The translations under genes and the position numbers were made by a program. Below are positions 1 through 45,737 of a DNA stretch of 45,737 nt, one piece after another. The stretch covers positions 1 through 45,737 of the forward strand of contig JAGGXP010000023.1 of the NCBI GenBank assembly GCA_021163005.1, given 5' to 3'. The DNA comes from Candidatus Aenigmatarchaeota archaeon (GTDB lineage Archaea; Aenigmatarchaeota; Aenigmatarchaeia; QMZP01; JAFGSV01). How positions within the stretch are numbered: position 1 is the stretch's first letter; each line of letters begins with the position of its first letter. A model generated the notes under the pieces. It saw nothing but the letters and a program-made list of their open reading frames with translations, was not told the origin of the DNA and did no database searches.

Positions 1-60
1 GCGCCAGCGTACTTTCCGCTGAAGTCTGCAGGTGCTTAGTCCGCGCCAGCGTACTTTCCG
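1..60 (-). repeat. 18-nt direct repeat CGGAAAGTACGCTGGCGC (1-18, 43-60) inside the tRNA-Pro intron; identical copy at 1829-1846 (+) in the tRNA-Tyr intron
   Basis: Exact matches read directly from the sequence. Confidence 0.95.
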
Positions 61-186
61 TTGACGCTTTAGTCCGCTTGCTTGGGCTAAAGGGTCATTG
101 AACTCCTGAAGGTGCTTCATGAAGCAGCTTTCTCAGGTCTGGGACTCCCGAAGCCCCGATGCTAGGCCAAGCTACACCACGGTCCC
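1..186 (-). tRNA. tRNA-Pro(CGG), 3' end outside window; BHB introns at 53/54 (131..103, 29 nt) and 58/59 (97..<1)
   Basis: Reverse complement reads GGGACCG TG GTGT AGCTTGGCCTA GCAT C GGGGC TT CGG GA GTCCC AGAC CTGAG [intron] TTCAA [intron]. Intron 1 has a CCTG/CAGG helix with AG|A and AG|T bulges. Intron 2 is placed by homology to the tRNA-Tyr 58/59 intron. TATA-like TTTATA at 219..214. Confidence 0.85.
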
Positions 187-287
187 GTGTAGGTCTATAT
201 TAGCATTCAACAATATAAATTTGAACTGCTGATAGATGTATTTATAAATTTAAGAGACAATAAGAAACCACTGATGAGGTTGATACT

Positions 288-1625
288 GTGAAGAGGATTG
301 CTGTTTTCACACTGCTGGCTTTTTTGCTCGTGTCAGGGTTTGCTGCAGCCCAGCAGGTCAGCATTGACGTGGCTCCTCAGGAGATGAAGGTTGAGCCGTT
401 CCATCTCGCGCGTTTTATAGCCACAGTGAGCAGCAGCGAAACCGAGGGAGGCATATACCTCTTTGTCACCGGCTCCCCGTCGCACTGGATAAACATGGGC
501 ACATCATACATAGACCTTCCTGCCAGAAAGCCTGTGGACGTGCTTGTGGAGTTTTACCCCAATGACAAGCCAGGGACTTATTATTACACATTCTATGCTC
601 AGCTCACGGAGAGTCCGGAAACAGCGCAAAGCCAGACAGTCAAACTCGTGGTAAGCAGCGGCGAAGACATCTTCGTTAAAAGCCACTCCATTGAGAAGCA
701 CGGCAGGAGCATCGACATGCAGCTGGGCCTGCTGTCCGAAAAGAAGGACGGCGTGACAGTTGACTACTCAATCGTAAACAGTGCAGGAACCACAGTGGCT
801 ACATACACGAGAACATATTTTGTTGAAGGCGCTGAGAACGTCAGCCAGACGATAGAGCTCAGCGACGACATGGTCGCAGACACATACACTGCAGTGATAA
901 AGGTGAAAGGAACGGACTATGAATTCAGTAAGTCATTTGACATTGAGCCTGTAAGAAGGATAGTGAAAAGCGAGGAAGAGGTATCAGGTCTCCTTTATGA
1001 TGAGCACAGGATAAGCATATCCAATGATGGCAACGTGGTTGAAAAGGGCTACGTGGTGTCTTCAAACGTTCCCACAGGATTCCTTGTGTTCTCTCATGAA
1101 CCTGACGAGTGCAGCGGCGGAAAATGCGTCTGGAGTGTCGAAAAGCTCAATCCGGACGAGGATGTGAACATAGTTTACAGGGTGGAGTACTGGCCGCTGT
1201 TCGCCGAGGGGCTTATGATAGCGGTGCTTCTTGGCGTCTTCGTGTTTTTCGCGCGGAGCAGGATGGGCACGCCCAGGATAACAAAGACCATAACCCACGG
1301 AAAGGACGGCTACACAGCTGTCATAGAGATAAGGAACCCGTCAAGAAAGATAACCAATGTTGTTGTCAGGGACGAGGTTTCCCCGCTGTTCAGGCTGGAG
1401 GACGCATTCGAGACTCTCAAGCCTGCTGTCAAGCACCACGAAAGCAGCACAGAGCTTGTATGGTCGCTGCCGGCAATAGAGCCGGGTGATCACAGGATAA
1501 TCCACTACAGGCTCAGGCCTGTTGTCAATGGAGATCTCAAGGTTCCCAAGGCCTATATGAGATACGCAACAGCAGACGGAAAGAAGATGAGAGCCGAGAG
1601 CAGGGAACTTAATCTCGCCGCCTGA
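288..1625 (+). CDS. secreted/membrane-anchored hypothetical protein with Ig-like beta-sandwich domains
   Basis: 445-aa ORF with an N-terminal signal peptide, one internal TM helix (WPLFAEGLMIAVLLGVFVFF) and a C-terminal DUF11-like domain. Confidence 0.75.
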   Translation: MKRIAVFTLLAFLLVSGFAAAQQVSIDVAPQEMKVEPFHLARFIATVSSSETEGGIYLFVTGSPSHWINMGTSYIDLPARKPVDVLVEFYPNDKPGTYYYTFYAQLTESPETAQSQTVKLVVSSGEDIFVKSHSIEKHGRSIDMQLGLLSEKKDGVTVDYSIVNSAGTTVATYTRTYFVEGAENVSQTIELSDDMVADTYTAVIKVKGTDYEFSKSFDIEPVRRIVKSEEEVSGLLYDEHRISISNDGNVVEKGYVVSSNVPTGFLVFSHEPDECSGGKCVWSVEKLNPDEDVNIVYRVEYWPLFAEGLMIAVLLGVFVFFARSRMGTPRITKTITHGKDGYTAVIEIRNPSRKITNVVVRDEVSPLFRLEDAFETLKPAVKHHESSTELVWSLPAIEPGDHRIIHYRLRPVVNGDLKVPKAYMRYATADGKKMRAESRELNLAA

Positions 1626-1664
1626 GAAGTTTTTTAAGGTTTCTGCGTCATATTCTATTACAAT

Positions 1665-1943
1665 CCCGAGGTAGCTCAGACTGGCTAGAGCGATCGGCTG
1701 TAGACGGGCACACCGTGATATATGCACGGTCTTATGAGTGTGTTTGTTGGACGCAGTCGCTCGAAAGAGACCGATAGGTCGGGAGTTCAAGAACCCTTTT
1801 GCGCAGGCATACGCACAAAAGCGTTCCACGGAAAGTACGCTGGCGCAGATTAACGGTCTGCAAGCGCCAAAATACGCTTCCGCCAAAGCGGAGGCAACGC
1901 GCAGGGAAAACGTCAAAGGGTTGGACAAATCTCCCTCTCGGGA
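1665..1943 (+). tRNA. tRNA-Tyr(GTA) with introns at 37/38 (1704-1769, 66 nt) and 58/59 (1791-1928, 138 nt)
   Basis: CCCGAGG/TCTCGGG acceptor stem with C1-G72 and A73; ATCGG/CCGAT anticodon stem; GTA at 1700-1702. The T-loop BHB is GTTC/GGAC with outer helix AACCCTTT/AAAGGGTT. The 37/38 BHB has one G.A mismatch in its central helix. Confidence 0.93.
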
Positions 1944-1967
1944 TTTCTTTATTTTTTATGGGAGCAC

Positions 1968-2603
1968 TCACATGCTTTTTATGATGTCCTCGGCTTCCCT
2001 GAGGTTATCTATCACGAAGTCGGCCCTCTTCAGGTCTTCCCTGCCGACGGTACTCGTGAGGGCTATGCATATCATGCCGGCGCTTTTGGCTGATTCGACA
2101 CCAAGAGGAGCGTTGTCTATTGCGATGCATTCACCGGGCTTTACGCCAAGACCTCCGGCGCACTTGAGATAGGGTTCAGGGTCAGGCTTTGGCTTCCTTG
2201 TCTCATCGCCCGTGGTTATGTGATTGAATAAGGAAAGCTCGCGGGGAGAAAGGTGCTGGTCGACGACCTCTCTGGGGCTTCCTGTGGCGAGGCCTATCCT
2301 GTAGTTGAGCCTGCGAAGCTTGTTTATGAGCATCTTGGCCTCCTTTCGCATCTTGAGACCTTCGGAAAGCTTTCTGTAGATGAGCCTTTTTCTCTCAATG
2401 ATGTCGTTAATCTCAGACTCATCGGGATTTGAATCAGAAAGCAGCCTGCTTGTTATTGGAAAGACATGCCCGCCCTCAAGCATGAACAGTTCCCGCGGCT
2501 CCAGCTTCTTCCTGCCTTCAAGAGCTTTCGAGAAAGATTCGTAGTGCATCTGCATGTTGTCCATGAGCGTGCCGTCGAAGTCAAAAATAACTGCTTTTAT
2601 CAT
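1968..2603 (-). CDS. HAD-superfamily phosphatase (beta-PGM/CbbY-like)
   Basis: Motifs FDFDGTL, ATGS, KPKPDPEPY and IDNAPLG; ATG start chosen at MIKAV. Confidence 0.9.
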   Translation of the reverse strand: MIKAVIFDFDGTLMDNMQMHYESFSKALEGRKKLEPRELFMLEGGHVFPITSRLLSDSNPDESEINDIIERKRLIYRKLSEGLKMRKEAKMLINKLRRLNYRIGLATGSPREVVDQHLSPRELSLFNHITTGDETRKPKPDPEPYLKCAGGLGVKPGECIAIDNAPLGVESAKSAGMICIALTSTVGREDLKRADFVIDNLREAEDIIKSM

Positions 2604-2635
2604 AAAGACCAATAGAAAAACATGACAGGAATACC

Positions 2636-2643
2636 TTTATAAA
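2636..2643. promoter_or_regulatory. palindromic TATA box TTTATAAA between the divergent HAD gene and the 5S rRNA
   Basis: Lies about 20-30 nt from both starts and matches the archaeal TATA consensus. Confidence 0.55.
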
Positions 2644-2663
2644 TGAAACCGGCAATATAATAT

Positions 2664-2773
2664 CGGCGGCCAAAGGGGAGAGGTTTACCCGTTCCCATTT
2701 CGAACACGGCAGTCAAGCTCTCCGACGGTCTGGGTGGTACTTGCTTCGGTTGGGAACCCCAGATCGCTGCCAA
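2664..2773 (+). rRNA. rrf: 5S rRNA, stand-alone
   Basis: Helix I GGCGGC/GCTGCC, conserved CCCGTTCCCATTTCGAACACGG-CAGTCAAGC core and GTAC...GGGAA loop E region. Confidence 0.93.
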
Positions 2774-2834
2774 TTCTTATAGTTCTTCCGGAAAGAAAAG
2801 CTTTAAAAGATGTTTTGCATTAAATAATCCACAA

Positions 2835-3073
2835 GCCTCGATGGTGTAGTGGCCTAGCATATGGCCCTGTCACGGCCATGACCCGGGTTCAAAGGCACCC
2901 TTTTCCATAAGCATACATGGAAAAGCGCGCTCCGGAAAATACGTTAACAACAAATGAACGGTGCGCAGAGGAGCCGTGTCCGGAAGGGGTATCCATTCCG
3001 CAGGGTTTTGGATGGCAACCTTCTGGAAGAAACTGGCAGACTCTAAAATGTGCTGGAAATCCCGGTCGGGGCG
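2835..3073 (+). tRNA. tRNA-Asp(GTC) with 166-nt intron at 59/60 (2894-3059)
   Basis: GCCTCGA/TCGGGGC acceptor stem, G73, TGGCC CT GTC AC GGCCA anticodon arm. BHB TTCA/TGGA with outer helix GCAC/GTGC. Confidence 0.95.
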
Positions 3074-3150
3074 CTTTTTATCTTTCCTTAAGCTTTGGAA
3101 AGTGCCAGCTACTGTAAAGCTTATTTAATTCAAATCAGAAAAATAAATCA

Positions 3151-3444
3151 ATGAACGGGAATTTTGGCCGTATCCTTTGGTATGTCTTTGCGACGACCAG
3201 AGGCGGACCCACACGCGTAAGGATAATGGATCTTCTTGACAAGCGGCCCTATAACATGCACCAGATAAGCAAGGAGCTCAGGCTTGACTACAAGACCGTG
3301 CAGCACCACATCAGGGTCTTGGAGGAGAACAGGGTCGTAACAGCCGAGGAGAAGAAGTACGGCACAATTTACTTCCCGTCAGGGCTCTTCGAAAATGTAA
3401 AAGATATATTTAATGAAATAAAGAATAAGGTAGGTGAGAAGTGA
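3151..3444 (+). CDS. ArsR-like winged-helix transcriptional regulator
   Basis: TRGGPTRVRIM...LDYKTVQHHIRVL pattern of archaeal ArsR-like HTH proteins. Confidence 0.85.
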   Translation: MNGNFGRILWYVFATTRGGPTRVRIMDLLDKRPYNMHQISKELRLDYKTVQHHIRVLEENRVVTAEEKKYGTIYFPSGLFENVKDIFNEIKNKVGEK

Positions 3445-3722
3445 TGTTCGATGAAATTGTTCTTGGGCTGAGTGGCTTCAACATAGTAATGGTGATTGCA
3501 CTTATAGCTGTCTATGCAAACAACTTCAGGCTCGTGAGGTCTAAAATGACATTCGGTATGCTTATCTTCGCGTCTATGTTCCTTCTTGAAAACATTTTCA
3601 GCCTTTACTTCTACAGCTCGCTTCTGGCTCAGGGAATAACATCCATCACGACATTCAACCTTGTCGTGAAATTCCTTGAAATGCTGGGTTTGCTGACGCT
3701 GCTCTATGTGACATGGAAATGA
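3441..3722 (+). CDS. small three-TM membrane protein, coupled to the HTH gene
   Basis: Three hydrophobic segments; GTGA start/stop overlap with the upstream gene. Confidence 0.8.
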   Translation: MMFDEIVLGLSGFNIVMVIALIAVYANNFRLVRSKMTFGMLIFASMFLLENIFSLYFYSSLLAQGITSITTFNLVVKFLEMLGLLTLLYVTWK

Positions 3723-3797
3723 GTGGGTAGAGATTTGGGCATAACACAGGCAGGAAGTCGGGAAAAGTCTTTATAAAGGGTTGACCAACCTTCTAAC

Positions 3798-3926
3798 ATG
3801 ACTTGCATAGCTTGTGGTTCCGAAAGCGAGTTCCGCTGCACGATGAAGGGCATGACAGTGTGCCTCTGCTCCGAGCATGTCCAGAAAGATGTGCACTATG
3901 ATGCAATGGAACGCGTCCTCAACTGA
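3798..3926 (+). CDS. 42-aa Cys-rich putative metal-binding microprotein (not in ORF track)
   Basis: MTCIACGSESEFRCTMKGMTVCLCSEHVQKDVHYDAMERVLN, with CxxC...CxxH. BRE/TATA-like GGAAAAGTCTTTATAAA lies about 25 nt upstream (leaderless). Confidence 0.65.
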   Translation: MTCIACGSESEFRCTMKGMTVCLCSEHVQKDVHYDAMERVLN

Positions 3927-3941
3927 AATTCCTCCAGATGA

Positions 3942-3990
3942 CCCGGGTCTGCCAGGCGCCCCATCCAGGCAGGCCTGGGCGCATTTTTTT
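3942..3990 (+). terminator. GC-rich hairpin followed by a T tract
   Basis: CCCGGGTCTGCC (3942-3953) pairs with GGCAGGCCTGGG (3968-3979), followed by a T run. Confidence 0.6.
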
Positions 3991-4242
3991 AACTTATTTA
4001 AAAACTAAAGTCTACAAATTCTTTTCAATGGGCCCGTAGCTCAGTCTGGCTAGAGCACCAGACGAGTGTGTTGCACGTCGTGCAGCACCTCAGGTGAAGC
4101 TTTTAATGTCATTAAAAGCGTGTTTAGGACCTTCAGAAATCCCGTGCAATGAACACGGCACTGCAAGAGGTTCCGATGACAGAATAAACCTGGGTGTCGC
4201 GGGTTCGAAGGCTCAAGGGGGCTTCGGCAGCTTACACGTGCA

Positions 4243-4421
4243 TGCCCCCTTAAAGCATTATTCCCCGCTTAAGAGGGCCAACGGCAACGGACAGCAACGC
4301 AAGATGACGGCTAACGCAGGATGAGCAAAGCCGTCCCGAACAGGAACGCAATCCGCCTGCATGCACAGGATGGATAAAGCAGGCTTTAGGCACATCTGCC
4401 CCCTTAAAGCATTATTCCCCG
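4243..4421 (+). repeat. 25-nt direct repeat TGCCCCCTTAAAGCATTATTCCCCG (4243-4267, 4397-4421) in tRNA-Lys intron 3
   Basis: Exact match. Confidence 0.95.
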
Positions 4422-4651
4422 TTAAAAGGGAAGAGAAGATGGGGAAAGGGAATGGTGCACAGGTTCCCCAGTAACAATGAAGAAGGAAAGGGGAATCAGG
4501 ACAGCAGCGGAAAGCCGCAAAGGTCGTGCAGGTCGCGCGGCTCGAACACTACGAACAGGAACGCACACCGCCTGCATGAACATAACGGACAAAGAATAAT
4601 CGAACAGGAACGCAATATGACGACTTGAACAGAATGAACAAGTCGTCTTTA
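4288..4651 (+). repeat. four ~49-nt hairpin repeat units (starts 4288, 4337, 4552, 4601) in tRNA-Lys intron 3
   Basis: Leader CGAACAGGAACGCA (exact x3, variant x1), then 4 nt, a 6-bp stem arm and a 17-18-nt loop. Units occur in pairs spaced exactly 49 nt; the 4552 unit lacks its right arm. Confidence 0.9.
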
Positions 4652-4809
4652 AAAGGTATGCACAAAGCAGGCTTTAAGCCGCATTTAAAAGCTGTCCATG
4701 AGCTGGAAATCCTGCCGGGCCCATTTAAGCTTTTGGCGCAAGCGGAAGTGCCGTAAAAGGTTAACTTTAAATAGGCACGAAGCTGTTATAATTGGATTGA
4801 AGTGATAAC

Positions 4810-5202
4810 ATGCAAAGCTCTCACATAGTCAAAGTGGATTCAAAAGGCCGCGTGCTTATCCCCGTTGACATGAGAGCTGATATGAGCATAGCTGACGGAA
4901 CGCACATACTTGTCACACGCGACGAGAGCAACGGACACCTCAGGATGACACCCATACCCAAGGGAAGCATGGCAGAGGTAAGCATGAAGATATGTGAATT
5001 CAGTCTCATGGCATCTGTGGCGGACGCGCTTTCAGGGAATTCCTTCAACATAATAATGAGCGAAAGCAAGCGCATTGACGAAAAAAACACAGAGATAAGA
5101 ATGCTTGTAGACCTTTCGGAAGCTTCCAGGAATATGGACGCGCTCAGGGAAATATTATCCAACATAGAAGGTGTAAATGCCGTTGATGTTGCTGCAAAAT
5201 AG
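4810..5202 (+). CDS. AbrB/MazE-type DNA-binding domain plus ACT-like domain regulator
   Basis: KVDSKGRVLIP N-terminus; C-terminal ACT-like beta-alpha pattern. Confidence 0.8.
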   Translation: MQSSHIVKVDSKGRVLIPVDMRADMSIADGTHILVTRDESNGHLRMTPIPKGSMAEVSMKICEFSLMASVADALSGNSFNIIMSESKRIDEKNTEIRMLVDLSEASRNMDALREILSNIEGVNAVDVAAK

Positions 5203-5323
5203 GCAGTTAATTGGCCTTTTTGGTCTGAAAAAGCGAAACATTTATATATATGCTATTAATTTATTAGATAATTCATCTATTTACAATGTTATTGGGGATT
5301 TGCAGACGAGAGGGTGATTCCAT

Positions 5324-5551
5324 ATAGATATAACAAAACATGAGCTTGTGCCGAAGCATGAAATTCTTAGCGATAAAGAAAAGAAAGAAGTCATGGCCAA
5401 GTTCGATGTTAATGAATCACAACTTCCTAAGATAAGTATTTCTGACCCTGTCATGGAAACCATGGATGCAAGTCCCGGAGACATTGTGAGGATAACGAGG
5501 AACTCCAAAACAGCGGGAAAGGCCGTATATTACAGGGTTGTTGTGAAGTAG
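5324..5551 (+). CDS. rpoH: DNA-directed RNA polymerase subunit H (Rpo5), probable ATA start
   Basis: HELVPKHEILS...LPKISISDP...GDIVRITRNSKTAG..YYRVV. RBS GGGTGA at 5312-5317 precedes an in-frame ATA at 5324. Confidence 0.93.
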   Translation: MDITKHELVPKHEILSDKEKKEVMAKFDVNESQLPKISISDPVMETMDASPGDIVRITRNSKTAGKAVYYRVVVK

Positions 5552-5552
5552 T

Positions 5553-8500
5553 ATGGTTAGTGATGCAAAGTCCAAAAGCGCAGATATGGTTATGAACTTC
5601 ATCTCACTCTTCAAAGCAATAGAAAAAGAAAAGGGGTGGATGAACTTCCAGATAAATTCTTTCGACAAATTTGTGGATACAGGTCTTCAGAGCATAATAA
5701 ACGAGATAGGCACTGTGGATCTTGTCCCGGAGATGGGCGACGTCAAGCTGTCTTTCGGGAAGGTTGAGGTCGGTGACCCCTACCTGATAGAGGCAGACGG
5801 TTACAAGAGGTCCAAGGCTACCAAGAGTCCGCTTTATCCGAATGAATGCAGAATAAGGAACCTTACATATGCAGCTCCCATATGGGTGAACATAACACCT
5901 ATAGTGAACGGCGTACAGGAAAAGACGGAGAAGGTTCACATAGGCGATCTTCCTGTCATGGTGGGCTCCAAGCTGTGCTCGACATACGGGGTTTCAGAAA
6001 AGGAGCTTGTTGAGGCCGGTGAGGATCCAAGGGATGTCAAGGGATATTTCATTGTCAACGGCACTGAGAGGGCGCTCGTGCTCATAGAGGAAATCGCGGG
6101 GAACAAGCCTGTGTTTGAAAAGGGCGACGATGTCGTGACAGTCAGGGTGAATTCTGAGAGGAGCGGCTTCAAGCAGAGGCACCTCATAGAGAAAAGGCCT
6201 GAAGGGACACTCACGATATCGTTTGCCAACATAAGGCGCCTTTCGATTGTAACGCTTCTGAAAGCGCTTGGCCTGTCAACGGACAAGGACATATGCGACA
6301 ATGTGAGCAGCGACCCAAAAGTGCTCAACGACCTGTATGTTTCTCTTTACGAGTCAGAGCCCATAGACGAGGACGAGGCCATCGACTTCATAGGAAAGAA
6401 GCTCAAGGTCACAGAGGATTACAGAACCGAGAGAGTCAACCAGATACTTGACAGGTACCTGCTTCCGCACATAGGGCAGGAAAAGAAGGACAGGATGGCA
6501 AAGGCCCTTTACCTGGCAAGAATCATGCACAAGGTCATAGCTGTTTCGCAGGGCACAATACCGCAGGACGACATTGACCATTACAGCAACAAGAGGCTGC
6601 TCATGGGGGGCGAACTTCTCTCACAGCTGTTCAGGTCGGTTCTCCTTGGAAGGTGGGGCCTGATAGCAAAGATGACATACAACTACCAGAAGCTCACGAA
6701 GAGAGGACAGCAGCCGTCAGTTCAGGGAATAGTGGAAGCCAATGCTGTCACAAAGCAGATTCTTTCATCACTCGCAACAGGAAACTGGATAGGCGGAAGG
6801 ACAGGAGTCAGCCAGAGGCTTGACAGGAGCTGCTACGTAAAGTCCGTTTCCCACATCAGAAGCGTCGTATCACCGCTCACTACAACGCAGGAACATTTCA
6901 GCGCCAGGGAAATACATCCCACTGAATGGGGCAGGCTCTGCCCGGCAGAAACGCCTGAAGGAAGCTCGATAGGTCTGAGAAAGCACCTTGCCCTGCTGAC
7001 GGAAATAACGCCGGGGCTCACAGATGCTGGCAACGAGGCGCTTCTCAAGGCAGTCAAGGCGGAAATGGAAAAGTGCACCACAAAAGAGGTCAAGCATCCT
7101 TATGATGTCTACTTCAACGGCGACTTCATAGGAAAGACATCAGCTCCCGGAAAGGTTACTGAAAACATAAGGAAAAAGAGAAGGGCAGGGCTCATTAACG
7201 AGCAGCTCAACATATCCAAGCGTGACGAGTTCGCAGAGATAAGGATAAACACGGATACAGGAAGGGCGAGGAGACCGCTGCTTATACTTGAAAACGGGAA
7301 GCACAAGCTCAAGAGCGAGATAGTGCAGAAGATTATGAAAGGTGAGATAGACTCATCATACCTGCTCATACACGGCATAATGGAATATCTTGACGCAGAG
7401 GAGGAAGAGAATGCATATATAGCGCTCAAGCCTGAAAACATAACGCATGAGCACACGCATCTTGAGGTAACACCGTTCGCAATGCTCGGCCTGTCGGCAA
7501 GCCTGATACCCTACCCCGGGTACAACAGGGGCGACAGGATAAATTACGGCGCCAAGATGGTGGGCCAGTCCATAGGCATACCATCCACAAATTACCTTGT
7601 CAGGACAGACACTAAATTCAATACACTTGTTTACCCGGAAGCGCCGCTGATAGACACACACACATCGCAGGTCATGAGTGACTATCCCGGCGGCCAGAAT
7701 GTCGTTGTAGCTGTTATGAGCTGGGATGGGTACAACCTCAACGATGCCATAGTCATGAACAAATCCTCTGTTGAAAGGGGTCTTCTGAGGTCCATATACT
7801 ACAGGACATACGAAACCGAGAAGAAGCGCTACTGGGGCGGCCAGGAGGACGAGATAGGCGTGCCGCAGCCTGGCATCAAGGGTCACAGGGGCGAGGAGGC
7901 GTACAAGGACCTCGGACCGGATGGCATAATAAACCCGGAGACGCCTGTAGGATCAGATTCAGTTCTTGTGGGCAAGACGTCCCCGCTCAGGTTCCTTTCA
8001 GGCGAGGACTTCGCAGCAGGCGTGGAAAACCAGAGGGAGACATCCATAACAGTGAGGCACGGTGAAGGAGGGCTCGCTGACAAGATACTCATCTCAGAAA
8101 GCACGAACGGAAACCACATAATAAAGATAAGAGTCCGTGAGAGAAGAATCCCTGAAATAGGCGACAAATTCGCTTCGAGGCACGGCCAGAAGGGCGTAGT
8201 GAGCCTGATGGTGCCGCACGAAGACATGCCGTTCACGTCAAGGGGAGTGGTTCCTGACATAATATTCAACCCTCACGGCGTTCCCAGCAGGATGACCATG
8301 GGACAGCTGCTTGAGCTCATAGCTGGCAAAACCAAAGCCATGAGCGGCAAGGATATAAAGGGAACGGCATTCGAGCACATGAAGGAGAATGATATAAGGG
8401 ATCTTCTCCTCAAATCCGGCTTCCGCGACGACGGCAAGGAAATACTGTACGACGGAAGGACAGGAAAGGCGTACGAAGTGATGATATTCACAGGCATAAG

Positions 8501-8885
8501 CTTCTACCTCAAGCTGGACCACATGGTTGCCAACAAGATACACGCGAGGTCCCGTGGCCCTGTCACGCTACTCACGAGGCAGCCAACTGAAGGAAGGGCG
8601 AAGAGGGGCGGTCTGAGGCTCGGTGAAATGGAACAGCAGTGCCTTGTTGCGCACGGCTCAGCGCTGACACTTAAGGAGAGATTCGATTCCGACAGGGCCG
8701 TAATACCGTTCTGCAAGGAATGCGGAGTGATAGCAGTTCACGACAAGGCCAACAACAGGAGCTATTGCCCGCTTTGCAAAGACAGCAAGATAAAATGGGT
8801 GGAAACATCCTACGCATTCAAGCTTCTGCTGGACGAGATAATGTCCATGTCGATATATCCAAAACTTGAAATAGGTGATGCATGA
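5553..8885 (+). CDS. rpoB: DNA-directed RNA polymerase subunit B (Rpo2), unsplit
   Basis: GRLCPAETPEG, GDKFASRHGQKG, GGLRLGEME and a C-terminal Zn ribbon; 1110 aa. Confidence 0.98.
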   Translation: MVSDAKSKSADMVMNFISLFKAIEKEKGWMNFQINSFDKFVDTGLQSIINEIGTVDLVPEMGDVKLSFGKVEVGDPYLIEADGYKRSKATKSPLYPNECRIRNLTYAAPIWVNITPIVNGVQEKTEKVHIGDLPVMVGSKLCSTYGVSEKELVEAGEDPRDVKGYFIVNGTERALVLIEEIAGNKPVFEKGDDVVTVRVNSERSGFKQRHLIEKRPEGTLTISFANIRRLSIVTLLKALGLSTDKDICDNVSSDPKVLNDLYVSLYESEPIDEDEAIDFIGKKLKVTEDYRTERVNQILDRYLLPHIGQEKKDRMAKALYLARIMHKVIAVSQGTIPQDDIDHYSNKRLLMGGELLSQLFRSVLLGRWGLIAKMTYNYQKLTKRGQQPSVQGIVEANAVTKQILSSLATGNWIGGRTGVSQRLDRSCYVKSVSHIRSVVSPLTTTQEHFSAREIHPTEWGRLCPAETPEGSSIGLRKHLALLTEITPGLTDAGNEALLKAVKAEMEKCTTKEVKHPYDVYFNGDFIGKTSAPGKVTENIRKKRRAGLINEQLNISKRDEFAEIRINTDTGRARRPLLILENGKHKLKSEIVQKIMKGEIDSSYLLIHGIMEYLDAEEEENAYIALKPENITHEHTHLEVTPFAMLGLSASLIPYPGYNRGDRINYGAKMVGQSIGIPSTNYLVRTDTKFNTLVYPEAPLIDTHTSQVMSDYPGGQNVVVAVMSWDGYNLNDAIVMNKSSVERGLLRSIYYRTYETEKKRYWGGQEDEIGVPQPGIKGHRGEEAYKDLGPDGIINPETPVGSDSVLVGKTSPLRFLSGEDFAAGVENQRETSITVRHGEGGLADKILISESTNGNHIIKIRVRERRIPEIGDKFASRHGQKGVVSLMVPHEDMPFTSRGVVPDIIFNPHGVPSRMTMGQLLELIAGKTKAMSGKDIKGTAFEHMKENDIRDLLLKSGFRDDGKEILYDGRTGKAYEVMIFTGISFYLKLDHMVANKIHARSRGPVTLLTRQPTEGRAKRGGLRLGEMEQQCLVAHGSALTLKERFDSDRAVIPFCKECGVIAVHDKANNRSYCPLCKDSKIKWVETSYAFKLLLDEIMSMSIYPKLEIGDA

Positions 8886-11365
8886 TGGTGTCGAGGATAA
8901 AAGGCATAGAGTTCAAAATGCTTGACCCGGAGATGATAAAGTCATTGGCAGCAGTGAGAATAGTGACTTCAGACCTGTATGATGTCGACGGCTATCCTGT
9001 GGAAGGCGGCGTCATGGACCCGAGACTTGGCGTCATTGACCCCGGCCTTCACTGCAGGACCTGCGGCTCAGGCATAGGAGACTGTCCCGGCCATTTCGGA
9101 TACCTGGAGCTGGCCAAGCCCGTCATAAACATACTTTACACAAAAGCCATATACAAGCTTCTCAAAATAACATGCAGCAAATGCGGAAGGGTTCTTTCGA
9201 AACCCGAGGACAACAAGAAAAGCAAGGATCTCAGCCGCAACCCGCCGGGCAAGTGCCCCTACTGTGGTCAGGAGCAGGGAAAGATAAAGTTCCTCAAGCC
9301 CAATACTTTTTACGAAGACAAGGAAGAGATGTCTCCCGAGCACATCAGGGAATGGTTTGAAAGAATACCTGATGATGATCTCAAGAGGATAAACTTCAAG
9401 GGCGGGAGGCCTGAAAGCATGATACTTACTCTGTTCCCGGTTTCTCCTGTCACGACAAGGCCAAGCATAACACTTGAAAGCGGGGAGAAGTCCGAAGACG
9501 ACCTGACACACAAGCTCGTGGACATCGTCAGGATAAACCAGTCGCTGAGGGAGAACATGGACATAGGCGCCCCCGACTTCATAATCAACGACCTGTGGGA
9601 GCTTCTCCAGTACCATGTAACCACATACTTCGACAACGAGCTCACGGGAATACCGCAGGCAAGGCACAGGAGCGGGAGGCCTCTCAAAGGCATGATACAA
9701 AGGATGAAAGGCAAGGAAGGCAGGATAAGGGGCAACCTTCTCGGCAAGAGGGTGAACTTCTCTGCCAGGACTGTCATATCCCCCGACCCGAGGATATCGA
9801 TAAACGAGGTCGGCGTTCCTGATATTGTCGCAAAGGAACTCACGATAGAGGTTCCTGTCACGAAGCTCAGCATGAACGAGGTCAAGGAAGCCATAAAAAG
9901 GGACAGGGCTAACTACGCGAAGAGACCTGACGGCAGGAGAATAAAGATTTCGTCTGAAAACAAGGAAGAGATACTCGAAAACATAGCAGAAGGGTGGGTG
10001 ATTGACAGGCAGCTCAAGGACGGTGACATGGTGCTTTTCAACAGGCAGCCGTCTCTTCACAGACCGTCAATAATGGCTCATAAGGTAAGGGTCATGCCCC
10101 ACAAGACCTTCAGGATATCGCCTCAGGTGTGCCCGCCGTACAACGCAGACTTCGACGGCGATGAGATGAACCTTCATGCCCTCCAGACAGAGGAAGCCAG
10201 AGTTGAGGCTGCTGAGCTGATAAATGTAAAGAACAATCTCATATCGCCGAGATTCGGCGGTCCGCTGATAGGGCTTGACCTCGACCAGATATCCGGTGTT
10301 TACCTTCTTACGCGCTCGAAAAAGAAGTTCAACAGGAAAGAAACGAGTGCCATTCTGAGCAAAGCGGGTATAAAGATTGACCTGCCCGACGGCGTGGCCG
10401 AGTTCACAGGAAAGGAGATATTCAGCCTGCTCCTGCCAAAGGAACTCAACATGGAGTTCAAGTCCACATCCTGCAGGCAGTGCGACAGCTGCATAAAAGA
10501 GAAATGCGAATACGACTCATGGGTGAAGATAAAGAACGGAAAGCTGCTCACAGGTACAATAGACGCGGCAGCTGTTGGCGCATTCAAGGGCAAGATAATA
10601 AGCAGGATGCACGGCCTTGTCGATACAGACACCATCAGGAAATTCATAGACAATGCAGGAAGGCTGGGAGTCGCCTTCATGGGGCAGCGCGGATTCTCAA
10701 TAGGCATATCAGACCTTGACCTCAAGGACGACATAATGGAGCAGATAGGCAAAAGGATAGTGAAGGCCGAAAAGGAATCGAACGCGCTTATTGAGAAGTA
10801 CAACAACAAGGAGCTCGAGATTCTGCCCGGCATGACGGCATCGGAATCGCTTGAGACCCGCATACTCAACGTGCTCGCTGAAGGGCTGAACTCAACATCC
10901 GAGATAGTGAAGGAGCACGTCAAGGACAGCGACTTCATAGTCATGGTAAACTCAGGTTCAAAGGGCTCGCTTGTAAACCTCACACAGATGGCAGCGTGCG
11001 TCGGGCAGGAAGCCATACTTGGACAGAGGATAAAGAGAGGCTACTACAACAGAACGCTGCCGCACTTCAGGCAGGGTGACCTTTCAGCAGCAGGACACGG
11101 GTTCGTCAGAAAGGGGTTCAAGCAGGAACTCAGCCCGACAGAGCTGTTCTGGAACATAATGAACGGCCGTGAGGGACTCATGGACAAGTCACTGAGGACA
11201 AGGAAAAGCGGTTACATGCAGAGAAGGCTTGTCAACGCGCTTCAGGACCTTCGCGTGACCCCGAGCCTCGCTGTCAAGAACTCGAACGGTCACATAATAC
11301 AGTTCGTTGCGGGTGAGGACGGTGTGGACCCGTCAAAGTCCGAATGGGGGGATGTGCATGAATGA
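8882..11365 (+). CDS. rpoA1: DNA-directed RNA polymerase subunit A' (Rpo1N)
   Basis: [11 protein letters not shown] catalytic motif, [14 protein letters not shown]. Confidence 0.98.
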
Positions 11366-12530
11366 ACAGATAAGCAAGACAAAACACCTCTACAGTCCGG
11401 AAGAGGCCATAGGCGTCATAGCGGCGCAGTCGCTGTCAGAGCCGGCAACGCAGATGACGATGCGTACATACCACTTCGCAGGCACTGCAGGCATACAGGT
11501 CACGCTGGGACTTCCGAGGATAATAGAAATATTTGATGCCAGGAAGGAGCTTGCAACGCCGACAATGGAGGTTTACCTCACAAAGGATTATCAGAGTGCC
11601 GGGAAGGCGAAAAAGGTTGCCGAAAACATAAAGCAGGTCAAGCTCAGGGACCTCGTTGTTTCGGATGTCATAGACCTCACGAATCTTGAGATAATAGCCA
11701 AGCTCGATTCCAAGATGATGAAAGATCTTGAACTGGACATTGAGAAAGTCAAGAAGGCCATAAAGCTCAAGAAAGTCAAAGTCGAAGGCGAGGGAAGCGA
11801 GCTGAGGGTGGCGAGCACCACCATTGACGTGAAAAACCTGCACAAGCTGAAGTACAAGCTCATGGAGCTTCACATAAAGGGCATAAAGGGTGTCTCGCAG
11901 GTCATCGTCAACAAGGACCGTGGAGAGTGGGTCATAAACACGCTCGGCTCGAACCTCAAGAAGGTGCTGAAAATAGAGGGTGTGGACCCATACAGAACGA
12001 AATGCAACAACATGTTTGAGATGCTGGATGTATTCGGAGTGGAAGCTGCAAGGAACACCATCATAGAGCAGGCGAAATACACGCTGGATGAGCAGGGCCT
12101 CAACGTGGACATAAGATACATAATGCTTCTCGCGGACCTCATGACGTTCACCGGAGAGATAAAGGCCATAGGCCGTTACGGAATAGCCGGTGAGAAGAAG
12201 TCCATACTCGCAAGGGCGGCCTTCGAGGAGACAAAGAAGCACCTCATTTCAGCTTCAATAAGAAACGACAGGGACGAGCTTTCTGGCATAGTGGAGAACA
12301 TAATGATGAACCAGGTCATACCGGCAGGTACAGGCTCATTCGACCTTGTTGGGCACATACCGAAGGAGCCAATGGCTGCAGCGAAACCTGAAACCAGCAA
12401 GCCGAAAAAATCCGCGGAGAAAGAATCCAAGAAGGTGGCGAAGCCCAAAGCCGTGAAAGCTGAGAAAAAGGTTCCTGCGAAGAAGGCAGCAAAAGCTAAG
12501 AAAACCGCTCCCAAAAAGACGAAGAAGTGA
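11358..12530 (+). CDS. rpoA2: DNA-directed RNA polymerase subunit A'' (Rpo1C) with Lys/Ala-rich C-terminal tail
   Basis: [40 protein letters not shown] at 11358 overlaps the end of rpoA1. Confidence 0.96.
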
Positions 12531-13373
12531 TTATTTCCTGAACGCCAGCAGAGTCTCCTTTATGACTTCCGCGGCGAGGAGCGATGTCATGCCGGCTTCA
12601 TCATGGGGCGGGCATGTCTCCACGACATCAAAACCGACAACCTCCAATGTGCCAGAAAGCTTTTTTATCAGTTCCGCGTATTCCGTGAATGACAGGCCGC
12701 CGGGCGCGGGCGTCGAGACGCCGGGCGCAATCGCCGGGTCGAAGACGTCCATGTCAACGGTCAGGTAGACCGGCCCCTTTATACTGTATTTGAGCAGGTT
12801 TTCAGGAGTTTTTATGAAAGTGTTCTTCTTTGCGTATTCCCTCTCATCAGGGTCGTAGGAGCGCGCCCCGGTCTGTATTACCCTTCCCTTTCCGAGAATC
12901 TCGGAAATCCTGCGCATGACCGTGACGTGTGAATATTTGTTCCCAAGATACTCGTCCTTGAGGTCAAGGTGGGCATCGAACTGCAGCACATGCAGCTTTG
13001 GATGCTCCTTCAGCAGCGCCTTCACTACGGGCAGTGTGATTATGTGCTCCCCGCCCACTACGACGGGGAACTTCTGCCCGATGTCCTTTATTGTCGCTTC
13101 CAGCCGCTCCAGCGTCCTGTCCGTGTCTCCTGGAACAGTTATGAGGTTGCCGTAATCAAGCATCTTCAGGTCGGCAAGGTCCTTCTTTGAGTACCTGCTG
13201 TATGTCTCGAGGTTGTAGGACATCTTCCTTATCTCGTTTGGAGCTTCCCTGCTGCCGGTCCTGCCGGTACTGGTTCCGTCAAAGGGGACGCCGAGAAAGA
13301 CCACCTCGGCAGAGCTCAAACCGTAGTTGTTCCCCCAGAATTCCAGCGGATTCTCGACGTAAAGCTCGTCCAT
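12531..13373 (-). CDS. speB: agmatinase (ureohydrolase family)
   Basis: GVPFDGT, GGEHIIT, FDAHLD and DMDVFDP motifs; ATG start chosen at MDELY. Confidence 0.92.
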   Translation of the reverse strand: MDELYVENPLEFWGNNYGLSSAEVVFLGVPFDGTSTGRTGSREAPNEIRKMSYNLETYSRYSKKDLADLKMLDYGNLITVPGDTDRTLERLEATIKDIGQKFPVVVGGEHIITLPVVKALLKEHPKLHVLQFDAHLDLKDEYLGNKYSHVTVMRRISEILGKGRVIQTGARSYDPDEREYAKKNTFIKTPENLLKYSIKGPVYLTVDMDVFDPAIAPGVSTPAPGGLSFTEYAELIKKLSGTLEVVGFDVVETCPPHDEAGMTSLLAAEVIKETLLAFRK

Positions 13374-13469
13374 ACTACTAAGAGCGCCGGCGGATTTAAA
13401 AAAAGCCATTCAAGGCAAATATTTATAAGTATGCCTACAACTATTAGTTAATCTGTTAACGGTGGGTAT

Positions 13470-14018
13470 ATGCCTGAATATGAAATCGAAATACCGGAGG
13501 GGGTCGAGGTTTCCTCAGACGGGCCTGTGTTCAAATTCGCCGGCCCCAAGGGAGAGCTCAGCCGGGAATTCATGCATCCCAGGATAAAGATTGAGAAGAA
13601 GGGCGGGAAACTCGTGATAAAGTCCGAAGACGAGCGCAAGAACGTCAAGGCCGTGATGGGAACGTGGAGGGCCCACATGAACAACATGGTTACAGGCGTG
13701 ACAAAGGGGTGGACCGCATCGCTTAAGCTCGTCTACGCCCATTTTCCGGTAAAGCTTGAGCAGAAGGACGGGAAGCTCGTAATCAAGAACTTCATCGGCT
13801 CGAGGTCTGACAGGCAGGCTGAGGTGCTCGAAGGTGTCGAAATGAAGATTAACGGCGATGTAATCACGCTTTCGGGCATTGACAAGGAAAAGGTCGGGCA
13901 GAGCGCCGCCAACATAGAGCACGCAACGCATGTGAAAGGATACGACAGAAGGGTGTTCCAGGACGGCATATACCTTACCAAAAAAACATCACCGGCGGAG
14001 GATGGACAAAATGACTGA
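13470..14018 (+). CDS. rpl6: 50S ribosomal protein uL6
   Basis: GPKGEL, VYAHFP, GQSAANIE, DRRVFQDGIY. Confidence 0.97.
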   Translation: MPEYEIEIPEGVEVSSDGPVFKFAGPKGELSREFMHPRIKIEKKGGKLVIKSEDERKNVKAVMGTWRAHMNNMVTGVTKGWTASLKLVYAHFPVKLEQKDGKLVIKNFIGSRSDRQAEVLEGVEMKINGDVITLSGIDKEKVGQSAANIEHATHVKGYDRRVFQDGIYLTKKTSPAEDGQND

Positions 14019-14415
14019 AGGCATAATATCAAGGCTTCTTAAGCTCAGGAAAAAGAAAAAAGCGAAGAAGCCGAGCTTCAGAAGGCAGGAAGGCAACAAA
14101 TACAAGAGGCTCAAAGAGACATGGAGAAGGCCGAGGGGCAGGCACTCGAAGCTCAGAAAGGGCAAAAAATCCAGGGGCAAGAAGCCGTCAGCCGGCTACA
14201 GTTCTCCCAAAGCCGTGAGGGGACTCACGTCGAGAGGCCTCGAGCTTGTTTATGTTTCAAATGTGAACGACCTCAAAGCGGTGGATCCGAAAAGGCAGGA
14301 GGCCGTGATAAGGTCAGCTGTGGGCAGAAAAAAGAGGCTTGAGATAGCAAAAGAGGCAGAAAACCTTGGCATAACCGTGCAGAATGCCTACAGGGTAAAG
14401 GTTCGGGGTGCTTAG
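14011..14415 (+). CDS. rpl32e: 50S ribosomal protein eL32
   Basis: KKPSFRRQE...WRRPRGRHSKLR...GYSSPKAVRGL; RBS GGAGGA favours ATG 14011. Confidence 0.96.
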   Translation: MTEGIISRLLKLRKKKKAKKPSFRRQEGNKYKRLKETWRRPRGRHSKLRKGKKSRGKKPSAGYSSPKAVRGLTSRGLELVYVSNVNDLKAVDPKRQEAVIRSAVGRKKRLEIAKEAENLGITVQNAYRVKVRGA

Positions 14416-14416
14416 C

Positions 14417-14572
14417 ATGCTGTTCAGCGGACGGTGCCACGTATGCGGAACGCAGGGAAAGCTGTGGAACAAGAAGCCGGAGATATGGCAGTGCCCGAAC
14501 TGCAAAAGCGTTTTCTCGAAATTCGGCCTGGTAGTGGAAACAGATGCCGAACAGGAAGACTTCTGGAGCTAA
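14417..14572 (+). CDS. 51-aa zinc-ribbon microprotein (not in ORF track)
   Basis: MLFSGRCHVCGTQGKLWNKKPEIWQCPNCKSVFSKFGLVVETDAEQEDFWS, with two CxxC. RBS GGGGTG at 14405-14410; starts 1 nt after the rpl32e stop. Confidence 0.75.
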   Translation: MLFSGRCHVCGTQGKLWNKKPEIWQCPNCKSVFSKFGLVVETDAEQEDFWS

Positions 14573-16239
14573 ACAGCAGAAACCGGAACCCTGTGCACAT
14601 CCTTTACGGCCCTTCCAGACGGGTCGGCAAATCCTTTGAAATTCTCGCTCCACTTATAGGCAGTGGACGTTGAGCACGCTATTGTAGGTCCTGTCGGAAC
14701 AGTTGTGGCTGCGTCCGGAGACGTGAAAATGCTGTCAAAGATGGACCTGTAAAGGTATTCCTCTTTCGACAGCGGGGTCCGCACAGGGAAGCGCTCCTTT
14801 GCAGAGGCCATCATAGCGTCTGTCACCTTGCTTCCGGCATAATGCTTAAGATAGTCTATCCACCCATATCCGACGCCGTCTGAAAACTGCTCCTTCTGCC
14901 TGTACAGTATTTCATCCGGGATGTAGCCCCTGAATGCCTTTCTCAGTATCTCCTTTTCAATTCTACCGCTTCCGCACATCTTCTGGGCGGGATCCATGGA
15001 CATCGCGACATCGAGGAAGAACCTGTCAAGGAAAGGCACACGGGCCTCGACACCCCATGCCGCCATGGCCTTGTTTGCCCTGAGGCAGTCGTATTTGCTT
15101 AGCAGCGAAAGCTTCCTGACGGTTTCCCTGTGGAACTCCTCCCTGCCAGGCGCCATGTGAAAGTACAAATACCCTCCAAAGACTTCGTCCGCCCCCTCGC
15201 CTGAGAGTATCATCTTTATGCCCATGGACCTTATTTTCCTTGCCATGAGGTACATTGGCGTTCCGGCGCGGATTGTAGTGACATCAAATGTTTCCAGATG
15301 ATATATGACATCCCTTATGGCATCAAATCCCTCCTGAATCGTAAATGTTATCTCATGGTGCACTGTGCCGAGATAGTCTGCGACCCTGCGGGCATACTTA
15401 AGGTCCGGCGACCCTTTCAGTCCCACGGAAAAGGAATGAAGGCGGGGCCACCACGCCTCTTCGGTGTCTCCTGATTCAACGCGTTTTTTCCTGTATTTGG
15501 ATGCTATGGCCGCTATTATCGACGAGTCAAGCCCTCCTGAAATGAGAACGCCGTAAGGCACGTCGGACATCATCTGGGATTTGACGGCATCTTCCAGTGC
15601 CTTCCTCAGCTCGGCAGCGCTGACCCTCCTGCCCGGAACAGTCCGAATCCATGCAGGCCTGTACCACTTCTGCGGTCTTGTCATGCCTCTTTTCAGGTAA
15701 TGCCCGGGAGGGAACTCCTTTATGCGCGGGCAGAAGCTGTCAAGAGCTTTCATCTCGCTGGCTATGTACAGAGTCCCCTTCTCATCCCATCCCATGTAAA
15801 GTGGGACTATGCCTATGTGGTCCCTTGCGATGAAATAATCCCCTGAGTTGCTGTCGTATATGACAAAGGCGAATATGCCGTCAAGCTTGCCGAGGAACGC
15901 ATGTCCGTATTCATCGTAAAGGTATAGCAGGACTTCACAGTCCGACCGCGTCTGCCAGTCGTGCTTCTTCTTCAGCATTTTCCTGAGGTGTGTGTGGTTG
16001 TATATCTCCCCGTTTGCGACAAGCACGCGCCCGGTTTTCCTGTCATGAAGCGGCTGGGAACCTGTCTCCACGTCAACGATGGAAAGCCGCTCGTGGGCGA
16101 GTATGCACCTGTCGTCGGCGTATATGCCGCTCCAGTCAGGACCCCGGTGGCGCACCTTTGATGCCATTTCGAGAGCGACAGCCCTGCGCGAAGAAATTCC
16201 GCCATCCCTGTCTGAGCAAATGCCAACTATTCCGCACAT
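14569..16239 (-). CDS. asnB: asparagine synthetase B (glutamine-hydrolysing)
   Basis: N-terminal MCGI (Ntn Cys), HRGPD, NGEIYN, SGGLDSS, SGEGADE. Confidence 0.96.
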   Translation of the reverse strand: MCGIVGICSDRDGGISSRRAVALEMASKVRHRGPDWSGIYADDRCILAHERLSIVDVETGSQPLHDRKTGRVLVANGEIYNHTHLRKMLKKKHDWQTRSDCEVLLYLYDEYGHAFLGKLDGIFAFVIYDSNSGDYFIARDHIGIVPLYMGWDEKGTLYIASEMKALDSFCPRIKEFPPGHYLKRGMTRPQKWYRPAWIRTVPGRRVSAAELRKALEDAVKSQMMSDVPYGVLISGGLDSSIIAAIASKYRKKRVESGDTEEAWWPRLHSFSVGLKGSPDLKYARRVADYLGTVHHEITFTIQEGFDAIRDVIYHLETFDVTTIRAGTPMYLMARKIRSMGIKMILSGEGADEVFGGYLYFHMAPGREEFHRETVRKLSLLSKYDCLRANKAMAAWGVEARVPFLDRFFLDVAMSMDPAQKMCGSGRIEKEILRKAFRGYIPDEILYRQKEQFSDGVGYGWIDYLKHYAGSKVTDAMMASAKERFPVRTPLSKEEYLYRSIFDSIFTSPDAATTVPTGPTIACSTSTAYKWSENFKGFADPSGRAVKDVHRVPVSAV

Positions 16240-16335
16240 TATAATCACTGGTTTTGTTTAGTGGCTTGCTTTTATTAAAAATAATCCCTAATTTAAGGTA
16301 AAATATACAAAAAATAGTTAATTATTTTAATCTAT

Positions 16336-16351
16336 TGGAACAAATGTTCCA
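16336..16351. promoter_or_regulatory. inverted repeat TGGAACA-AA-TGTTCCA, candidate operator
   Basis: Perfect 7-bp arms immediately before the Lrp/AsnC start, in the divergent asnB intergenic region. Confidence 0.45.
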
Positions 16352-16352
16352 T

Positions 16353-16793
16353 ATGGATAAGAAAGATGAAAAGATTATAGAAATGCTCAAAAAAGACAGC
16401 TCCCTGTCAACAAGAAGAATAGCAGCCAAGACGGGAATGCCAGTAACAACAGTCCATAACAGGATAAAGAAGCTGAAAGCGGACGGCATAATAAAAGCGT
16501 ACACAGTCCTGCTTGACCACAAGAAGACGGGAAAGGCGTTCGCAGCGGTTATCCACGTCTCGTGCGACTACAAGGCGCTTATGAGGGAGAAAAAAGACCA
16601 GCACATGATCGCAGACGAGATAAAGGCGCTCAGCGAGGTGGAGCATGTGGACATAGTGACAGGCCCCACTGACATAATCGTAAAAGTCCGGACGCGCGAC
16701 GTGGAGGCATTTGACAGCTTCCTGTTCACAAAGCTGCAGAAAATCCCGGGCATCAGCGAAACAACTACATTCGTTGTGATAAGCGAGAGGTAG
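16353..16793 (+). CDS. Lrp/AsnC-family transcriptional regulator
   Basis: MDKKDEKIIEMLKKDS HTH, TTVHNRIKKL, VTGPTDIIV RAM domain. Confidence 0.93.
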   Translation: MDKKDEKIIEMLKKDSSLSTRRIAAKTGMPVTTVHNRIKKLKADGIIKAYTVLLDHKKTGKAFAAVIHVSCDYKALMREKKDQHMIADEIKALSEVEHVDIVTGPTDIIVKVRTRDVEAFDSFLFTKLQKIPGISETTTFVVISER

Positions 16794-16795
16794 GC

Positions 16796-17089
16796 ATGGA
16801 CAAAAGGGCGATTGTCTACAGAGTTCTGAAAAAAGTCCCAAAAGACAAAGTTACCACTTACAAAGAGCTTGCAAAAGCTGCAGGAACGCATCCCCGCGCC
16901 GTGGCCGTTTTCATGAAGACGAACAGGGAGCCTGAACGCATACCATGCTTCCGCGTCATACGCTCTGACGGACGCATCGGCGGCTATTCCGGTCCCGGAG
17001 GTGTTGAGGAAAAGATACGGCTTCTCAGAAAGCACGGGATAGATGTCAGGAACGGGCGCATCGCCGGGAAATACATCCACCGCTTTTAG
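16796..17089 (+). CDS. ogt: single-domain O6-methylguanine-DNA methyltransferase (MGMT family)
   Basis: VTTYKELA...PRAVA...IPCFRVIRSDG with the active-site Cys retained. Confidence 0.85.
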   Translation: MDKRAIVYRVLKKVPKDKVTTYKELAKAAGTHPRAVAVFMKTNREPERIPCFRVIRSDGRIGGYSGPGGVEEKIRLLRKHGIDVRNGRIAGKYIHRF

Positions 17090-17976
17090 AGCCTGGTGGT
17101 CACAATGGGCTCGTCGGCCACTATTATAGTGTCCTCTGACTGCGCTATCTTCCTGCCGCCCATGTCCTTGAGCAGCGGATAGCTCTTCAGAGCGCCGACC
17201 CTTTCGAGCTCCATCAGCGCCATCTTAATCCGGAAAGGCGAAATGTGCTTAGCGAGCCAGCGCTTTGCGAACGGGAAGCCGCCGTAGTCTTTTTCAGCGA
17301 GCTCCATGATTTTTCTGGCTTCCATGGAGCGGACGGGCTTTCGCTGGGCGAACTGGTAGATTTCCACGGGGTCAGATTCGTCCACGCGGGCGGCGCTCTC
17401 GCAGACAAAAGGCTCAAGCGCTATGACATCACCCTCGCTGAGCACGCGGTCGTTCTCATTGGGCACGTTGGGTATGGAAAACCTGCCGTGGAAAAGCCAC
17501 CTCTCTATGCCGTGTCCTGTCAGGTTCACGACCGGGCCGAATCCCGAGCTTTCGATGCTTTCGTAGATGGCCGCGCTTATCTCTGAAATCCTGACTCCGG
17601 GCTTTATGACGGATATGCCCGCATCAAGAGCCTCCCTTGATGCCTTCACAATCGGGCTCTTCTCCGAGCAGTATGTGAACGCCATGTCAGAAAGGTAGCC
17701 GTCTATGTGGGCGCCTATGTCTATCTTCACGAGGTCCCCCCTGCCGACAGTCTTTTCATCGCCTATCTGCGGCGTGTAATGAGCAGCGGACTCGTTGATG
17801 CTTATGTTGACAGGAAAGGCTGGCTTCGCGCCCGCTTTGATTATTGCGCTTTCTATTTTCTCAGCTATGTCCAGAAGCTTCGTGCCGGGCTTTATGGTTT
17901 CAAGCATGTCCCTGCGCAGTTTTGATGCTATTTCACCGGCTTTCCTGTACTTATCAAGTTCCTCATCAGAGAGCAT
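17086..17976 (-). CDS. map: methionine aminopeptidase type II
   Basis: AFPVNISINESAAHYTP, KIDIGAHIDG, NLTGHG, ALEPF, AQSEDTI. Confidence 0.95.
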   Translation of the reverse strand: MLSDEELDKYRKAGEIASKLRRDMLETIKPGTKLLDIAEKIESAIIKAGAKPAFPVNISINESAAHYTPQIGDEKTVGRGDLVKIDIGAHIDGYLSDMAFTYCSEKSPIVKASREALDAGISVIKPGVRISEISAAIYESIESSGFGPVVNLTGHGIERWLFHGRFSIPNVPNENDRVLSEGDVIALEPFVCESAARVDESDPVEIYQFAQRKPVRSMEARKIMELAEKDYGGFPFAKRWLAKHISPFRIKMALMELERVGALKSYPLLKDMGGRKIAQSEDTIIVADEPIVTTRL

Positions 17977-18007
17977 ACATATTTATCAGACTGCTGATTA
18001 AAATCTG

Positions 18008-18934
18008 TTACTCAAGGAACTCGGCTGTGTCTATTATGCCGTCGCCGTCCATGTCGTATCCCTTGACGACCCGAGACTTGACCGACTGGCCGAATTTGTT
18101 TCCCTTGAGGAACTCCTCGAACTTGGTGACGACAGCCAGAACAGCGGCTCTCGTGCCTGCAAAGCGCTTGCCTGCGAGCAGCAGAATCATCTTTCCCGGG
18201 TTTTCCGGGTTTTCTATTATGCTCACTATACCTGTTTCGTCTGTTGTGTAGGTCTTCTTGGAAAGCGTTGATATGATGTTCTTCTCATGCTCCATGTCTA
18301 TGTAGATGGGGAACTGCTTGTTGTGCTTCATTGTTATCATATTGGCTGTCGGGCCTCCGATGAGAACCATGTTGCCTTTGAGTGTGTCTTCCCTGACCTC
18401 TGTGTCCAGCTTGTAGTTGGGCGGGTTTTCACCCGTCGTGTAGGCGCCAAGGAAAAACGCGAGATCTATGGCGCACGAAGCGTCGCTCGCCCTCGCCTTG
18501 TACGGGCCGTGGGGGTCGGGGGAGCCGACAATGACAGTGGCGTTCATGACACCGTTCTCTATGAACGGCCGGAGAAGCATGGATTTCTGCGGCGATTTTA
18601 TGTTGAGCTTCCTGAATTTCACGCTGTCAGAGAGTATGCCGAAGGCCTCGCCCGATGACTGGTAAAATCTTGCCAGGGTTCCGTGCCTCTGCTCTGTCTT
18701 CAGCTCCTCGATAAGCCCGCTCTCCCTCAGTTTTTTTACATAGTAATAGACTTTCTGTTCATGGACGCCGAGTTCCTTGGCGATGTCTATGGGACACCGG
18801 GGCTCGGAAAGCATAGCAAAAATCTTCCACCCGAGTTTTGATGTCAGCACCTTCAGTTTTGAGGGTTCCCTGAACAGGACAAGCGGCGCTATCTCACTCT
18901 TACTGTCGGTTCTCAGTATGAAGTAATGCTGCAT
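18008..18934 (-). CDS. HTH transcriptional regulator with uncharacterised C-terminal domain
   Basis: N-terminal DIAKELGVHEQKVYYYVKKL HTH; C-terminal region with NMVLIGGP and LLAG motifs. Divergent from glmS. Confidence 0.75.
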   Translation of the reverse strand: MQHYFILRTDSKSEIAPLVLFREPSKLKVLTSKLGWKIFAMLSEPRCPIDIAKELGVHEQKVYYYVKKLRESGLIEELKTEQRHGTLARFYQSSGEAFGILSDSVKFRKLNIKSPQKSMLLRPFIENGVMNATVIVGSPDPHGPYKARASDASCAIDLAFFLGAYTTGENPPNYKLDTEVREDTLKGNMVLIGGPTANMITMKHNKQFPIYIDMEHEKNIISTLSKKTYTTDETGIVSIIENPENPGKMILLLAGKRFAGTRAAVLAVVTKFEEFLKGNKFGQSVKSRVVKGYDMDGDGIIDTAEFLE

Positions 18935-19094
18935 GGAATCACTATGAATTTTATTTTAATATTTGAGTTTTTTTAGTAATAGTCTTTATAAAGGTTTTCC
19001 CAAATCCCGCCGCAAAACCAGCACCAATTAAGACATTTTTCTCAGTAAATGCTTTAAATAGGTTTGTTCAATTTCCTATTTATCCTGTGATGTT

Positions 19095-20891
19095 ATGTGC
19101 GGAATAGTTGCTTATATGGGCTCCAGGCAGGCAGCGCCGCTGCTGCTGAATGGCTTGCGAAGGCTCGAATACCGCGGATACGATTCAGCGGGCATGGCTG
19201 TGCTGAACGGCGGCATAGACATAAGGAAGGACAGGGGCCGGATAGACGATGTGAACAGGGAGCATGATTTTTCATCACTTAAAGGCACACTTGGCATAGC
19301 CCACACGCGGTGGGCCACACACGGAGAACCCAGTATGAAGAACGCCCACCCGCACACCGGGTGCAACGGCGACATAGCTCTCGTCCACAACGGCATAATA
19401 GAGAACTACAAGACACTGAGGGAACTCCTCGAGAGCGAGGGGCACGTATTCTCGACTGACACCGACACGGAAGTGCTTACCCATCTCATAGAGAAGTTCT
19501 ACAAGGGAGACTTTCTGGGCTCAGTCAGAAAGGCGCTCATGCAGATCAGGGGAACTTACGGCATAGCGGTGATACATAAGGGGTGTAATGAGGTAGTGGT
19601 TGCCAGAAACGGCTCACCACTTGTAATAGGTGTGAAAAGGGGTGAGGCATTTGCCGCTTCCGACGCCTCGGCCATACTGGAGCACACAAAGAAGATGATA
19701 TACCTTGACGACGGAGAGGTAGCCACGCTGAAACCCGGTGGCGTTGTCACTGTCAGGAACCTTTTCGACAAGATTCTCGAAAAGAACATAGAGGAGATAG
19801 GATGGAATCTCGACCAGATAGAGAAGGGCGGCTTCAGACATTTCATGCTCAAGGAGATATTCGAACAGCCCGAGTCCATAAGGAACGTGATGAGGGGAAG
19901 GCTGGGAAAGGGCATAAAACTCAGCATAAACGGGGAGCTGGGTGACCGGAAGAGGGTCATAATAGTGGCATGCGGATCATCATGGCACTCTGCACTCATA
20001 GGGCGCTACCTGATAGAATCGCTGTCAGGCGTCCCCGCTGAAGTTGACTATGCCTCTGAGTTCAGGTACAGGGAGCCGCTCGTCGGCAAAGATGATCTTG
20101 TAATAGCCATCTCACAGTCAGGGGAGACCGCCGACACGCTCGCGGCCCTTAAGGAGGCGAAGAGGAGGGGAGCTAAGACGCTGGGAGTGGTTAACGTCGT
20201 CGGCTCTACCATAGCGAGGGAGGCGGACATGGGCGTCTACATTCATGCCGGTCCGGAGATAGGCGTGGCGTCCACGAAGGCGTACACCAACCAGATAATC
20301 GCGCTTCTGCTGATAGCGCTTGACCTTGCGCAGAAGCATGGAAAGAAGATAAACCAAAGGCTTTTAAGTGATATGAGGAAGCTGCCGGCAACACTGGAAC
20401 ACGTTCTTAAGGAAGACAAAAAGATAAAAGCCATAGCTGACAGGGTGGCAGAGCATGGAAACTTCCTGTATCTCGGCAGGGGCATAAACTACCCGACAGC
20501 GCTCGAGGGGGCGCTCAAGCTCAAGGAGATATCCTACATACACGCAGAGGGTTATCCGGCTGCAGAGATGAAGCACGGGCCGATAGCTCTGATAGACGAG
20601 AACATGCCCGTCGTGTTCATAGCGAACAAAGGAAAGGGCTATGATAAAATTGTTTCGAACATGGAGGAAGTGAAAGCGAGACGCGGAAAGATAATAGCAA
20701 TAGCCACAGAGGGGGACAATTCCATAAAAAGCCTTTCCGATTGGGTGATACGCGTGCCCAGAACCGCTGACGAGCTCTCGCCTGTGGTCAATATAATTCC
20801 GCTCCAGCTGCTGGCATACTACATAGCAGACATAAAGGGTCTTGATGTGGACAAACCCAGGAATCTGGCAAAGTCTGTCACAGTGGAGTGA
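19095..20891 (+). CDS. glmS: glutamine-fructose-6-phosphate aminotransferase
   Basis: MCGIV, LEYRGYDSAG, HTRWATHG, SQSGETADT, PRNLAKSVTVE. Confidence 0.98.
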   Translation: MCGIVAYMGSRQAAPLLLNGLRRLEYRGYDSAGMAVLNGGIDIRKDRGRIDDVNREHDFSSLKGTLGIAHTRWATHGEPSMKNAHPHTGCNGDIALVHNGIIENYKTLRELLESEGHVFSTDTDTEVLTHLIEKFYKGDFLGSVRKALMQIRGTYGIAVIHKGCNEVVVARNGSPLVIGVKRGEAFAASDASAILEHTKKMIYLDDGEVATLKPGGVVTVRNLFDKILEKNIEEIGWNLDQIEKGGFRHFMLKEIFEQPESIRNVMRGRLGKGIKLSINGELGDRKRVIIVACGSSWHSALIGRYLIESLSGVPAEVDYASEFRYREPLVGKDDLVIAISQSGETADTLAALKEAKRRGAKTLGVVNVVGSTIAREADMGVYIHAGPEIGVASTKAYTNQIIALLLIALDLAQKHGKKINQRLLSDMRKLPATLEHVLKEDKKIKAIADRVAEHGNFLYLGRGINYPTALEGALKLKEISYIHAEGYPAAEMKHGPIALIDENMPVVFIANKGKGYDKIVSNMEEVKARRGKIIAIATEGDNSIKSLSDWVIRVPRTADELSPVVNIIPLQLLAYYIADIKGLDVDKPRNLAKSVTVE

Positions 20892-20916
20892 GTATGTTAA
20901 AAAATGAGGTGATTAA

Positions 20917-21954
20917 ATGACAGTGAAGGTAGCGATAAACGGATACGGAACAGTAGGCAAGCGGGTGGCAGACGCAGTTGCTGCGCAGAAGGACATGGAA
21001 GTCATAGGAGTTGTCAAGACAAAGCCGACCTTTGAGGCTTACGGAGCAGTTGACAAGGGATTCAGGCTGTTCGCGAACAACAGGGAGAACATGAAGACAT
21101 TTGAGGAAGCCGGACTTAAAGTCGAGGGAACAAGCCGCGAGCTCATCGAGGAAGCGGACATAATAGTCGACGGCTCACCCGACGGGATAGGCATAGAGAA
21201 CAAGGAAGAGCTTTACATACCGCTCAAGAAGAAGGCCATATTCCAGGGCGGGGAGAAAGCCGGCACAGCGGATGTGTCGTTCAATTCCGCGGCAAACTAT
21301 GAGAAGGCAGCAGGAAAGCAGTTCGTCAGGGTAGTCTCGTGCAACACCACAGGCCTCTGCAGGACGCTGGCGCCCATAGACAGGGCATACGACATAAAGA
21401 AGGTCAGCGCTGTGATGATACGCCGCGGACCTGACCCGCCCAACATAAAGAAGGGGCCGGTCAATGCCATAGTGCCTGACCCTGTTACCGTTCCGTCACA
21501 CCACGGGCCGGACGTGAACACCGTGCTTCCTGACCTTAAAATAACGACAGTAGCCCTGAAGGTGCCCACGACGCTCATGCACATGCACAGCATAAACGCC
21601 AGCATGGTCAACGGGACGAAAACAGATGAAGTGATAGACCTGCTTGACAAGACACCAAGGGTCGTCCTTGTGAGGGCTTCTGAAGGCATAAAATCCACGG
21701 CTCATATAATGGAATGGGCCAAGGAGCTCGGCAGGCCGAGGTCTGACCTGAACGAGATAGCAGTCTGGGAGGAAAGCATAAATGCAAAAAAAGGTGAATT
21801 GGTTTACATGCAGGCAGTGCATCAGGAAAGCGACATCGTGCCGGAGAACGTGGATGCCATAAGGGCCGTGCTCGGCATGGAAAGCGATCCGCTGACCAGC
21901 ATAAAGAAAACGGATATGGCCATGAGGCTGAAACCATGGTGGAAACACAGTTAG
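20917..21954 (+). CDS. gap: archaeal-type (class II) glyceraldehyde-3-phosphate dehydrogenase
   Basis: [46 protein letters not shown]. Confidence 0.96.
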
Positions 21955-21964
21955 GTTGGTTGTG

Positions 21965-23086
21965 ATGCAAGCTGTCATACTGGCTGCGGGCAAGGGGGAG
22001 AGAATGAGGCCTCTCACCGACAGCATGCCAAAGGTAATGCTGCCTGTGGCCAACAAACCCATCCTCCAGCACTCGCTGGAAGCGCTCCGCGGGCTGGTGA
22101 ATGAGGTAATTCTTATCGTAGGCTACAGGCACGAGGATATCAGGTCATACTTCGGAACAGATTTCATGGGCATGGATATAACCTATGTCATGCAGGACAA
22201 GCAGCTGGGAACCGGGCACGCGCTGCTGCAGGCCAAGCCCTTCGTAAAAGGAAAGTTCCTCTTCATGATGGGCGACAACCTCTACGAAAGAAATGACATA
22301 CAGGAATGCCTGAGGCACGACTACAGCATCCTGACCAGAAAGGTGGACAATCCGAGAATATTCGGCATCTGTGAAGCCAGGAACAGCCTTCTTGTTGGGA
22401 TAGAGGAGAAGCCGGAGCATCCGAAGTCCGACCTCGCCAATGCTGCGCTCTATGTCCTTGACCGCAGGATATTTGAGCAGGGAATGAAGAAAAGCAGGAG
22501 GGGAGAATACGAGGTTGTGGATGCTGTCAACAGCCTTGCGCAGGAGACCGACATTCATGTTGTGGAGAGCGAAATGTGCGAATTCCTCACATACCCATGG
22601 GACCTGCTCCGTGTCAATGAATACCTGCTGAAAAAGGGCGCCGGGAGCATAGACAAGTCTGCGAAGATAAGCAAAGACGCAAGGATAGAGCAGCCTGCCA
22701 TAATAGGAAAGAACGCGGAAATAAGGAACGCGGTGATAAGGCCTTACACAGCCATCGGCGACAATGCCGTGATAGGCAACTTCGTTGAAATCAAGAACAG
22801 CATCATCATGGATGGTACGAAGATACCGCATCTGTCTTACTTGGGCGACTCGGTAATAGGCCGCAACTGCAACTTCGGTGCAGGCACAAAGGTTGCAAAT
22901 CTCCGGTTCGACGACGCCACCGTGAAGGTGAAGATAAAGGGGAAGAAAGTGGATTCCGGAAGGCGGAAGCTCGGGTGCATAATGGGCGACAACGTAAAAA
23001 CAGGCATCAATGCGTCCATAATGCCGGGAGATGTCATAAAAACCGGAAGCTTTGTTGAGGCAGGCAAAACCCACAAGCAGATTTAA
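21965..23086 (+). CDS. glmU: bifunctional sugar-1-phosphate nucleotidyltransferase/acetyltransferase (archaeal GlmU-like)
   Basis: LAAGKGERMRPLT, EEKP, hexapeptide repeats, HLSYLGDS, ANLRFD. Confidence 0.88.
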   Translation: MQAVILAAGKGERMRPLTDSMPKVMLPVANKPILQHSLEALRGLVNEVILIVGYRHEDIRSYFGTDFMGMDITYVMQDKQLGTGHALLQAKPFVKGKFLFMMGDNLYERNDIQECLRHDYSILTRKVDNPRIFGICEARNSLLVGIEEKPEHPKSDLANAALYVLDRRIFEQGMKKSRRGEYEVVDAVNSLAQETDIHVVESEMCEFLTYPWDLLRVNEYLLKKGAGSIDKSAKISKDARIEQPAIIGKNAEIRNAVIRPYTAIGDNAVIGNFVEIKNSIIMDGTKIPHLSYLGDSVIGRNCNFGAGTKVANLRFDDATVKVKIKGKKVDSGRRKLGCIMGDNVKTGINASIMPGDVIKTGSFVEAGKTHKQI

Positions 23087-23109
23087 GGGCGAAGCACCAA
23101 TATTCTATT

Positions 23110-23538
23110 ATGGCAGACCCTGTTTCATCACTTTCAGGCATACTGGAGATGTCGCTCGCAAATCCGATGGGGCTTTTGCTGGGGATTGTTCTTTCCACTG
23201 TAATAGGAGGAGCGGTTATACTCGTAATAATAGAAATACTGGCAAAGAAGTTCTCCGAAAGCGTGAAGCCGCTCAATGCCTTTATTCTGGCATTCGTGGT
23301 TTCGCTCATAAACCTTTTTGGAGTTGTTTCGCTGCTCGGCGGACTTCTGTCAATGCTGCCTTTGGGCGGGCTGCTTACCATGCTCCTGCCAATACTTGTG
23401 TGGATAGTCCTCGTGAAGCTCTTCTTCAGGGAGATGGAACTCGTGCATGTGCTGATAATAAGCGTGTTATGCTACCTTGTCAGCATATACCTGGTTCCTC
23501 TGCTTGTCGGGATGGCGGGCGGGCTGCTGCCTGTATGA
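23110..23538 (+). CDS. multi-pass membrane protein, hypothetical
   Basis: Four hydrophobic segments; its 3' end overlaps the convergent mtaB-like gene. Confidence 0.75.
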   Translation: MADPVSSLSGILEMSLANPMGLLLGIVLSTVIGGAVILVIIEILAKKFSESVKPLNAFILAFVVSLINLFGVVSLLGGLLSMLPLGGLLTMLLPILVWIVLVKLFFREMELVHVLIISVLCYLVSIYLVPLLVGMAGGLLPV

Positions 23539-24792
23539 GGCCTCGAGATAGGCGGCATGCGCTCCCTTTATCTGGACAGTGACATCAGTGCCGAGAATAT
23601 CCCTGTCAGAATTTATAACCACTGCCCTGTATGAACGGTTCCTGCCCGTGTACTGGTTCATGGCTTTTCCGCGCTCGGTAACGAGAACACTGCCTTTCCA
23701 GCCGAGCCATTTTTTCGCGGACAGCGTCCTCAGCTTCCTGACGGCTTCCGCCATTTCCGCGGATCTTCTCTTGACTGTTTTCGGATCCAGCTGCGGCATA
23801 CGCGCGGCTTCCGTGCCCCTCCTGACGCCGAATTTGGAGACATTGACGATGTCTGGTTTTGTCTTTTCGAGAAGCTCCATTGTCTTCTGAAAGTCCTCAT
23901 CGGTTTCTCCGGGAAATCCCACAATGACGTCGGTGGCTATGGTAATGGAGGGTATCGCTTTCCTGAATTTATCCACTATGTGTTCGAACTGCGATGCAGT
24001 GTATTTCCTGCGCATGGCTTTGAGCACCCTGTCAGAGCCGGACTGCACAGGCAGGTGCAGGAACCTGTAGACTTTCCTGCTGCTGAAGGCCTCTATGAGC
24101 CTGTCAATCATGGGACCTGCGTGGTTTGGATTCATCATGCCTATCCTCACCATGAAATCACCATCAAGGGAGCATATCCTGTCAATGAGGTCCGGCAGCT
24201 TTATTCCGTCATAAGCATAAGAGCCATTGTCCTGTGATGTCAGCCATATCTCCCTGCAGCCATCGTCCAGCGCTGTTTTCACATCCTTTACTATGTCATC
24301 CGGCGGGAAGCAGCGAAGCCGGCCTTTTGCAAGGCGCACGGCGCAGTAGGCGCAGACCCCGTTGCATCCCTCTGATATCTCTGTTATGCCTATGAGCCTG
24401 TTTGTCCTGCTCTTGGGCGTATTCAGCTTGTTCTCTTCGGACGGCCCTACGAAGACCGCCCTTCCTTCAATCGCCTCCGCTATGCGCGTGACGTGGTGCG
24501 TGCTGACTATGCTCGCAGCCGGGGCTATCTTCTCTATGTCGCTGAGCGCGACCTCCGGCATGCATCCCGCAACAACGAGCCTTTTTCCGGCATGCTCCCT
24601 TGATATGTTCCTTATTCTGTCCTTTATCTTCTGTTCCGTGGGCGCCTTGACGAAGCAGGTGTTGACTATGACAGCGTCGGCCTCGCTGACTGCGCTTACC
24701 GGGATATGCCCTCCAGCGGCCAGCAGTCCTGACATTGTCTCCGACTCGGCCCTGTTTGCAGAGCATCCGTATGTTTCTATGTAGAATTTCAT
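23467..24792 (-). CDS. mtaB: tRNA t6A37 methylthiotransferase (e-MtaB/CDKAL1-like radical SAM)
   Basis: ETYGCSAN, NTCFVK, CNGVCAYC, RIGMMNP, HLPVQSGS and a C-terminal TRAM domain. Confidence 0.9.
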   Translation of the reverse strand: MKFYIETYGCSANRAESETMSGLLAAGGHIPVSAVSEADAVIVNTCFVKAPTEQKIKDRIRNISREHAGKRLVVAGCMPEVALSDIEKIAPAASIVSTHHVTRIAEAIEGRAVFVGPSEENKLNTPKSRTNRLIGITEISEGCNGVCAYCAVRLAKGRLRCFPPDDIVKDVKTALDDGCREIWLTSQDNGSYAYDGIKLPDLIDRICSLDGDFMVRIGMMNPNHAGPMIDRLIEAFSSRKVYRFLHLPVQSGSDRVLKAMRRKYTASQFEHIVDKFRKAIPSITIATDVIVGFPGETDEDFQKTMELLEKTKPDIVNVSKFGVRRGTEAARMPQLDPKTVKRRSAEMAEAVRKLRTLSAKKWLGWKGSVLVTERGKAMNQYTGRNRSYRAVVINSDRDILGTDVTVQIKGAHAAYLEASYRQQPARHPDKQRNQVYADKVA

Positions 24793-24890
24793 GCTAATGA
24801 TAAAAGCGTCTGGTTTTTAAAGGATTGTGCCCAAATAAGAGCCACCGAAACCTTTATAAACCATTAAATTAACTACTTGATAGTGATAAT

Positions 24891-25163
24891 ATGAAAGAAT
24901 TGAAGTATACAGCACGCGTAACAGGTCTGGGTTCAGGCCCCGTTCCGGATGCCTTCGACACCAGAGCTTACAATATAGTGGATTTGCACATACCAAGCAC
25001 AGAAGGGCCTGCCAGAGACATAAGAACATACATAAAGGGGCAACCGCCTGCAGAAGGAGAACTCGTCGATGTAACTGTTGTCGAGTCTCTGGGTTTTATT
25101 GACCAGGTAAAATCCATCGAAACAAAAACCGGCAGGTATCCTGTAATCAGCCATGACATATAA
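24891..25163 (+). CDS. hypothetical protein (small, beta-rich)
   Basis: 90-aa ORF filling an intergenic gap, with TTTATAAA upstream and stop abutting the trm5 stop. Confidence 0.6.
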   Translation: MKELKYTARVTGLGSGPVPDAFDTRAYNIVDLHIPSTEGPARDIRTYIKGQPPAEGELVDVTVVESLGFIDQVKSIETKTGRYPVISHDI

Positions 25164-25994
25164 TTAATCCAGAACCCTGAACTCCACGCAGACCTTCCAG
25201 ATTCTTGGACCGTAAGGAAGCACCTTTCGCTTGTCCAGAATCTCGACCTTTTTATGGGCCTTTTCGGCTGCTTTTTCAATATATTCAACAGCCTTTCCGT
25301 AGAGGTCGTCTTCCCTGTCGTAATGGTAGAAATGCACAATGCCGCCCTTTTTAGCCACTTCAAAGACCGTGTCGAGGAACTCGTGGGCGCCTTTCGGGAG
25401 CGGCATGGTTATCCTGTCGAATTTTATGCCAATACGGGGGCACACCTCTTTGACATTGCCCAGAACAGGCACCACCTTTGTCTGCATCCTGTTCAGGCGC
25501 ACGTTTTCCAGTGCGAATTTATGCGCTTCAGGATTGAGTTCCACGCCGTATGCCTTGTGCAGCCCGGGCTGAAGCTTCGCATATACTACAGGCGACGGGC
25601 ACACGCCGCTGAACATGACAAGGACGTCCTCTCCGGGTTTTATCATCTTCGCTATGCGCACCCTCTCCGTGGATTCCCTCGGCGAAAAATACGCCTTAAC
25701 GACATCAACCCTGAACCTGCACCCGTTCTCCCTGTGCTCCGTGAGCGTGCTTCCGCCTGCTATTACCTCAAGGCTGTTCAGCCTGTAGTCGCCTGAACGC
25801 TCCCCGTACTTGTCGCAGACTGTCTTAACGTGCCTGTTGACCTTCATTAGCGCTTCGGCTATGAGTTTCCTTTTTTTCTTCAGCTCAAACGGTATCTCTA
25901 TGATGGCAACGTCGCCTATGACGTCGAAAGCCCTGGGAACGCGCTTCAGTTCGTCTTCTGTGAGCTTTCCCCTCAGAACGTCTTTCATATTCAT
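25164..25994 (-). CDS. trm5: Trm5/Taw2-family tRNA methyltransferase
   Basis: FDVIGDVAII, HRENGCRFRVD, YFSPR..ER, VELNPEA, DRITMPLP. Confidence 0.85.
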   Translation of the reverse strand: MNMKDVLRGKLTEDELKRVPRAFDVIGDVAIIEIPFELKKKRKLIAEALMKVNRHVKTVCDKYGERSGDYRLNSLEVIAGGSTLTEHRENGCRFRVDVVKAYFSPRESTERVRIAKMIKPGEDVLVMFSGVCPSPVVYAKLQPGLHKAYGVELNPEAHKFALENVRLNRMQTKVVPVLGNVKEVCPRIGIKFDRITMPLPKGAHEFLDTVFEVAKKGGIVHFYHYDREDDLYGKAVEYIEKAAEKAHKKVEILDKRKVLPYGPRIWKVCVEFRVLD

Positions 25995-26404
25995 GGCTTC
26001 ACCCTGTCAAGCGTCCTGTTCAGAATGGCGTCCGCAATGCTCACATGTCTGTCTTCGCGCTTCACGTGCCTGTACGTTACAGACCTGAAATGCCCCTCTT
26101 CGGCCTTGACAAGTTCGTAGAGCTCCCTGAGATGCGGCTTCTTAACCTTGTATTTGCCGGACAGCTGCATGGCCGCGAGCTGGCTGTCCATGGTGCATAT
26201 CACATCGCCTGTGCTGTATTTTGATGCGAGCCTGAGCGCCTTTAGGACAGCCCTGTACTCAGCAACATTGTTGGTGTTTTCGCCTATGTATTCGCTGTGG
26301 CTCTTCAGCAGCCTGCCTTTCCCGTCGTATATCAGCAGCGCAAATGCCGCGGGTCCGGGGTTGCCCCTCGAGCCGCCGTCAGTGTATATGTTCAGGTCTG
26401 GCAT
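25991..26404 (-). CDS. rnhA: ribonuclease HI
   Basis: YTDGGSRGNPGPA, TNNVAEY, DSQL and AD acidic catalytic residues. Confidence 0.93.
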   Translation of the reverse strand: MPDLNIYTDGGSRGNPGPAAFALLIYDGKGRLLKSHSEYIGENTNNVAEYRAVLKALRLASKYSTGDVICTMDSQLAAMQLSGKYKVKKPHLRELYELVKAEEGHFRSVTYRHVKREDRHVSIADAILNRTLDRVKP

Positions 26405-26445
26405 ATCATCATCTAATTTAATTTAAAGCAGGCTTATTTTAAAGC

Positions 26446-27273
26446 ATGAAAATTGCATACGTGGCGGCGGCTGTCGCGCTATTGCTAGTTATCGGGGGGT
26501 TTGCGGTTTCATTCCAGCCCCAGAAGCCTTTCGTGAAGGCCTTCTACGATTCAGCGCCAAGGGACAATGGCACAATAGATGCGGAAAAGCTCATCCGAAC
26601 ACTTTCCGACGGAAACGCCAACACATACAACTTCCTGATGAGGAGACCGTCTGATTTCGAATCCCTCAAAGAGCTGCTTCCACTCGCTGCTGCCAAAGAC
26701 ATAGACATCTGGGTAACGCTCATACCGCCATCCGAGCTGAGCCCGGAGCAGAGGAACGACCCTGCATACACGGACTACAATGCATGGGCAGAAAAGCTGG
26801 CGAAGCTTTCGCTTGAGCATGAAAACCTGAAGGCATGGAGCATAGACAACGTCGTGATTGACAGCACGTTCTTCACACCGCAGTACCTCGGGTCCATGCT
26901 CGGAAAGGCGAGGGATATAAGCCCGAAGCTCATGTTCATACCGGTCGTCTATTACCAGAACGTGATTTCAGACGGCTTTGCCGAGCAGGCAAAATATTTC
27001 GACGGGGTGCAGTTTTACTACATGCACTTCCCCGGCGGGCCGCCAGCGGAGTCTGATATACTGATGACCCAGCTGCAGGAGCTGAGAAAGAGATTCGGCG
27101 GCATAGTCGTGCTTGGCTTATACGCGACTCCGTGGTCTCAGGAGTTCCCGACAAGCGCTGACTATGTGCAGCAGCTTATAAACCTTGCCAGGCAACATAC
27201 AGACGGTGTGATGATTTACACACTGAATCCGGGAGCGGAAAAATTCGAGGTCATAAGGCAGGAATTCGCATGA
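26446..27273 (+). CDS. secreted/membrane-anchored protein, possibly TIM-barrel glycoside-hydrolase-like
   Basis: N-terminal signal anchor and an alternating beta/alpha pattern (IDIWVTL, AWSIDN, DGVQFYY, DGVMIY); the fold call is inference. Confidence 0.65.
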   Translation: MKIAYVAAAVALLLVIGGFAVSFQPQKPFVKAFYDSAPRDNGTIDAEKLIRTLSDGNANTYNFLMRRPSDFESLKELLPLAAAKDIDIWVTLIPPSELSPEQRNDPAYTDYNAWAEKLAKLSLEHENLKAWSIDNVVIDSTFFTPQYLGSMLGKARDISPKLMFIPVVYYQNVISDGFAEQAKYFDGVQFYYMHFPGGPPAESDILMTQLQELRKRFGGIVVLGLYATPWSQEFPTSADYVQQLINLARQHTDGVMIYTLNPGAEKFEVIRQEFA

Positions 27274-28466
27274 TTGAGATAAGGTTTGACCCCAAAAAGG
27301 GCATATGGGCAGAGAATGAGGACGCAGACAGGCTGAGGAACAACTCCTTCGGAAGACAGGAAAAGGACAAGCTGTGGCTCATGCCGGAAGAGGCGCTCTA
27401 CATTCTCGACCTGATGAACGGCAGGGCTGTGCGTGGCAAAAAGCAGGCGGGATTTGAAGACATCGTGTCCGCTTATGCAGCGAAAGACCCGAGGATACTG
27501 CTAAAATACAATGCCTACAGGGACTGGCGCGACCGCGGCCTTATAGTCAAAAGGGTTGATGACGGGATTAAGGGCAGCAGCAACAGAGCCGGGCATGTGA
27601 AGAAATATCCGTCAAAGGACATGAAGGTGGCAAAAGGCAGGGGGAAAATCCTTTGGGACGATGACTCGGCCATGGGCATCTACACAGCCGCCGACGCCAG
27701 GACGCTGTATTCGGATTGGTGGCTCGGCCAGATAGGCGTTTACAAGCAGGATAGGGGCAGCGTCCTCAAGCTCAATTTCTTCGAGGTCGTGCTGCTGTCT
27801 AAACATTTCGGCTTTAAGGTGAGGAATGCCAGGACGGGAAAGAGCATCACCGCGAAAAGGATAATGGATGAGATATCCAAGCGCAGGGAATTTGCCCGTT
27901 CAATGTACCAGGCCTACGAGGACTGGAGGATGCGCGGCTACATAGTCAAGACCGGCTTTAAGTTCGGCACCCACTTCAGGATTTACTTTCCAGAGGCATC
28001 GCCTCTCAGGGAAACGTCCAACGGAAAATGGATCCACTCCAAGCATGTCCTTCACATATTTCCCAAGGAAGAGAAGTTGCTGATTTCAGAATGGGCGAGG
28101 GCCGTGCGCGTTGCTCATGGTGTCAGAAAGACTTTCATACTGGGTGTGCCGAAGATAACGAAAAAGGATTGTGTGGACTACCCGGCAGACTTTGTGGCGT
28201 TCAGGCGCAAGAAGAAGGGCAAGGACTGGGTGAGGGAGGCGCCGCCGAAGGACAGGCCGAGGTATCTTCTTGCAGACCTGAGCGAGGAAGAGCACATAGG
28301 CGGCATTGAGCTGGCATCGCTTCTCGCCAAGGCAGGGGGCATGAATCTCAATCTCATACTTTCCATAACAGACAGGGAAACTGCCATAACCTACTACGCG
28401 CTCAACAAGATAAAGATACAGGGCGCGAAGTTCGACTACTACGAGATAGAGTGGCTGAGGCCCTGA
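27270..28466 (+). CDS. endA: tRNA splicing endonuclease, three-unit epsilon2-type
   Basis: 398 aa. Duplicated N-subdomain (PEEALY..YRDWRDRG), a full catalytic unit (KTGFKFGTHFRIY, HS, VAHGVRK) and a beta-type C-terminus ending EIEWLRP; inserted loop WWLGQIGVYKQ. Confidence 0.92.
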   Translation: MIEIRFDPKKGIWAENEDADRLRNNSFGRQEKDKLWLMPEEALYILDLMNGRAVRGKKQAGFEDIVSAYAAKDPRILLKYNAYRDWRDRGLIVKRVDDGIKGSSNRAGHVKKYPSKDMKVAKGRGKILWDDDSAMGIYTAADARTLYSDWWLGQIGVYKQDRGSVLKLNFFEVVLLSKHFGFKVRNARTGKSITAKRIMDEISKRREFARSMYQAYEDWRMRGYIVKTGFKFGTHFRIYFPEASPLRETSNGKWIHSKHVLHIFPKEEKLLISEWARAVRVAHGVRKTFILGVPKITKKDCVDYPADFVAFRRKKKGKDWVREAPPKDRPRYLLADLSEEEHIGGIELASLLAKAGGMNLNLILSITDRETAITYYALNKIKIQGAKFDYYEIEWLRP

Positions 28467-28474
28467 ACCGGTAA

Positions 28475-28575
28475 GTGCCTAAAGACGACTTTGTCCACAC
28501 TGCGCATGTCGTCGGTGTGCGTTTCTGTTCGATTTTGTCCGTTCCGTATATGTCGTCGGTGTGCGTTTCTGTTCG
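28475..28575 (-). repeat. two copies of the tRNA-Lys intron hairpin unit (26-nt exact direct repeat at 28506-28531 and 28550-28575)
   Basis: Reverse complement CGAACAGAAACGCACACCGACGAC...GGACAAAGTCGTCTTTAGGCAC aligns with 4337-4393 and 4552-4651. Confidence 0.9.
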
Positions 28576-28629
28576 TCCCCTTCAGTTTTACGCGTCAGCG
28601 GAAAACAGGCTTACTGTTCTCGCAGTTTC

Positions 28630-28684
28630 AAGACAAATGTCTTAATTTTTAATACGAAATACATTTAAAGACAAATGCCTTAAT
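28630..28684. promoter_or_regulatory. two palindromic operator-like boxes AAGACA-AA-TG(T/C)CTT flanking the TATA box of the HEPN-like/MNT pair
   Basis: AAGACAAATGTCTTAAT at 28630-28646 and AAGACAAATGCCTTAAT at 28668-28684. Confidence 0.55.
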
Positions 28685-28691
28685 AACATTC

Positions 28692-29105
28692 ATGAAATAC
28701 GAAAAACACCGCGAGGCTCTGAAGGAGGTAATGGATACCATAAGCAAGGCACTTGACGATCCGGAAGGGCTGACGGGCCACCAGAGAAGAATCATTTCCA
28801 TGCTCTCCATGGGAACGGCGCAACTGGTCGAGATGTATCTCCACAAGCTCAGGGTAATGAAGCCCGGCGGGCAGGTAAAGCACGACTGGTTCAAACAAAA
28901 CGAGAGGAACATCAGACTAAAGCTTTCGCCGCTTCTGACTACAAGAATAACGGAGATTCCGCAAATGAACGAAATATTGTACATGGCTTCCGAGATAGAG
29001 AAGAACAGGGATGAGATATTCTACGGCTCGCCGCTTCCGACTGACAGGCTGCTCAAGGAGAAGATAGAGACTTTCCTTGAGCTCAAGAAACTCGTGGGTG
29101 AGTAG
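28692..29105 (+). CDS. HEPN-like protein (putative toxin)
   Basis: All-alpha 137 aa with an R-x4-Y motif (RDEIFY); adjacent to an MNT gene. Confidence 0.6.
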   Translation: MKYEKHREALKEVMDTISKALDDPEGLTGHQRRIISMLSMGTAQLVEMYLHKLRVMKPGGQVKHDWFKQNERNIRLKLSPLLTTRITEIPQMNEILYMASEIEKNRDEIFYGSPLPTDRLLKEKIETFLELKKLVGE

Positions 29106-29714
29106 GTGGAAAGGAAGAAATATGCAATCATCGCAGCGGCTTTCATCATGAACAGGCTGCCTTCGCGGCAGTTCAAAAAACTGAGAAACGTCATCCTTTT
29201 CGGCTCTGTTGCCATGGATACGGGAAGCGATGAAAGCGATATAGACCTTTTTTTCGACCTGGATGCGACACAGAGAGAAACCGCTTCTGTTAAGGACGTG
29301 CTCGAAAAGGCTGCTGACGAATTCTGTCTTAGTGCAGAGGCCCTGAAATTCAAAATGGCAGGGATAGACAATCCCGTATCGGTCCATGCCGGCAGGCTGG
29401 AAGAGTGGGAAAATCTGAAGCCGTCCATAGAAAGCACGGGCATCCTGCTCTACGGAAAATACGTGCCGGAGGGGAGGTCCCAGAAGAGATATGCCATTTT
29501 CTACTGGGACAGGCTGAAAACACCTCTGCGCGGTGCTTTCCTTAACAAGGTCTACGGATATACGGCTGGCGGCAGGCACTATTCAGGATTTGCAGAAAGG
29601 CTCGGCGGGATGAGAATAGGCAAGAGCGCCGTAATGGTTCCTCTCAGAAGAAAAACCGAATTCGTCTCACTGCTCGAAAAGTACGGCATAGATTACAGGA
29701 CAGTGGAAGTTTAG
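29106..29714 (+). CDS. minimal nucleotidyltransferase (MNT) with extra C-terminal domain
   Basis: ILFGSVA...SDIDLF motif; C-terminal GGMRIGKSAVMVP segment. Confidence 0.85.
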   Translation: MERKKYAIIAAAFIMNRLPSRQFKKLRNVILFGSVAMDTGSDESDIDLFFDLDATQRETASVKDVLEKAADEFCLSAEALKFKMAGIDNPVSVHAGRLEEWENLKPSIESTGILLYGKYVPEGRSQKRYAIFYWDRLKTPLRGAFLNKVYGYTAGGRHYSGFAERLGGMRIGKSAVMVPLRRKTEFVSLLEKYGIDYRTVEV

Positions 29715-29871
29715 TCGTTATATTCCGTTCCCCCTAAAACGCTTCCTCATCTGAGCCTGTCTGGTACTTGCCTTTTGCTGTGTGCTCTCCGGCAAAAACA
29801 TGACAATCGACGAGTAGATATGGCAACATTTTTAAGCATACGCGTTTGTTTTAGGTAATATTGGTGTTATC

Positions 29872-31611
29872 ATGCAGCCCGAGGAAGCAGGCACATCCGG
29901 TTTCACAGTGAGGTCTGTGTCGATTGCGCTGGTTCTGACGGTTTTCCTTCTCGTGATTTCGAGCTACATAGCGCTGAAGATAGGCGCGCTGCCGTGGCCC
30001 ATAATATTCAGTGCAGTAGCCGCTGGCGCGCTGCTCCAGATGTTCTCAAGGTTCGGCCGCAGGACAACGAAGCATGAGATGAATGTCGCGCAGGCCGGCG
30101 GAACCATAGGCGGGCTGGTGGCTTCGGGTGTTGTCTTCACCATACCCGGGATACTCTACCTGCAGTCGCAGGGCATCGCTGTCTCCATGCCGGGAGCGCT
30201 GTCGCTTGCGGCTGTATGCGTGACAGCCGGCGTCATGGGTGTGCTGCTGTCAGTCCCCATGAGGCGCGTGTTCGTGGATGAGGAGAACCTGCCTTATCCA
30301 AGCGGAACAGCCGGCGCAGAGGTCGTGAAGGCCGAGTCGGGCATAGGCAGGAGCACCTTCTTCCTTGCGCTCGCGCTTTCTCTCACAGGCATGTTCGTGC
30401 TGCTCAGGGAAATGTGGTTCCCGGCAGGATGGTCGCTTCCGCTGGCACCGGAAATCGGGCTCACCCTTGCGCTTTATCCCATGCCGCTGGCTATCGGGAT
30501 AGGATACCTGCTGGGACCGAAGGCTGCTGTGAATTCATGGTTCGGCGGCTCGTTCATTGGATGGATGGTGCTGATTCCACTGATGGCTCTGGCAGGGATC
30601 GCCGCGCCCGCCGTAGGCGCAGGCATAATGCAGAACGCAGGCATGGGCATTGTGATAGGCTCAGGAATAGGCTTCTTCGCGTCCTATGTCATCCCAAGGG
30701 CCGGAAGGATATTCAGGCCTCTTTTCAGGTTCCGCGGCATGCCATGGTATACACGGAGCACGCCGATTTTCTCTGTCATAGCCTTCGCCGTGCTCTCGGC
30801 AGCCGGCATAAACCCCCTCGGCGCAGCAGTGGCTGTGCTCGGCGTCTGGGTGATGGTCAGCGTGACAGCCATGATGACTGGCGAGACTGACATAGATCCA
30901 CTGGAGCAGTTCGGGATAATCATAGGACTTGTTGCAATGGAACTGTTCGCGCTGCTCGGCATGCAGCTTGACTACCTCTCGGCGTTCATGATAGTCGCAT
31001 TCGTTTCAATAGCGTCCGCAGTGGCAGGCGACATAGGTCACGACTACAAGTCAGCGAAGATACTCGGGACAAAGCCAAAGGACATCATAAAGGTTGACAT
31101 GATTGCCGCAGTGGCAGCCGGCCTGCTGGCGCCCTTTGTGCTCAGCATTATAGTCGGCGCGTACGGCCCGGAATTCTTCACGCCTTCCATGCCGGCGCCG
31201 CAGGCGCAGATGGTCGCTGGTTCCATCTTCGGCTTCGCCCATCCGCTGGCGTTCCTGGCAGGATTCGTGTTTGCCTTCGTCTGGGTAGTGGCTGAGACAC
31301 TGACAAAGCGGCATGCTCCAATCCTTCCGATGGTATTCGGCATCGGCCTGTTCCTCGGCATGGTCCTTGGCATCCTCCTTGCCATAGGCGGTCTTGTAAG
31401 GTACTGGACTGACAGGAAGTATGCAGGCATCTACACATCAGCAGGCATCATAACCGCGGCAGGCATAATGGGAGGAGAAGGCATAGCCGGCCTCGGCTAC
31501 AAATCCATGCTCGTCGCTGGTATGGAACCGGCATCATCCATTGTATTATTGATGCCCGTTTTCATCATCGTTCTCGGGGCTTCTCTTGCATTAAGAAAGA
31601 GGATGTTATGA
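29872..31611 (+). CDS. OPT-family oligopeptide transporter
   Basis: Many TM helices; YIALKIG, NLPYPSGTAGAEV, AGDIGHDYKS, PAPQA, GIMGGEG. Confidence 0.88.
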   Translation: MQPEEAGTSGFTVRSVSIALVLTVFLLVISSYIALKIGALPWPIIFSAVAAGALLQMFSRFGRRTTKHEMNVAQAGGTIGGLVASGVVFTIPGILYLQSQGIAVSMPGALSLAAVCVTAGVMGVLLSVPMRRVFVDEENLPYPSGTAGAEVVKAESGIGRSTFFLALALSLTGMFVLLREMWFPAGWSLPLAPEIGLTLALYPMPLAIGIGYLLGPKAAVNSWFGGSFIGWMVLIPLMALAGIAAPAVGAGIMQNAGMGIVIGSGIGFFASYVIPRAGRIFRPLFRFRGMPWYTRSTPIFSVIAFAVLSAAGINPLGAAVAVLGVWVMVSVTAMMTGETDIDPLEQFGIIIGLVAMELFALLGMQLDYLSAFMIVAFVSIASAVAGDIGHDYKSAKILGTKPKDIIKVDMIAAVAAGLLAPFVLSIIVGAYGPEFFTPSMPAPQAQMVAGSIFGFAHPLAFLAGFVFAFVWVVAETLTKRHAPILPMVFGIGLFLGMVLGILLAIGGLVRYWTDRKYAGIYTSAGIITAAGIMGGEGIAGLGYKSMLVAGMEPASSIVLLMPVFIIVLGASLALRKRML

Positions 31612-32393
31612 TAATAGGCATAGACATAGGGGGGACAAATACCCAGGGTGTGCTTTTCGAACGCGGGAAACTCAAAGCCAAACGTTCCGTCGAAGGCAAC
31701 AAGCTGAAGCATGCCCTTGAATGCTACCGGTTTCTCGAAAAGAAGGCCTCAGGCAGGTGCAGAGTGGTGCTGACAGGCGGCGGCTCGAGGAAGATAAGGA
31801 AGCGCGACTTTCCTGTGCCGTTCAGAAAGGTCGGCGAGATTCAGGCCCTGGGAAAAGGCGGGCAGTACCTCTCCGGAAGGGGCAGCATATTCGTGGTGAG
31901 CATAGGCACAGGCACGGCATTCGTGTCCGTGAAGAACGGCAGGGCGCGCCACCTCGGCGGGACAGGAGTAGGAGGCGGAACATTCTACGGACTGTCCAAG
32001 CTGCTCATCGGCAGGGATCCGGACAGCACAGAGAGAATGGCGCGCAGGGGAACGGGAAAGCACGACCTGACTGTCGGTGACATAGTGGGCTCAGGCATAG
32101 GCAGGATACCTGCAAAAGCGACAGCCTCCAACTTCGGCAGGGCTTCGGCTTCTTACGGAAAGAAAGAGCTTGCCCACAGCACGCTCAAGATGATAGGCGA
32201 AACCATAGGCGTCATGTCCTATTTTGCCGCAAAGACAGTGGGGCAGGAAAAAAACATAATGCTATGCGGCAGGGTGTCGCTGAACCCGCTTGTCAAGAAA
32301 TTCATAAGGGACACAGCAAAGCTCATGGGAGCGAAGGCCGAATTCCCGGAAAACGCGGAATACTGCGCCGCCATAGGCGCCGCGCTGCTGTAA
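31608..32393 (+). CDS. coaW: type II pantothenate kinase (CoaW/Fumble-like)
   Basis: GIDIGGT, LTGGGS, E..ALGKG, VSIGTGT, GGTGVGGGTFYGL, DLTVGDI, ASNFG, AIGA. Confidence 0.85.
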   Translation: MIIGIDIGGTNTQGVLFERGKLKAKRSVEGNKLKHALECYRFLEKKASGRCRVVLTGGGSRKIRKRDFPVPFRKVGEIQALGKGGQYLSGRGSIFVVSIGTGTAFVSVKNGRARHLGGTGVGGGTFYGLSKLLIGRDPDSTERMARRGTGKHDLTVGDIVGSGIGRIPAKATASNFGRASASYGKKELAHSTLKMIGETIGVMSYFAAKTVGQEKNIMLCGRVSLNPLVKKFIRDTAKLMGAKAEFPENAEYCAAIGAALL

Positions 32394-32428
32394 CAGTTAA
32401 TTTTAAAGCATCAAACCAATTCTAAAGC

Positions 32429-34906
32429 ATGGTCAGGTTCTTCATTCTTGATGTGCAGCAGTCAGGCCCCGGGAAGTCCGAGGTCATGCTCTGGGGAAAG
32501 ACGGAAAAAGGCGAGCCCGTGCTTGTCATAGACCGGTCTTTCCGGCCGTACTTCTTTGTGGAATACAGGGAAGGCATGAGCAGGCAGGAAGTCGATGACC
32601 TTAAGAAGAGGCTGTCATCCCTCTCGCTTGAAGGCAGGATGCCGGAGAAGGTGGAAGAGGAGGAAAGGACGCTGTTCGGGACTGAGAAGCGCCTGCTCAG
32701 GATAAATGTTTCCACTCCTTCTGATGTCATACGCTTCAGGGACGCTGTCAAGGAATGGAAGGACGTGAAGGCGAAGTACGAGCATTCCATAACATTCTAC
32801 AGGCGCTACCTCATCGACAGGGATGTCCGGCCGCTGAGGTGGGCAGTTGCAGAGGGGCGGGAAGAGACCGGAGGTGAATACCCGGTTGTCTATGCAGATT
32901 CCATAGCCCCTGACGCCGGCGAGGAATACCCGAAACTGTCGCTGATGGCGCTGGACATAGAGCTCGTCGAGGAGGAAGGAGAGGAGAGGATAATCATGGT
33001 TTCCCTGAAGGACAACAAAGGATTCAGGAAGGTCATAAGCTGGAAGAAGGCTGATATAGACTACCTTGAGGTTGTCAGGGACGAGAAGGAGCTCATACAA
33101 ATGCTTCAGGATGTGGTGCGCAGCAGGAACCCCGATATAATAGCCACATACAACGGCGACAGCTTTGACATGAAAATACTCAACCAGAGGGCGGCCAAGC
33201 ACGGCATTGAACTTGCTCTGGGAAGGACGGGCAGGAACATACTGTTCAAAAGGAGGGGAAGGGTGTATGCAGCCTGGCTTGAGGGCAGGGTGCACATAGA
33301 CCTCTTCAGGTTCGTCTACAACATACTTTCAGACACGCTGTCGAGCGACTCACTGACACTTGACAGTGTGTCAAGGGAACTCATAGGAAGGGGCAAACGC
33401 AGAATGGAATGGGACGAGCTCCAGAAGGCATGGGAGGAAAGCAAGGGCATAGAGCGCATAATAAAGTACTGCATGACCGACTCCGAGCTTGCCCTGTCGC
33501 TCGTGAAGCTGCTCCTCCCGCAGATGATAGAGATGTGCAGGGTCGTCAACCAGGGGCTCTTCGACACATCGAGGATGACGTATTCCCAGCTCGTGGAATG
33601 GCTGCTCATGAAGGAGTCGAGAAAGACGACGGAGCTCATCCCCAACAGGCCGAAATACGAGGTCATCCAGATAAGGCGCAGGGCGGCCCCGTACACAGGC
33701 GGCTACGTTTACCCACCGAAGAGCGGCATACACAGGAACATCGCACTCTTCGACTTCATGTCGCTGTATCCGAGCATAACAATAACGCACAATGTGTCTC
33801 CGGAGACGCTCTACTGCCACTGCTGCAAGGATAAAGACAAAAAGTCTGTCCACCGGGTCCCGGGGCTCGACTACTACTATTGCAGGAAGCATGAGGGATT
33901 CGTGTCAGGTGTCCTGAAGCGCGTGGTGAAGATGAGGAAAGAGATAAGGAAGCGCATGGAGGGCATGGACAGGGATTCCGAGGAGTACAGGATGCTGGAC
34001 AGCAGGCAGTACGCGCTCAAGATACTTGCAAACGCAAGCTACGGATACTACGGATACGCAGGGTCGCGCTGGTATTCAAGGGTATGCGCGCAGAGCATAA
34101 CCGCCTGGGGAAGGTATTACATACAGAAGGTCATAAGGAAGGCCGAGAAGCTGGGATATGAGGTGATTTACGGCGACACAGATTCGCTCTTTGTGAAGGT
34201 GAAATCCAGAAAGGACGCGCTCAGGATTCTTGACGAGTTCAACAACAGCCTGCCGGGTTCAATGGAGCTGGACTTCCAGGGGCTGTACAAGGCCGGGATA
34301 TTCGTCCCGGCAAAGACCGGGCTTGCTGCCAAGAAAAGGTATGCGCTCGTGGATGACACAGGGGAAATGACCATAAGGGGGTTCGAGATAGTCAGGAGGG
34401 ACTGGTCGCCTGTTGCGAGGGAAACACAGGAGAAGATTCTCAGCGCCATACTGAAGGACGGCTCGGGGGACGAGGCGCTCGAAATCGCCCGGAAGACCGT
34501 CGGAAGGATAAGCAAGGGGAGGATCGACATAAAGAAGATGGTGATACATACCCAGCTGACGAGGCCGCTGAAGGCCTACGAGCAGGTGGGCCCCCATGTC
34601 GTGGCCGCGAGGAAGGCGGCAGGCAGGGGAAGGCCGATTGCCCAGGGCTCCATGATATCGTATGTCATAACCCCCGGGAAGGGCAGCATATCCGAAAGGG
34701 CAGAGCCCGCCGAGGACGCGCAGGAGTATGACCCCGAATACTACATAAACAACCAGGTTGTGCCGGCTGCCCTCAGGGTGCTTTCAGCGCTCGGATACAC
34801 AGAGGAAGATATCACAGAAAGCGAGGACTCGCAGGCGTCTCTCCAGTCATTCATGAAGAAGTCCATAAGGGACAGGATAAAAAGGGGTATGAAAGCCGGC
34901 AGATGA
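32429..34906 (+). CDS. polB: family B DNA polymerase
   Basis: Exonuclease motifs DIE, YNGDSFD, YCMTD; polymerase motifs DFMSLYPS, KILANASYGY, YGDTDS, KKRYA. Confidence 0.97.
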   Translation: MVRFFILDVQQSGPGKSEVMLWGKTEKGEPVLVIDRSFRPYFFVEYREGMSRQEVDDLKKRLSSLSLEGRMPEKVEEEERTLFGTEKRLLRINVSTPSDVIRFRDAVKEWKDVKAKYEHSITFYRRYLIDRDVRPLRWAVAEGREETGGEYPVVYADSIAPDAGEEYPKLSLMALDIELVEEEGEERIIMVSLKDNKGFRKVISWKKADIDYLEVVRDEKELIQMLQDVVRSRNPDIIATYNGDSFDMKILNQRAAKHGIELALGRTGRNILFKRRGRVYAAWLEGRVHIDLFRFVYNILSDTLSSDSLTLDSVSRELIGRGKRRMEWDELQKAWEESKGIERIIKYCMTDSELALSLVKLLLPQMIEMCRVVNQGLFDTSRMTYSQLVEWLLMKESRKTTELIPNRPKYEVIQIRRRAAPYTGGYVYPPKSGIHRNIALFDFMSLYPSITITHNVSPETLYCHCCKDKDKKSVHRVPGLDYYYCRKHEGFVSGVLKRVVKMRKEIRKRMEGMDRDSEEYRMLDSRQYALKILANASYGYYGYAGSRWYSRVCAQSITAWGRYYIQKVIRKAEKLGYEVIYGDTDSLFVKVKSRKDALRILDEFNNSLPGSMELDFQGLYKAGIFVPAKTGLAAKKRYALVDDTGEMTIRGFEIVRRDWSPVARETQEKILSAILKDGSGDEALEIARKTVGRISKGRIDIKKMVIHTQLTRPLKAYEQVGPHVVAARKAAGRGRPIAQGSMISYVITPGKGSISERAEPAEDAQEYDPEYYINNQVVPAALRVLSALGYTEEDITESEDSQASLQSFMKKSIRDRIKRGMKAGR

Positions 34907-34951
34907 AAGATTTTTATGCAGCGCCGTCAATTAGATACAAGAGGTGGTTTG

Positions 34952-35959
34952 ATGCTTAAGGTTGCTGTGAACGGATTCGGCCGTATAGGAAGGAATTTTC
35001 TCAAGGCTTCTCTCAGGAGCAGGGCATTCAGGGTTGTTGCCATAAACGACCTTGCTGATGCAGAAACTTTGGGAAGGCTGTTCAGGTATGATTCCGTCTT
35101 CGGCCCCTTTGACGGAAAGGTCGGCTGGGGGAAGGATTTCATCAGGGTCAACGGGCAGAAGATACAGGTGCTGTCAGAGAAGGACCCGTCGGTGCTGCCG
35201 TGGGGGAAGCTCGGCATAGATGTCGTGCTTGAGTCAACAGGCATATTCAGGACGTACGAGAAGGCGGAACTGCACCTGAAAGCGGGTGCGAAGAAGGTCC
35301 TGCTGTCAGCCCCGCCCAAGGGGGACAGGCCCATAAAGCAGATAGTTCTTGGTGTCAACGAGGGAACGTACGACCCGAAGCGCGACCTCATAATATCCAA
35401 TGCCTCATGCACCACCAACTGCCTCGCGCCGCTCGCGAAGGTCATAGACGACGCATTCGGCATAAAGAAGGGCTTCATGACCACCATACACGGCTACACG
35501 TCCGATCAGAGGCTGCTCGACGCCCCGCACAAGGACATGCGAAGGGCGAGGTCAGCTGCCATGAACATCATACCGACCAGCACAGGGGCGGCCAAGGCCC
35601 TCGGGAAGGTCATACCTCATCTCGACAGGAAGGTCACCGGCTCCGCAATAAGGGTGCCTGTGGCTGACGGCTCGATAGTTGACCTCGTGGTGGAGCTCAG
35701 GAAGCCGGCTCCGCCGGAAAAGGTCAACGAGGCTGTCAGGAAGGCCGCTGAGGGGAAGCTCAAAGGCATACTCCAGTATTCGGAGGAGCCGCTCGTTTCC
35801 AGCGATGTCATAGGCAACCCTCATTCATCCATATTCGACTCACTGCTGACAAACATGGAGGGCGACCTTATCGAGGTGTTCTCGTGGTACGACAATGAAT
35901 GGGGATATTCGAACAGGCTTGTCGATGTCATAGAACTGATGAAGAAGAAATGGAAGTGA
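34952..35959 (+). CDS. gapA: bacterial-type (class I) glyceraldehyde-3-phosphate dehydrogenase
   Basis: NGFGRIGR, INDL, ESTG, SNASCTTNCLAP, WYDNEWGYS; RBS GAGGTG upstream. Confidence 0.96.
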   Translation: MLKVAVNGFGRIGRNFLKASLRSRAFRVVAINDLADAETLGRLFRYDSVFGPFDGKVGWGKDFIRVNGQKIQVLSEKDPSVLPWGKLGIDVVLESTGIFRTYEKAELHLKAGAKKVLLSAPPKGDRPIKQIVLGVNEGTYDPKRDLIISNASCTTNCLAPLAKVIDDAFGIKKGFMTTIHGYTSDQRLLDAPHKDMRRARSAAMNIIPTSTGAAKALGKVIPHLDRKVTGSAIRVPVADGSIVDLVVELRKPAPPEKVNEAVRKAAEGKLKGILQYSEEPLVSSDVIGNPHSSIFDSLLTNMEGDLIEVFSWYDNEWGYSNRLVDVIELMKKKWK

Positions 35960-35962
35960 AGC

Positions 35963-37339
35963 ATGATACGCTCAGTGGAAGAGCTGAAAAAGTCTGACAT
36001 TGAAGGCAAGACTGTTTTTATGAGGGGCTCTGCTGATGTGCCCATGGACGAGGACAAGGACCTATACGACATAACGCGCATAAAGGACACCAGCAGGATA
36101 GACTCATTCCTGCCGACGCTGGAATACCTGATAAAGAACGGCGCAAGGGTCATACTCCAGCCCGGCTGGATAGACAGGCCCGACGGCGTGGAGGAGAAAA
36201 AGAGCACGGCGCCCGTGTTCCTGTACATACGCGAGAAACTCGGCGAGAAAGGGATGCTCAAACATGAGATGCTGTTCGCGCCTTCCGAACTCAAGGGCAA
36301 AAAGCGCAGCATAGCGGAGAATTTCGACATCATAAAAGAGAAGGCGGCGCAGCTCGAGAACGGCCAGGTGATGGTACTCGAGAACCCGCGCTTCGACCGT
36401 CAATACAACAAGGGGGACGAGTCCTATGCAAGAACCATGGCCGGGATTGTCGATATATACGTTGCCGACGACTTCGCCCAGAGGCACAGGCCGGCCGCTG
36501 ACATAGTTCCCATGGTGAATCACGTGGAGAGGAAATACGCCGGCTTCCATCTGATGCATGAGATAGAGTACATAGGAGGCGTCACGAAAGAGCTCGAGAA
36601 GGATGAAAGGAAGCCGTTCGTGTTCATACTAGCGGGCAAGAAGATAGAAACCAAGCCGGGGGTGGTATCGAAGATAACCGTTGCTCTCAAGCTTCTGGAC
36701 AGGATGAAAAGCATGGACAGCATACTCGTTGGCGGCGCTGTCGCCTACACGTTCATGACAGCCGGGCACTATCTCGATGAGGTGAAAAGCGGGCCTGAGG
36801 CTGTTTCAAGGATATCATCCAGTGACATAAAAAAGCTCATAGGAGACTCCTACATGGCCAAAGAGCAGGTGCACGACCAAATCATGCTGGCGGGAAGGGT
36901 CCTGCTGAAGGCGAAGGAGAAAGGCATACGCGTGCTGCTGCCCAAGGATCATCTCATACTCAAGGAAGGCATGCTCGGAAAGAGGGAGCTGAAGGTGTCG
37001 GCGGATATACCCAGGGGATGGAAGGCCGTGGACATCGGCCCGCAGACCATAAAAGAGTTCGAGTATGCCATAGAGAGCGCCGGCTTCGTGGTCATGTCAG
37101 GCCCTGTCGGCATGTTCGACAAGAAGATTCCTGAGGCCGCGCAGGGAAGCAGGGCCGTGGCCAAGGCCATGGAAGAGGCGACAAAGCACGGCGTGGTGAC
37201 GGTTTCAGCTGGAGGGGAGAGCACGCTGCTCGTCAACACAGTGAAGGCAAGGATAAGCCACGCCAGCATAGGCGGCGGCTCAACGCTCGAATTCATAGAG
37301 AAAGGCACCCTTCCGGGGGTAGAGGTGCTTGAGAGCTGA
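35963..37339 (+). CDS. pgk: phosphoglycerate kinase family protein, divergent
   Basis: LENPRF, VDIGPQT, GPVGMFD and SIGGGS match the PGK fold, and it follows gapA. Several substrate-binding motifs are altered. Confidence 0.85.
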   Translation: MIRSVEELKKSDIEGKTVFMRGSADVPMDEDKDLYDITRIKDTSRIDSFLPTLEYLIKNGARVILQPGWIDRPDGVEEKKSTAPVFLYIREKLGEKGMLKHEMLFAPSELKGKKRSIAENFDIIKEKAAQLENGQVMVLENPRFDRQYNKGDESYARTMAGIVDIYVADDFAQRHRPAADIVPMVNHVERKYAGFHLMHEIEYIGGVTKELEKDERKPFVFILAGKKIETKPGVVSKITVALKLLDRMKSMDSILVGGAVAYTFMTAGHYLDEVKSGPEAVSRISSSDIKKLIGDSYMAKEQVHDQIMLAGRVLLKAKEKGIRVLLPKDHLILKEGMLGKRELKVSADIPRGWKAVDIGPQTIKEFEYAIESAGFVVMSGPVGMFDKKIPEAAQGSRAVAKAMEEATKHGVVTVSAGGESTLLVNTVKARISHASIGGGSTLEFIEKGTLPGVEVLES

Positions 37340-37344
37340 GGTTC

Positions 37345-38475
37345 ATGATAAGCGAAGCGCTCGCATGGGTCCAAGGGATGACCGGTGCTTATTACGACTA
37401 CATCGTGATGGCCGCCATAATAGCGATATCATTCCTCATAGGCAGAATTGCAAGCGGCATTATAACGCTCGTTGAGCACAGAATCGTGAAAAGGAGCAGC
37501 GGCACGCTGGATGACATGCTGCTCGAGGCGATAAAGGGCCCCGTGAAGGCCGGTGTGCTGCTGTTCGGCATCTTCCTTGCGCTGAAGTACTTACCGGACA
37601 TCGCTTCCAGCTCCTATTATGTCGGCCTCGCCTACACTGTCATGATTCCCGTATTCGTGGCCTATACTGCATCAAGGCTGACAGGGGCTGTCATAGAATG
37701 GTATTCTGCTGAAGTGGCGAAGAAGACAAGGACGCAGATTGACGACCAGTTCCTTCCCATACTGAAGAAGGCGGCTTACGGCATCATCTTCGGCGTCATG
37801 ATTCTGGTGATGTTCAACCAGCTCGGCGTGAGGGTGGAGACTGTCATAGCGGCCATGGGCATAGGCGGCCTTGCAGTTGCCCTCGCGCTCCAGCCGACGC
37901 TGTCGAACTTCTTTTCAGGGGCGCAGATGGTCGTAGACAGGCCCCTGCGCATAGGCGACTATATCGAGCTTGAGTCAGGCGACAAGGGAACAGTGGTTGA
38001 CATAGGATGGCGCAGCACTAAGATAAGGACGTTCACGAACAATGTCATAGTGCTGCCAAACACCAAGATAGCGGACAGCAAGATAATAAACTACAACAAC
38101 CCGAATCCTTCCGTCGGCTTCACTGTGGAATGCGGTGTTGCATACGGCACTGACCTTGAAAAAGCCGAATCCATAGCCAAGCAGGCGGCACGCGAGGTGA
38201 TGAGCACATGCAACGGCGTGAAGGACTTCGACCCCATCTTCCGCTACAGCGAATTCGGTGATTCCAGCATAAACTTCAAGGTCGTCATGAGAACGAAAAC
38301 ACTCGCGGACAGCTTCCTTGCGAAGCATGAGTTCATCAAGAAGCTCAAGAAGGCATTCGACTCCGAGGGCATAGAGATACCGTTCCCGCAGATTGATGTA
38401 CACGCAAAGCAGGATAAAGAGCCGCAGGCAAAGTACAGGAGGAAAAAGCCGGCAAAGCGCGCAAAGAGAAAATAG
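37345..38475 (+). CDS. mscS: small-conductance mechanosensitive channel
   Basis: GIGGLAVALALQPTLSNFFSG, IGDYI, IGWRSTKI, GIEIPFPQ. Confidence 0.95.
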   Translation: MISEALAWVQGMTGAYYDYIVMAAIIAISFLIGRIASGIITLVEHRIVKRSSGTLDDMLLEAIKGPVKAGVLLFGIFLALKYLPDIASSSYYVGLAYTVMIPVFVAYTASRLTGAVIEWYSAEVAKKTRTQIDDQFLPILKKAAYGIIFGVMILVMFNQLGVRVETVIAAMGIGGLAVALALQPTLSNFFSGAQMVVDRPLRIGDYIELESGDKGTVVDIGWRSTKIRTFTNNVIVLPNTKIADSKIINYNNPNPSVGFTVECGVAYGTDLEKAESIAKQAAREVMSTCNGVKDFDPIFRYSEFGDSSINFKVVMRTKTLADSFLAKHEFIKKLKKAFDSEGIEIPFPQIDVHAKQDKEPQAKYRRKKPAKRAKRK

Positions 38476-38479
38476 GCTT

Positions 38480-39220
38480 TTATTTCACTTCATTGAGCAC
38501 TCGTGCGCTGACATTGTCGAAATCCGGCAGCCTTGAAACAAGAGGCCCAAGTTCGCTTTTCCACACATTTTTCTTGTCCATGACATGCCTTATAAAGAGT
38601 CCGGCATCCCATTTTTTCCCGTAATATTCAAGCTTTTTTCTTATCAGCGGTATATCGAACGAGACGCCGTTTCCTATTAGAAACCATATATCGTAAAGGT
38701 CCCTCGCCTTCTGCCTCGTTACGACTGCTCTGACTTTCTCCGCAAGTATCTCCTTTTTATTCATCACAAACACGTCAAATACCGGAATTTCTTCCAGGAA
38801 TCTTCCTATGGTTTTTGTTACAGGAGGCTCAATTATCTTTTCACGAAAGCTGAAATCCAGAACGAGCCTGCACAGGCTTTGCCTTATCAATGAATAAAGC
38901 GGCCCCTTGATTCTCAAAATGACCTTCAGCCCTCTCTCGTATGTTTCCTTTTCCATTTCATACTCAATCCTGAACCTTTTCAGTCCGTTCAGTATGTTCC
39001 TGAGTTTCACTTCTTCTCTGCACGTGAAGTCGAGGTCTTCTGAAAATCTGTCGAGGCCGTAACATTTTTTGAGGGCAGTGCCGCCCTTAAACACTAGGTC
39101 GGCGCCGTGAATTCTGGAAATTATGAAAAGCAGTATATTCTGGAAATAATCCTTTTCTGCATGTCCGAGTGCTAACCCTGTCATTCTTGCGTATTCCTTC
39201 AGTTCTTCGGCTGTTATCAT
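38480..39220 (-). CDS. AbiEii-family nucleotidyltransferase toxin (type IV TA)
   Basis: EKDY, FKGGTAL, RFSEDLDF, EK.RA...R.KARDLYD. Confidence 0.92.
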   Translation of the reverse strand: MITAEELKEYARMTGLALGHAEKDYFQNILLFIISRIHGADLVFKGGTALKKCYGLDRFSEDLDFTCREEVKLRNILNGLKRFRIEYEMEKETYERGLKVILRIKGPLYSLIRQSLCRLVLDFSFREKIIEPPVTKTIGRFLEEIPVFDVFVMNKKEILAEKVRAVVTRQKARDLYDIWFLIGNGVSFDIPLIRKKLEYYGKKWDAGLFIRHVMDKKNVWKSELGPLVSRLPDFDNVSARVLNEVK

Positions 39221-39903
39221 ACTTTAACTCTCCATTTTGGATTTGTTTCTGTAAATCTTCCCGACACTCTGTCGAGCACAACGTAATTCTTGTCCAGCCT
39301 GAAATACCCTGAGATGTCGAGGCCCCTTGTTTTTTCGAGCATGAAACCAACCCTTTTGATGAGGGACTGGGAATCAATCTGCCTGAGATAGTTCACAAGC
39401 TTCTTTTCCGTAAATGATGCATTGGAAAATATCTTTTCTATTTCATCTATATTGCCGCATTTTTCCGGTCTTAGAAAAGCGTCTATCATGAGTTTCTCGT
39501 CCTCTGCTATGAAAATTTCGCCGTTGTCTGCCCTGATTTTCCTGTATCCGAAGAAATGCTTCATGGGCACGAATTCTATGTTACTGTTACCGAACCTGGC
39601 GGACCTTACAGGTCTCGTGCATGCTATCTGCAGCACATTCAGCACCTGCTCTGTGTATCCCAGAAAGGCAGAGGCGGACCAGAATGATATGTAAGATGGG
39701 TATGATATGTTGCTTGCCACCACATATATGTCGTCCTGCGTTGTGTAAATGTTTCTCGTGACCCGCTTTAACAATCCCCTCTCTCCCATCCTTCTGAGAA
39801 TCTGCCTTGCATAGGCATTGCTGCAATTGGCTGCTCTTTCTATATCCTGAACGCCAAACACAGGTTTGTTTTTGAATTTTTGCAGGAGAGTTATTACATT
39901 CAT
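39217..39903 (-). CDS. AbiEi-family antitoxin/transcriptional regulator
   Basis: N-terminal wHTH, PSYISFWSA, EKLMID; 4-nt overlap with AbiEii. Confidence 0.88.
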   Translation of the reverse strand: MNVITLLQKFKNKPVFGVQDIERAANCSNAYARQILRRMGERGLLKRVTRNIYTTQDDIYVVASNISYPSYISFWSASAFLGYTEQVLNVLQIACTRPVRSARFGNSNIEFVPMKHFFGYRKIRADNGEIFIAEDEKLMIDAFLRPEKCGNIDEIEKIFSNASFTEKKLVNYLRQIDSQSLIKRVGFMLEKTRGLDISGYFRLDKNYVVLDRVSGRFTETNPKWRVKV

Positions 39904-39932
39904 GATTATAATTCTTATTTTATGCTTATAAA

Positions 39933-39950
39933 GTTATCCTTTTTGATAAC
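39933..39950. promoter_or_regulatory. inverted repeat GTTATC-N6-GATAAC upstream of AbiEi
   Basis: Adjacent to the TATA-like box; AbiEi proteins are known to autorepress via inverted repeats. Confidence 0.45.
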
Positions 39951-40099
39951 ATTGAAGTGTTATATTAAGAAGATATCTCTTCTCCTTTCTTCATTTTGAA
40001 GAGTTTCTTTAGTTCCGCTGAGAGTCGTATGAAGAACTTATGAGTGTCTGACCAGATAAATGCCGGAGCGTTTTTATTTCTTTCATTCAACCATTTTCC

Positions 40100-40414
40100 A
40101 TGGAATACAGGATAGCGGAAGCGGACGGCTTCAGGATAAGGTACGCCGTGAATCCGGAGAACGGCTACAGCGCCATAGTGCCCACCGAGGACATAGACCT
40201 CGGCGGCGGAAACTACATATCAAGCTTTCCGGCGCCTTTTCGATTCACTGAAGGCGGGAAGGAGTATGTCCGCATATACAGGTTCAGCCATCCCGGCAGG
40301 CCCGACGGCGAGGGGAGGCCCACGTCGGTGTTCGTGGATGCCACGCCGGAATACCTGCCTGTCGAGGAATATGAGAAAATGGTCAACGAGCGGCGCCTGG
40401 CAGGGATGAATTAG
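40100..40414 (+). CDS. hypothetical protein
   Basis: 104-aa ORF filling the gap between defence cassettes; no recognised motif. Confidence 0.6.
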   Translation: MEYRIAEADGFRIRYAVNPENGYSAIVPTEDIDLGGGNYISSFPAPFRFTEGGKEYVRIYRFSHPGRPDGEGRPTSVFVDATPEYLPVEEYEKMVNERRLAGMN

Positions 40415-40443
40415 GAAGCTTTAACGGCTGCCCGTGGCAGATT

Positions 40444-41748
40444 TCATTCACTCTTATGCTCTTCCTTCTCCTTTGGCATTCCGAGGAGCCATTTCCATAG
40501 CGGCACGAATTTTATGCCGTCCCTTGTATCATCGAAATCCTTTGTCAATATCAGCAGTTCTTGTGTATCAGCACTGAATTTCTCTTTGAATTCCAGAAGG
40601 CCGTCCAGCTCCCGACTATTCACTTCATTCGTATAGCTCGCGTTTATTGCTGTGAGCCTGCCGTTTTTGTCTTTTACCACGAAGTCGACCTCTTTTCTGC
40701 CTTTCCAGTAATGGACGTCATAACCTCTTCGCTTCAATTCGATAAAAACCGTGTTTTCTGCGAGTCTGCCTTCATCCGCAGAAAACTTGAGGGCAACAGC
40801 ATTTCTGAGCCCGTTGTCTGTGCAATATACCTTGCTCGGGTTAACCTGCTGGACCTTTAACGAATAGCTAAAAAAGGGCACGAGATATATCAGGTTTATC
40901 TCGGTGAGGTAAGACAGATATTCCATTATTGTTTCTTTGCTTACTCTGGTTTCCTGTTTCAGTGCCTTATAATAGGCGTTTATGCTGAAAGGCGATGATA
41001 TGTTCGTTAAGAGGAACTTGGTCAGCCTTCTCAGTATCATTGTGTTTCTTATTGAGAATCTTTCAGCCAAATCCCTGTAAATGAGCAATTCGAAATAATT
41101 CAGCAGTATGTCACGCTTCAGCTCTTTGTCAAGCACTACCTCAGGAAATCCTCCGAAATCCAGATATTCATTCAGAAGATTCTTTATCTTGAACCTCAAC
41201 TCCGAATAGGCGAAATCCTTTGGTATGCTCAGTCCCTTGAATGCGAGGAATTCCCTGAAACTCAGGGGAAACAGGCGGAAAGCCAGGGTTCTCCCCCTCA
41301 GGCTGGTCGCTATTTCTTTGCTTAAAAGTTTTGAACTGGAACCGGTCACGTAAATTCTCGCATTTTCTTTGTCATAGACTCTTCTTACAAAAACCTCCCA
41401 ATTTTCAATGTTCTGGATTTCATCGAAAAAGAAGAACTTCTCTGCATTTTTGTTGTTGGGGTAAAGCTCGTAATAGGCGTCCAGCATGTCGTTAAGCTGG
41501 TCCGTGTCGAGCGGCAGCAGCCTGTCGTCCTCAAAGTTGATGTAAAGCAGGCGGTCTTTGGGTATGCCCATGTCCAGAAGCTCATTCATAATCTGGTAGA
41601 AATAGAATGTCTTTCCGGACCGTCTGGACCCTATGAGACTCGTTATTTTGTTCGTTTTTGGTATTCTGAGCTCCCTCTGGATTAGTGTAGGAAATTGGGA
41701 CTCGTGGAATTCTTTTATCACATATTTGAATGTTTCTGTTTTCTTCAT
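40444..41748 (-). CDS. AAA+ ATPase (AAA_14 + DUF4143, C-terminal nuclease-like fold)
   Basis: GSRRSGKT, FFFDEIQ, VTGSSS, GGFPE, DNGL, ENTVF, EVDFV. Confidence 0.9.
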   Translation of the reverse strand: MKKTETFKYVIKEFHESQFPTLIQRELRIPKTNKITSLIGSRRSGKTFYFYQIMNELLDMGIPKDRLLYINFEDDRLLPLDTDQLNDMLDAYYELYPNNKNAEKFFFFDEIQNIENWEVFVRRVYDKENARIYVTGSSSKLLSKEIATSLRGRTLAFRLFPLSFREFLAFKGLSIPKDFAYSELRFKIKNLLNEYLDFGGFPEVVLDKELKRDILLNYFELLIYRDLAERFSIRNTMILRRLTKFLLTNISSPFSINAYYKALKQETRVSKETIMEYLSYLTEINLIYLVPFFSYSLKVQQVNPSKVYCTDNGLRNAVALKFSADEGRLAENTVFIELKRRGYDVHYWKGRKEVDFVVKDKNGRLTAINASYTNEVNSRELDGLLEFKEKFSADTQELLILTKDFDDTRDGIKFVPLWKWLLGMPKEKEEHKSE

Positions 41749-41816
41749 GGTTTTATATATAAGACCACTTATTTATAAATCTATACTCTTATGAAAGACC
41801 ACTTTTATTTGTGAGC

Positions 41817-41888
41817 TCATCCGTTCTTCTTCTCTTCCTTCTCCTTTGCCTTCTGAATATTGTGTAGCCATTCCCTGTATTCGGAGTC
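41817..41888 (-). pseudogene. start-less remnant resembling the C-terminus of the large surface protein
   Basis: Translates as DSEYREWLHNIQKAKEKEEKKNG* versus TSEYLEWKRKYIEAKEKDDGGSE* in the same register; in-frame stop shortly upstream. Confidence 0.55.
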
Positions 41889-41930
41889 ACAGTATCCAAC
41901 CTGCCGTCAGCAGAAACGTTTTTATAGATG

Positions 41931-41948
41931 TATTACAATTATGTAATA
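41931..41948. promoter_or_regulatory. inverted repeat TATTACA-N4-TGTAATA before the HTH-MNT gene
   Basis: Perfect 7-bp arms between the TATA (TTTTATA) and the ATG. Confidence 0.5.
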
Positions 41949-41949
41949 T

Positions 41950-42489
41950 ATGTTACAAAAAAGTAGTATGATGAAAACTGCAGAAGTATTTTTTACGAGT
42001 CCTTCCAAGAAGCATTACCTGATGGATATAAGTAGGAGCATTGGTCTGGCCCATACATCTGTCAAGAAAAATCTTGACGAGTTGGTCAAAATGGAAATGA
42101 TAAAAGAATATGCGGAAAAGAAAGGCGGAAGGTCGTTTCCGCTTTACATGGCCAACACGGAAGGCAGACTCTTTAAGAGATGCAAAATTATTCATAATCT
42201 GTCTTTTCTCATGGAGTCAGGCGTAATAGATTTCATAGAAGAGAAACTGATGCCCAGATGCATTGTTCTCTTTGGCAGCTATCAGAAGGGGGAAGACACA
42301 GAAGACAGTGACATAGATATTTTTGTTGAATGTCCCGAAGAGAAACTGAATCTCAGAGGATTCGAGGAAAAACTGAACAGGAAGATAGAATTGCATTTCA
42401 ATGAAAGATTCGCGTCGTATCCGAAAGAACTGAAGAACAACATAATCAATGGTGTCGTCCTTATGGGATTTCTAGAGGGTTACGAGTGA
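41950..42489 (+). CDS. HTH-fused minimal nucleotidyltransferase (MNT antitoxin)
   Basis: N-terminal HTH (DISRSIGLAHTSV) and VLFGSYQKGEDTEDSDIDIF. Confidence 0.88.
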   Translation: MLQKSSMMKTAEVFFTSPSKKHYLMDISRSIGLAHTSVKKNLDELVKMEMIKEYAEKKGGRSFPLYMANTEGRLFKRCKIIHNLSFLMESGVIDFIEEKLMPRCIVLFGSYQKGEDTEDSDIDIFVECPEEKLNLRGFEEKLNRKIELHFNERFASYPKELKNNIINGVVLMGFLEGYE

Positions 42490-42878
42490 TTACGAAAATC
42501 AAACCGGACAAGCAAAAATCGGTGTCTCTCAGAAAAATGGCGGAAATAACGCTCGAAAGGCTGGAAGAAACCGACAAGGAGAAATATCCGTCGAACACGC
42601 TTACCGATTATTACGACGTAATGCACAAGCTGCTGGAAGCCATCAGCATAGCTGAAGGCATCAAAATTAAAGGCGAGGGCGCGCATCAGGAGCTTATAGA
42701 CTACATTGCAAAACATCATGGACTTGATGAGCAAATCAGGCAGTTTCTCCAGCAGATGAGGGAATACAGAAACCTAATATCATACGAGGGATTTGTGATA
42801 CACAGGAATTTTGTTGTGCTTAATGAGGAAAAGATGAAAAGAATCGTCAAAAAGCTGTTCGAACTGCTGGAAGGGTGA
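42486..42878 (+). CDS. HEPN-like protein (putative toxin)
   Basis: YYDVMH, GAH and RNLISY (R-x4-Y); GTGA overlap with the MNT gene. Confidence 0.75.
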   Translation: MITKIKPDKQKSVSLRKMAEITLERLEETDKEKYPSNTLTDYYDVMHKLLEAISIAEGIKIKGEGAHQELIDYIAKHHGLDEQIRQFLQQMREYRNLISYEGFVIHRNFVVLNEEKMKRIVKKLFELLEG

Positions 42879-42880
42879 CA

Positions 42881-45737
42881 TTATTCACTCCCGCCATCGT
42901 CTTTCTCCTTCGCTTCAATGTACTTACGCTTCCATTCAAGATATTCTGAGGTCACCTTCTCTTTCTGCGGGGCAGATGCCCGGCGGACAGGGGCTGTGCC
43001 GGCCTTTCGGTTTCCTTCCCTTCGCAGCATCCAGTCCCTGAAGGACCCGAAGCTGAAGAATTCCATTTCACTGTGCTGCATGAGCTGCTTGAGTTCGGAT
43101 TGAAGCATGGTCATCTCATCCTTTCTCTTCTGGACGTTCTTCCTGTACGTGTCCTCGTCTATCTTCCTTTGCGTGTAGTCCCTTTCAGTCTCTTTTATGG
43201 TGTCCTTTATGCTTTTTATCCTGCCCTCCAGGTGAGACATGCGCCTTTTCCGTTTCAGAGGAGGCATGATGACGCCTGTCACTGTGTAGAGCATCATCAC
43301 GGCTAACACAATCTCCGCTGCCATGTAAGGCCAGCTCATGTAAATGAGCCCCTGCAGCCTGGGTATGAAAGAGTTGTCCTCTATGGCTGCCAGGAAATCC
43401 TCTGAAAGCGAAAGGTGCTGGGCAAGCATGTCCACGTTGTCCGCTTCGGCGGCGTTTCTGGCCGCATCGAGTGAGTTGCCGAGCTGTTCCATGCGCCTTT
43501 TGAGCCCCGTCACGTCAATGCCCATGGACTCCAGCAGCACTGTCTGCTCCTGCATCTTTTCCCTCTGCGTTTCAAGGGCTTCCAGCCGGGCCATGTCATC
43601 GTTCTTCTGCACCACAATCCTCATGCCGGCGGTCTTGTTGAACTCTTTCTCGGTGAAAGTCACGGTCATCACGTACTCGCCGGGCTCCTGCGAGAGCGGT
43701 GCATGGACGACAACCGGAACGGTCACCTGCGTCTTCTGCGGCAGGCTGAATGAAGAAAACGGGGGGAAGGCCTCGCAGCAGCCGAGGTCTATAAGCAGGC
43801 CGAGGCTGAAGTCCTTGTTTCCGGTGTTCTCCACGGTGAATATGGCCGTGGCGTTCTTTCCCTGGGTGACATCTATGCTGTCAGTCTCTGCTGCTGCCTT
43901 GAAGTTCTTCCTGTCAGTGCACACGGACAGAGGGATGCACCTCGACTCTGCCTCGCATCCGGCAGGCGTGCACACCCTTTCCTGGTACATCTCGCCGTCC
44001 GTGCAGTTCCCCGAGCCGCAGCCCAGATTCTTCCATGACGTGCAGTTGCAGGCGGGCGGCGGGCTGCTGTAGCTGCTTCCGCCTCCCCCGCCGTTGTAGG
44101 TGTCCGAAGGCTTGTCCACGGTCTTCAGGTTCAGCGTCGTCAGGGGAGCGGTGTTGTTCTTCGGGTCTGTGACATTCACAGTAATTGAGAAAGATGTGCT
44201 GTAAGTGCCGGCCGCGTTGCATCTGTTCGTGCTGTCTGAGGTGTTGAGTATGTATTCGCTCCCTGATTTTATGAGGGTGAATGTGTTGCCGGAACATGTA
44301 AGGTTCACCGTGACATCCCATGGCACGGCGGTGCCCCTTGCCGTCTTCACCACCACGTGCGGCTCAAGCTCCTGGTTTGGCTGGTAATAGCTGCTCTCCG
44401 AGGGCGATGTGAACTCCACTGTAAGCACATCGCTCACATTGAAAGCGAACGCTGCAGAACCGTTGTTGAGCGTTTCCGAGGCGTTTATCCATGCCGTCCA
44501 GTTGCCGACAGGAGCCGACACGTTGAGCGTGTAGTTGAAGTATGTGGCGTTCTCTCCGGATGAGGAGGTGTTCGAGGTCTCGTTGTACCCCAGAACAGTG
44601 AGCGTCCAGTTTGCCCTTTCATAGATGAACCAGTTGACGTCGTAAGCGGAGAACGTCAGGTTCTCGCCCCTGTTGTACACGGTTTTATTGGATTCCCAGT
44701 GCGTCAGGTTTATGTGCATTGTGGCGTTCGGATTGAGCGTCCCTCCAGGGCCGGGGACGTTGGTGTAATTCATATTGCCCCCTGCATCCGTCAGGTAGAA
44801 GTAAAAAGACATGCTTGAGTTGACAGACCTCGTCGGGTCTGAGTTGTCGAACGAGAACCGCCAGAGTCCGTCTGGTCCCCTCGCAAGCGTATGGTTTATG
44901 ACAGTCGGTCCGTCGGAAGTCACCTCGGCAATCACGCTTTCGACGCGGCTGGTGCTGTCGCTGGCATTAACGACCAGTGTGACGTTCCTGTAATAGCCGG
45001 TTTCATAAAAGCTGCCGGATTTGTTTTCGAGCCTATGGCCTTCATACTCAAACCAGTCCTCCGCGAGATATGGCCTGTCGCTGTCCGCTATCACGTAAAC
45101 AGTGGCGTTGGACGCGTTGTCATTGCTGGCGTTGTACCGGATCCGCGGGTCGTCCGTTATGTTGCACAGGACTGAGTAGTTCCCGCTTTTAGGCGATGCG
45201 TCCGTGTACACGAAGTTCGCCCAGCCGCTTGAATTTGTAAGGACGCTGCCGTTGAACGAGCCGTTGATGTAGAAGCTGACATTGTAGCCGGGGACCCCCG
45301 CACCGCTGTAGGTGTCATTCACAAAGCATGACACCAAGTGCGTCGTGCCGTTCACTATGGTGATGTTCTCTTCATGAATCGAGCCGTTCACCGTTATGCC
45401 GCCAATGCTCGCGTTGCTCCACAGGTAGAACCAGAGAGCATCCCGCGTGTAGTTCTGCTGGAAGAAGTCGTCGAAAGCCTTCAGCCTCACGCTGACATTC
45501 CCGCCGAGAGGGAACAGCGTGCAGTTGGAGAAGTTCAGCGTGGCGTTCGTCCAGTTGTCATTGGAATCCGCATGATTGAACCAAAACTCGTTCACATGGC
45601 CGCTGTCATTCACCCACACATAGGAACTGTTAACCCCGCTGGCGTTCCACAACGCGGACGCGTTCAGCACATCCTGCCTACTGAAGTTCTCTCCATCAGA
45701 TACAATATCCCCCGTGCTGTTCGTCAGATTAAACCAC
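42881..45737 (-). CDS. very large surface glycoprotein, 5' end outside window
   Basis: The frame stays open to the window edge (WFNLTNSTGD...). Dense N-x-S/T sequons, Ig-like repeats, a GGGGG linker, a Cys-rich module, a coiled coil and a TM helix near the C-terminus. Confidence 0.88.
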   Translation of the reverse strand, partial: WFNLTNSTGDIVSDGENFSRQDVLNASALWNASGVNSSYVWVNDSGHVNEFWFNHADSNDNWTNATLNFSNCTLFPLGGNVSVRLKAFDDFFQQNYTRDALWFYLWSNASIGGITVNGSIHEENITIVNGTTHLVSCFVNDTYSGAGVPGYNVSFYINGSFNGSVLTNSSGWANFVYTDASPKSGNYSVLCNITDDPRIRYNASNDNASNATVYVIADSDRPYLAEDWFEYEGHRLENKSGSFYETGYYRNVTLVVNASDSTSRVESVIAEVTSDGPTVINHTLARGPDGLWRFSFDNSDPTRSVNSSMSFYFYLTDAGGNMNYTNVPGPGGTLNPNATMHINLTHWESNKTVYNRGENLTFSAYDVNWFIYERANWTLTVLGYNETSNTSSSGENATYFNYTLNVSAPVGNWTAWINASETLNNGSAAFAFNVSDVLTVEFTSPSESSYYQPNQELEPHVVVKTARGTAVPWDVTVNLTCSGNTFTLIKSGSEYILNTSDSTNRCNAAGTYSTSFSITVNVTDPKNNTAPLTTLNLKTVDKPSDTYNGGGGGSSYSSPPPACNCTSWKNLGCGSGNCTDGEMYQERVCTPAGCEAESRCIPLSVCTDRKNFKAAAETDSIDVTQGKNATAIFTVENTGNKDFSLGLLIDLGCCEAFPPFSSFSLPQKTQVTVPVVVHAPLSQEPGEYVMTVTFTEKEFNKTAGMRIVVQKNDDMARLEALETQREKMQEQTVLLESMGIDVTGLKRRMEQLGNSLDAARNAAEADNVDMLAQHLSLSEDFLAAIEDNSFIPRLQGLIYMSWPYMAAEIVLAVMMLYTVTGVIMPPLKRKRRMSHLEGRIKSIKDTIKETERDYTQRKIDEDTYRKNVQKRKDEMTMLQSELKQLMQHSEMEFFSFGSFRDWMLRREGNRKAGTAPVRRASAPQKEKVTSEYLEWKRKYIEAKEKDDGGSE

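Follow-up and report, generated by a model that had tools for sequence, protein, structure and literature searches.

What are the 500 nucleotides that interrupt the T loop of a tRNA-Lys gene in an Aenigmatarchaeota genome: an intron that is removed from a working tRNA, the carrier of an RNA with a role of its own, or the mark of a broken or wrongly assembled gene? The window analysed here is a stretch of 45,737 nt (contig JAGGXP010000023.1 of assembly GCA_021163005.1), in which an earlier note, made from the letters of the DNA, had described a BHB intron at 4210–4709. The host is a tiny vent archaeon with a 0.95-Mb genome.

Searches of the unspliced DNA gave little sign of the gene. ARAGORN found no tRNA in the window, Rfam at the gathering threshold returned 5S rRNA alone, and at E values up to 5 there was nothing credible within 3900–4900. 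When 4062–4098, 4107–4188 and 4210–4709 were removed in silico, ARAGORN recognized a 75-nt tRNA-Lys(ttt) with a perfect cloverleaf. This four-exon tRNA-Lys(UUU) gene occupies window positions 4030–4723 on the forward strand (Table 1); the start at 4030, and the placement of introns 1 and 2 at 30/31 and 38/39 (or 37/38), correct an earlier reading. The position of its TATA-like box is typical of the genome, in which 14 of 25 tRNA 5′ ends are preceded by a TATA-like hexamer whose first base falls between −38 and −26, in most cases at −33 or −32. Introns 1 and 2 are both kept in the seven closest relatives, intron 1 in 7/7 orthologues. No second tRNA-Lys(UUU) gene was seen in this genome, which is 91% complete and for which our tRNA inventory is incomplete. 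The other tRNA-Lys seen is a single CUU gene on contig C3, and eight further UUU stem-loops lack tRNA context.

Table 1 Features of the tRNA-Lys(UUU) locus and the endonuclease gene, in window coordinates.
Feature	Positions	Strand	Description or basis
TATA-like box TTTAAAAA	3997–4004	+	starts at −33 of tRNA-Lys; same layout upstream of orthologues in relatives
Exon 1	4030–4061	+	tRNA positions 1–30: acceptor, D arm, 5′ anticodon stem; sequence and in-silico splicing
Intron 1, 37 nt, position 30/31	4062–4098	+	cloverleaf needs its removal
Exon 2 GCTTTTAA	4099–4106	+	position 31 and anticodon loop with UUU; in-silico splicing
Intron 2, 82 nt, position 38/39 or 37/38	4107–4188	+	boundary ambiguous by one A
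Exon 3	4189–4209	+	positions 39–59: 3′ anticodon stem, variable loop, T-stem 5′ strand, TTCGAA
Intron 3, hBHBh′ at 59/60, family A, exactly 500 nt	4210–4709	+	
Family-A head: BHB inner-helix strand, hairpin AAGGGGGC...GCCCCCTT, first 22-mer copy (4245–4266)	4210–4266	+	
Two ~49-nt hairpin repeat units (4287–4335, 4336–4396)	4287–4396	+	covariance model R1 matches, stem covariation
Second copy of invariant 22-mer CCCCCTTAAAGCATTATTCCCC	4399–4420	+	
Purine-rich structured module	4421–4550	+	nearly identical in 495-nt intron of contig C23 (alignment)
Degenerate hairpin unit (4551–4587) and intact unit (4600–4659)	4551–4659	+	covariance model R1
BHB 3′ strand (TGAGC, TGGA, AA)	4699–4709	+	
Exon 4	4710–4723	+	position 60, T-stem 3′ strand, acceptor 3′ strand, discriminator A
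Three-unit (epsilon-type) tRNA splicing endonuclease, 398 aa	27270–28466	+	Pfam tRNA_int_endo in two stretches, and N-terminal domain

Intron 3 is framed by a complete hBHBh′ motif. Its outer helix is the T stem itself, GCGGG (4199–4203) with CCTGC (4711–4715). The central helix of 4 bp joins TTCG (4204–4207) to TGGA (4704–4707) through two Watson–Crick and two G.U pairs (T-A, T.G, C-G, G.T), and is flanked by 3-nt bulges on opposite strands, AAG (4208–4210) and AAT (4708–4710), with predicted cuts after 4209 and after 4709. The inner helix pairs GCTCA (4211–4215) with TGAGC (4699–4703). The minimum free energy (MFE) fold of 4189–4723 paired both the T stem and the inner helix over the 500-nt distance and left open the weak central helix with its two G.U pairs. 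Of the features of an archaeal BHB tRNA intron, we found bulges around a 4-bp helix, flanking helices, a canonical tRNA after removal, a motif that is kept and the enzymes encoded. Chance is excluded because the cloverleaf is restored and the same motif recurs at the same position in 21 further tRNA genes of the genome. Direct reading of the sequence and the restored cloverleaf bear out the earlier note's intact 500-nt BHB intron at 59/60 of tRNA-Lys.

The note had treated this intron as a singular oddity; it is rather the longest of many T-loop introns that form a genome-wide system, and a 495-nt twin lies in another tRNA gene. At least 22 tRNA genes carry T-loop introns of 31–500 nt with one hBHBh′ motif at one position, 3 of the 22 fitting it in a shifted register alone. 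Across these introns, 110 of 110 cells are paired in the T stems and 76 of 88 in the central helices. The inner helices, paired in 71 of 88 cells over their first 4 bp, fall into 13 sequence types (for example, GCTC/GAGC, GCAC/GTGC and GAAC/GTTC). ARAGORN found two tRNAs in the whole genome at default settings and seven when introns were allowed; standard finders recover only seven tRNA genes because of these introns. ARAGORN is blind to multi-intron genes, and we used a custom scan instead, which requires U8, G53, TTCRA and perfect stems, and misses genes for that reason. From its 688 raw candidates we selected 25 by eye for a GC-rich acceptor and a tRNA-like D arm; two more came from sequence reading, which makes the inventory incomplete and partly subjective.

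The tRNA-Lys intron belongs to a subset that we call family A, whose members have a common head and tail and measure 115, 176, 199, 220, 277, 495 and 500 nt, with two more cut by contig ends. The head seen here at 4210–4266 is common to these introns, and in a congener it is the whole intron (~82–88 nt). The 495-nt member (C23:9589–10083) lies in a different tRNA gene and is collinear with the 500-nt intron. The 22-mer exists in 11 identical copies, all within family-A introns, in surroundings that are just 74–78% alike. Most of the 500-nt intron is made of a ~49-nt hairpin repeat that is specific to the species and whose stem covaries. Internal repeats and hairpins, as the note had described them, are real: the intron folds more stably than its shuffles (z = −4.57), with 0 of 100 equally stable. 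Its purine richness is mild at 60.4%, a value equalled by 9% of random 500-nt windows of the genome.

The hairpin units stand head to tail at 49-nt spacing and have a common 5′ motif and an internal hairpin. In their 6-bp stem 81% of cells are paired, three pairs have changed on both sides, and the covariation score was reached by none of 500 shuffles. Genome-wide there are 37 copies, of which 19 lie in T-loop introns and 8 immediately before tRNA genes. In the latter position their spacing from +1 is 13–14 nt in all five cases read by eye. With regard to a possible promoter role of these upstream units, a CAGGATGA-like sequence fills the place that TATA takes in other tRNA genes. With regard to a MITE or insertion sequence, no terminal inverted repeats were seen, and TRF reported no tandem array because the copies are too unlike. 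The covariance model detected no unit in 9 genomes of the same genus or in 13 of the same family. Most of 60 relatives gave no match by BLAST or covariance model; many of these genomes are incomplete, and repeats often go unassembled.

A search for cargo returned little. Four ORFs within the intron matched no Pfam family at E values up to 0.1, in agreement with the note's view that there is no credible ORF; those within the module at 4421–4550 likewise had no Pfam match, and indels between the two ~500-nt paralogues break the reading frame there. A homing endonuclease or a group I/II intron was rejected given this broken frame, the lack of any LAGLIDADG/GIY-YIG-type Pfam match and the lack of an Rfam intron family. 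The intron contains no CTGA, and the absence of a D box reported by the note holds. A box C/D sRNA host was also discarded: there is no TGATGA, the lone ATGACGA belongs to a stem, and no Rfam match is better than E = 0.25. The hairpin unit was inspected by eye as a C/D-box, H/ACA or K-turn element, and these readings were dropped, the boxes being absent. No run of four or more T residues occurs within the 500 nt, and a terminator reading of 'hairpin + TTT' was given up on that ground. Integration of a virus or plasmid into the tRNA gene was rejected as well, since the insert of 500 nt contains no gene, an integrase gene included, and the 3′ exon is single-copy and BHB-joined.

Relatives and strains differ in the size of their T-loop introns. 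In the seven closest relatives the T-loop intron of tRNA-Lys measures 0, 0, 0, 16, 32, 73 and 141 nt, and a more distant relative has a 289-nt intron at this place built of its own tandem repeats. Complete family-A T-loop introns on independent metagenome contigs measure 82, 82, 115, 358, 364 and 496 nt. One contig, L137, carries the same tRNA-Lys locus and is near-identical over the aligned part (window 3990 to about 4368), from which it differs by a 48-nt insertion in the loop of the head hairpin and a few substitutions near the contig end. The intron of tRNA-Ser(CGA) is 220 nt long in the genome and 496 nt in contig L135, and the extra block starts and stops in the same hairpin-unit sequence. 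Family-A intron size varies between strains at repeat boundaries.

We consider it probable that 4210–4709 is a genuine cis-spliced BHB intron at 59/60 that has been inflated by recombining repeats and holds no designed cargo. One pre-tRNA would be transcribed from the TATA box at −33, through an intron without an oligo-T stop. The T stem, the weak 4-bp central helix and the 5-bp inner helix would then bring the splice sites together across 500 nt, an epsilon-type endonuclease would cut after 4209 and after 4709, and RtcB would join the exons. Excised archaeal introns can be circularised, and the 500-nt intron may meet the same fate. The ancestral family-A T-loop intron may have been ~80–115 nt long, with a BHB stem, a GC hairpin and the invariant 22-mer. 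It would have spread to at least nine tRNA genes, and its copies would later have been inflated by the species-specific ~49-nt hairpin repeat and other modules, which were probably gained, lost and swapped between paralogous introns through recombination between repeat copies.

The enzymes for this route are encoded. The window itself contains a gene for a 398-aa endonuclease that matches PDB 4FZ2 over its full length (E = 1.4e-87), a structure described in the available part of its source as the broad-specificity EndA of ARMAN-2 (PMC3488258). Judged by sequence, it is the likely enzyme to cut the 500-nt intron. Homologues of this epsilon-type EndA are present in 59 of 60 relatives, and the genome also encodes a 188-aa alpha-like EndA and RtcB.

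The earlier note had offered two interpretations, a highly expressed tRNA used to make a large circular RNA and a safe haven for a selfish repeat. We favour the second, which fits the data best of the two, because the hairpin repeat is species-specific, occurs in other discarded parts of pre-tRNAs and varies between strains by repeat-bounded blocks. It fits with one reservation: the invariant 22-mer and the covarying stem hint that the intron sequence is under selection, something not expected if it were purely neutral or selfish.

What speaks for the first interpretation is that excised archaeal introns can be circularised in general and that RtcB is encoded here. A broader reading makes family-A introns and tRNA 5′ leaders a production platform for structured RNAs (hairpin units, the 22-mer or the whole circle), which tRNA-processing enzymes would release to act as a stable circle, a protein sponge or small RNAs. 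We regard this as unlikely. Compensatory changes that maintain the stem, a 22-mer invariant across 11 copies, a fold that beats shuffles and an encoded RtcB all agree with it, as does the placement of 27 of the 37 units in parts removed from pre-tRNAs (19 in introns, 8 just upstream of +1). However, covariation among recent duplicates can also arise if just foldable copies propagate, and the constant spacing of upstream units from +1 may reflect co-duplication with the first 15 nt that these tRNAs share. The number and arrangement of units vary between near-identical strains, the unit turned up in none of the congeners and same-family genomes searched, there are no C/D boxes or Rfam matches, and the conserved 13-mers have no antisense target elsewhere in the genome outside the repeats themselves.

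A related reading, to which we give a similarly small chance, sees the family-A introns as active. The 22-mer and the hairpin units would have a function, as RNA or as DNA, and use tRNA genes as cassettes for expression and processing; endonuclease and RtcB would release a highly structured circle of ~500 nt or, alternatively, cleavage by RNase P and EndA would free arrays of ~49-nt hairpin RNAs. The 22-mer might instead be a recognition element for intron mobility, read by a mechanism that copies introns into the T loops of new tRNA genes. If true, either version would amount to a new class of tRNA-borne genetic element in DPANN archaea.

It is improbable, in our view, that the 500-nt arrangement is partly an assembly artefact in which the intron is real and its length and module order were mis-resolved owing to repeats found across the sample. 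Among the contigs listed from four public DNA runs, no single one spans the intron, which is tiled by pieces of 70–140 nt at a repeat depth 10–18 times that of the flanks; the internal order rests on the assembler for these two reasons. Many alternative joints lead into paralogous introns, and two other contigs of the genome end inside family-A introns. Among the sequencing runs listed as containing the locus, none is recorded as RNA. Against an artefact, exact pieces from run X1 cover most of the path (gaps among the listed pieces, 4267–4320 and 4661–4724, count neither way), and the collinear 495-nt intron was assembled at another locus. The 358-, 364- and 496-nt introns lie complete within single contigs of independent metagenomes, and L137 agrees on the exon/intron junction and on about the first 160 nt of the intron.

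Very unlikely is a split tRNA, in which the 5′ part and the 3′ exon would be transcribed separately, the latter from a promoter in the insert, and trans-joined through the same BHB. TTTAAAAG boxes starting at 4648 and 4684 do resemble the genome's tRNA promoters starting at −33, and by the −33 rule the first would place a start near 4681, with the 3′ BHB strand still included; the distances of the two boxes match the tRNA promoters poorly or in part. The second box, however, would start a transcript inside the 14-nt exon, and such boxes are absent from the family-A intron tails of contigs C4 and C28. The two parts share a strand and are separated by 500 nt in which no T-run of four or more could end a 5′ transcript, and the shorter family-A members (82–220 nt) are ordinary introns. 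That a mobile element or repeat insertion killed the gene has next to no probability: the insert is large and repeat-rich, but the exons are intact and form a perfect cloverleaf, the BHB is intact, the promoter is in place, this is the sole Lys-UUU gene seen in the 91%-complete genome, and a second strain (L137) has kept it.

Several known systems come close to the proposed cis-spliced, repeat-inflated intron. BHB introns of archaeal rRNA genes that carry homing-endonuclease ORFs reach hundreds of nucleotides and can be circularised. The tRNA-Lys intron, in contrast, has no family-matched ORF, its frame is broken by indels between paralogues and its host is a tRNA. The 59/60 introns of Thermoproteales and ARMAN-2 pre-tRNA-Cys occupy the same T-loop position with the same helix–bulge–helix–bulge–helix logic and are cut by broad-specificity endonucleases, as would be expected here; the available text of a 2018 paper (PMC5829648) has the ARMAN-2 tRNA-Cys intron as a substrate. 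In our genome, however, the 59/60 intron of tRNA-Lys is made up of repeats and is 500 nt long, its twin measures 495 nt, and T-loop introns are the norm, being present in at least 22 genes. Spread across isoacceptors has a precedent in a 2010 study, cited in the accessible part of a 2014 review (PMC4090602), of near-identical introns in tRNA genes of different isoacceptors that imply DNA-level spread guided by the BHB. As far as that summary goes, family A differs in lying wholly at 59/60, in being modular, in strain sizes that differ by hundreds of nucleotides and in having modules in common with tRNA 5′ flanks and other intergenic DNA. The tRNA-Trp intron of Euryarchaeota that nests a box C/D sRNA, as described in that review, is also over-long with a structured RNA inside; its median is given as 65 nt, whereas ours has 500 nt, a species-specific repeat and no C box, D box or Rfam match. 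Split and tri-split tRNA genes of Nanoarchaeum equitans and Caldivirga, as far as PMC4090602 and PMC8450103 portray them, also use a BHB-like junction and the same enzymes, but the tRNA-Lys pieces follow one another on the same strand, and no terminator separates them. Circular tRNA introns, reported in the accessible parts of an archaeal circRNA-seq study (PMC3326292) and of work on metazoan tricRNAs (PMC4536317), represent the expected fate of the excised intron after RtcB; the predicted circle would be far larger than those described there.

The accessible part of the 2014 review gives archaeal tRNA introns a range of 11–129 nt, with medians mostly of 12–25 nt. The 500-nt intron is about four times the longest listed there, a comparison that applies to that review; the 228 Asgard tRNA introns in Supplementary Data 4 of PMC11291895 and the supplementary tables of PMC8450103 may include lengths that affect it. 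Our literature search found no paper on Aenigmatarchaeota tRNA introns or on tRNA introns of several hundred nucleotides, which does not prove absence from print. Measured against the review, the known size range of protein-spliced tRNA introns is stretched about four-fold. Circles formed from the excised introns, should they persist, would rank with the largest circular RNAs that derive from tRNAs. The three-unit enzyme type was described, in the part of the 2018 paper available (PMC5829648), as known from Micrarchaeum relatives only; a full-length homologue of the ARMAN-2 endonuclease occurs throughout an Aenigmatarchaeota order. For the question of how archaeal tRNA introns are gained, move and enlarge, this genome and its sister strains offer a natural series, in which one intron family occupies the same position of many tRNA genes at lengths from ~82 to 500 nt. 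The recombination model is directly testable in this series because gains and losses are bounded by identifiable repeat units.

The 500-nt insert in the T-loop of tRNA-Lys(UUU) is best explained as a genuine intron, spliced in cis, that a recombining, species-specific repeat has enlarged, a reading that we consider probable. The source genome comprises 945 kb in 43 contigs and is 91% complete; the closest relatives of the RNA polymerase B gene in the window (≤83% identity) are in MAGs labelled Candidatus Aenigmatarchaeota (DPANN archaea). Direct reading of positions 4000–4900 resolved the tRNA-Lys gene into four exons and three introns. Neither ARAGORN nor Rfam called a tRNA in the raw sequence; after the three introns were cut out by script, ARAGORN reported a 75-nt tRNA-Lys(ttt) with all stems intact. 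The 91%-complete genome showed no other tRNA-Lys(UUU) gene, so this one should be essential and its third intron should have to be removed.

The earlier note had described a motif of the bulge–helix–bulge (BHB) type at position 59/60 that closes 500 nt, and its helices and bulges read as claimed. The outer helix is the T stem (GCGGG/CCTGC), the central helix is TTCG/TGGA (4 bp, two G.U pairs) and the inner helix is GCTCA/TGAGC; the 3-nt bulges are AAG and AAT, with predicted cuts after the second base of each. In the minimum free energy fold of exon 3 to exon 4 (4189–4723) the outer and inner helices close over the 500 nt and the weak central helix stays open. The intron alone folds with z = -4.57 relative to shuffles, none of 100 being equally stable. 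Nowhere in it do four T follow one another, so there is no obvious polymerase stop ahead of exon 4. A TATA-like box that starts at -33 precedes the gene. Most tRNA genes have a TATA-like hexamer starting at -33/-32 (in 14 of 25 tRNA 5' ends one starts within -38 to -26), a position implying that the predicted transcripts begin at or very close to +1.

Across the whole genome, ARAGORN reported only two intron-less and five single-intron tRNAs, and the Rfam tRNA model passed its cut-off seven times. We used a custom scan for an acceptor stem and T arm with a gap of any length in the T-loop, which yielded 688 raw candidates; 25 tRNA-like ones were retained and two more were spotted by eye. T-loop inserts of 31 to 500 nt occur in 22 tRNA genes. 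In a fixed register, T stems were paired in 110/110 cells, central helices in 76/88 and the first four inner-helix pairs in 71/88, with three of the 22 introns requiring a shifted register. The inner helix takes 13 distinct sequences (for example, GCTC/GAGC, GCAC/GTGC, GAAC/GTTC and GCTT/AAGC), and its shape is kept despite sequence change, as expected of a functional BHB. Besides tRNA-Lys, the window has two tRNA genes, missed by ARAGORN and Rfam, with T-loop introns of a second family whose head is (G)GCACCCTTTT or AACCCTTTTG; these two and the 5S rRNA gene make up a small cluster of RNA genes that lies upstream of tRNA-Lys.

The first ~60 nt and last ~10 nt (GAGCTGGAAA) of the 500-nt intron are common to other T-loop introns, which we term family A. 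The head consists of GGCTCAAGGGGGC, a loop and GCCCCCTTAAAGCATTATTCCCC. A 495-nt member in another, long-arm tRNA is collinear, module by module, with the 500-nt intron. The 22-mer CCCCCTTAAAGCATTATTCCCC has 11 copies in the genome, every one inside a family-A intron. All copies share an identical 13-nt core, although the remainder of the introns is only 74–78% alike. In one congener the head alone forms a T-loop intron of about 82–88 nt whose 22-mer carries two changes; the ancestral family-A intron was therefore probably about 80–115 nt long.

A repeat of about 49 nt accounts for most of the added length, each unit comprising a conserved GAACAGGAACGCA, a 6–9-bp hairpin, a conserved loop (..CAGGATGAACAAAG) and TTTAGGC or TTTAAAAGG. 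Stem sequence varies from copy to copy. In an alignment of 24 copies, six stem pairs were formed in 81% of cells, the unpaired cells coming mainly from five copies with the stem offset by one base; three pairs are altered on both sides, and 0/500 shuffles reached the observed covariation. A covariance model found 37 units in the source genome, which we placed within family-A T-loop introns (19, four of them in the 500-nt intron), directly upstream of tRNA 5' ends (8) and in other intergenic DNA (10). The stem ended 13–14 nt upstream of +1 in all five unit-preceded 5' ends read by eye; tRNAs with a unit upstream are without the TATA-like hexamer. The model had no match in nine same-genus or 13 same-family genomes and only weak matches in three of 60 relatives, in agreement with BLAST; this absence from congeners and same-family genomes indicates that the repeat is young and species-specific. 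The ORFs of the 500-nt intron had no Pfam match, and all reading frames are broken by indels between it and its 495-nt paralogue; it has no C box, D box or Rfam match. With its invariant 22-mer and covarying hairpin, the intron leaves room for a functional reading that we regard as unlikely: tRNA genes would act as cassettes from which structured or circular RNAs are expressed, or the 22-mer would serve intron mobility.

Several related elements were seen. Directly behind the stop codon of the 398-aa endonuclease gene in the window are two hairpin units on the other strand, and no tRNA gene was seen beside them. A conserved element of ~100–150 nt (…AAAATGAATATGCAGAAACTAATTCATAGTAAACATAGCACAATCGCACTGTTC) precedes a unit at four loci without a recognised tRNA and may be either a composite repeat or a new gene for a small RNA. 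The module GGGGAATCAGGAACACCTTAGAACTGAAGGGG…CCCTGCGGTTCAG has seven copies, in T-loop introns and intergenic DNA; another species of the genus has a version of it in the T-loop intron of its tRNA-Lys, which indicates that, unlike the hairpin unit, the module predates the source species. Near-identical stems (ATGACGACTT…AAGTCGTCTTT) just past protein-gene stop codons in two genomes from other families of the order suggest that one stem variant may descend from an older 3'-end hairpin. Two orphan tRNA 5' fragments (GGGCCCGTAGCTCAG) continue directly into an intron-like head, with complete tRNA genes ~250 nt further downstream; they may be partial-duplication remnants or parts of tRNA genes whose D-loop holds an intron.

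The size of the T-loop intron differs between relatives. Many carry an orthologous tRNA-Lys gene upstream of rpoB, and in the seven closest orthologues introns 1 and 2 are almost unchanged and the T-loop introns measure 0, 0, 0, 16, 32, 73 and 141 nt, against 500 nt here. Among 33 loci with the same acceptor stem (custom scan; anticodon checked in part of them), the insert is 0 nt in 11, 16–141 nt in 21 and, in a single case, 289 nt, this one being made of its own, unrelated tandem repeats. Three congener orthologues have a fourth intron, in the D-loop, that is missing from the window gene, so one tRNA-Lys gene has two to four introns within the genus. Scanning public metagenome contigs for the 22-mer gave 11 stretches, with complete family-A introns of 82, 82, 115, 358, 364 and 496 nt within single contigs. 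One contig carries the same tRNA-Lys locus from a near-identical strain. It agrees almost completely over the promoter, exons 1–3, the first two introns and the beginning of intron 3, and differs mainly by a 48-nt insertion in the head-hairpin loop; it stops in the second repeat unit, where there are also a few substitutions. The tRNA-Ser(CGA) intron is 220 nt in the source genome versus 496 nt in another contig; the two are nearly identical as far as the end of one hairpin unit, and the extra ~276 nt terminates in the sequence of that unit, the pattern expected from unequal recombination or slippage between repeat copies, a putative mechanism.

None of the listed runs containing the locus is an RNA run. 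Among contigs of four public DNA runs, each from a different study, none crossed intron 3; short pieces tile it, and repeat depth is 10–18 times that of the flanks, so the exact 500-nt order depends on the original assembler. Introns of this length are credible in view of a collinear paralogue of 495 nt and of independent introns of 358–496 nt. We confirm the T-loop intron that had been noted.

The window also encodes a candidate splicing enzyme, a 398-aa protein in which an EndA N-terminal domain is combined with two domains of the catalytic type. It matches along its whole length (E = 1.4e-87) PDB 4FZ2, the ARMAN-2 three-unit epsilon-type endonuclease, described as cutting strict and relaxed BHB motifs (PMC3488258). 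Homologues occur in 59 of 60 relatives of the order searched; a 2018 account knew this type only from Micrarchaeum-like archaea (PMC5829648). A 188-aa alpha-like EndA and RtcB are also encoded, as is a probable RNase P RNA (whole archaeal model matched; 71 bits versus the Rfam gathering score of 84). A 130-aa ORF directly downstream of tRNA-Lys weakly matches a MazE/AbrB-type domain (E = 1.7e-5).

Coordinates of features by contig of the source genome (C14, the window; tRNA-Lys parts by direct reading)
Feature	Contig	Position	Strand	Detail
tRNA gene, second intron family	C14	1665-1942	+	138-nt T-loop intron
5S rRNA	C14	2662-2775
tRNA gene, second intron family	C14	2835-3072	+	166-nt T-loop intron
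TATA-like box	C14	3997
tRNA-Lys exon 1	C14	4030-4061	+
tRNA-Lys intron 1	C14	4062-4098	+	37 nt, position 30/31
tRNA-Lys exon 2	C14	4099-4106	+	anticodon loop CUUUUAA
tRNA-Lys intron 2	C14	4107-4188	+	82 nt
tRNA-Lys exon 3	C14	4189-4209	+
tRNA-Lys intron 3	C14	4210-4709	+	500 nt, position 59/60
tRNA-Lys exon 4	C14	4710-4723	+
130-aa ORF	C14	4810-5202	+
398-aa endonuclease	C14	27270-28466	+
Two hairpin units	C14	28472-28576	-
Family-A intron	C15			115 nt
Family-A intron	C26			176 nt
Family-A intron	C4			199 nt
Family-A intron	C28			220 nt
Family-A intron	C25			277 nt
Family-A intron	C23	9589-10083		495 nt
Family-A intron	C24	1-~310		incomplete at contig end
Family-A intron	C23	1-~300		incomplete at contig end
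Probable RNase P RNA	C23	20362-20633	+
AAAATGAATATGCAGAAACTAATTCATAGTAAACATAGCACAATCGCACTGTTC element	C2	~430-590
AAAATGAATATGCAGAAACTAATTCATAGTAAACATAGCACAATCGCACTGTTC element	C11	~25580-25790
AAAATGAATATGCAGAAACTAATTCATAGTAAACATAGCACAATCGCACTGTTC element	C28	~38660-38830
AAAATGAATATGCAGAAACTAATTCATAGTAAACATAGCACAATCGCACTGTTC element	C42	~27450-27610
GGGGAATCAGGAACACCTTAGAACTGAAGGGG…CCCTGCGGTTCAG module	C2	375
GGGGAATCAGGAACACCTTAGAACTGAAGGGG…CCCTGCGGTTCAG module	C13	10740
GGGGAATCAGGAACACCTTAGAACTGAAGGGG…CCCTGCGGTTCAG module	C21	7018
GGGGAATCAGGAACACCTTAGAACTGAAGGGG…CCCTGCGGTTCAG module	C25	7904, 7999
GGGGAATCAGGAACACCTTAGAACTGAAGGGG…CCCTGCGGTTCAG module	C26	2296, 22346
Orphan tRNA 5' fragment	C29	17689-17703		15 nt
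Orphan tRNA 5' fragment	C1	13078-13092		15 nt

PMC4090602 and PMC5829648 describe BHB introns at non-canonical positions (59/60 among them), tRNA genes with several introns, and near-identical introns shared by different tRNA genes. Intron-rich tRNA sets are known as well: PMC11291895 gives 92–95% of tRNA genes with an intron in three Asgard genomes. The range stated in PMC4090602 for archaeal tRNA introns is 11–129 nt, in contrast to the 500 and 495 nt found here, and a literature search, which did not cover supplementary data, found no report of such introns. Besides this size, what is new is that T-loop introns dominate within one genome, that their content is modular, made of repeats and variable between strains, and that one repeat is present both in introns and in tRNA 5' flanks.

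Follow-up and report, generated by a model that had tools for sequence, protein, structure and literature searches.

Hairpin repeats in a predicted 500-nt T-loop intron of a previously unannotated tRNA-Lys(UUU) gene, and in other tRNA-linked loci, of a DPANN-type archaeon

The archaeon ARMAN-2 (Candidatus Micrarchaeum acidiphilum) has a three-unit tRNA splicing endonuclease of the epsilon2 type, represented by the structure 4fz2, which cuts introns at position 59/60; in the portions of the study available, the 59/60 intron that was assayed is 13 nt long and of the relaxed hBH type, and a 25-nt intron is also named (PMC3239211). A second precedent is the case of Fujishima et al. 2010, which, going by the accessible passages of the papers that relate it, concerns similar introns that interrupt tRNA genes of different identity in a single genome and was taken as a sign of recent intron spread (PMC4090602, PMC4033280). 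In Caldiarchaeum subterraneum, according to the part of the source at hand, a tRNA gene is disrupted and its 5' fragment duplicated, with an insert of 1.8 kb that includes a recombinase gene (PMC3293823).

Here we describe a tRNA gene with a repeat-filled predicted intron. It lies in a stretch of 45,737 nt (hereafter the window) belonging to a DPANN-type archaeon, whose genome of 0.95 Mb (945 kb) is represented by a metagenome bin of 43 contigs that is 91% complete. Its parts are as follows; in the bulges the hyphen marks the boundary between exon and intron.
3997..4004, plus strand: TATA-like box TTTAAAAA, 25 nt ahead of the 5' end of tRNA-Lys, a putative promoter
4030..4723, plus strand: tRNA-Lys(UUU) gene with three predicted introns, previously unannotated
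4030-4061, 4099-4105, 4188-4209 and 4710-4723, plus strand: its exons, from the intron prediction
4062..4098, plus strand: intron 1, position 30/31, 37 nt; helix H CACC/GGTG, bulges AG-A and AA-G, helix h AGAG/CTTT, read by hand
4106..4187, plus strand: intron 2, canonical position 37/38, 82 nt; helix h' TGTCATT/GATGACA
4210..4709, plus strand: intron 3, T-loop position 59/60, 500 nt, containing all four repeat units; strict hBHBh' motif found with a custom scan

When the four exons are joined in silico they form a canonical tRNA that ARAGORN calls as tRNA-Lys(ttt). In searches of the whole window the unspliced gene was missed both by ARAGORN and at the Rfam gathering thresholds, and elsewhere in the genome neither ARAGORN, which calls seven tRNA genes in total, nor Rfam RF00005 finds another tRNA-Lys(UUU). 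The borders of intron 3 display the complete bulge-helix-bulge arrangement (3-nt bulge, 4-bp helix, 3-nt bulge and flanking helices), with a 5-bp helix h (4199-4203/4711-4715), a 4-bp helix H that includes two G-U pairs (4204-4207/4704-4707), bulges at 4208-4210 and 4708-4710 (AA-G and AA-T) and a 5-bp helix h' (4211-4215/4699-4703). For the smaller introns, positions 27-30/40-43 of the tRNA covary among the 17 orthologs compared, and the G31-C39 pair is regained only when the 37-nt intron 1 is excised; helix h' of intron 2 shows a compensatory change in L020 (TG(A)CCAT/ATGGCA), while the H helix of that intron has only three of its four pairs. The TATA-like box has counterparts, in that a TTTAAAAR box precedes seven tRNA genes of the genome at a spacing of 25-27 nt, as read by eye. 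An inverted repeat pairs 4024-4036 with 4716-4728, and the flanking sequence reads as tRNA pieces. Intron 3 contains no ORF of at least 60 aa. The minimum-energy fold of the complete intron does not recover the splice helix, a point against our favored reading, and for this reason the fold was not used as evidence. Judged from the sequence, the placement of the repeat units inside an intron that would be spliced out is well supported, and we regard it as very probable.

The window also encodes a candidate enzyme for such splicing, together with a second disrupted tRNA gene:
27270..28466, plus strand: three-unit epsilon2-type tRNA splicing endonuclease (EndA), 398 aa (PDB 4fz2; Pfam PF01974 and PF02778)
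2835..3073, plus strand: tRNA-Asp(GUC), disrupted by a 166-nt T-loop intron at 2894-3059 (BHB scan; ARAGORN)

Residues 14-398 of EndA, whose gene lies about 23 kb downstream of the tRNA-Lys intron, align end to end with PDB 4fz2 (E 1.4e-87). A second EndA-like gene is found at C1:4652-4924 (C numbers denote contigs of the bin) and a gene for the RtcB ligase at C26:12783-14051; an RNase P RNA candidate reaches 71 bits, short of the gathering score (84). The tRNA-Asp gene is called as tRNA-Asp(gtc) by ARAGORN once its T-loop intron alone is cut out, and that intron is made of another module family than intron 3 of tRNA-Lys. Disruption of the T-loop is widespread, with many T-arms in the genome reading GGTTCRAA and then continuing into foreign sequence. 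A motif scan of the genome, which also returned many chance matches that were set aside by eye, yielded 15 introns at 59/60 with G+C-rich T-stems. When the predicted 59/60 intron alone is excised, ARAGORN calls a tRNA that finishes at the spliced 3' exon for 12 of these 15 genes, seven of which need no further intron removed; of the other three, two remain uncalled and the call on C25 is a different, upstream gene. The locus recalls ARMAN-2, as far as the source on that organism describes it (PMC3239211), in the intron position, the kind of motif, the epsilon2 enzyme type and the setting of a tiny archaeal genome with heavily disrupted tRNA genes. It differs in that the intron is 500 nt long and of the strict hBHBh' type, as opposed to the relaxed 13-nt intron assayed there, and is built of hairpin modules common to other introns and tRNA flanks.

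The content of intron 3 is repetitive. The original prediction had drawn attention to an array of units of about 49 nt within 4288..4676, each with a fixed leader and an interchangeable, compensating stem; it had overlooked that the units lie within a tRNA intron and belong to a genome-wide, tRNA-linked repeat family. The repeat features of the window are these:
4288..4336, plus strand: unit 1, spacer and hairpin GACGGC 4306-4311/GCCGTC 4330-4335, loop 18 nt (covariance model, 49.6 bits)
4337..4391, plus strand: unit 2, spacer and hairpin GCCTGC 4355-4360/GCAGGC 4379-4384, loop 18 nt (73.8 bits)
4392..4551, plus strand: non-unit repeat modules between the two unit pairs, 91% identical to C23:9792-10018
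4552..4679, plus strand: nested composite of outer unit 3 around unit 4 (sequence, covariance model and fold)
4243..4266, plus strand: module TGCCCCCTTAAAGCATTATTCCCC of direct-repeat family D2, copy 1, with copy 2 at 4397-4420 (repeat search)
28477..28575, minus strand: two further units with no adjoining tRNA, just past the EndA stop codon and on the opposite strand to it (73.6 and 16.7 bits)

The leader CG(A/G)ACAG(G/C)AACGCA occurs exactly at 4288, 4337, 4552 and 4601, followed each time by 4 nt and then the 6-nt arm, so that the four units and their stems are as first described. Allowing up to one mismatch, the window holds six leader matches against 0.08 expected by chance, a number reached in none of 100 shuffles; the minus strand accounts for the two additional ones (28518-28531 and 28562-28575). 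The units do recur, but the idea of one continuous run does not hold, as they form two pairs, one at 4288-4391 and one at 4552-4679, with 160 nt of other modules in between, and Tandem Repeats Finder does not report the array in intron 3. Module TGCCCCCTTAAAGCATTATTCCCC is found in all eight of the T-loop introns that we group as family A (described below). The counterpart of 4392-4551 at C23:9792-10018 sits in another T-loop intron.

Unit 4 (4601-4654) forms a regular hairpin (GACGAC 4619-4624/GTCGTC 4642-4647, loop 17 nt), while the arm GCCTGC of unit 3 (4570-4575) has no local partner and pairs with GCAGGC at 4667-4672, enclosing unit 4. This closure around the neighboring unit, anticipated from the letters alone, is the minimum-energy fold of 4552-4679 (z -2.39; equaled in 0 of 200 shuffles), and the same nested composite recurs in three further copies (C9, C23 and the C24/C23 join); a copy on C25 is without the outer 3' arm. 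Single hairpins are thermodynamically unremarkable, with z-scores of -1.42, -0.96, -3.47 and +0.88 for the four single-unit folds and -1.22 for the two-unit stretch 4288-4391; their pairing is supported by covariation instead. In consensus the unit has a 6-bp stem of the form G-N-C-N-N-C, a loop of 17-18 nt containing ...C-W-G-R-W-U-G-R-A-Y-A-A-A, a U-rich tail and the spacer CGAACAGGAACGCA.

Searches of the whole genome with the intron return 52 matches by BLAST and 44 by profile, and the covariance-model search that had been proposed as a check, run with a model of the 55-nt unit (R1), gives 40 matches at E<=1, of which 33 have E<=0.01. The family occupies 16 loci on 14 contigs, of which six are T-loop introns (C4, tRNA-Lys intron 3, C23, the C24/C23 contig join, C25 and C28), four are tRNA 5' flanks (C1, C9, C13 and C29), four are tRNA 3' flanks (C2, C21, C28 and C42) and two are without a nearby tRNA (C11 and 28477-28575 of the window). 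At all 14 tRNA-linked loci the unit has the strand of the tRNA, which suggests a constraint at the RNA level, and before three tRNAs it lies 13-14 nt from the gene. None of the copies is in an mRNA leader of this genome. The eight T-loop introns of family A have a common 5' end, GGCTCAAGGGGG, and related 3' ends; their lengths are 115, 176, 199, 220, 277, about 460, 495 and 500 nt, they contain 0 to 5 units each, and their closing helix h' covaries from intron to intron (GGCTC/GAGCT against GGCTT/AAGCT in C15).

Compensation in the stems, the central claim of the original prediction, was borne out by an alignment of 48 distinct copies from this genome and its relatives, which leans towards structure because it was fitted to the structure by the model. 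In it 95.8% of 260 cells are paired. Two-sided changes are seen at stem positions 2, 4 and 5 (48 cells), whereas positions 1, 3 and 6 stay G-C, C-G and C-G, and the covariation score of 0.404 compares with 0.127 in shuffled alignments (0 of 500 reach it) and with at most 0.12 for slid partners.

On C1 and C29 the full tRNA gene is preceded, at a distance of 240-310 nt, by a 15-nt duplicate of its 5' end, with repeat modules including units between the two copies, and on C29 also upstream of the first. In both cases the 15-nt duplication flanks a larger composite insert. We considered these duplicated ends as borders of D-loop introns, but hand checking found no bulge-helix-bulge in any register, and the inserts are for that reason read as leader insertions. 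The duplicated tRNA 5' fragment is reminiscent of Caldiarchaeum subterraneum, although the insert here consists of non-coding repeat DNA, as against the recombinase-bearing insert described in the accessible part of that report (PMC3293823).

The presence of common intron sequences in tRNA genes of different identity in one genome is also what was seen by Fujishima et al. 2010, to the extent that the available accounts describe that case. The shared sequence here differs from it in being a modular hairpin repeat with a covarying stem, arranged in tandem arrays, and in occurring outside introns as well, namely in leaders, trailers and, elsewhere, at gene starts. As in earlier-described archaeal intron gain, finders miss many introns, gains are repeated and the sites carry splicing motifs; what sets the present case apart is a defined repeat family common to the introns. 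A literature search with little coverage of subscription journals returned no paper on T-loop introns built of hairpin repeats.

Orthologs of the tRNA-Lys gene are found upstream of rpoH in relatives, and introns 1 and 2 are retained in every ortholog read. The T-loop is far more variable: among 17 parsed genomes (one further ortholog was left unparsed) the insert at the orthologous site measures 0 nt in five and 16-141 nt in 11, and this genome alone has 500 nt, 3.5 times the largest ortholog insert. In 13 genomes of the same family R1 gives nothing better than E 0.18, and on 90 other genomes of the order it gives weak hairpin matches in 13. A hairpin-only model (R2) was built from 22 of these weak matches, in which 132 of 132 cells pair and four of six pairs are compensated, in a set whose selection by R1 itself favors paired stems. 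With R2 the family is detected in 35 of the 90 other genomes of the order (36 of 91 with this one), at up to 41 copies per genome: 25 of 47 in family f6, 8 of 23 in f2 and the single genomes of f3 and f5, with none in the five genomes of f4 or the 13 of the family to which this archaeon belongs. The loop sequence is kept across four families of the order.

Taking these data together, we consider it on balance probable that the units are a non-autonomous, REP-like structured repeat, carried as cargo that inflates a protein-spliced tRNA-Lys intron and that probably serves the cell in no way. We favor this reading because sister introns are mosaic and the orthologous site turns over fast, and because the distribution is patchy, copy numbers are uneven and close relatives are without the family. 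The pre-tRNA would be transcribed from the TATA-like box 25 nt upstream, and pairing of the conserved intron ends, both mutually and with the T-arm, would give the 3-4-3 motif. The epsilon2-type endonuclease would cleave both bulges, RtcB would ligate the exons, and the excised intron would be discarded, probably in circular form. The repeat would persist in tRNA introns, leaders and trailers, where it does no harm and is removed by processing, and it may multiply through tandem duplication and through exchange among copies of the intron, leading to intron growth. Local folding of each unit could keep the insert compact, so that the splice-site helix still forms.

Bacterial REP and REPIN elements are mobilized by RAYT transposases, occur as inverted doublets and have a conserved GTAG head. 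The family described here is like them in consisting of short, multi-copy, non-coding hairpins with species-specific stems, a patchy spread and local arrays. It is unlike them in that its units are direct and tandem rather than inverted doublets, lack the GTAG head, are strand-biased and are tied to stable-RNA genes and gene starts. No Y1/RAYT gene accompanies it, with 0 matches to PF01797 in this 91% complete genome; four tyrosine recombinases are encoded but are unlinked to the repeats, and no mobilizing enzyme was identified. The proposal of a REP- or MITE-like element, offered as one option at the outset, comes close to our favored reading. As to the marks of a MITE, neither terminal inverted repeats nor regular target duplications were seen around the units, and the 15-nt duplication on C1 and C29 flanks larger inserts. 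The bin is in 43 contigs, with contigs broken at the repeats, an observation that tells against the passenger reading.

The placement of the hairpin in other genomes is less easily accommodated, since its position before genes and tRNAs, together with its conserved loop, fits a cis-acting RNA element better than junk. In those genomes the hairpin lies 17-38 nt 5' of Pfam-confirmed genes on the same strand, and eight of 12 downstream ORFs belong to Pfam families (S4, RNA polymerase subunit N, L1, KH, DUF5320, HTH, M17 peptidase and EndA); the 12 ORFs were picked on the sense strand, so that the counts carry no information on orientation. At five loci of other genomes it lies 9-50 nt 5' of tRNA ends. 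In G041, at 20 loci read by eye, the hairpin precedes a start codon or a tRNA 5' end by a short distance and shares its strand, and a TATA-like box lies 24-50 nt upstream of the hairpin, a spacing from which the sequence would put the hairpin at or near the transcript 5' end; its flank there is GCGTAT, where this genome has the CGAACAGGAACGCA spacer. The hairpin before S4 is retained in two species of one genus (L100 and L109). A tandem array of three copies with a period of 47 nt is seen in L154, with a spacer resembling the leader of the tRNA-Lys intron units. In L080 and L103 the hairpin is within a tRNA D-region insert and a T-loop intron, in L084 and L112 it adjoins tRNAs, and in L082 it is inside the 16S rRNA gene region. 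The motif is absent from Rfam. We conclude that it is an undescribed structured motif which, standing before real genes in the order, may have a regulatory role.

On these grounds the hairpin might be an RNA element with a function in cis, bound by a protein of the RNA-processing or translation apparatus and normally standing at transcript 5' ends; copies in tRNA introns, leaders and trailers would then recruit that protein onto pre-tRNAs, or the excised intron, circularized by RtcB, would act as a sponge. We judge this functional role, with either variant of it, to be a serious but rather unlikely alternative. It draws on the loop conserved in 35 of 90 other genomes from four families, the same-strand positions before the S4, L1, RpoN, KH protein and EndA starts with TATA-like boxes upstream, the placement before tRNA 5' ends elsewhere and here, the sense orientation at 14 of 14 tRNA-linked loci and the fact that stems change solely with compensation. 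Against it, the family goes undetected in the 13 closest relatives (best E 0.18), which would be odd for a needed element; copy number varies from 0 to 41 between genomes, and the mRNA leaders of this genome contain no copy. The orientation bias at gene starts, moreover, comes from ORFs picked on the sense strand; ORF heuristics proved unfit for an orientation count, as spurious antisense ORFs outcompete genes (S4 in L100 was missed in this way). The hairpin has no candidate partner protein, and the genome encodes no CsrA.

Bacterial sponge RNAs of the CsrB/RsmZ type are arrays of short hairpins with repeated GGA loops and have CsrA as their partner. The units share with them the arrangement in short-hairpin arrays, some with CAGGAUG in the loop, but CAGGAUG occurs in only two of the four units of intron 3, GGA is not conserved across the family, the CsrA family PF02599 has 0 matches in the genome, and the context is archaeal and intronic. 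Along these lines we entertain, as an improbable conjecture, that the hairpin is the leader element of a regulon comprising tRNAs, rRNA, ribosomal proteins, RNA polymerase subunit N and the splicing endonuclease, with tRNA introns as sources of circular multi-hairpin RNAs that titrate the RNA-binding protein recognizing it. If true, this would constitute an archaeal counterpart of bacterial sponge RNAs that arises as a by-product of tRNA splicing, and it would link the output of tRNAs with how the translation apparatus is expressed.

Split and recently split tRNAs exist, as stated in the available part of PMC3218864, and intron 3 could accordingly be the spacer of a recently split gene, in which inner boxes start hairpin-bearing transcripts and the halves are joined in trans. 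Several arrays do have TATA-like boxes about 25-45 nt upstream of their first unit, the hairpin elsewhere sits at about the expected transcript 5' end, and the intron ends could pair in trans equally well. The TATA-like strings inside intron 3 are nevertheless weak: CCCTTAAAG, at 4246-4254 and 4400-4408, poorly matches the TTTAAAAR boxes of the tRNA genes of this genome, and ATTTAAAAG, at 4683-4691, is not kept in the C4 sister intron and would direct a start at about 4717, within the 14-nt 3' exon, leaving no part of the intron for the motif. With the halves colinear on one strand, cis-splicing is the simpler account, and we give the split gene very little credence.

We think just as poorly of the possibility that the tRNA gene is dead or that assembly has made a chimera out of repeats, in which case intron and array would carry no biological meaning. 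Repeats do break contigs in this bin, public contigs are fragmented across the region, and within another such intron C24 and C23 share about 125 nt at their ends. Yet each of the four exons is intact, a canonical cloverleaf results from them, the splicing motif is perfect, a promoter-like box is in place, no other tRNA-Lys(UUU) was found in the genome and seven sister introns have the same ends. The listed contigs of run X1, which may be the source sample, cover 3950-4235 and 4306-4800, with six of eight pieces identical and 4236-4305 outside the listed pieces. Across four public DNA runs the contigs are short and broken at repeats, and their joints correspond to other mosaic copies (for example the C25 arrangement) and not to alleles.

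Archaeal tRNA introns can carry C/D-box guides, which have a C box (RUGAUGA), a D box (CUGA) and guide stretches of 10-12 nt. A reading of the units as small RNA guides of the C/D-box or H/ACA type, or as a CRISPR-like array, that would be processed from the intron is scarcely credible despite GAUGA-like and ACA strings in the loops; a guide array had been among the original suggestions. Rfam at E<=10 gives one chance lncRNA match only, and the aligned units have neither a CUGA box at guide spacing nor a pocketed H/ACA hairpin of 60-70 nt. What varies is a stem that pairs with itself and leaves no free guide, and the would-be spacers and the loop are the conserved part, opposite to CRISPR with its identical repeats and unique spacers. 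The loops, for which a comparison with viruses and hosts had been proposed, match nothing in phage records (blastn) or viral contigs (exact 30-nt pattern). Readings of the loop as a K-turn or K-loop, as H/ACA or as a start codon were also dropped by eye, the defining boxes being missing.

That standard finders see seven tRNA genes in this genome implies that annotation and completeness estimates of such archaea are badly off. At about 38 times the length of the ARMAN-2 59/60 intron that, in the available text, was assayed (13 nt; PMC3239211), the 500-nt intron 3 probes how much cargo an epsilon2 endonuclease tolerates. More generally, this case gives a handle on the origin and growth of protein-spliced archaeal introns: in a single genome one repeat recurs in six T-loop introns as well as in four leaders and four trailers, sister introns with identical ends hold from 0 to 5 copies of it, and the inserts at the orthologous site range from 0 to 500 nt across 17 genomes.

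Most tRNA genes of this genome are hidden by introns that are non-canonical and multiple: ARAGORN, run with introns allowed, recovers 7 tRNA genes in the whole assembly (91% complete). The features that concern us here are, in the window unless a contig of the same genome is named:

2662-2775: 5S rRNA gene
2835-3073: unannotated tRNA-Asp(GUC) gene, directly after the 5S rRNA gene
4810-5202: MazE/AbrB-type ORF of 130 aa (PF04014, 25.1 bits), between tRNA-Lys and rpoH
27270-28466, + strand: EndA gene, coding for an epsilon2-type three-unit tRNA splicing endonuclease
C1:12754-13092 and C29:17689-17965: doubled tRNA 5' end

The tRNA-Asp(GUC) gene contains a T-loop intron of 166 nt (2894-3059), which is composed of another module family, with GGCACCCTTTTCC as its first bases, and whose modules include TTTT-NNNN...NNNN-AAAA hairpins, the stems of which are interchangeable. 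Examination of the anticodon-region introns of tRNA-Lys(UUU) reveals that parts of them (4092-4123 and 4175-4189) are conserved across the order to the same degree as the exons. The conserved stretches comprise AGGTGAAGC, a hairpin GCTTTTAAT...ATTAAAAGC in which the anticodon loop pairs with intron sequence (some relatives have insertions in the hairpin's own loop), GCGTG and GATGACAGAAYAAAC; such conservation exceeds what the splice motif needs. Downstream, the gap between the tRNA and rpoH in another genome (G004, locus L015) is roughly 170 nt and lacks the MazE/AbrB-type gene.

The hairpin units, each a spacer plus a 6-bp stem with a 17-18-nt loop, also occur outside tRNA genes. In a further genome of the order (G034, contig C42, locus L082), the hairpin lies within a 16S rRNA gene region at locus position ~1500-1700, and downstream of it the conserved GTGCCAGCCGCC...GCGGTAATAC stretch appears interrupted by an insert of ~38 nt. 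This locus suggests that rRNA introns carry the same hairpin family. Two hairpin units are also found on the opposite strand 11 nt after the EndA stop codon (28477-28575). In yet another genome (G077, locus L106), EndA is preceded by the same hairpin, which is on the strand of the gene and 38 nt ahead of the start codon.

Breaks in the assembly are caused by repeats. The contig ends C24:1-306 and C23:1-297 overlap by ~125 nt within a T-loop intron and therefore join as one such intron of ~460 nt, and the end of C22 repeats the sequence preceding the C25 intron. A distinct module of 40 nt (CCGCTTCGCGCAAAAGCGTCAACGGAAAA and its complement) forms 3 tandem repeats at C4:10490-10570 and 2 inside the tRNA-Val intron (C18:13618-13790).

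At the doubled 5' ends on C1 and C29, two copies of the initial 15 nt of a tRNA (GGGCCCGTAGCTCAG) lie at a distance of 240-310 nt from each other, and repeat modules are found between them. The full tRNA on C1 begins at the second copy; ahead of the first there is a canonical TATA-like box. The arrangement resembles an att-type duplication of the kind that remains after an insertion; such an event would give the tRNA a long 5' leader.

Follow-up and report, generated by a model that had tools for sequence, protein, structure and literature searches.

The gene for the tRNA-splicing endonuclease (endA) of an Aenigmatarchaeota archaeon is followed, on the opposite strand, by a hairpin unit of ~45-58 nt that is present twice (28475-28575) and also occurs in a tRNA intron. 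This locus raises the question of whether the excised intron acts back on the endonuclease or whether the unit is a repeat that spreads between such places and has come to lie 3' of endA. Positions without a label refer to the window, i.e. the whole stretch of 45,737 nucleotides that was analysed; contigs of this genome (G000) are labelled C, other genomes L or G. The preliminary description of this DNA had noted an antisense repeat beginning 9 nt past the endA stop codon (TGA, 28464-28466), and the minus-strand sequence of 28475-28575 indeed reads as quoted there. The core CGAACAGRAACGCA is present six times in the window, at 4288, 4337, 4552 and 4601 on the plus strand and at 28531 and 28575 on the minus strand, against an expectation of 0.64 (six was reached in none of 100 shuffles); by these occurrences the window holds no further non-intron copy, as had been stated. 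Repeat pairing within the window joins 4551-4593 to 28534-28576 and 4552-4594 to 28489-28531 (43 nt each, 81% and 77%), BLAST against the whole genome aligns the endA flank with the intron copy at 4551-4651 (75.5% over 102 nt, E 7.9e-14), and TTTAGGCAC is common to the flank and 4385-4393. The claimed order of a truncated unit followed by a complete one holds at endA, where the distal unit truly lacks its right arm, but not in the intron: the first unit there is whole and holds the second one within its loop, with the right arm of the first, GCAGGC, at ~4666-4671 as read from the sequence. The repeated stretch at endA is longer than had been noted, forming a composite of ~165 nt at about 28463-28632 (Table 1).

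Table 1 Features of the endA locus and of the intron-bearing tRNA gene in the window.
Feature	Position	Strand	Basis
tRNA gene with a T-loop intron of ~500 nt and additional introns close to the anticodon	4030-4722	+	acceptor/T-arm pairing
Two tandem units inside the T-loop intron	4288-4394	+	core matches, repeat pairing, nhmmer
Nested unit pair in the same T-loop intron (reference copy of the preliminary description)	4552-4680	+	repeat pairing, nhmmer, BLAST
endA, tRNA-splicing endonuclease, three-unit (epsilon2-like), 398 aa	27270-28466	+	ORF, Pfam, PDB match
CGGTTCAG, 3' end of the G-module backbone; its TCA is complementary to the endA stop TGA	28463-28470	-	module alignment
TTTAGGCAC tail closing unit arrays	28475-28483	-	sequence
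Proximal complete unit	28476-28531	-	nhmmer E 7.5e-16; 58/58 to C2:529-586
Distal unit without right arm	28532-28575	-	nhmmer E 5.9e-05, model positions 1-42
AAGGGGA, 5' arm of the G-module hairpin	28576-28582	-	module alignment
Inserted R-type hairpin (...GAGAACAG..CTGTTTTCCGC...GTAAAACTG) with repeated AAACTG flanks	28583-28622	-	alignment with C21
CTTGAAACTG, upstream part of the G-module backbone	28623-28632	-	module alignment, weak
Two ORFs: 137 aa without family; 202-aa nucleotidyltransferase	28692-29714	+	ORF list, Pfam

The backbone of the composite appears to be a G module that occupies the strand opposite to endA and ends on the stop codon, and into which the R hairpin and the two CGAACAG units would have been inserted later. 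The same module end, GGTT[C/T]AG, adjoins the last endA codon in the relative L006, and AAACTGAAGGGGA is identical there. Both units are placed in the loop of the G-module hairpin, the proximal one consisting of a 14-nt core followed by a 6-bp stem (GACGAC 28508-28513/GTCGTC 28484-28489) with an 18-nt loop. Exactly this build recurs in one tRNA T-loop intron (C21:6818-6991; 69% over 176 nt, E 5.5e-19, parts in the same order), and C2, C13 and L031 have an empty G-module hairpin, which is unit-filled in C21 and at endA. TSD-like TCAG flanks were found for the G module only, in two contexts (C2, C21), and no terminal inverted repeats were seen. The G module at endA is degenerate 5' of CTTGAAACTG; beyond 28632 the reading is weak and by eye. 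The best counterparts of the endA copy lie elsewhere than in the window's intron, at C2:529-586 (58/58), C28:38666-38719 (54/54) and C11:25730-25775 (46/46), and because of this identity the proximal unit appears to have been copied or converted recently.

Numerous contigs of the assembly terminate in these repeats, and a chimera falsely joining the repeat to endA might be suspected for this locus as well. The probability of such a chimera is negligible: contigs of the runs X1, X2 and X4 from three studies bridge 28038-28504, 28134-28504 and 28308-28504, extending with 0 differences from the unique part of endA to 30 nt inside the unit, and further contigs join the unit to unique downstream sequence (28494-28775 and 28546-29164). 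Three independent samples contain the junction, the unit being covered at ~10-fold depth, and as far as the bridging contigs show an assembly artefact is ruled out.

A genome-wide count of the unit, as had been suggested, gave 36 nhmmer matches (E<=0.01; one pair is a single sequence represented on the overlapping ends of two contigs) at 16 loci of the 945-kb Aenigmatarchaeota genome: seven T-loop introns, four 5' leaders, three 3' trailers and two orphans, one of which is the endA flank. The unit has the orientation of the tRNA at all 14 tRNA-linked loci, and the endA copy is the sole unit locus antisense to both flanking genes. Since only two of the 16 loci lie outside tRNA transcription units, the loci are not mostly intergenic positions after protein genes, and the endA copy is not one of the many random intergenic copies that had been named as a refutation of feedback. 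The units are short, non-coding and multi-copy and have a conserved hairpin, in which 83% of cells are paired and double changes affect three of six pairs (the covariation score was reached by 0 of 500 shuffles). They are nested within other modules and closely similar in unrelated tRNA genes, with identical stretches of 46-58 nt on four contigs. The large component of a self-BLAST comprises 47 loci, nearly all within or next to genes for tRNA, 16S, 23S or RNase P RNA. Module orphans, counted in G000 and in the complete genome G001, number three (the endA flank, C11:25497-25993 and C34:8004-8099) and two, respectively. Not counted as orphans were C4:23318-23423, which lies at a contig end and by hand reading resembles the start of a tRNA gene, C8:828-913, a weak match within ~50 nt of a stop codon by eye, and C23:20211-20381, which adjoins the RNase P RNA gene. 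A CRISPR reading of the repeats was rejected for lack of spacers, and a C/D-box sRNA or kink-turn reading of the unit and the G module because proper C/D boxes or tandem G-A pairs were not seen by eye. Rfam returned no match to any module in the whole window at the gathering threshold, nothing at E<=0.1 for 11 loci with units, G, R, H and trailer repeats (including C14:26967-30135) and nothing at E<=1 for the C34 and C4 orphan candidates.

The tRNA gene at 4030-4722 is called neither by ARAGORN nor by Rfam. In a custom acceptor/T-arm scanner it shows the acceptor GGGCCCG/CGGGCCC and the T stem GCGGG/CCTGC, and we tentatively assign it to Lys(UUU) from a hand reading; its ortholog in L031 has a short intron. 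Because the tRNA genes are filled with repeats, standard tools find only seven tRNAs in this genome, which is 91% complete, and most of its tRNA genes are missed by them. Our custom scan for bulge-helix-bulge motifs recovers the canonical motifs at the T-loop introns of two tRNAs (2835-3072 and 1665-1942) and misses the host intron at 4030-4722, the central helix of which has two G-U pairs.

A query of 169 nt from the composite, run by BLAST against 41 genomes, matched in G000 only and in none of the 40 relatives, nine of which belong to the same genus. Among 11 close-clade genomes, intron-type modules begin at the endA stop codon in four (G000, L003, L004, L006) and seven have no element there; modules at this position are absent from L001 and L002, the closest relatives by the EndA tree, and from L005, L007, L008, L009, L027 and L028. 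The modules of L003, L004 and L006 differ from the units of G000 and represent both orientations, the first module past the stop being in sense orientation in L003 and L004. In L006 the module takes up exactly the interval from one stop codon to the next. The G modules at endA of G000 and L006 share junction and orientation, their downstream genes differ, and lineages between the two in the EndA tree have no G module at endA. Across genomes the G module is 79-90% identical, the respective EndA proteins being 72-74% identical to that of G000, a conservation that could reflect selection. G001 has an antisense G module at endA, with no other copy in a genome of which ~8.5 kb are masked. HMMs of the P and G modules gave no match across 29 endA loci (~180 kb) outside the endA-stop modules. 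The unit HMM gave one more match, a unit-like hairpin in the distant L015 that precedes the endA start by ~40 nt (nhmmer E 9.3e-05); it was rejected as an independent link to endA, as the L015 genome holds no family, only one weak 29-nt match upstream of another gene. In L001, L002 and L008 a transporter gene directly follows endA; here the repeat composite and two ORFs separate endA from the transporter gene at 29872.

In one of the two alternatives of the preliminary description, the unit was held to be a mobile repeat, dispersed into tRNA introns and intergenic gaps. This agrees with 36 copies at 16 loci, their nesting, identical copies across contigs, the restriction to one genome of 41 and the absence at endA in the two closest relatives. 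The evidence favours such a spreading repeat over a feedback from intron to endA. The endA flank is probably an orphan, partly degenerate composite of nested hairpin modules that have spread in this lineage through the discarded parts of stable-RNA transcripts: introns, 5' leaders and 3' trailers of tRNAs, insertions in rRNA, and sequence flanking RNase P RNA. Spread would take place on DNA, through gene conversion among copies and through insertion, either into the loops of hairpins or into short TCAG-like sites, and modules would persist where RNA processing or an intergenic position renders them harmless. The complementarity of the endA flank to intron and trailer RNA would then be a by-product and no selected feedback device. 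Several points speak against this reading. No hairpin-handling transposase was found in the 91% complete genome (no match to Y1_Tnp, PF01797, and one match to the TnpB-type domain PF07282 below the cut-off, at 19.6 bits). A chance landing beside endA is a priori unlikely because orphans are very rare, and modules stand at the endA stop in four of the 11 close-clade genomes. Finally, the endA copy alone is antisense to both neighbours, and the identity of the G module could mean selection.

The other alternative was a regulation of endA mRNA through base pairing with the excised intron. In the form considered here, intron, leader or trailer RNA carrying sense units would pair with the antisense units in an endA 3' UTR and so tune EndA synthesis to the processing load. 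We consider this model distinctly improbable. The complementarity as such is high, amounting to 77-81% with the window's intron and to 100% over 58 nt with the trailer unit of C2, and the computation of duplexes that had been suggested gave predicted energies of -122.8, -112.9, -130.5 and -162.0 kcal/mol, where shuffled sequences averaged -59, -64, -45 and -59. A read-through 3' UTR is possible because the first plus-strand T5 run past the stop, as read from the sequence, lies at 28646-28650, and both the recurrence of modules at the endA stop and the scarcity of unit loci outside tRNA transcription units are in line with the model. In yeast, free tRNA introns are reported to pair with mRNAs, according to the accessible part of the source (PMC13079951). 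This would be the same trans base-pairing mechanism, although that system, as described there, is eukaryotic and involves coding sequences, whereas here the target would be the 3' flank of the endonuclease gene itself. However, each unit folds on itself, and a conserved or co-varying pair of endA copy and intron, as envisaged in the preliminary description, was not borne out: none of 40 relatives has the unit family, no element stands at endA in L001 and L002, the first post-stop module of L003 and L004 is in sense orientation, and in G001 pairing cannot maintain the antisense G module at endA because no other copy exists, a point slightly weakened by the masked ~8.5 kb. If the endA-flank copies were functional, this would be the first archaeal splicing endonuclease gene wired to its own substrates.

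The flank could also serve endA or its neighbour in cis, without any pairing in trans: as a 3' end or terminator made of hairpin plus T run, as a decoy cleavable by EndA that would allow autoregulation by self-cleavage, or as the template of a minus-strand antisense transcript from the A+T-rich 28641-28669. A role of this kind is rather unlikely in our view. It would fit modules that start exactly at stop codons (G000, L003, L004, L006, C11:25507 and G001:632339), and since P modules, which are of the trailer type, start 2-11 nt past tRNA 3' ends (C2, C26, C39, C42, G001:90289), a module at a 3' end is a recurring arrangement. G000 and G001 have orphans at two common positions, the endA flank and a small ORF after a ValRS-like gene, though with differing content. 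T4 runs follow the hairpins on the plus strand (28533-28536 and 28586-28589), and TTTAAAT is found on the minus strand at 28663-28669. Against this, no T5 run lies inside the element, seven of the 11 close relatives have no element at all, and the bulge-helix-bulge scan of the flank stays at background level, with three matches on the plus and two on the minus strand at a background of ~1 spurious match per 100 nt, tRNA genes included. Bacterial RNase III and RNase E are autoregulated via sites in their own mRNAs. A processing enzyme that cuts a structure in its own transcript would be the feedback analogue for endA; unlike the bacterial case, the cleavable motif in the endA flank is putative and the comparison an analogy only.

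Modules elsewhere are almost always tied to stable-RNA genes and the composite is built like the 3' part of the C21 T-loop intron, as would be expected if the flank were the relic of a tRNA gene or trailer that once stood beside endA and lost its exons. Yet the copy at endA interrupts no mature tRNA or rRNA, while seven other unit loci do sit in T-loop introns. No exon-like sequence is seen on either side and the custom scanner finds no acceptor/T-arm pair near 28000-29000; one side is the conserved EndA C-terminus (...EW[LM][RK]P), Rfam at E<=0.1 is silent on this region, and the module of L006 exactly fills the gap between two stop codons. We therefore regard a relic as very improbable. An unlikely further reading sees in the endA 3' end of this Aenigmatarchaeota clade a docking place for tRNA-intron modules that is long-lived and under selection, where the current tRNA module is installed at the stop and where endA or an antisense transcript would pair with or mimic EndA substrates, tying EndA supply to intron load. 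A wider version of it would be a small regulon, all three orphan modules of G000 lying within ~310 nt downstream of genes for tRNA-handling enzymes (EndA, a ValRS-like synthetase and CysRS).

The spreading-repeat reading has a parallel in the transposed tRNA introns of Thermoproteales (Fujishima et al. 2010, via the accessible parts of PMC4090602 and PMC3239211), in which near-identical intervening sequences in different tRNA genes and positions imply copying between genes, in a host with an endonuclease of broad specificity. As there, near-identical sequences occur across different tRNA genes in the present genome. Going by the same accounts, it differs in that the sequences are modular and nested with introns of up to ~500 nt, that they extend to leaders, trailers, rRNA, the RNase P RNA flank and exon-less orphans beside protein genes, and that the units have no detectable bulge-helix-bulge ends in the custom scan with its ~1 spurious match per 100 nt.

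REP/BIME elements and MITEs are short non-coding multi-copy hairpins with compensatory stem changes, tandem or nested arrays and orphans just past stop codons. The units share the hairpin, copy number, stem covariation, tandem and nested arrays and post-stop orphans with them, but 14 of the 16 unit loci lie within tRNA transcription units, all co-oriented, and no Y1 (RAYT/TnpA) transposase was found. In a literature search, mostly outside subscription journals, no account of tRNA introns or of repeats of this kind in Aenigmatarchaeota was found. The genome bears on how archaeal tRNA introns arrive and move, as it shows copying directly: many tRNA genes share modules, in part as identical 58-mers, the modules are nested, and they reach beyond introns into leaders, trailers, rRNA and the flanks of a few protein genes. 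Turnover is fast, the CGAACAG unit being present in none of the nine other searched genomes of the genus, and the mechanism thus becomes testable through a comparison of filled with empty sites among sister genomes. The wider picture, with modular nested repeats in nearly all stable-RNA genes, tRNA genes mostly missed by standard tools and an epsilon2-type EndA, is the finding of greater note.

The EndA protein itself matches PF01974 (E 6.7e-28, residues 211-298) and PF02778 (residues 14-64), has ~100 further residues and aligns over its full length with PDB 4fz2_A (395 aa; E 1.4e-87, residues 14-398 on 17-387), which we take to be the ARMAN-2 endonuclease. By its predicted domains it fits the description of the epsilon2 type, with N-terminal, catalytic and C-terminal structural units in one polypeptide. 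As of 2018 this type was known only from Micrarchaeum-like archaea, according to the accessible part of PMC5829648. ARMAN-2 and Micrarchaeota likewise have a single three-unit EndA of ~395-400 aa, introns at T-loop position 59/60 and tRNA sets that are incompletely predicted by software (PMC3239211, PMC5829648, as far as accessible). In contrast to these, on the same partial sources, the present host is an Aenigmatarchaeota relative, and its introns are far longer and built of repeats. The three-unit EndA is thereby extended beyond the lineage of its description.

The endA gene of the window encodes a tRNA-splicing endonuclease with a catalytic domain (Pfam, E 6.7e-28) and an N-terminal domain, and PDB entry 4fz2_A matches it over its full length (E 1.4e-87). 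It is of the three-unit epsilon2 kind, a form shared by 29 loci from Aenigmatarchaeota and further DPANN MAGs; relatives of this EndA come from MAGs named as Aenigmatarchaeota. Micrarchaeum relatives were the only hosts of epsilon2 EndA known in 2018 according to PMC5829648; the enzyme is found here in Aenigmatarchaeota. As the preliminary description had reported, the quoted repeat is present on the minus strand, beginning at the ninth base after the endA stop, and its likeness to a tRNA intron of the window proved significant (4551-4651, 75.5% over 102 nt, E 7.9e-14 by BLAST). In a search for inverted repeats the endA flank matched 4551-4594 twice, over 43 nt each time (81% and 77%). The window holds six occurrences of the 14-nt core of the repeat unit where 0.64 would be expected, a number reached by none of 100 shuffles. 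The endA-flank unit is antisense to both neighbouring genes. Since contigs from three runs in three studies cross both repeat borders without differences, the junction is real and an artefact can practically be dismissed; across the unit, depth is higher by a factor of about ten.

A complete unit, a hairpin repeat of the CGAACAG type, consists of a conserved 14-nt head, four variable bases, a 6-bp stem and a loop of 17-18 nt ending in ..GGACAAA, and arrays of units are closed by TTTAGGCAC or a variant. In an alignment of 14 units, two-sided changes affect three of the six stem pairs (A-U/C-G, G-C/U-A and G-C/A-U) and 83% of the cells pair; the unpaired cells belong to three rows whose loop is shorter by one base. 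The covariation score of the stem was reached in 0/500 shuffles and every slid register scored lower. Units are arranged in tandem or nested in each other's loops; at 4552-4680 the right arm of the outer unit comes after the inner unit. An nhmmer profile built from 21 units (E<=0.01) detected 36 copies at 16 loci of the genome (G000, assembly GCA_021163005.1), one pair of copies being the same sequence at two overlapping contig ends. Seven loci lie in T-loop introns, four just upstream of tRNA 5' ends and three at the far end of long tRNA 3' trailers, and unit and tRNA are co-oriented in 14/14 of these tRNA-linked loci. The earlier suggestion of a dispersed mobile repeat that colonises tRNA introns and intergenic gaps fits these data; two of the 16 loci lie outside tRNA transcription units.

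Coordinates of features in the window (contig C14 of G000), on other G000 contigs (C numbers) and in relatives
Feature	Location	Strand	Remarks
tRNA gene	C14:1-186	-	runs off window start; T-loop intron; uncalled by ARAGORN/Rfam
tRNA gene, anticodon GTA	C14:1665-1942	+	T-loop intron 138 nt; uncalled by ARAGORN/Rfam
tRNA gene, anticodon GTC	C14:2835-3072	+	T-loop intron 166 nt; uncalled by ARAGORN/Rfam
tRNA gene, Lys in the preliminary description (tentative)	C14:4030-4722	+	T-loop intron ~500 nt; uncalled by ARAGORN/Rfam
endA	C14:27270-28466	+	398-aa ORF
Orphan at endA (endA flank)	C14:28463-28632		
Two units in the endA flank	C14:28475-28575	-	orphan units
Candidate cassette	C14:28692-29714		between endA and transporter gene
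Units in T-loop introns	C4; C14:4288-4680; C21; C25; C23 start joined to C24 start; C23:9686-10058; C28 at 27.7 kb		
Units upstream of tRNA 5' ends	C1; C9; C13; C29		
Units in tRNA 3' trailers	C2; C28 at 38.7 kb; C42		
Orphan on C11	C11:25497-25993		orphan units at 25676-25785
Orphan on C34	C34:8004-8099		antisense P
Tandem trailer repeats	C28:38840-39100; C28:2-130; C3:26999-27252; C39:1-110		
tRNA gene with repeated 3' exon	C13:10440-10815		
16S rRNA	C23:11610-13407		1798 nt
23S rRNA	C23:14030-18280		4251 nt
RNase P RNA gene with abutting P-type sequence	C23:20211-20633		71 bits, below gathering
Orphan P module	G001:632335-632472		
Unit-like hairpin	L015:2925-2962		nhmmer E 9.3e-05

G000 is a metagenome bin of 945 kb in 43 contigs, rated 91% complete, whose contigs often break in module repeats; contigs C2, C3, C23, C24, C25, C28 and C39 end inside such repeats. 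The starts of C23 and C24 are identical in sequence and opposite in orientation, and the two probably join across one T-loop intron. Only 7 tRNAs were called in G000 (Rfam, or ARAGORN with introns allowed) and none in the window. Gene models were taken from a purpose-written scanner for T arms split by insertion, supplemented by hand reading, which gave 47 candidate genes with split T arms in G000, ~28 of them judged plausible. Most tRNA genes so read carry a T-loop intron after TTCRA, many with further introns; additional introns also occur in some of the four genes in the window. The intron ends of the genes with anticodons GTA and GTC form canonical bulge-helix-bulge motifs with 3-nt bulges, at which the predicted cuts restore a 7-nt loop.

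Repeats identified by self-BLAST of G000 add up to 24,375 bases (2.6%), spread over 187 intervals and 131 loci. The largest linked set, 47 loci, consists of a handful of module types, for which names and boundaries are our own: the unit, G (GGGGAATCAGG...CCCCTGCGGTTCAG), H (...GCCCCCTTAAAGCATTATTCCCC), P (ACCCTTTT-hairpin-AAAAGCG..CGGAAA), R (GCGGAAGC..GGGAAC..GTTCCC..) and a tandem trailer repeat of ~120 nt. No module matched any Rfam family when the window and the module loci were searched. P modules interrupt the 16S rRNA (~320 nt longer than the 1478-position Rfam model) and the 23S rRNA (~1260 nt longer than the model of 2987), and P-type sequence directly adjoins the RNase P RNA gene at its 5' end. 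The trailer repeats (AGCCTTTTCTGGCCGAGGCATG...) follow tRNA 3' ends and finish in a common ~90-nt stretch and CGAACAG units. On C13 a G module comes after a complete interrupted tRNA gene, and behind the module the 3' exon of that gene is present a second time (ATCCTGCCCCCCCGCA), which suggests either duplication of the exon end during module insertion or alternative 3' exons.

The proximal endA-flank unit is identical to C2:529-586 (58/58), to C28 (54/54) and to C11 (46/46), matches that are far closer than the one with the window's own intron. The longest match of the flank is C21:6818-6991 (69% over 176 nt, spanning 28463-28629). Aligned with the C21 intron and other G modules, the endA flank and C21 share one build, a G module into which an R hairpin is inserted ahead of AAACTGAAGGGGA and whose hairpin loop is filled by two units, followed by ..GGTTCAG; intact G modules (C2, C13 and the relative's locus L031) have a short loop at this position. 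Because the G HMM makes no call on the flank at E<=0.01, its reading as a G module rests on this alignment and the BLAST match. TCA, the last module bases at the endA flank, is the complement of the endA stop, and TCAG stands on both sides of the G modules in C2 and C21. That this composite is the relic of a tRNA gene we regard as highly improbable.

The preliminary description had proposed to test whether the endA-adjacent copy is conserved and co-varies with the intron in sister genomes. Conservation was not observed: the 169-nt composite matches in G000 alone and is absent from 40/40 relatives (9 from the genus, a further 4 from the family and 27 from the order), and the nearest relatives lack the element. 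On this comparison, unit-based complementarity cannot be an old, conserved device. In an EndA tree of 27 rows, G000 groups with the endA loci L001 and L002, then with L003 and L004, then L009, L006, (L005, L007) and (L008, L027). Comparison of the sequence after the stop and HMM scans of 29 endA loci (~180 kb) revealed no module at endA in L001, L002, L005, L007, L008, L009, L027 and L028, nor in the outer clade, bar one unit-like hairpin upstream of endA in L015. L006 carries a plain antisense G module that takes up exactly the space from the endA stop to that of a convergent beta-propeller gene, and L003 and L004 carry a sense P module after the endA stop and then antisense P pieces; the P and G HMMs found no further matches elsewhere in the 29 loci. 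Four of the eleven close genomes have a module at the endA stop, differing in module type and occurring in either orientation, and G000 and L006 have an identical endA-module junction and orientation. The genomes of L003 and L004 (G002 and G003) have G modules at the 3' end of T-loop introns and also in a tRNA trailer. In G001, the complete 742-kb genome of L006, the T-loop introns are short single P modules and the only G module is the copy at endA (8.5 kb of G001 masked).

We assume, with some reserve, that the endA flank is a passive orphan copy of a spreading module family, because the unit family is young (confined to G000), copies far apart agree in every base, the endA copy combines a C21-like build with a C2-like unit as a mosaic, units nest within other modules and the nearest relatives are without the element. 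Non-coding hairpin modules would copy themselves, or be copied by recombination, among disposable parts of stable-RNA transcripts, from which RNA processing would remove them, and the endA flank would be one of the few sites outside such transcripts where a copy settled. The feedback proposed earlier, in which the excised intron RNA pairs in trans with the endA flank, is distinctly unlikely: the first endA-stop module of L003 and L004 is in sense orientation and G001 has no sense G copy, both of which speak against conserved base pairing. A structural role of the flank in cis, for example as a 3' end hairpin or as a decoy recognised by EndA, is unaffected by these two findings and is less doubtful, if still rather unlikely.

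In favour of a role at endA stands the rarity of orphans, i.e. module copies outside stable-RNA genes, of which a census of G000 and G001 found three and two, respectively, against the four of eleven close genomes with modules at the endA stop. Besides the endA flank, the G000 orphans lie on C11, behind a small ORF downstream of a ValRS-like class-I synthetase, and on C34, downstream of CysRS and an 86-aa ORF. In G001, 21 regions resemble the G000 module library. They could be assigned to tRNA or (presumed) rRNA genes or their immediate surroundings, with two exceptions: the endA flank, and a P module that follows the ortholog of the small ORF carrying the C11 orphan. If the insertions at endA stops arose independently, the enrichment is strong; if they represent one old insertion with turnover of content, they amount to a single coincidence. 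About one in twenty genes deals with tRNA (an estimate, not a count), so one coincidence beside such a gene is unremarkable. That junction and orientation are identical in G000 and L006 favours common descent, or a preference for TCAG-like target sites. All three G000 orphans lie within ~310 nt downstream of genes for tRNA-handling enzymes (ValRS-like, CysRS, EndA), a post hoc observation with n=3.

Parts of this picture have precedents. For Thermoproteales, introns are inferred to have been copied from one tRNA gene to another (Fujishima 2010, as described in PMC4090602), ARMAN-2 combines a three-unit EndA with T-loop introns at 59/60 (PMC3239211), some DPANN genomes give incomplete tRNA sets (PMC5829648), and free tRNA introns are reported to pair with mRNAs in yeast (PMC13079951). 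An Asgard preprint describes repeated intron gain by a route that it does not identify. Our literature search found no description of introns built of nested, shared modules, of the same modules across leaders, trailers, rRNA and flanks of protein genes, or of a module copy at the endonuclease gene.

Judged from sister genomes, tRNA intron content is turning over fast. In the ortholog of the 4030-4722 tRNA gene at L031 (G002), the T-loop intron consists of one P and one G module only, and an extra D-arm intron is present that the window's gene lacks. The hairpin of L015, a distant DPANN MAG, is a single copy ~40 nt upstream of the endA start that belongs to no repeat family within its genome; it is unit-like in its stem GACGAC/GTCGTC, 18-nt loop and TCTTTAA tail and may be promoter-linked. 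Behind endA in the window, a 137-aa ORF without family and a 202-aa nucleotidyltransferase precede a transporter gene that directly follows endA in L001, L002 and L008; the two genes are a candidate inserted cassette, putatively toxin-antitoxin-like.
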